This document shows positions 1-17,809 of a stretch of DNA of 17,809 bases, one piece after another (within the stretch, counting starts at the first letter, position 1; every line of letters begins with the position of its first letter). A program made the translations under genes and the position numbers. Below the pieces are notes generated by a model. It did no database searches and was not told the origin of the DNA. It saw only the letters and a list, made by a program, of their open reading frames with translations. The DNA comes from a virus (lineage: Duplodnaviria > Heunggongvirae > Uroviricota > Caudoviricetes > Crassvirales). Location: positions 64,001 to 81,809 of the IMG/VR virus record IMGVR_UViG_3300042448_001903. One strand, written 5' to 3'.

Positions 1-1
1 T

Positions 2-160
2 GATATAAATTTATTAAAAGCCAAAATAGAGCATTTAGAGAAAGAGCAGGAAAAAACAAAAGAGTTTAAAAATAAAATTATGTGGACCGTGGGTATATTA
101 GTATCTATAGGGGCCATATTACAATATATTACAAACTTATATTCAAATTTTAAAAAATAA
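2..160 (+). CDS. 5'-truncated small membrane protein (coiled coil plus C-terminal TM helix), lysis-region associated
   Basis: Frame 2 is open from the window edge: DINLLKAKIEHLEKEQEKTKEFKNKIMWTVGILVSIGAILQYITNLYSNFKK*. Charged heptad stretch, then a hydrophobic helix. Not in the ORF track. Confidence 0.6.
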   Translation, partial: DINLLKAKIEHLEKEQEKTKEFKNKIMWTVGILVSIGAILQYITNLYSNFKK

Positions 161-161
161 T

Positions 162-353
162 ATGGAAAACAAAAATATAAACTGGATGAATTTTACAGGG
201 AGTCTTATTGTTATAATAATGTCTTTAAGCATTTTTTATACATTAATGGATAAAGAAATTCCTACATCTAATAGAGAATTATTAATAGCTTTCGTGGCTT
301 CATTATTTGGGGCAACAGTGGCATCAATTAAAAAAATAACAGGAGGAAAATAG
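162..353 (+). CDS. small two-TM membrane protein, holin/antiholin candidate
   Basis: 63 aa with two hydrophobic segments (FTGSLIVIIMSLSIFYTLM; LLIAFVASLFGATVA) and a basic C-terminus, upstream of the endolysin. Confidence 0.5.
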   Translation: MENKNINWMNFTGSLIVIIMSLSIFYTLMDKEIPTSNRELLIAFVASLFGATVASIKKITGGK

Positions 354-354
354 T

Positions 355-615
355 ATGATAAAGAAGTTTATTAATTTTATAGGAGGATTTTTTTCATCTT
401 CCAGCGAGAACTCTAGTAAAAGACTTGTAGGTATTGTAGGTGCATTCACTTTTTTCTACACTTTTCACGTAAATTCAAAAACAGAAGAACATTTTACCAC
501 TTCAGATACTTTTATCTGGGCTAATGTAATTGTTATTTCAGTGGCTTTAGGCCTCACTAGTGTAGAATCTATAGGTAATATAGTGGCTAAAATAAAAAAC
601 CCTTCAGAAAAATAA
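355..615 (+). CDS. holin candidate (two TM helices)
   Basis: 86 aa; SSKRL followed by a TM helix, a second TM (FIWANVIVISVALGL) and a charged tail; directly upstream of the endolysin. Confidence 0.55.
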   Translation: MIKKFINFIGGFFSSSSENSSKRLVGIVGAFTFFYTFHVNSKTEEHFTTSDTFIWANVIVISVALGLTSVESIGNIVAKIKNPSEK

Positions 616-640
616 TTTAATTATAAAAAAATCATAATAT

Positions 641-1120
641 ATGCAACTATCAGAACATTTATCATTAGCAGAAGTGATGCGCAGTGAGTCTGCAAAAAGA
701 CATGGTATATCTAATATGCCTACAGAAGAGCATATTGAAAACTTTAAAAAGCTTGCTTTAAATATTTTTGAACCTATTCGTACTTATTTTAATGTAGCTA
801 TTCATGTATCATCTGGATATAGATCTGCTGCTCTAAATAGAGCAATAGGAGGAGCAGTAAGTTCTCAACACTGCAAAGGGGAGGCTATAGATATAGATAT
901 GGATGGTACTTCTATTACTAATAAGCAAATATTTGATTATATTAAAGACAACTTAAAATTTGACCAATTAATAGCAGAATTTCCTAGAAAAAATAACCCA
1001 GAATGGGTTCACGTTTCTTTTTCATCGTCGGGGAATCAGAGAAATCAAATTCTAGTAGCACAAAAAATCAATGGTAAAACTGTATACATTCCTTATAAAT
1101 CAGATAAAGATTTAATTTAA
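641..1120 (+). CDS. endolysin, peptidase M15 (Zn metallopeptidase)
   Basis: SSGYRS...N..IGG..SSQH..GEAID and WVHVS motifs supply the His/Asp/His Zn ligands typical of Peptidase_M15_3. Confidence 0.9.
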   Translation: MQLSEHLSLAEVMRSESAKRHGISNMPTEEHIENFKKLALNIFEPIRTYFNVAIHVSSGYRSAALNRAIGGAVSSQHCKGEAIDIDMDGTSITNKQIFDYIKDNLKFDQLIAEFPRKNNPEWVHVSFSSSGNQRNQILVAQKINGKTVYIPYKSDKDLI

Positions 1121-1764
1121 TGGCTTATTTATACCGTCATATTAGATTGGACCTAGATCAACCTTTTTATATTGGTGTTGGACTGTCTAATGATACACTT
1201 TATAGAAGAGCTTATAATAGTAAAAACAGAAATAATTATTGGAAAAATATTGTTAATAAAACTAATTATGAAGTAGAAATTATTTTAGAAGATTTAACTA
1301 ACGAAGAAGCATTTAAAAAAGAAATAGAATTTATTAAAATTTACGGAAAAAAATCTAATGGAGGTATTTTATGCAATATAGCAGATGGTGGAAATGGAGG
1401 TTTTTTAGGTAAAGATGTTAATATTTTAAGAAGTATAGCTCTTAAAGGACATAAACTATCTGTGGAAACTAAAGATAAAATCCGTAAAAAAGCTAAAGGA
1501 AGAAAAGCCTCTGCAGAAACAAAAATTAAAATGTCTAAAACACATAAAGACAAAAAAACTGGGCATTGGTTAAAAAGTGTGGGTCATTATAATGGAAGAG
1601 CTAAAAAAGTTTATCAATTTGATATAAGTAATAATTTTATTAAAGAGTGGGAGTGTGGTTCTTATGCATCTAAAGAATTAGGTATAAATAAAAGTTGTAT
1701 ATCTGAAGCTATAAAAGGAAACCAAAAAACAGCAGGAGGGTATATTTGGAAATTTTATAAATAG
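1120..1764 (+). CDS. free-standing GIY-YIG homing endonuclease with NUMOD3 repeats and a NUMOD1-like C-terminal HTH
   Basis: N-terminal YLY...FYIG with downstream R and E; GHKLSVETKDKIR and GRKASAETKIKMS repeats; C-terminal KKVYQFD...ASKELGINKSCIS...TAGGYIW. Its start overlaps the endolysin stop (TAATG). Confidence 0.85.
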   Translation: MAYLYRHIRLDLDQPFYIGVGLSNDTLYRRAYNSKNRNNYWKNIVNKTNYEVEIILEDLTNEEAFKKEIEFIKIYGKKSNGGILCNIADGGNGGFLGKDVNILRSIALKGHKLSVETKDKIRKKAKGRKASAETKIKMSKTHKDKKTGHWLKSVGHYNGRAKKVYQFDISNNFIKEWECGSYASKELGINKSCISEAIKGNQKTAGGYIWKFYK

Positions 1765-1769
1765 AAAGT

Positions 1770-2369
1770 ATGAATAAAAATTTATTGTCAATTATTATAA
1801 TTGTATTGTTTGGTCTGGTTATTCTCCAAAGATGTAACACAGGAGAAAAGGATATTCCAGCTCTTAAGATAGATACAGTGTTAGTTCCTATTCTTGTGCA
1901 CGACACTGTACAGGCTAAACCAAAGCTAATTAAATCAAAAGCAGACACTTTATGGAGAGATAGTGTTAGAACAATTACAGACTCTGCTTCGTATAAAACT
2001 ATTTTAGAAAATTATTATTCTTTGGGAGATAAGTATTATGAAAAAAATACATATCAAACAGAGTTTAAAATTAAAGATTATGGTTCTGCTATTGTTACAG
2101 ACACTGTATTTAATAACAAATTAATAGGTACTAGTCTTATTGCAGATCTTTTAATTCCAGAAAAAACTATAACAATTGAAAAACCTATTCCTGCTAAAAA
2201 TCAATTATATGTAGGAGGAGGAATTATGGGAAACCCATCTTCTATTATATCTGGAATAAATACAGGCTTATTGTTTAAAGACAAAAAAGACAAAATAATT
2301 GGAGTTTCTGTTATATATAATGGAAATATACAATATGGTATAAATTCTTATTGGAAAATAAAATTCTAA
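1770..2369 (+). CDS. membrane-anchored lipoprotein, spanin-like lysis protein candidate
   Basis: MNKN, then a hydrophobic stretch ending LQRC (Cys22, lipobox-like); C-terminal amphipathic beta-strands ending YWKIKF; last large gene of the lysis cassette. Confidence 0.5.
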   Translation: MNKNLLSIIIIVLFGLVILQRCNTGEKDIPALKIDTVLVPILVHDTVQAKPKLIKSKADTLWRDSVRTITDSASYKTILENYYSLGDKYYEKNTYQTEFKIKDYGSAIVTDTVFNNKLIGTSLIADLLIPEKTITIEKPIPAKNQLYVGGGIMGNPSSIISGINTGLLFKDKKDKIIGVSVIYNGNIQYGINSYWKIKF

Positions 2370-2372
2370 AAA

Positions 2373-2495
2373 ATGGCAAAGTCAATAACTAAAGCAAACA
2401 AGATTTCTTTTGGAAAAAGAAAGTCTGGAAAAGCTAAGAAATCTTCTGGTCCTAAAGACAAAAAAGTATCTAAATATCAAGGACAGGGGAGATAA
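2373..2495 (+). CDS. 40-aa basic micro-protein (MAKSITKANKISFGKRKSGKAKKSSGPKDKKVSKYQGQGR)
   Basis: ATG 3 nt after the preceding stop, A-rich leader, TAA at 2493-2495. Below the ORF-track cutoff and translated by hand. Confidence 0.7.
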   Translation: MAKSITKANKISFGKRKSGKAKKSSGPKDKKVSKYQGQGR

Positions 2496-2550
2496 TTAAA
2501 TTAGTTATTTTCTCTTAATTAAAATCATTATTCTATTTATTTCAAGTTCA

Positions 2551-2580
2551 TTGATTATATTAAAAAACAATATATCTTTG
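2551..2580 (+). promoter_or_regulatory. Bacteroidota housekeeping-sigma promoter (-33 TTG / -7 TAnnTTTG)
   Basis: TTG at 2551-2553, 19-nt spacer, TATCTTTG at 2573-2580; intergenic, 19 nt before the GTG start at 2600. Confidence 0.75.
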
Positions 2581-2599
2581 AACATTAAAATTTTGTATT

Positions 2600-3940
2600 G
2601 TGAGCATACCAAGTAAACAGATAGGCTGGAGCAATGAATCCAATCTCCTTTGGGGAATTTGGAATGATTTGAATAAAGTGAGCAAAGCTGTAAACTGTTG
2701 TACTAATAACAATAGCCCATCAAATCCTACAAATGTTGTACTACCGTCAGTAGCTTCAGATTCTTTTGGTAGACTTAGAGTGTCTGAACCTTTTACGCTT
2801 TTTGACTCTAGTCATAGATATGCAGATAATAATTTATGGTCTACACTAACTAATGTTGGTGGAACTGCAGTATTTAATCAAAATCAAGGATTAGTTGATT
2901 TAAATGTGACAGCAGCATTAAACTCTGAAGTGGTAAGAGAAACTATAAAAGTGTTTTCTTATCAACCAGGTAAGTCCCTTCTTGTGTTGAACACATTTGT
3001 AATGAGTCCAGCTAAAACTGGATTAAGACAACGCATTGGTTATTATGGAAATGATAATGGTTTTTATTTAGAACAAAATAATAGTTCTGTGTCTTTTGTA
3101 GAAAGAAGCATAGTGACTGGTTCTTTAGTTAACACCCCTATTTTACAGACTAATTGGAATGGAGATAAATTAAACGGTTCAGGACCTTCAGGATTAACAC
3201 TAGATCTAACTAAAGCTCAAATTCTTTGGATGGACGTTGAGTGGTTAGGTGTAGGATCTGTACGTATGGGATTTGTAATAAATGGGCAATTTATTGTTTG
3301 TCACACATTTAACCACGCAAACCTAATTGCTAGTACATATATTACAACTGCCTCACTACCATTACGTTATGAGATTAAAAATAATACAGAAACTTCAGGA
3401 GTGAGTACATTAAAACAGATTTGTTCTACGGTTATTTCTGAAGGTGGTTATGAGCTTGCAGGATTACAACAATCTGCTGGCACATCTATTACAGCCGCTA
3501 GAACTTTCGCTGTTGCTGGTACTTACTATCCAATTGTATCTGTTAAACTTAAAACTGCAAGACTTGATGCTATTGTTATTGTAACAGCTATTTCCCTTTT
3601 AGGGATTGGTAATGGTAAAAGTTATCAATGGAGAGTTGTTGCAAGTGGAACAACTACTGGTGGATCTTGGACAGATGCTGGTGCTAATTCTGCTGTACAA
3701 TATAATCTAACAGGCACTAGTGCAACAGGTGGAAGAATTTTAGCAAGTGGGTTTGTTAATTCCTCAAATCAAGGATCTCCATCAATAAATATATTAAAAG
3801 AAGCTTTATTTGCTAACCAACTAGAACGAAATGGATTAACAGGAACAGCTTATGAAATTATAATAGAAATGGCTGTAAGCACAGTTTCTGGTGGTGAGGG
3901 TGCATTTGCTTCTATAGACTGGGAAGAAGTTAGTAGATAG
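2600..3940 (+). CDS. putative virion fibre/decoration protein (short N-terminal module, linker, beta-rich lectin-like body)
   Basis: 446 aa, GTG start. Rich in G/S/T/N/V with a beta-strand pattern (FGRLRVS, YQPGKS, QRIGYY, WMDVEWLGVGSVRMG). The N-terminal SKQIGWSNESNLLW segment is separated from the body by a CCTNNNSPSNP linker. Function is inferred. Confidence 0.5.
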   Translation: MSIPSKQIGWSNESNLLWGIWNDLNKVSKAVNCCTNNNSPSNPTNVVLPSVASDSFGRLRVSEPFTLFDSSHRYADNNLWSTLTNVGGTAVFNQNQGLVDLNVTAALNSEVVRETIKVFSYQPGKSLLVLNTFVMSPAKTGLRQRIGYYGNDNGFYLEQNNSSVSFVERSIVTGSLVNTPILQTNWNGDKLNGSGPSGLTLDLTKAQILWMDVEWLGVGSVRMGFVINGQFIVCHTFNHANLIASTYITTASLPLRYEIKNNTETSGVSTLKQICSTVISEGGYELAGLQQSAGTSITAARTFAVAGTYYPIVSVKLKTARLDAIVIVTAISLLGIGNGKSYQWRVVASGTTTGGSWTDAGANSAVQYNLTGTSATGGRILASGFVNSSNQGSPSINILKEALFANQLERNGLTGTAYEIIIEMAVSTVSGGEGAFASIDWEEVSR

Positions 3941-3962
3941 TAACAATAAAAAAAATATAAAA

Positions 3963-4106
3963 ATGGCAATAATTTCTAAACAAATAGGACAGAGCGCAGA
4001 ATATAATCTTCTCTATGAAATTTTAAAACAAATGCAGAGATTGAATTATTCTATAGGACAGCTCTTACCCTCTACAACCACTACAACCACTACTTTAGCT
4101 CCTTAA
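3963..4106 (+). CDS. 47-aa micro-protein with a poly-Thr tail (MAIISKQIGQSAEYNLLYEILKQMQRLNYSIGQLLPSTTTTTTTLAP)
   Basis: Translated by hand; ATG after an A-rich leader; TAA at 4104-4106. Its N-terminus aligns with that of the 446-aa protein, which supports real coding status. Confidence 0.8.
   Translation: MAIISKQIGQSAEYNLLYEILKQMQRLNYSIGQLLPSTTTTTTTLAP
4068..4103 (+). repeat. coding low-complexity unit PS-T7-LAP
   Basis: ccc tct aca acc act aca acc act act tta gct cct; Thr codons are mixed. Confidence 0.85.
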
Positions 4107-4129
4107 TAAAAAAACCAATAACTACATAT

Positions 4130-5146
4130 ATGAAGGATCTCAGATTTATCTGTGTGCAACCTAGTGATAATTATTTTGTTTGGCAAGTACATTTATGGTT
4201 GGAAAGTCTTAGAAATATAGGACATTCAGATAAAGCCACGGTGCTTATTTTTAATCCTAAAAATAGATCTAAAAATACAAATTGGCAGAAGGTGATTGAT
4301 CTTTACCCAGAATCTGAGTTCGCTTTTTATGACGATCTACATAATATAAATAGTCTTATTAGAATTTATATTCCTATAATTAGGCCCTATTGCTTAATGA
4401 GACACTTTAACGAACATCCAGAGTTAAAAGAAAAAGCAATATTTTATTGTGATAGTGATGTTATTTTTACAGAGAATTTTAATATAGATGCTTACAAAGA
4501 GGGTGATATTTGTTATCTATCTAATACAAATAGCTACATAAATGCTTCATATTTTGATAGTAAGACAAAAGATGTTCTTCCAGATAAATTAGAAGAATAT
4601 AAAAAGAAGGACATTTTACAAGAAACTACGGTTTTAGCAGGTATTAATAGACAAATAGCAGAAGAAAATAATTCTCATTCTGGAGGAGCTCAATATTTTC
4701 TAAAGAATATAGATGGTAAATTCTGGGAAAAAGTCTTGTCAGATTGTATATCAATAAGACTTCATTTACAAAATGTAAACAAACAGTTTTTTGAGAGCGA
4801 ATCTAAAGGATTTCAAAGCTGGTGTGCAGATATGTGGAGTGTGTTATATAATCTTTGGTATAATAAATTAGAAACCAAGGTGATTGCAGAAATGGATTTT
4901 GCATGGGCTACAGATTCAATTCAAAAATTAGATAGAGTGGGTATTCTTCATAATGCAGGAATAGTGAGTGACAGAGGAAATGGTTATCCTGCTTTTTATA
5001 AAGGAAAATATCATACAGGAACGGATCCTTTAAAAGATCCTTATTTACAAGAAATACTTAATAGTGAAGAAAGTAAGAAATTTTGTACTCATTATTATTT
5101 AACAAAATTGTTCGATATTAAACAAAAATATAATATTAATTATTAA
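4130..5146 (+). CDS. GT-A fold glycosyltransferase resembling plant peptide O-glycosyltransferases (HPAT GT95 / SERGT1 GT96)
   Basis: Ordered motifs: YFVWQ (15-19), YIPIIRPY (80-87), FYCDSDVIF (DxD 108-110), SGGAQY, WCADMW (231-236), ILHNAG (274-277). GT-A status is well supported by the DxD context and late His. The GT95/96 link is recalled motif similarity only. Confidence 0.65.
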   Translation: MKDLRFICVQPSDNYFVWQVHLWLESLRNIGHSDKATVLIFNPKNRSKNTNWQKVIDLYPESEFAFYDDLHNINSLIRIYIPIIRPYCLMRHFNEHPELKEKAIFYCDSDVIFTENFNIDAYKEGDICYLSNTNSYINASYFDSKTKDVLPDKLEEYKKKDILQETTVLAGINRQIAEENNSHSGGAQYFLKNIDGKFWEKVLSDCISIRLHLQNVNKQFFESESKGFQSWCADMWSVLYNLWYNKLETKVIAEMDFAWATDSIQKLDRVGILHNAGIVSDRGNGYPAFYKGKYHTGTDPLKDPYLQEILNSEESKKFCTHYYLTKLFDIKQKYNINY

Positions 5147-5158
5147 AAAACGATTATT

Positions 5159-5362
5159 ATGAGTAATAAGAAAGACTTAAAAGCCTTTGTTCGCTTTGAT
5201 GGAAGCGGAAGAGTCGTTGCTGGTAGCTTAATTTTAAGAAGAAAAGCTCCTAAAGTGGGTAAATGGCATGAAATTCCTGCGTATGAATGTTGCAATCCAA
5301 CAACTACCACTACTACAACAGTTGCACCAACAACAACTACCACCACTACAGCACCTTTATAA
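5159..5362 (+). CDS. 67-aa protein: compact N-terminal module, CC, then a double poly-Thr tail; putative virion accessory protein
   Basis: ORF track. LKAFVRFDGSGRVVAGSLILRRKAPKVGKWHEIPAYECCN followed by PT7VAPT7APL. Confidence 0.75.
   Translation: MSNKKDLKAFVRFDGSGRVVAGSLILRRKAPKVGKWHEIPAYECCNPTTTTTTTVAPTTTTTTTAPL
5297..5359 (+). repeat. two tandem coding units P-T7-VAP / T7-APL
   Basis: cca aca act acc act act aca aca gtt gca cca aca aca act acc acc act aca gca cct tta. Confidence 0.85.
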
Positions 5363-5372
5363 AATTAGATAA

Positions 5373-5795
5373 ATGGCATTAAAATCATTATTTCCTGAAG
5401 ACATGATAAAATCAACTGGGGGAGAACTTTCCCCAGATGTTGTAGCTACAAAGCTTACATATTTTGAGCTTCAATTACACAATTTACATTGGGCCACAAG
5501 AAGTTATGCAGAACATCAAGCTCTTGGCGGTCTTTATGATAAAGTGTTTGATTTTAAAGATGAGATTGTAGAAAAGATTATGGGATATACAGGCACTAGA
5601 GCTAAGATAGGAACATGTGCTCCATTTAAAGACTATGGTGTAGGTGTTTCAGAGCAAGTGGTTAGTGATTTGATTAGTTTTGCTAAACAACTTGAAAACT
5701 ATGCATCAGCTAATAACATGCCTGATATTGAAAATATTGCTCAATCTTTAAGCGGAGAAGCAGCAAAAACTAAATATTTATTAACACTTAGTTAA
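5373..5795 (+). CDS. ferritin-like / Dps-like four-helix bundle protein
   Basis: LQLHNLHWAT..YAEHQALGGLYD....KDEIVEKIMG follows the Dps pattern H..HW.......H...D.....D.I.E. Confidence 0.75.
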   Translation: MALKSLFPEDMIKSTGGELSPDVVATKLTYFELQLHNLHWATRSYAEHQALGGLYDKVFDFKDEIVEKIMGYTGTRAKIGTCAPFKDYGVGVSEQVVSDLISFAKQLENYASANNMPDIENIAQSLSGEAAKTKYLLTLS

Positions 5796-6079
5796 TGCAA
5801 TTAAATAAGAAGTTTTTTCCTGAAGTGATGCAAGACAATGAGCTTGCTTATTTTCAGCATTTGATAGGAGTGATAGATTCTGTGGATGAACTTTCTACAT
5901 TAGAAATAACAAAAAATCCATATTCATATCATTTTAGATTGGCCCCATCACTTCCTAAATATAATGAACTTCTTCTAGAGGAAATACTAAAACTACATAA
6001 TATATTTCAAATAAAACTTAATATAAGCAAGAGTATAAAATCTAGTGCTACAATAGTTTTTGAAATTACATTAAATTAG
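5795..6079 (+). CDS. hypothetical protein
   Basis: 94-aa ORF coupled to the ferritin-like gene by TAATG. Confidence 0.7.
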   Translation: MQLNKKFFPEVMQDNELAYFQHLIGVIDSVDELSTLEITKNPYSYHFRLAPSLPKYNELLLEEILKLHNIFQIKLNISKSIKSSATIVFEITLN

Positions 6080-6089
6080 TATATCTTTG
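6059..6089 (+). promoter_or_regulatory. Bacteroidota housekeeping-sigma promoter (-33 TTTG / -7 TAnnTTTG)
   Basis: TTTG at 6059-6062, 19-nt spacer, TATCTTTG at 6082-6089, 23 nt before the ATG at 6113. Confidence 0.75.
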
Positions 6090-6112
6090 TTTATAAACCA
6101 AAAATTAAATAT

Positions 6113-6388
6113 ATGTCAGATTTAAAAGTTGTTCCTCAGGAACCTAATCAAGAAACTCCAACATTCAATCCTAACAAGAAATACACTTGGTCTCAGGACA
6201 CACAGTTTTCTTTATCTGGAGGAGAATTTGGATTTTTATTAAATTCATTGAGAGCAATTATTTCTACACCAGAAGCTCAAACAATTCTTTTAGCAAATAA
6301 AGCAGCTGATATTGTTGAGAATTTATTAGCAAATTCAGTGAAAGAAGGAATTGTAGTAGAGATTCCAGAATCTTCTAAAGAATTATAA
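6113..6388 (+). CDS. hypothetical protein
   Basis: 91-aa ORF with an A-rich leader (aaaccaaaaattaaatat), downstream of the promoter. Confidence 0.7.
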   Translation: MSDLKVVPQEPNQETPTFNPNKKYTWSQDTQFSLSGGEFGFLLNSLRAIISTPEAQTILLANKAADIVENLLANSVKEGIVVEIPESSKEL

Positions 6389-6399
6389 AATTTATTAAA

Positions 6400-6750
6400 A
6401 TGCCCAATGTTAAAAAAATTGTTAAATACCAAGCTGGAGGTGTAGCAAAACCAGCAAAACGTGTAGGACCTATAGATCCTAAAGGTGCTTGGACAAAGGT
6501 GCAAGAACGTACATTAGCTGATAAAAAAGCTCCTAAAGTGCCTCTTACAAAGGACAAACAATTAGGTGCTACAACAATGAAAAAAGGTGGTAAAGTAAAA
6601 AAAAACTGGATAGGTGATGTAGCTGCTTCTATTAAACGTAGGGGTACAGAGGGAAAATGCACTCCTATATCTAAACCAGGATGTACAGGAAAAGCTAAAG
6701 CTCTTGCAAAAACTTTTAAAAAAATTGCTGCAAAACGCAAAGCTAAATAA
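6400..6750 (+). CDS. Lys-rich basic protein 1 (putative DNA-binding / virion cargo)
   Basis: MPNVKKIVKYQAGG start; MKKGGKVKK at residues 60-68; strongly basic. Confidence 0.7.
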   Translation: MPNVKKIVKYQAGGVAKPAKRVGPIDPKGAWTKVQERTLADKKAPKVPLTKDKQLGATTMKKGGKVKKNWIGDVAASIKRRGTEGKCTPISKPGCTGKAKALAKTFKKIAAKRKAK

Positions 6751-6963
6751 ATGATATTTGAACCCAAAAACAGAGTGGAAGTGTCCACCTCTAAAGGTGA
6801 TGGTGTCATTTGGATTATTACAGACTATGGTCATGAAACAGACACTATATACACTGTAATTATAAACTCTACAGGAGAACTTTGGCAATTTACACACCGT
6901 GATATTATAGTGAAACAGAATATAACATTTAAAAGAGATGGCTACAATAAAAAAACTTCTTAA
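6751..6963 (+). CDS. hypothetical small beta-rich protein
   Basis: 70 aa, abuts the previous stop; G.G.IWIITDYGHETDTIYTV...TGELW pattern; not Lys-dominated. Confidence 0.65.
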   Translation: MIFEPKNRVEVSTSKGDGVIWIITDYGHETDTIYTVIINSTGELWQFTHRDIIVKQNITFKRDGYNKKTS

Positions 6964-7309
6964 AGATGCTCCTAGGATGAGAGGTGTCACCCCTGTTCCT
7001 AATGGGCCTCTTGTTAAAAAGAAAGGAGAATTTAAAGGCTCTACACTTAAAAATGGTGGTAAAACACCAGCCTGGCAAAGAAAAGAAGGTAAATCTGAAT
7101 CTGGAGGATTAAATGCTAAAGGTAGAGCTTCTTATAATAGAGCTAATCCAGGAAAACCAGGATTAAAAGCTCCACAACCTGAAGGTGGTCCTAGAAAAAA
7201 ATCATTCTGTTCAAGAATGTCAGGGATGAAAAAGAAATTAACATCTGCTAAAACAGCTAATGATCCTAATAGTAGGATTAATAAGTCACTTCGTAAATGG
7301 AAATGTTAA
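6938..7309 (+). CDS. Lys-rich basic protein 2
   Basis: MATIKK start, LKNGGK at residues 37-42, then TPAWQRKEGKSESGGLNAKGRASY...SFCSRM...SLRKWKC. Confidence 0.75.
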   Translation: MATIKKLLKDAPRMRGVTPVPNGPLVKKKGEFKGSTLKNGGKTPAWQRKEGKSESGGLNAKGRASYNRANPGKPGLKAPQPEGGPRKKSFCSRMSGMKKKLTSAKTANDPNSRINKSLRKWKC

Positions 7310-7310
7310 C

Positions 7311-7763
7311 ATGCCAACAATAAAAAAAATTAAGAAAGCTCAAGAAGGTAAAGAAATAATTAAAGGTTCTAGACCAGGACTTGGTGTATTTAAAACAGAA
7401 AAAGAAAGAACAACTGTTGGAGGTATTACAAAGCCTTACAAATATACAAGAACTTCTGTTGATACTACAGGGTACTCAAAAGGTAAACCTAGTTACACAG
7501 TGAAAACGCAAACAGGCGAAGGAGATAAAATATCTGGAAACATAGTAAAAAGTGAATCCTCTAAAAAGATATTAAAAAAAGAAGTTCCTTCAACTTTAGA
7601 ATCTTTGAAAATGAAGAAAGGTGGAATGATCAAACGTGCTGACGGCTCATATTCTAAAAGAGGATTATGGGACAATATTAGAGCTGCTAAAGGATCTGGT
7701 AAAAAACCTACAGCGGCAATGCTGAAACAAGAGAAAAAAATTAAAAGCCAAAAAGGGAAGTAA
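7311..7763 (+). CDS. Lys-rich basic protein 3 (start corrected from 7260)
   Basis: ATG at 7311, 1 nt after the previous stop, gives MPTIKKIKKAQEG like its paralogues; MKKGG at residues 101-105; 150 aa. Confidence 0.75.
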   Translation: MPTIKKIKKAQEGKEIIKGSRPGLGVFKTEKERTTVGGITKPYKYTRTSVDTTGYSKGKPSYTVKTQTGEGDKISGNIVKSESSKKILKKEVPSTLESLKMKKGGMIKRADGSYSKRGLWDNIRAAKGSGKKPTAAMLKQEKKIKSQKGK

Positions 7764-7801
7764 AACCCTGCCAAATTCGGTAATTCTTAAATAAAATAAC
7801 T

Positions 7802-8146
7802 ATGGCAACTATTAAAAAAAGCACAGTAAAAACTCTTAAAAAAGCCCAATGGGGATCTACCACTAGTGGAAAATGTGCTGTCACTAGAAGTAGAGATAGA
7901 GATGAAAGAGAAAATGAGCGTTTAATGCGGAAAGATGAAAGGATAGGAAACAGAGAAATTAGACGTGCTGAAAGAGAGGTGAAAAGAGATGAACGTAGAG
8001 AAGCTAGAGAGGCTAAAAAAGAAGCTAAATACGATAGACAAAATAACCTTCCAGAACAAAAAAATGGTGGTAAAATAGTTAAGAAAAAATTAGCTGTTAA
8101 GTCTTCTTCTAAAAAAATTGTTAAATCTATAAAAAAGAAAAAATAA
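7802..8146 (+). CDS. Lys-rich basic protein 4 with an E/R-rich charged helix
   Basis: MATIKK...KKAQWG; RDRDERENER...ERREAREAKKE; QKNGGK at residues 86-91. Confidence 0.75.
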   Translation: MATIKKSTVKTLKKAQWGSTTSGKCAVTRSRDRDERENERLMRKDERIGNREIRRAEREVKRDERREAREAKKEAKYDRQNNLPEQKNGGKIVKKKLAVKSSSKKIVKSIKKKK

Positions 8147-8718
8147 TGGCAACTGTAAAAAAAATTAAAAAAGCTCAAGCTGGTAAATCTGTTAAACCTA
8201 CGGCTGATAGTTCAGCTTATTATAAAAAGGAGATGATGGATAATTATGAAGCAGCTGCAAGGAATATGAGCTCTCCTAAGTACTCTGAAAGTGCTTTTAA
8301 AAGGGCTAAACAATCTAGCTCAGACTTAGATAGACAGTCTAAAAAAGGAAAACCTGGTTATGATGCTAATGGATTTCCTTTAAAAAAGCAAAAAATGGGT
8401 GGTAAAACTGTTAAAGCTAAAAAAGGTGGTTCATTCCCTGATCTTAACAAAGACGGTAAAATAACTAAAGCTGATATTCTTAAAGGTAGAGGTGTTATTG
8501 CTAAAAAAGGAATGAAAGTAGAGAAAGCTCAAGTTGGTACAACTATTAAGCAATCAAATGCTAACACGCTGAAAGAAATTGCAGCAAGAGAAAAGAGAAT
8601 TGCAACAAGAGATAGTATAAATCAAGCAAAGTCTTACACTAACAAAAGAGCTAATAAAGTTATTGGTAAAAATAAAATGGGAGGAAAGGTTAAAAAATGT
8701 GCATATGGTTGCAAGTAA
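8146..8718 (+). CDS. Lys-rich basic protein 5 with an EF-hand-like loop
   Basis: MATVKKIKKAQAG; QKMGG, AKKGG and NKMGG motifs; DLNKDGKITKAD at residues 99-110. Confidence 0.75.
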   Translation: MATVKKIKKAQAGKSVKPTADSSAYYKKEMMDNYEAAARNMSSPKYSESAFKRAKQSSSDLDRQSKKGKPGYDANGFPLKKQKMGGKTVKAKKGGSFPDLNKDGKITKADILKGRGVIAKKGMKVEKAQVGTTIKQSNANTLKEIAAREKRIATRDSINQAKSYTNKRANKVIGKNKMGGKVKKCAYGCK

Positions 8719-8722
8719 AAAC

Positions 8723-8878
8723 ATGACTGCTGGTAAAGCTAAAAAATCTGGTAAACCCAGAAAAGCTCCTAAAGTGAAAAACTCTAGGCCTGATGCTAAT
8801 TTTATGAGGGAAGCAGATACTAAGTTGCGACTTAAGAGCCCGATGCTTCCTATGAAGCAAAAACGTCTTTCAAAATAA
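8723..8878 (+). CDS. 51-aa basic micro-protein (start probably 8723 rather than 8663)
   Basis: ATG 4 nt after the previous stop: MTAGKAKKSGKPRKAPKVKNSRPDANFMREADTKLRLKSPMLPMKQKRLSK; ends just before the terminator. Confidence 0.6.
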   Translation: MTAGKAKKSGKPRKAPKVKNSRPDANFMREADTKLRLKSPMLPMKQKRLSK

Positions 8879-8880
8879 AG

Positions 8881-8912
8881 AAAAAAGCCTTTCGTAATTG
8901 AAAGGCTTTTTT
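8881..8912. terminator. bidirectional intrinsic terminator between the convergent gene blocks
   Basis: AAAAAAGCCTTTC-gtaatt-GAAAGGCTTTTTT, a perfect 13-bp inverted repeat with T6 on each strand, between stops at 8878 (+) and 8916 (-). Confidence 0.92.
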
Positions 8913-8915
8913 ATT

Positions 8916-9593
8916 TTATGATATTAACTGTTTGTAATAGTCTTCTTTAAAATGAGGGTTTAGTATTATCTCTCCCCTCTCTTTGGTTCTTATTAACTTA
9001 TCAGTGTTATTAAGAATTGTGTCAGAAGATTGTTTTCCCCATCCAGAAATATGATAAGTGTTCATTCCCCATCTATAAATCATAGTGGGGAATTTTAATG
9101 TAAATATTTTAGCATTATGATGGAAAGTTATATCAACATCCTCATCACCACTTTTATCTGGAAATTTTATTCCATCTAAATATTTCTTAGAGTAGACATT
9201 ACCATTATTTATGTTATCAGATAACTTTTCAAACTTATTGTTTACAAAAAAATAGTGGCTATCACTTCTGTAAATATCATAATCAGCATCAATATTAACT
9301 CCATTTTTTACAATACCTAGAGAATTGGGCCCTAAAAGATCATCATCATCTAACCTATAAATATAATTATTTTGACATTGTTTATATCCCCATTCCAGTT
9401 TTTTAGAAATAGAAGGAAATCTAAATTCCGTATTTATTATTTTTACATTAGGATGGTCGTATATATATTTTACATCAGGACTGTCATTAATTACAACCAT
9501 TTCATCTCCTTCTTGAAAATTCCGAAGAAAAGACTGTATAGCTTCCTCAAGTAGATGGTGCCTTTGGTATGTTATGGTTAGAACAGAGATCAT
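8916..9593 (-). CDS. glycosyltransferase family 2
   Basis: MISVLTITYQR..LLEEAIQS; VVINDS; YIYRLDDDD (DxD); GDED. Typical GT2 signature. Confidence 0.85.
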   Translation of the reverse strand: MISVLTITYQRHHLLEEAIQSFLRNFQEGDEMVVINDSPDVKYIYDHPNVKIINTEFRFPSISKKLEWGYKQCQNNYIYRLDDDDLLGPNSLGIVKNGVNIDADYDIYRSDSHYFFVNNKFEKLSDNINNGNVYSKKYLDGIKFPDKSGDEDVDITFHHNAKIFTLKFPTMIYRWGMNTYHISGWGKQSSDTILNNTDKLIRTKERGEIILNPHFKEDYYKQLIS

Positions 9594-9994
9594 TAGATGG
9601 TTGTTTGGTTATAAAATTTAACAGCATCAGCAGGCTCCAAGTATATCTCACTTTGGAAAGTGTTGCGCTCTCTTTTATAACCTCTCATTTTGTTTGTCTT
9701 TGGATCAACATCAGGTACTTGTTGAGCTCTCTCATGGAGATCATCAAGTAGCACTAACATTCTCCCATCTTCCATAGTGATGGTTCTCACCACTTTTTCA
9801 ATATTAAAACTATCTCTAAATTCTTTGAATTCAGGATTTTCTGGTGTTCCAGATACAAGCTCTTTACGGGTGTAAAAGAATTGATTTTTCATATTTGTTT
9901 TTGGTTTATAAGGACAATTGAGGCAACCATTGCCACAACAATATCCTCTGTTTAATAAAAATTCTCTGCTTAATGGTTTATTTGCCATATTCAA
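9593..9994 (-). CDS. hypothetical protein with an N-terminal Cys-rich motif (RGYCCGNGCLNCPY, DUF5522-like)
   Basis: CC-x3-C-x2-C-P-Y motif at residues 19-29; possible internal start at 9892. Confidence 0.6.
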   Translation of the reverse strand: MNMANKPLSREFLLNRGYCCGNGCLNCPYKPKTNMKNQFFYTRKELVSGTPENPEFKEFRDSFNIEKVVRTITMEDGRMLVLLDDLHERAQQVPDVDPKTNKMRGYKRERNTFQSEIYLEPADAVKFYNQTTI

Positions 9995-10631
9995 AATCTA
10001 AAATCTTTCCTACAAGATCACTTCTATGATTTTCTTTTAGTTTAATATATTGTATTCCTTCTATTTTTTTAGAAAGTTCAATAACGTAAGAAAGACCATT
10101 CATACTCCCATCTCTAATATCTGTTTGCTCAAGATCCCCATTAATAACAATCTTTCCTGTCTTACCTATTCTTGTTAAAATAGCTAACATTTGAGCTTTA
10201 GTAAGGTTTTGCGCTTCTTCGACAATTAATATATCATCAATAGTTTTACCACGGATAAATTGTATAGGATAGGCTAATATTTTGTTTTCTGATATTAGTG
10301 TTTCTATCTTTTGGCTATTATAACATTTATTAAGATTTTCAATAAACGCTTCTAAATAAGGGTTAAATTTTTCTGAAAGTCCTCCAGGAAGAAATCCTAA
10401 TGAATTACCCACTTCTATAGTGGCCCTAGTAACTAACACCTTCTCACATTGCTTTTTAAAAAGAAAGTCTAAAGCCACTTGTGCGCATACTAAGGACTTT
10501 CCACAACCAGCTCTTCCAGTAATAACTACTATTTGATTTTCCCTGATAAGTCTTTTAGCTTCTTTTTGTTCTTCATTAAGTTGTATTTCATACTTAATTT
10601 CATTCTTGCGTTCTCTGTTAGGCTCCTTCAT
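9978..10631 (-). CDS. phoH: PhoH-family ATPase
   Basis: GRAGCGKS Walker A, LGFLPG, FIRGKT, VEEAQN, LTRIG, NGDLEQTD, HRS. Confidence 0.93.
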   Translation of the reverse strand: MKEPNRERKNEIKYEIQLNEEQKEAKRLIRENQIVVITGRAGCGKSLVCAQVALDFLFKKQCEKVLVTRATIEVGNSLGFLPGGLSEKFNPYLEAFIENLNKCYNSQKIETLISENKILAYPIQFIRGKTIDDILIVEEAQNLTKAQMLAILTRIGKTGKIVINGDLEQTDIRDGSMNGLSYVIELSKKIEGIQYIKLKENHRSDLVGKILDFEYGK

Positions 10632-11028
10632 ATTTGGCTTTTAAAGTGTTTCTTCTTTCGTTAATTTCGTGAAATCTAAATATATCCATCTCCACTTGAT
10701 CATGTTCTTGCCAAGTGAGAAGTATTATATTATCTTCATCAAATTTAGCTTCTGGATGCTTTCCTTTTGGTAGTATGTGGTGAAAATATATACTTAAAGG
10801 TTCTGGCCCAATATAGTCTCCACTAATTTCTGACTTATGGGGTTTTTTATCCCAAATACTTTTGAAAAAAGTACGCATTTTTTCATATTCCTCGTCTTTT
10901 GTACTACTCATTTTTCCTTTATTTAAACTTCTAGTTACTAATAACTTTTTTCTTGGTTTGTGGTTTATACAGAGTTTGTCGCTCCACACTGGATTATTAC
11001 AACCAGGCATTTTACAATTTGATCTCAT
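10618..11028 (-). CDS. HNH-type nuclease (NinG/HNH-like) with an N-terminal C-x4-C...C-x2-H segment
   Basis: FHHILPKGKHPE...DNIILLTWQEH beta-beta-alpha-metal pattern; N-terminal CKMPGC...LCINH. Confidence 0.65.
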   Translation of the reverse strand: MRSNCKMPGCNNPVWSDKLCINHKPRKKLLVTRSLNKGKMSSTKDEEYEKMRTFFKSIWDKKPHKSEISGDYIGPEPLSIYFHHILPKGKHPEAKFDEDNIILLTWQEHDQVEMDIFRFHEINERRNTLKAKYEGA

Positions 11029-11399
11029 TATGGTTTTATTTGTGAAAAATTATATACACAAGACCTGTCTCTGTTTATTAGTTTAGAAGCTTTAGAAACA
11101 GAATACCTTTCTTTAACAACTATAGTACAAAATTCTACTAAAGCTTTTCTTTCTTTACATCTATTCACTTTATGAACTTTATAGCTTCTATTTCTAATTA
11201 CATCTAAATCAGCATTGTGTTTATTTATACAATGTTCAAAAATATCTTCTAAAGATTCTTCAGGAATTTCAATCACCTCTATTTTAGAATTTTTATCTAT
11301 ACCATTCATTAATTGCCAATCAATTTCTAATTTTCTTTTAAAAGTTTTATAGAAGTCTCTTTGGTACTCTTTCACTTTTGATAATTCTACTGCTGTCAT
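11028..11399 (-). CDS. HTH DNA-binding protein, C-terminus resembling DnaA domain IV / TrpR-like fold
   Basis: R..LVEFC....RYSVSKASKLINRDRSCVYN recalls the S...IG..F.RDHSTV signature of DnaA domain IV. Confidence 0.45.
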   Translation of the reverse strand: MTAVELSKVKEYQRDFYKTFKRKLEIDWQLMNGIDKNSKIEVIEIPEESLEDIFEHCINKHNADLDVIRNRSYKVHKVNRCKERKALVEFCTIVVKERYSVSKASKLINRDRSCVYNFSQIKP

Positions 11400-11402
11400 A
11401 TA

Positions 11403-11621
11403 TCACTTTACTTTTTTATAATATAAATATCCCACTCTTATATTATACATATCTATAAAAAAATTGATATTATTTTTGTAAACAACATCTTTATTCTTTT
11501 TGTATTCCTTTTTAAGACGATCTATTTCTTTTCTAAGGTCAGCAAGATTTGTATATTGTTTCTTAAATATATCCAATTCTTCGTCTTTAATAGAAGTGAT
11601 AATACTAGTACTCAGACTCAT
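11403..11621 (-). CDS. hypothetical protein
   Basis: 72-aa ORF in the compact minus-strand operon; helical and charged. Confidence 0.6.
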   Translation of the reverse strand: MSLSTSIITSIKDEELDIFKKQYTNLADLRKEIDRLKKEYKKNKDVVYKNNINFFIDMYNIRVGYLYYKKVK

Positions 11622-11781
11622 TTCTCTTCAGTTTTTTATCTATCAAATGTACTATAAAATTAGATGGTATAGAAATATTATAATTTATTTTCCATCCTAT
11701 TACAAGTTCTTCTAGATCTGCTGTCAACACTCCTATCCAATTAGTAAAAATGTTTCCTGAATTGTTTTGATATTTATACAT
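11605..11781 (-). CDS. 58-aa hypothetical protein (not in the ORF track)
   Basis: MYKYQNNSGNIFTNWIGVLTADLEELVIGWKINYNISIPSNFIVHLIDKKLKRNESEY*; fills the gap between the hairpin after dut and the 72-aa ORF; A-rich leader. Confidence 0.55.
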   Translation of the reverse strand: MYKYQNNSGNIFTNWIGVLTADLEELVIGWKINYNISIPSNFIVHLIDKKLKRNESEY

Positions 11782-11794
11782 ATTTTAAAATTTA

Positions 11795-11820
11795 AAGGAG
11801 GGAAAATAAATTCCCTCCTT
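11795..11820 (-). terminator. hairpin downstream of dut, probable intrinsic terminator
   Basis: AAGGAGGGAA-aataaa-TTCCCTCCTT, a perfect 10-bp stem 10 nt after the dut stop; the U-tract on the minus strand is weak. Confidence 0.65.
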
Positions 11821-11830
11821 ATTATTTGTA

Positions 11831-12274
11831 TTAGTTACCAGTGCTACCAAATCCACTATCGTTTCTACTTGTTTCTGAAAGTTGTTCCACTTCTACAAAT
11901 TTAACATAAGGATGTGGGATCACCATTAGTTGTCCCACTCTCTCGCCAGGAGAATAGATATTACGTACACCACTTGCTAGAACACCATTCCCCACTAGTT
12001 TAAATCTAAACTCTAATTCTCCTCTATATCCAGAATCTATCACTCCTACAGAATTACATAATAATAATTCTTTTTTACTTATGCTGCTTCTTGGGAATAA
12101 AAGTCCTACAAATCCCTCTGGAATTTCAATAGCAATTCCTGTTTTGTATGATACATATTGATTATCATAATTCACTTCTGTTGCTGTAATATCCATTGCA
12201 GCATCCCCTTCTTTTGCATAAGAAGGAATTATTGCATTTTTATGCAATTTTTTAATCTTCACTTGTAGACTCAT
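11831..12274 (-). CDS. dut: trimeric dUTPase
   Basis: All five motifs are present: AAMDI, PRSS, GVIDSGYRGE, GQL, R..SGFGSTG. Confidence 0.96.
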   Translation of the reverse strand: MSLQVKIKKLHKNAIIPSYAKEGDAAMDITATEVNYDNQYVSYKTGIAIEIPEGFVGLLFPRSSISKKELLLCNSVGVIDSGYRGELEFRFKLVGNGVLASGVRNIYSPGERVGQLMVIPHPYVKFVEVEQLSETSRNDSGFGSTGN

Positions 12275-14108
12275 CTGTTTCTGTTTTAATTTCTGTGTTA
12301 TTAATTTTGTTAATAATTTGACTTTTTAGACTATTATAAAACTCTTCATTGTCTAACAACATTGCTTTAAATTCTTCAACATCATATTTTGTCTCTCCAA
12401 AGGTGATAGTCTTACCCCATTTCTTAATAATCTCAAAATCTGAGGCAAGTTCCATTATCTCTTTAAGCTTATCAATTCCCACACCATAGACTATCTCAAA
12501 TTGAGAAAGTCTATAAGGAGGAGACATTTTATTTTTTATAGCTTTTATTTTAGTTATATTACCATAATTAACATCTCCGTCTTTTGCAAGACTCTTACTC
12601 ACTTCTATTCTACAATCAGAATAAAATTTTAAAGCATGTCCTCCTTGTGTAGTGGTAGGATTACCAAACATAACACCTATTTTTTCTCTATACTGGGAAA
12701 CAACAATAACACAAACATTATGCTCAGAAAGAGCTGTTTTAAGTTTTGGATAGGCATTACTATTTAGTAAAGCTTTTTTACCAATAGAGCTATCTCCTAC
12801 ATCACCATCTAACACTTTTTTAGGAATTAGTGAGCTATCAGAGTCAATAATAACAAGATCAATTGTTCCTGAATTAATCATTTCCATAGCAATATTAAAT
12901 CCTTCTTCTCCGCATGATGGTTGAGCAATTAACATTTTTGTTGTATCTACACCAATTGCCTGGAAATATTTTTTATCAACAGCGTGTTCACCATCAATAT
13001 ATAAAGCCACTCCTCCTGCTTTCTGGCATTCAGCAACAACATGTCCACAGATTGTTGATTTACCTGAATTATGTACTACAATACCCTCAGCAATAAAATT
13101 ATTATAAGGAAAATAACATTTAATATCATATGTTTCCATGTTTCCTACAGATTTGATACTAACTATTTCATCTTCTACAACAACAAATCTTAAATTATTA
13201 TGATTATTTAAAGCATGTAATTTAGCATGTTCACTATTTTGTATTAATTGTAGATTAGAAATATCATTGTTTTTAGTATTTTCATCTATATGATGAATAT
13301 CAAATTCTTCAGGTATAGTCCAAAAATTATTAGGCAAACTAGTTATCCCACTATTTAACATTTCTTTATATTTATCATAAGTCATGTTATTCATATTAGC
13401 TTCAAAAACTAATCTATGGATTTTTTCTCTAAAATAATCAAACCCATTAATTTTGCGTGGGTTTCCTTTGTAATACCATTTCATTGTAGTTTCTTCATAT
13501 TTTGAACGTGTTCTTTTTTTAGAACATTTCCAAGAAGTATTATTGTGTACAAACACTATGTCTCCAACTTTTAATTTTTCAAGTGGAATATAACTCTCTC
13601 CAGAATAAAATTTATGATCTTTTGTAGCTTTAATTTTAAATCCTTTTTTAGTGATAACTTCAAAACACTCTTTTACTCCTGATTTTACTACATCAGCTAT
13701 TTGATTTCTAAACACTCTATCATGTTCATTGATAGAAGTTACATTAAATATTGTATTTTTTGTTTCTTCAGATCTATTATGAAATCTTTCATAAAGATTT
13801 TTAATTGTGCCACCTTTACAATCTTGTACAATTCCATCAGGTCTAACATTAATAAATTTAATATAAGTGTCTTCTGCTAGGCAACCTTCCCAGCCCATCA
13901 ATTCATATAGTTTACCCTTAACAAATCCTCCTACACCTAATGTAACATTATCAAATCCAATACTTCCTGTACTTATAACATCATAACTTTCTGTATTGTT
14001 ATTGTCTAATGTAAGCACTGTTCCAACACCATATGTCTTATTTAATTTGTCTAATGCTTCTTGAAATTTTCCTTTGTTTTCTGAAGCTGTTTCCTTTGAT
14101 TTTGCCAT
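12252..14108 (-). CDS. recA: RecA recombinase precursor containing a 272-aa intein (spliced length 346 aa)
   Basis: STGSIGFD, ELMGWEG|SGKST Walker A after splicing, IDGEHA, QPSCGEEG, REKIGVMFGNPTTTQGGHALKFY. Confidence 0.95.
   Translation of the reverse strand: MAKSKETASENKGKFQEALDKLNKTYGVGTVLTLDNNNTESYDVISTGSIGFDNVTLGVGGFVKGKLYELMGWEGCLAEDTYIKFINVRPDGIVQDCKGGTIKNLYERFHNRSEETKNTIFNVTSINEHDRVFRNQIADVVKSGVKECFEVITKKGFKIKATKDHKFYSGESYIPLEKLKVGDIVFVHNNTSWKCSKKRTRSKYEETTMKWYYKGNPRKINGFDYFREKIHRLVFEANMNNMTYDKYKEMLNSGITSLPNNFWTIPEEFDIHHIDENTKNNDISNLQLIQNSEHAKLHALNNHNNLRFVVVEDEIVSIKSVGNMETYDIKCYFPYNNFIAEGIVVHNSGKSTICGHVVAECQKAGGVALYIDGEHAVDKKYFQAIGVDTTKMLIAQPSCGEEGFNIAMEMINSGTIDLVIIDSDSSLIPKKVLDGDVGDSSIGKKALLNSNAYPKLKTALSEHNVCVIVVSQYREKIGVMFGNPTTTQGGHALKFYSDCRIEVSKSLAKDGDVNYGNITKIKAIKNKMSPPYRLSQFEIVYGVGIDKLKEIMELASDFEIIKKWGKTITFGETKYDVEEFKAMLLDNEEFYNSLKSQIINKINNTEIKTETDESTSED
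13068..13883 (-). mobile_element. intein with an internal HNH homing endonuclease, inserted in the RecA P-loop
   Basis: Starts CLAEDT (Cys76), block B TKDH, ends TYDI...NNFIAEGIVVHN, followed by Ser+1. Internal HRLVF...DIHHIDENTKNNDISNLQL...EHAKLH (about 13215-13301). Confidence 0.93.
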
Positions 14109-14129
14109 ATTTTTATTTTATTCTTTAAA

Positions 14130-14137
14130 CAAATGTA
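14130..14137 (-). promoter_or_regulatory. Bacteroidota -7 element upstream of recA
   Basis: TACATTTG on the minus strand, 21 nt before the recA ATG. The nearest upstream TTG is 22 nt away, longer than consensus. Confidence 0.5.
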
Positions 14138-14171
14138 CAAAAAAATCCTTAATAATCCCCAACGATTCCAC

Positions 14172-14212
14172 AAAAAAATAGCCCCTTATATGTAGAAACA
14201 TTAGGGGCTTTT
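14172..14212 (-). terminator. intrinsic terminator downstream of nrdJ
   Basis: Minus strand AGCCCCT...AGGGGCT stem (with a partial inner ATGT/ACAT stem) followed by A-T7. Confidence 0.75.
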
Positions 14213-14311
14213 CATTATTAATCGGAAATCAAAGGAAATATTATTTATTATTTTTAATCATATTGTAAAACGAAGATACAATATTTTGTACTAAATTATC
14301 GTGTTTCATTA

Positions 14312-16213
14312 TTATAAATTTATTTCGCAATTATTCCCAGCACATGCAGCAATAGCTCCAAAATCCACTGTATCATCTAATTCTACCACTTTTGTAAGAT
14401 CTATGGAATTTAATGAAGATATACGACTATTATATTCCTCTTCTGTAATGTCTTCAAAAGGAGCTTGAGCATAACTTCCTCCAAAATAAGGCAATACACT
14501 AAGACCATTGTAAAACTCCTGATTGTCCCACATCCATTCACCTACTATTTGCCACTCATCTTTTTCCCAAACATCACCGTGCTCTAAATGGAATGGATAT
14601 TTTCTATTTTTATCAATAGAAATTGTAGCACTTACATTATGTGTGTTATCCCCATTAACATGTCCTGGTAGGATCCATTCTTGGGAAAATCTTTTAACAC
14701 GCTCTAATGTATCAACAGCTGTTTCTGTTCTAAAAATAGACCCTTCTGGGGCTTTAACAGGAATCCTTACACATAATGTATCTTTTGGTCTTAATACATC
14801 ATCCTCACATAGTTCTGGATGATTTATTTCCAAATACATAGCAATGTCCTCATTCTTATTAAAACGCATTGTTCTTAGATAATAAGGAGCATGCCAAGCA
14901 TGAATACCACTAGCTGTTCCTAATACACAAGATGTTGTTCCTGAGGGTTTTATACATGTAACACGAGCTGCTTCATTTGTTCCTATAACAGCAGAAATTG
15001 TAGAATTTACATTCTTTGCTACAGCAGCAGCTATATCTAAGTTGTATTTCAATATTTCCCCAGAACCAATTCCAGTCATTCCTATTCCTAATAAAGCATC
15101 TTTATCAGTGGTTTGTTTCCATATAGGACGTAAATAATGGAAGTCTGTAAATCCAGCTTGTAATGTACCAAAGAAAGCAGCTACACCAGCTCTTTCATTA
15201 AGATCTTCCTGGCTAGTTATATCACTTACATTGAGCTCACATAAATTACAGAATTGGAATGGTCTTAATCCTATTTCGCAGCATGGATTGGTGCCCCAAT
15301 CTTTATTATTAGTCCAATAAAGACCTGGTTCTCCTGATCCACTAGCTTCAATCCTTTTCCAAAGATCAAAGAATTCTGTTTCTGATACATTATTTCTTTC
15401 TAAAACAGCACTATTATTAGATCTACCACGTTGCTCATTTAATTCCCACCAGTTTCCGTATTTACATGTAATCATTTCTTCGTCATCATGGCTAAATAAA
15501 GAAATCATAGCACTTCTTCTTATCCCCCCACTTAATACAGAGTTAGCAATGTGGCACATAATATCGTGACATTCTAAAGGAGATAATTTTTGGCCCACTT
15601 CTTTTCTATCTAACACAGCCTGTATATGGGCCAAACATAATTTTAATGGTTCTGGACCAGGTGCTTTTCCTCCAGCAGTGATTAATCTGGCTCCTTTATG
15701 TCTAATAGCTCTAAAATCAAATGTTGGCATAAAAGATCCTTCTAAATAAGCTTTCATAAGTACTTTTACAGCATCTGCCCAGCCCATAATAGAATCTTCT
15801 ATTAAATAATTTCTTTTTTTCCCTGGTTTTGTTATCTCTGGGAGTTGATTTACATGATGTTTTTGAACTGAAAATCCAACACCTGAACCCCCTAGTAATA
15901 AGAACATTGTCTCACTGAAGCTATACAGACTATCAATAGGTAAATAAGCACAATTATAACCTCTTGCATTATTAACTTCCATAGCTGGCCCAGCAAACTG
16001 TAAAGCTCTCATTGAAGGAAGAACCTTCCTCTCTCTAATAAACTTAGCACTATCAATAATAGCCACTTCTAATTTAGGATATTTCTTAATCAGCATCTGC
16101 TCATATCTATCCACTATTTCATCCCAGGTTTCTCTTCTTTTTTTCTCTGGAACATACTTACTGTATTTTGAAAACACAGTTATTTTACTCAACGCATCCA
16201 ATCCTAAATCCAT
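14312..16213 (-). CDS. nrdJ: class II (adenosylcobalamin-dependent) ribonucleotide reductase, monomeric RTPR type
   Basis: LPSMRAL, YNCAY, GGSGVG, GGIRRSAMI, TNPCCEI..CNL, KPSGT, C-terminal CAGNNC redox pair; 633 aa, no adjacent small subunit. Confidence 0.9.
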   Translation of the reverse strand: MDLGLDALSKITVFSKYSKYVPEKKRRETWDEIVDRYEQMLIKKYPKLEVAIIDSAKFIRERKVLPSMRALQFAGPAMEVNNARGYNCAYLPIDSLYSFSETMFLLLGGSGVGFSVQKHHVNQLPEITKPGKKRNYLIEDSIMGWADAVKVLMKAYLEGSFMPTFDFRAIRHKGARLITAGGKAPGPEPLKLCLAHIQAVLDRKEVGQKLSPLECHDIMCHIANSVLSGGIRRSAMISLFSHDDEEMITCKYGNWWELNEQRGRSNNSAVLERNNVSETEFFDLWKRIEASGSGEPGLYWTNNKDWGTNPCCEIGLRPFQFCNLCELNVSDITSQEDLNERAGVAAFFGTLQAGFTDFHYLRPIWKQTTDKDALLGIGMTGIGSGEILKYNLDIAAAVAKNVNSTISAVIGTNEAARVTCIKPSGTTSCVLGTASGIHAWHAPYYLRTMRFNKNEDIAMYLEINHPELCEDDVLRPKDTLCVRIPVKAPEGSIFRTETAVDTLERVKRFSQEWILPGHVNGDNTHNVSATISIDKNRKYPFHLEHGDVWEKDEWQIVGEWMWDNQEFYNGLSVLPYFGGSYAQAPFEDITEEEYNSRISSLNSIDLTKVVELDDTVDFGAIAACAGNNCEINL

Positions 16214-16234
16214 AAATTTTGTTTTTTTTTTGTT

Positions 16235-16274
16235 AAAAAATAAGGGGTTGCAAATATACTTTGCTTCCCCTTAT
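16235..16274 (-). terminator. intrinsic terminator hairpin upstream of nrdJ
   Basis: Minus strand ATAAGGGG-AA-GCAAA-gtata-TTTGC-AA-CCCCTTAT-TTTTT. Confidence 0.7.
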
Positions 16275-16281
16275 AAAACAA
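16251..16281 (-). promoter_or_regulatory. Bacteroidota promoter for nrdJ, overlapping the terminator hairpin
   Basis: TTG (16281-16279), 20-nt spacer, TATATTTG (16258-16251). Confidence 0.6.
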
Positions 16282-16296
16282 CTACATATAAAAATA

Positions 16297-16527
16297 TTAC
16301 TTAACCATTTTCCTTATTTTAGCTCCCAATACAGTATCATCTGGTTCTTCTCTAACCAAGGTGATTAATTTTTCTAAATAAAGGCTAAGATCCATAGCTT
16401 CCTCTTGAGCATGAAGCAGATAATCATCAGAATTGTTGTTTTCTAGTGTAGAATTATACTTACGTATTCCTACAGCACTTCTTGTTTGGTATTTTTCAAC
16501 CACTTGGTCCACTATTTTATCCTTCAT
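16297..16527 (-). CDS. small helical protein, possibly of the all-alpha NTP pyrophosphohydrolase (MazG-like) superfamily
   Basis: G.RKY..TL......LLHAQEEAMDLSLYL shows an EE..D acidic helix pattern. Confidence 0.4.
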   Translation of the reverse strand: MKDKIVDQVVEKYQTRSAVGIRKYNSTLENNNSDDYLLHAQEEAMDLSLYLEKLITLVREEPDDTVLGAKIRKMVK

Positions 16528-16819
16528 GAGTCTTTCTTTTTATAAGTTCATTTTCCACTGTAAGTAGAAAATTTAAGTGTTTTTCTACTTCTGCTTCTAT
16601 AATATACCCAATTTTACCAATAATTTCTCCTAAATTAGTATAAAATCTAGAAGAATCAAACTTTATTTTAATTTGGCTATATTCGAACCCTGGAATTTTA
16701 ATTAATTCCTTAAACATTGCATCTAAATAAGTTATTACAGCAGGGTAGGAAATACTTAATCCATAGTGTCCTTCCTCTAAATAATCTTTGTATTTTTCGT
16801 TAAATTCCTGTGTTGTCAT
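16517..16819 (-). CDS. hypothetical protein (start probably MTTQEF at 16819)
   Basis: ORF track 16517..16831; contains QIKIKFDSSRFY. Confidence 0.6.
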   Translation of the reverse strand: MTTQEFNEKYKDYLEEGHYGLSISYPAVITYLDAMFKELIKIPGFEYSQIKIKFDSSRFYTNLGEIIGKIGYIIEAEVEKHLNFLLTVENELIKRKTHEG

Positions 16820-17393
16820 TATCATCATCATTATTAATGTTTTGTAGTTTACTTAATTCATGTTTTAATACACTTACAGTGTATCCCTTATCATATTTAG
16901 TCTTAGGATCTAACATTTTAATCCTTTCGGCCAACTCTTCTCTTAGTCCATCTTCATAAAATTTAGATTCAATAGCTTCAGCAAGGTTATTCATCTGTTC
17001 TGTACCATATATAGATATTCTAAGATCAAACCAATCCCATTTTGTCTTATAATCATTGATAGATAATCCTTTAGTCAATTTACGTTTTAAATTGTGCAAT
17101 GTTCTATTACGCACTCTAACAATAGAATTATCATCACCAAATAAATGTAAAAATCTTAATATCCACCTAGGACACCATTTAGGCCTTGCTTTGTAATCCA
17201 TGAATATTACCAATGGTTCCATTGCTTCAAATATTCCACCTTTCTCTCTCCAAGGAACAGAGCCCAAATAATGATATTTTTCATAAAAGTTTTTTGGAAA
17301 AAATACAGCTCTAATATCATCTAATGTAATATTACGAGTGTGAATAAATTTGTATTTCTTGCCTTTAAAAAGGACAACATCTTTTATATTCAT
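16800..17393 (-). CDS. hypothetical protein
   Basis: 197-aa ORF overlapping both neighbours in an operon-like way. Confidence 0.65.
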   Translation of the reverse strand: MNIKDVVLFKGKKYKFIHTRNITLDDIRAVFFPKNFYEKYHYLGSVPWREKGGIFEAMEPLVIFMDYKARPKWCPRWILRFLHLFGDDNSIVRVRNRTLHNLKRKLTKGLSINDYKTKWDWFDLRISIYGTEQMNNLAEAIESKFYEDGLREELAERIKMLDPKTKYDKGYTVSVLKHELSKLQNINNDDDNDNTGI

Positions 17394-17809
17394 AAATTAT
17401 TTAATTTAATTTGTCCATCTACAATAGTTAAATATTCTTGACTATCATCTAATGTATCTACAAAATAATAACGTCCTCCAGACGATTTTCCTTCAAAATC
17501 AATATGTTTCCTATGTGTATGCCCCACTATTTGGATATACTTGGATTTTAATTCACTCTCTTTATTAGCTTTTAATAAAGCTGTTGGTCTAATCCATATA
17601 GGAGTTTGTTTTACATGGTCTCCAAGACCGCTAAAATCATATGGAGAAAAGTCAAAAAGAAGAGGTTTATATTTAAATAACTCATTCAAAGTTAAATCAA
17701 TATCATCTATATTATATCCATCTTCTCCAAACATTTCTCCCATAAAATGTTCACTCACTCCTGCATGTGTAAATAAAAAATGATCCATTGTATAAGCCAT
17801 TTGTAAATG
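17390..17809 (-). CDS. calcineurin-like metallophosphoesterase, C-terminal part (5' end lies outside the window)
   Basis: FLFTHAGVS, PIWIRP and QIVGHT motifs; the frame stays open to the window edge. Confidence 0.8.
   Translation of the reverse strand, partial: HLQMAYTMDHFLFTHAGVSEHFMGEMFGEDGYNIDDIDLTLNELFKYKPLLFDFSPYDFSGLGDHVKQTPIWIRPTALLKANKESELKSKYIQIVGHTHRKHIDFEGKSSGGRYYFVDTLDDSQEYLTIVDGQIKLNNL

Follow-up and report, generated by a model that had tools for sequence, protein, structure and literature searches.

A glycosyltransferase gene between two threonine-tailed micro-genes in a crAss-like phage: a candidate module for O-glycosylation of virion proteins

A freshwater crAss-like phage carries a gene for a predicted soluble glycosyltransferase directly between two genes for micro-proteins that end in runs of threonine, and we consider it probable (about 0.7) that this enzyme O-glycosylates such threonine tags on virion proteins. 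Since the pairing of enzyme and Thr tag recurs in very different phages, the enzyme most likely sugar-coats the virus particle. The stretch of DNA analysed (the window) is 17,809 nucleotides long and gave no match in a whole-window megablast search against phages; the contig it comes from is estimated to be 73% complete, so the missing part may hold further candidate acceptors or enzymes. The features discussed below are the following:

2600–3940, + strand: 446-aa virion structural protein (phrog_1645), given for context only
3963–4106, + strand: ORF of the 47-aa micro-protein, C-terminus ...LLPS-T7-LAP, a candidate acceptor
4130–5146, + strand: ORF of the 338-aa glycosyltransferase (phrog_4417, no Pfam family), a candidate Thr O-glycosyltransferase
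5159–5362, + strand: ORF of the 67-aa micro-protein, C-terminus ...CCNP-T7-VAP-T7-APL, a candidate acceptor
8916–9593, − strand: 224-aa GT2-family glycosyltransferase (Pfam PF00535, E 3.5e-10), in the opposite (early/metabolic) arm

An earlier note, made from the sequence alone, had placed the enzyme ORF between two small same-strand ORFs with Thr tracts, and we find all three ORFs, the gaps of 23 nt (47-aa ORF to enzyme ORF) and 12 nt (enzyme ORF to 67-aa ORF) and the Thr7 tails as it described them. An antisense poly-Val ORF at 5143–5346 only mirrors the Thr tracts and was rejected as a separate feature.

The 338-aa protein is a full-length match to phrog_4417, a phage family of unassigned function (residues 5–305, E 2.7e-51). 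It matches no Pfam family at E ≤ 1, including Glyco_transf_8, and no curated glycosyltransferase profile by sequence, and a profile of the enzyme family found nothing meaningful among the sequences of solved structures. Its AF2 model (pLDDT 97.4) has a GT-A fold, with Z scores of 12–14.4 to ten solved GT-A enzymes over 209–254 residues (the nearest being LgtC 14.4, glycogenin 14.2, Skp1 galactosyltransferase 14.0, UGGT 13.9 and Streptococcus pneumoniae GlyE 13.3), and a Foldseek search of the PDB returned 262 matches at E ≤ 0.001, glycosyltransferases making up 50 of 50 among the matches listed. Structurally it comes closest to retaining GT-A enzymes that modify proteins or glycans, not to DNA-base transferases. 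The DxD after the fourth strand and the C-terminal His of GT-A enzymes are present as D108/D110 and H274; these three residues, Y80 and K291 are invariant across 70 family sequences (28–82% identity), and Y15, Q19, P82, R85, Q229, W231, C232, D234 and M235 are invariant or at least 90% conserved among 17 closer sequences. The four motifs noticed at first sight, YFVWQ (15–19), YIPIIRPY (80–87), DSD (108–110) and WCADMW (231–236), lie on conserved columns of the family. The three proteins had also been said to lack signal peptides, and a Kyte-Doolittle scan agrees, finding no hydrophobic N-terminus or membrane segment (maximum 15-residue means 0.31, 1.31 and 0.68 for the three proteins). The best explanation of the modelled structure is a soluble GT-A glycosyltransferase of the retaining GT8/GT95/GT96 structural neighbourhood that is metal-dependent, metal binding being predicted. 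The enzyme family is broad (751 clusters at 50% identity), and its longer members are fused to GT2, GT6, GT32-like, methyltransferase or radical-SAM/SPASM domains. A predicted complex of the enzyme with the 67-aa protein scored 0.01, with a partner pLDDT of 39, values that speak neither for nor against the pairing.

The resemblance to plant families GT95 and GT96 that had been proposed from motifs was borne out at the level of the fold. The top match in a fold search of AlphaFold Swiss-Prot was the Arabidopsis peptidyl-serine alpha-galactosyltransferase SGT1, and nine of the ten best rows were SGT1-type enzymes or hydroxyproline O-arabinosyltransferases (HPATs), with TM scores by query of 0.54–0.62; the value for glycogenin in the same comparison was 0.42. 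E values for SGT1 and the HPATs went down to 1.9e-9 across both AlphaFold libraries, with predicted structures on both sides, and in the AlphaFold cluster library HPAT-like proteins were the commonest named matches after the enzyme family's own clusters. As far as these predictions go, the nearest fold neighbours of the phage enzyme are plant and algal SGT1/SERGT1 (GT96) and HPAT1-3/RDN/PLENTY (GT95). The earlier note credits these plant families with the ordered motifs Y..WQ, Y...N[RK]P, a DxD-like motif and W..EMY. SGT1 and the HPATs initiate glycosylation on the peptide itself; to our knowledge, no structure of the plant extensin-glycosylation enzymes has been solved. Sequence identity between them and the phage enzyme is just 11–15%. 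The Pfam HPAT model (PF23452) is weakly matched by 4 of the 70 family members (best E 1.3e-4), which as a sequence signal indicates distant kinship with GT95/GT96 and not membership; the window enzyme itself reaches no Pfam model. Both the plant enzymes and, by our reading, the phage enzyme would act on hydroxyls in short, repetitive, low-complexity peptides, but the plant acceptors are Ser-Hyp4 or Hyp whereas the candidate phage acceptor is poly-Thr, and the plant enzymes are Golgi membrane proteins whereas the phage enzyme is soluble without a membrane anchor. A type II anchor and secretory-pathway action on extensin-type motifs, which mark GT95/GT96, do not apply to it, the host being prokaryotic. 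With the solved GT8-type enzymes (glycogenin, LgtC, Skp1 alpha-galactosyltransferase, GlyE and the UGGT catalytic domain) it shares the fold (Z 13–14.4 over 216–247 residues) and the DxD, although identity is 6–11%, TM by query is 0.45–0.48 and the phage model has extra helical insertions. Several of these solved enzymes are cytoplasmic and act on proteins or on glycans linked to proteins.

Both micro-ORFs are real genes by the measure of their conservation, with a crude pN/pS of about 0.11 across relatives (0.11 for the N-terminal core of the 47-aa protein and 0.11 for the 67-aa protein). The 47-aa protein consists of a conserved N-terminal helical module (MAI.SKQIG.S....LL..I.KQ...L), the Thr7 tract at 4074–4094 and a final LAP; related contigs encode 35 distinct homologues of it immediately upstream of the enzyme gene. 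The 67-aa protein has a conserved N-terminal domain of about 47 aa (..LKAFVRFDGSGRVV.GSLILRRK.PKVGKW.EIPAYECC) followed by two Thr7 tracts (5300–5320 and 5330–5350) with VAP between them; 24 distinct homologues, with 1–4 Thr tracts, lie directly downstream of the enzyme gene, and in the Protein Atlas its N-terminal domain found only unnamed viral clusters at sub-threshold scores. The N-terminal module of the 47-aa protein also forms the first ~35 residues of the 446-aa virion structural protein (2600–3940) and is found on collagen-like proteins whose genes occupy the corresponding position in relatives, which shows that it is a reusable virion adaptor. The head fibres of crAss001 are anchored in the capsid by their first 38–58 residues (PMC10172136), and by analogy the 47-aa protein is possibly a minimal capsid-anchored fibre; the comparison is an analogy because a profile of the module matched only designed helical repeats and coiled coils in the PDB, with the crAss001 head-fibre anchors not among them.

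Threonine runs are far more numerous in this genome than chance predicts. Runs of at least seven Thr occur 8 times in the 81.8-kb genome against an expectation of 0.00018 (Thr frequency 6.8%), and 300 shuffles within proteins averaged 0.03 such runs and never produced more than 1. All of them are on the + (late) strand and are written in mixed ACA/ACC/ACT codons, which argues that selection acts on the peptide; a DNA-level cause is ruled out, as A, C and T are used freely at third codon positions and every tract is read in frame on the coding strand. Genome-wide, Ser/Thr tracts of at least seven residues are likewise all in late, + strand genes. The tagged proteins are the two micro-proteins, the auxiliary capsid protein at its C-terminus, the tail muzzle protein in two of its linkers and two other small late proteins. 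A typical tag in the lineage of this phage has seven Thr and then x-A/T-P. The 383-aa protein with a Thr tail has its match in the auxiliary capsid protein of crAss001 (chain 7qof_a, E 4.7e-9), which lies in the outer capsid layer at nine copies per asymmetric unit (PMC10172136). Among the 78 relatives recovered for it, all 59 distinct C-termini listed have a Ser/Thr-rich tail, mostly bipartite. A phmmer search of the PDB with the 383-aa, 2229-aa and 446-aa proteins found nothing.

The association of enzyme and Thr tag is tight and phylogenetically deep. Co-occurrence of homologues with Thr-rich neighbours had been put forward as a check, and it was found in 66 of the 80 close relatives and in 9 of the 10 distant homologues, counts that come from phages that are not phylogenetically independent. 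For the related contigs, a Thr run was taken to be directly beside the enzyme gene when it was at least 6 residues long, on the same strand and within −450 to +700 bp, and 212 of the 257 Thr runs in the 6-kb flanks of the 80 contigs fall in this band; the other 14 contigs have no run directly beside the gene. The locus search was seeded with the narrower of our two alignments (A2), the wide one (A1) being too diverse as a seed. Seven isolated phages carry the enzyme at 25–33% identity, six of them with Gram-positive hosts and the seventh being Chryseobacterium phage MA9V-3. Thr tracts are at the ends of major head and/or major tail proteins in Enterococcus phiFL1A, Lactobacillus iLp84, Lactococcus bIL285 and Enterococcus nattely, small Thr-tract ORFs touch the enzyme gene in iLp84, Staphylococcus vB-SscS-F1, Lactobacillus Iacchus and nattely, and in MA9V-3 the tracts are internal to the two neighbouring proteins upstream of the enzyme gene. 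Metagenomic homologues picked regardless of context have Thr tracts next door in 2 of 3 cases, and one distant homologue (L180), located in a glycan-building gene cluster, has no Thr run within 4 kb. As negative controls, five phages with a 40–60% identical tail-tube protein have neither an enzyme homologue (the enzyme profile recovers the enzyme in 5/5 positive records) nor a Thr tract, their tail-tube proteins stopping where the Thr tail of phiFL1A starts; Thr tracts are present in 8/8 enzyme-carrying phages and 0/5 phages without the enzyme.

Could the enzyme act on something other than protein, such as modified bases in DNA, glycans of the host envelope or some small molecule, with the Thr tracts serving as plain flexible or extended linkers encoded in the same late cassette? 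Many phage glycosyltransferases act on DNA or host surface glycans (reviewed in PMC12619734), the GT8 neighbours LgtC and WbbM build lipo-oligosaccharide and O-antigen, and L180, without a nearby Thr tract, sits in a cluster of GT1/GT4, methyltransferase and ATP-grasp genes. We nevertheless regard this as unlikely, since it explains neither the restriction of Thr tracts to enzyme-carrying phages nor the position of the gene in head/tail morphogenesis modules directly after a tagged protein. The enzyme also has no membrane segment, and no thymidylate-synthase-type hydroxymethylase was found in the contig, a weak point given that the contig is 73% complete.

Two further explanations accept glycosylated tags and differ in who does what. 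The window enzyme might only extend a sugar after a different enzyme of phage or host, such as the GT2 encoded 3.8 kb away (8916–9593), has made the first attachment. Family members are often fused to other glycosyltransferase domains, and the structural neighbours XXYLT1, Skp1 galactosyltransferase and GlyE extend protein-attached sugars; against this, the enzymes nearest to it in fold, SGT1 and the HPATs, initiate glycosylation, and in the inspected stretches of the small siphophages phiFL1A, iLp84 and bIL285 it is the sole annotated glycosyltransferase beside the tagged proteins. We give an extending role little credence. Of the 80 related loci, 10 show a GT2 glycosyltransferase no more than 6 kb from the enzyme gene, flank length limiting detection, and the one in the window may extend the glycan or may be unrelated. 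It is very improbable, in our judgment, that the micro-proteins are glycosylated by the window enzyme yet stay out of the virion as cytoplasmic primers, chaperones, decoys or peptides released at lysis. Their very small size would suit such roles, as would the fusion of one family member to radical-SAM/SPASM, a type often used in peptide maturation, but the N-terminal module of the 47-aa protein recurs in a virion structural protein and in the collagen-like proteins of relatives, crAss001 offers a precedent for anchoring fibres in the capsid by such short N-termini (PMC10172136), and the other Thr-tagged proteins of the genome are clearly structural.

In the literature we found, a few mycobacteriophages are the only phages for which virion glycosylation by phage enzymes has been demonstrated, and there it protects the particles against antibodies. 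In Che8, Corndog and Myrna, capsid and tail-tube proteins are glycosylated by enzymes of the phage (Freeman et al. 2023, as summarised in PMC12363180), and the glycans are C-terminal (as quoted in PMC12619734). As in those phages, cytoplasmic phage glycosyltransferases would here modify capsid and tail-tube subunits, and methyltransferase and GT2 modules accompany both systems. However, the essential Che8 enzyme gp110 is GT25-like and unrelated to the window enzyme family (hhalign probability 0.1%), the Che8 enzymes are far from the structural genes whereas the window enzyme family adjoins its proposed substrates, and these sources describe no poly-Thr tag. A tblastn search with the window enzyme found no mycobacteriophage among 77 phage records, and we found no paper that describes the present system of an HPAT-like enzyme with poly-Thr tags or Thr-rich tails in phages.

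Under the preferred reading, O-glycosylation of Thr tags on virion proteins, the enzyme would be made late in infection in the host cytoplasm and would transfer sugars from a host nucleotide sugar onto the hydroxyls of the short poly-Thr tags, giving a virion with a mucin-like glycan coat. The earlier note had proposed such a protein O-glycosylation module; the fold and the association with Thr-rich neighbours support that part of its reading, and we infer the rest, namely glycosylation itself with threonine as acceptor, the identity of the sugar, the presence of the micro-proteins in the virion and the purpose and effect of the coat. A broader version, which we hold only tentatively and at somewhat less than even odds, is that poly-Thr (T7-x-A-P) is a portable, genetically encoded 'glycosylate me' tag read by one dedicated phage enzyme family, that enzyme and tag have together reached crAss-like phages, siphophages and myophages of Gram-positive hosts and other large phages, that each flanking micro-protein is a minimal capsid fibre, an anchor with a tag, that only displays glycan, and that the enzyme family is a prokaryotic/viral sister of plant/algal GT95/GT96.

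If the preferred reading is true, virion-glycosylating enzymes would be far more widespread, with a simple recognisable peptide tag, and their carriers would include crAss-like phages as well as phages that serve food and therapy research and infect enterococci, lactobacilli, lactococci and staphylococci. The fold comparison already links a phage enzyme to the enzymes of plant extensin glycosylation. The preferred reading would also provide a sequence rule for predicting glycosylated virion proteins and account for unannotated genes lodged in head and tail modules, and it could yield a small enzyme with its tag for O-glycosylating recombinant proteins in the cytoplasm.

Comparative evidence from sequences, together with predicted structures, supports the reading that the 338-aa enzyme, a putative GT-A glycosyltransferase, O-glycosylates Thr tags on proteins of this phage. 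The arrangement described in the earlier note, three closely spaced same-strand ORFs of which the outer two have Thr7 tails, is present in full, with gaps of 23 nt and then 12 nt between the following ORFs:

3963-4106, + strand: upstream micro-protein, ORF of 47 aa, C-terminus PS-T7-LAP
4130-5146, + strand: enzyme, ORF of 338 aa
5159-5362, + strand: downstream micro-protein, ORF of 67 aa, C-terminus P-T7-VAP-T7-APL

No hydrophobic segment was found in any of the three proteins. The window is bases 64001-81809 of a contig of 81.8 kb and 32% GC. Thr runs seven or eight residues long occur eight times in this whole contig, each in frame on the + strand and encoded by mixed ACA/ACC/ACT codons, where the Thr frequency predicts 0.00018 by chance; no within-protein shuffle (n = 300) gave more than one such run. 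An antisense 67-aa ORF (window 5143-5346, - strand) has many Val runs, and was rejected as a gene since these are the Thr tracts read in reverse complement.

We compared the locus with 80 IMG/VR contigs whose enzymes are 61-68% identical to that of the window. The upstream micro-protein family (35 distinct proteins) has in common MAIPS.QIGWS...NLLWQISKQLE.L with one or two Thr7-9 tracts after it, and the downstream family (24 distinct proteins) has ..LKAYVRFDG.GR.V..SLILRRK.PKVGKW.EI.AYECC followed by one to four Thr tracts; the N-terminal cores of both have a crude pN/pS of ~0.11. Judged by their sequences, the 47-aa and 67-aa micro-proteins are genes. The expectation that enzyme homologues adjoin Thr-rich coding sequence was borne out in the distant phages discussed below and in 66 of these 80 relatives, in which six or more consecutive Thr are encoded on the same strand between -450 and +700 bp relative to the enzyme gene. 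That band holds 212 of the 257 Thr runs in the 6-kb flanks, and the runs are most often 7 (173 cases) or 8 (57 cases) residues long. The cassette is followed by a DUF5856/Dps-like gene ("starvation-inducible regulator" PHROG; window 5373-5795, + strand), which is kept downstream of the enzyme gene in 75/80 related contigs. Elsewhere in the window are a RecA gene (12252-14108, - strand; Pfam RecA) interrupted by an intein that carries an HNH endonuclease domain (Pfam Intein_splicing and HNH_3) and, between the endolysin and late structural genes, a homing-endonuclease-like gene (phrog_314, HNH; 1120-1764, + strand).

The same pairing is seen again in phages whose enzyme is just 25-33% identical to that of the window:

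Enterococcus phiFL1A: major head protein and major tail protein both end in Thr tracts; enzyme gene directly after the tail gene
Lactobacillus iLp84: major head protein and major tail protein both end in Thr tracts; also five Thr tracts in a 125-aa protein encoded immediately before the enzyme
Lactococcus bIL285: major tail protein ends in a Thr tract
Enterococcus nattely: major tail protein ends in a Thr tract; between the capsid gene and the enzyme gene, an unannotated frame full of Thr tracts
Staphylococcus vB-SscS-F1: two small ORFs that precede the enzyme gene contain Thr tracts
Lactobacillus Iacchus (large myophage): two ORFs that precede the enzyme gene contain Thr tracts
Chryseobacterium MA9V-3: Thr tracts internal to two proteins upstream of the enzyme gene

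As controls we used five phages (Javan47, 315.6, SPP1, phiJL-1 and cIP1) whose tail-tube proteins are 40-60% identical to that of phiFL1A. None has a Thr tract anywhere or an enzyme homologue detectable by a profile that recovered the enzyme in 5/5 positive records, and their tail-tube proteins stop at the point where the phiFL1A Thr tail starts. Among three further metagenomic homologues chosen without regard to gene context, one is preceded by a protein that has both a PKD domain and a Ser/Thr tract of 28 residues, one, a radical-SAM fusion, by two ORFs packed with T7-T15 tracts, and the third has no Thr tract within 4 kb. The hosts of phages with this pattern range from Bacteroidota to Firmicutes, in samples that share phylogeny and are not independent.

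Two of these phages have unusual frames. The bIL285 major head gene stops at TAA, and the same frame continues N-D-K-T6-R-H-D to a stop (2947-2985 of stretch L088; record 21156-21194); its K-Tn-RHD tag is the one that ends the bIL285 major tail protein, which suggests either stop-codon read-through tagging some capsid subunits or a recent nonsense mutation. The nattely frame (2720-2880 of L090), between the capsid-like gp122 and enzyme genes, has four Thr6-7 tracts with VKP/VTP spacers and lacks an obvious start codon. It runs over the last part of the capsid-like gene in a different frame, and possible explanations are a programmed frameshift that extends the capsid protein and a small gene missed by annotation.

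Tagged proteins of the present phage include the following, encoded after the major head protein:

genome 14089-15240 (L002:14089-15237): auxiliary capsid protein counterpart, 383 aa, with a Ser/Thr C-terminal tail

The model of this protein (pLDDT 68) matches crAss001 capsid chain a over 333 residues (E 4.7e-9), and it is thus the predicted counterpart of that chain, auxiliary capsid protein gp36, which lies in the outer capsid layer in nine copies per asymmetric unit (PMC10172136). The tail, mostly bipartite, is present in 59/59 distinct C-termini inspected, from 78 relatives. A Cys stands directly before or near it in all 59, and many other Thr tracts of this lineage likewise come after Cys (ECCN-, GSC-, FCVP-). 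Two Thr7 linkers lie within a virion structural protein of 2229 aa (phrog_37948), and two small late proteins (131 and 108 aa) have Thr-rich tail ends; no early-arm gene of the contig has such a Ser/Thr tract.

The first ~30 residues of the 47-aa protein also head the adjoining 446-aa virion structural protein (window 2600-2705 versus 3963-4060). In relatives (L006-L085) they recur at the same position upstream of the enzyme gene, joined to collagen-like proteins with G-x-y repeats or to different payloads of 120-630 aa. PDB matches of the module profile are helical and coiled-coil sequences only, and the module resembles an adaptor that can be reused for docking to the virion or for oligomerisation. 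In crAss001, hexon pockets hold the head fibres through the N-terminal 38-58 residues of each (PMC10172136); an analogous role would make the 47-aa protein a possible minimal fibre that consists of an anchor and a glycan tag.

The enzyme matched no family in a Pfam search and falls in phrog_4417 (function unknown), with relatives in 1445 clusters at 90% identity and 751 at 50%; Y80, D108, D110, Y136, F257, H274, K291 and Y323 are invariant in a 70-member alignment (28-82% identity). The solved structures nearest its AlphaFold2 model (pLDDT 97.4) are retaining GT-A enzymes by VIA-align (Z: LgtC 14.4, glycogenin 14.2, Skp1 galactosyltransferase 14.0, UGGT 13.9, WbbM 13.6, GlyE 13.3), and Foldseek concurs. 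The top AlphaFold Swiss-Prot model is an Arabidopsis peptidyl-serine alpha-galactosyltransferase, hydroxyproline O-arabinosyltransferases come next (TM by query 0.54-0.62) and glycogenin ranks lower (0.42); a cluster-library fold search agreed. HPAT was the sole Pfam family matched more than once among all 70 members (4/70, best E 1.3e-4). The GT95/GT96 likeness proposed in the earlier note is therefore real at the level of fold and faint in sequence, a resemblance short of family membership. Longer family members are fused to GT2, GT6, GT32-like, methyltransferase or radical-SAM/SPASM domains, consistent with a family that starts or builds a decorated glycan. In the radical-SAM/SPASM-fusion contig the next gene is an APS kinase (L179:4671-5144), which hints at sulfated glycans.

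We propose that late in infection the soluble enzyme would take a nucleotide sugar at its DxD/His site and, while virions assemble or earlier, pass the sugar to Thr hydroxyls of the extended T7 tags. Its structural neighbours are retaining enzymes, and the transfer would therefore probably keep the configuration of the sugar. The glycan may be lengthened by other enzymes, perhaps the GT2 at window 8916-9593, and the phage might gain hydration, resistance to proteases or to grazing, a change in adsorption, or shielding.

Our literature search found no description of this enzyme family or of poly-Thr tags in phages. Virion glycosylation is established in mycobacteriophages (PMC12363180). The essential mycobacteriophage enzyme Che8 gp110 is GT25-like and unrelated to the family described here, and tblastn with the window enzyme gave no mycobacteriophage among 77 phage records. 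The proposed modification would be of a known kind, phage virion O-glycosylation, carried out here by another family of enzymes on a simple peptide tag.
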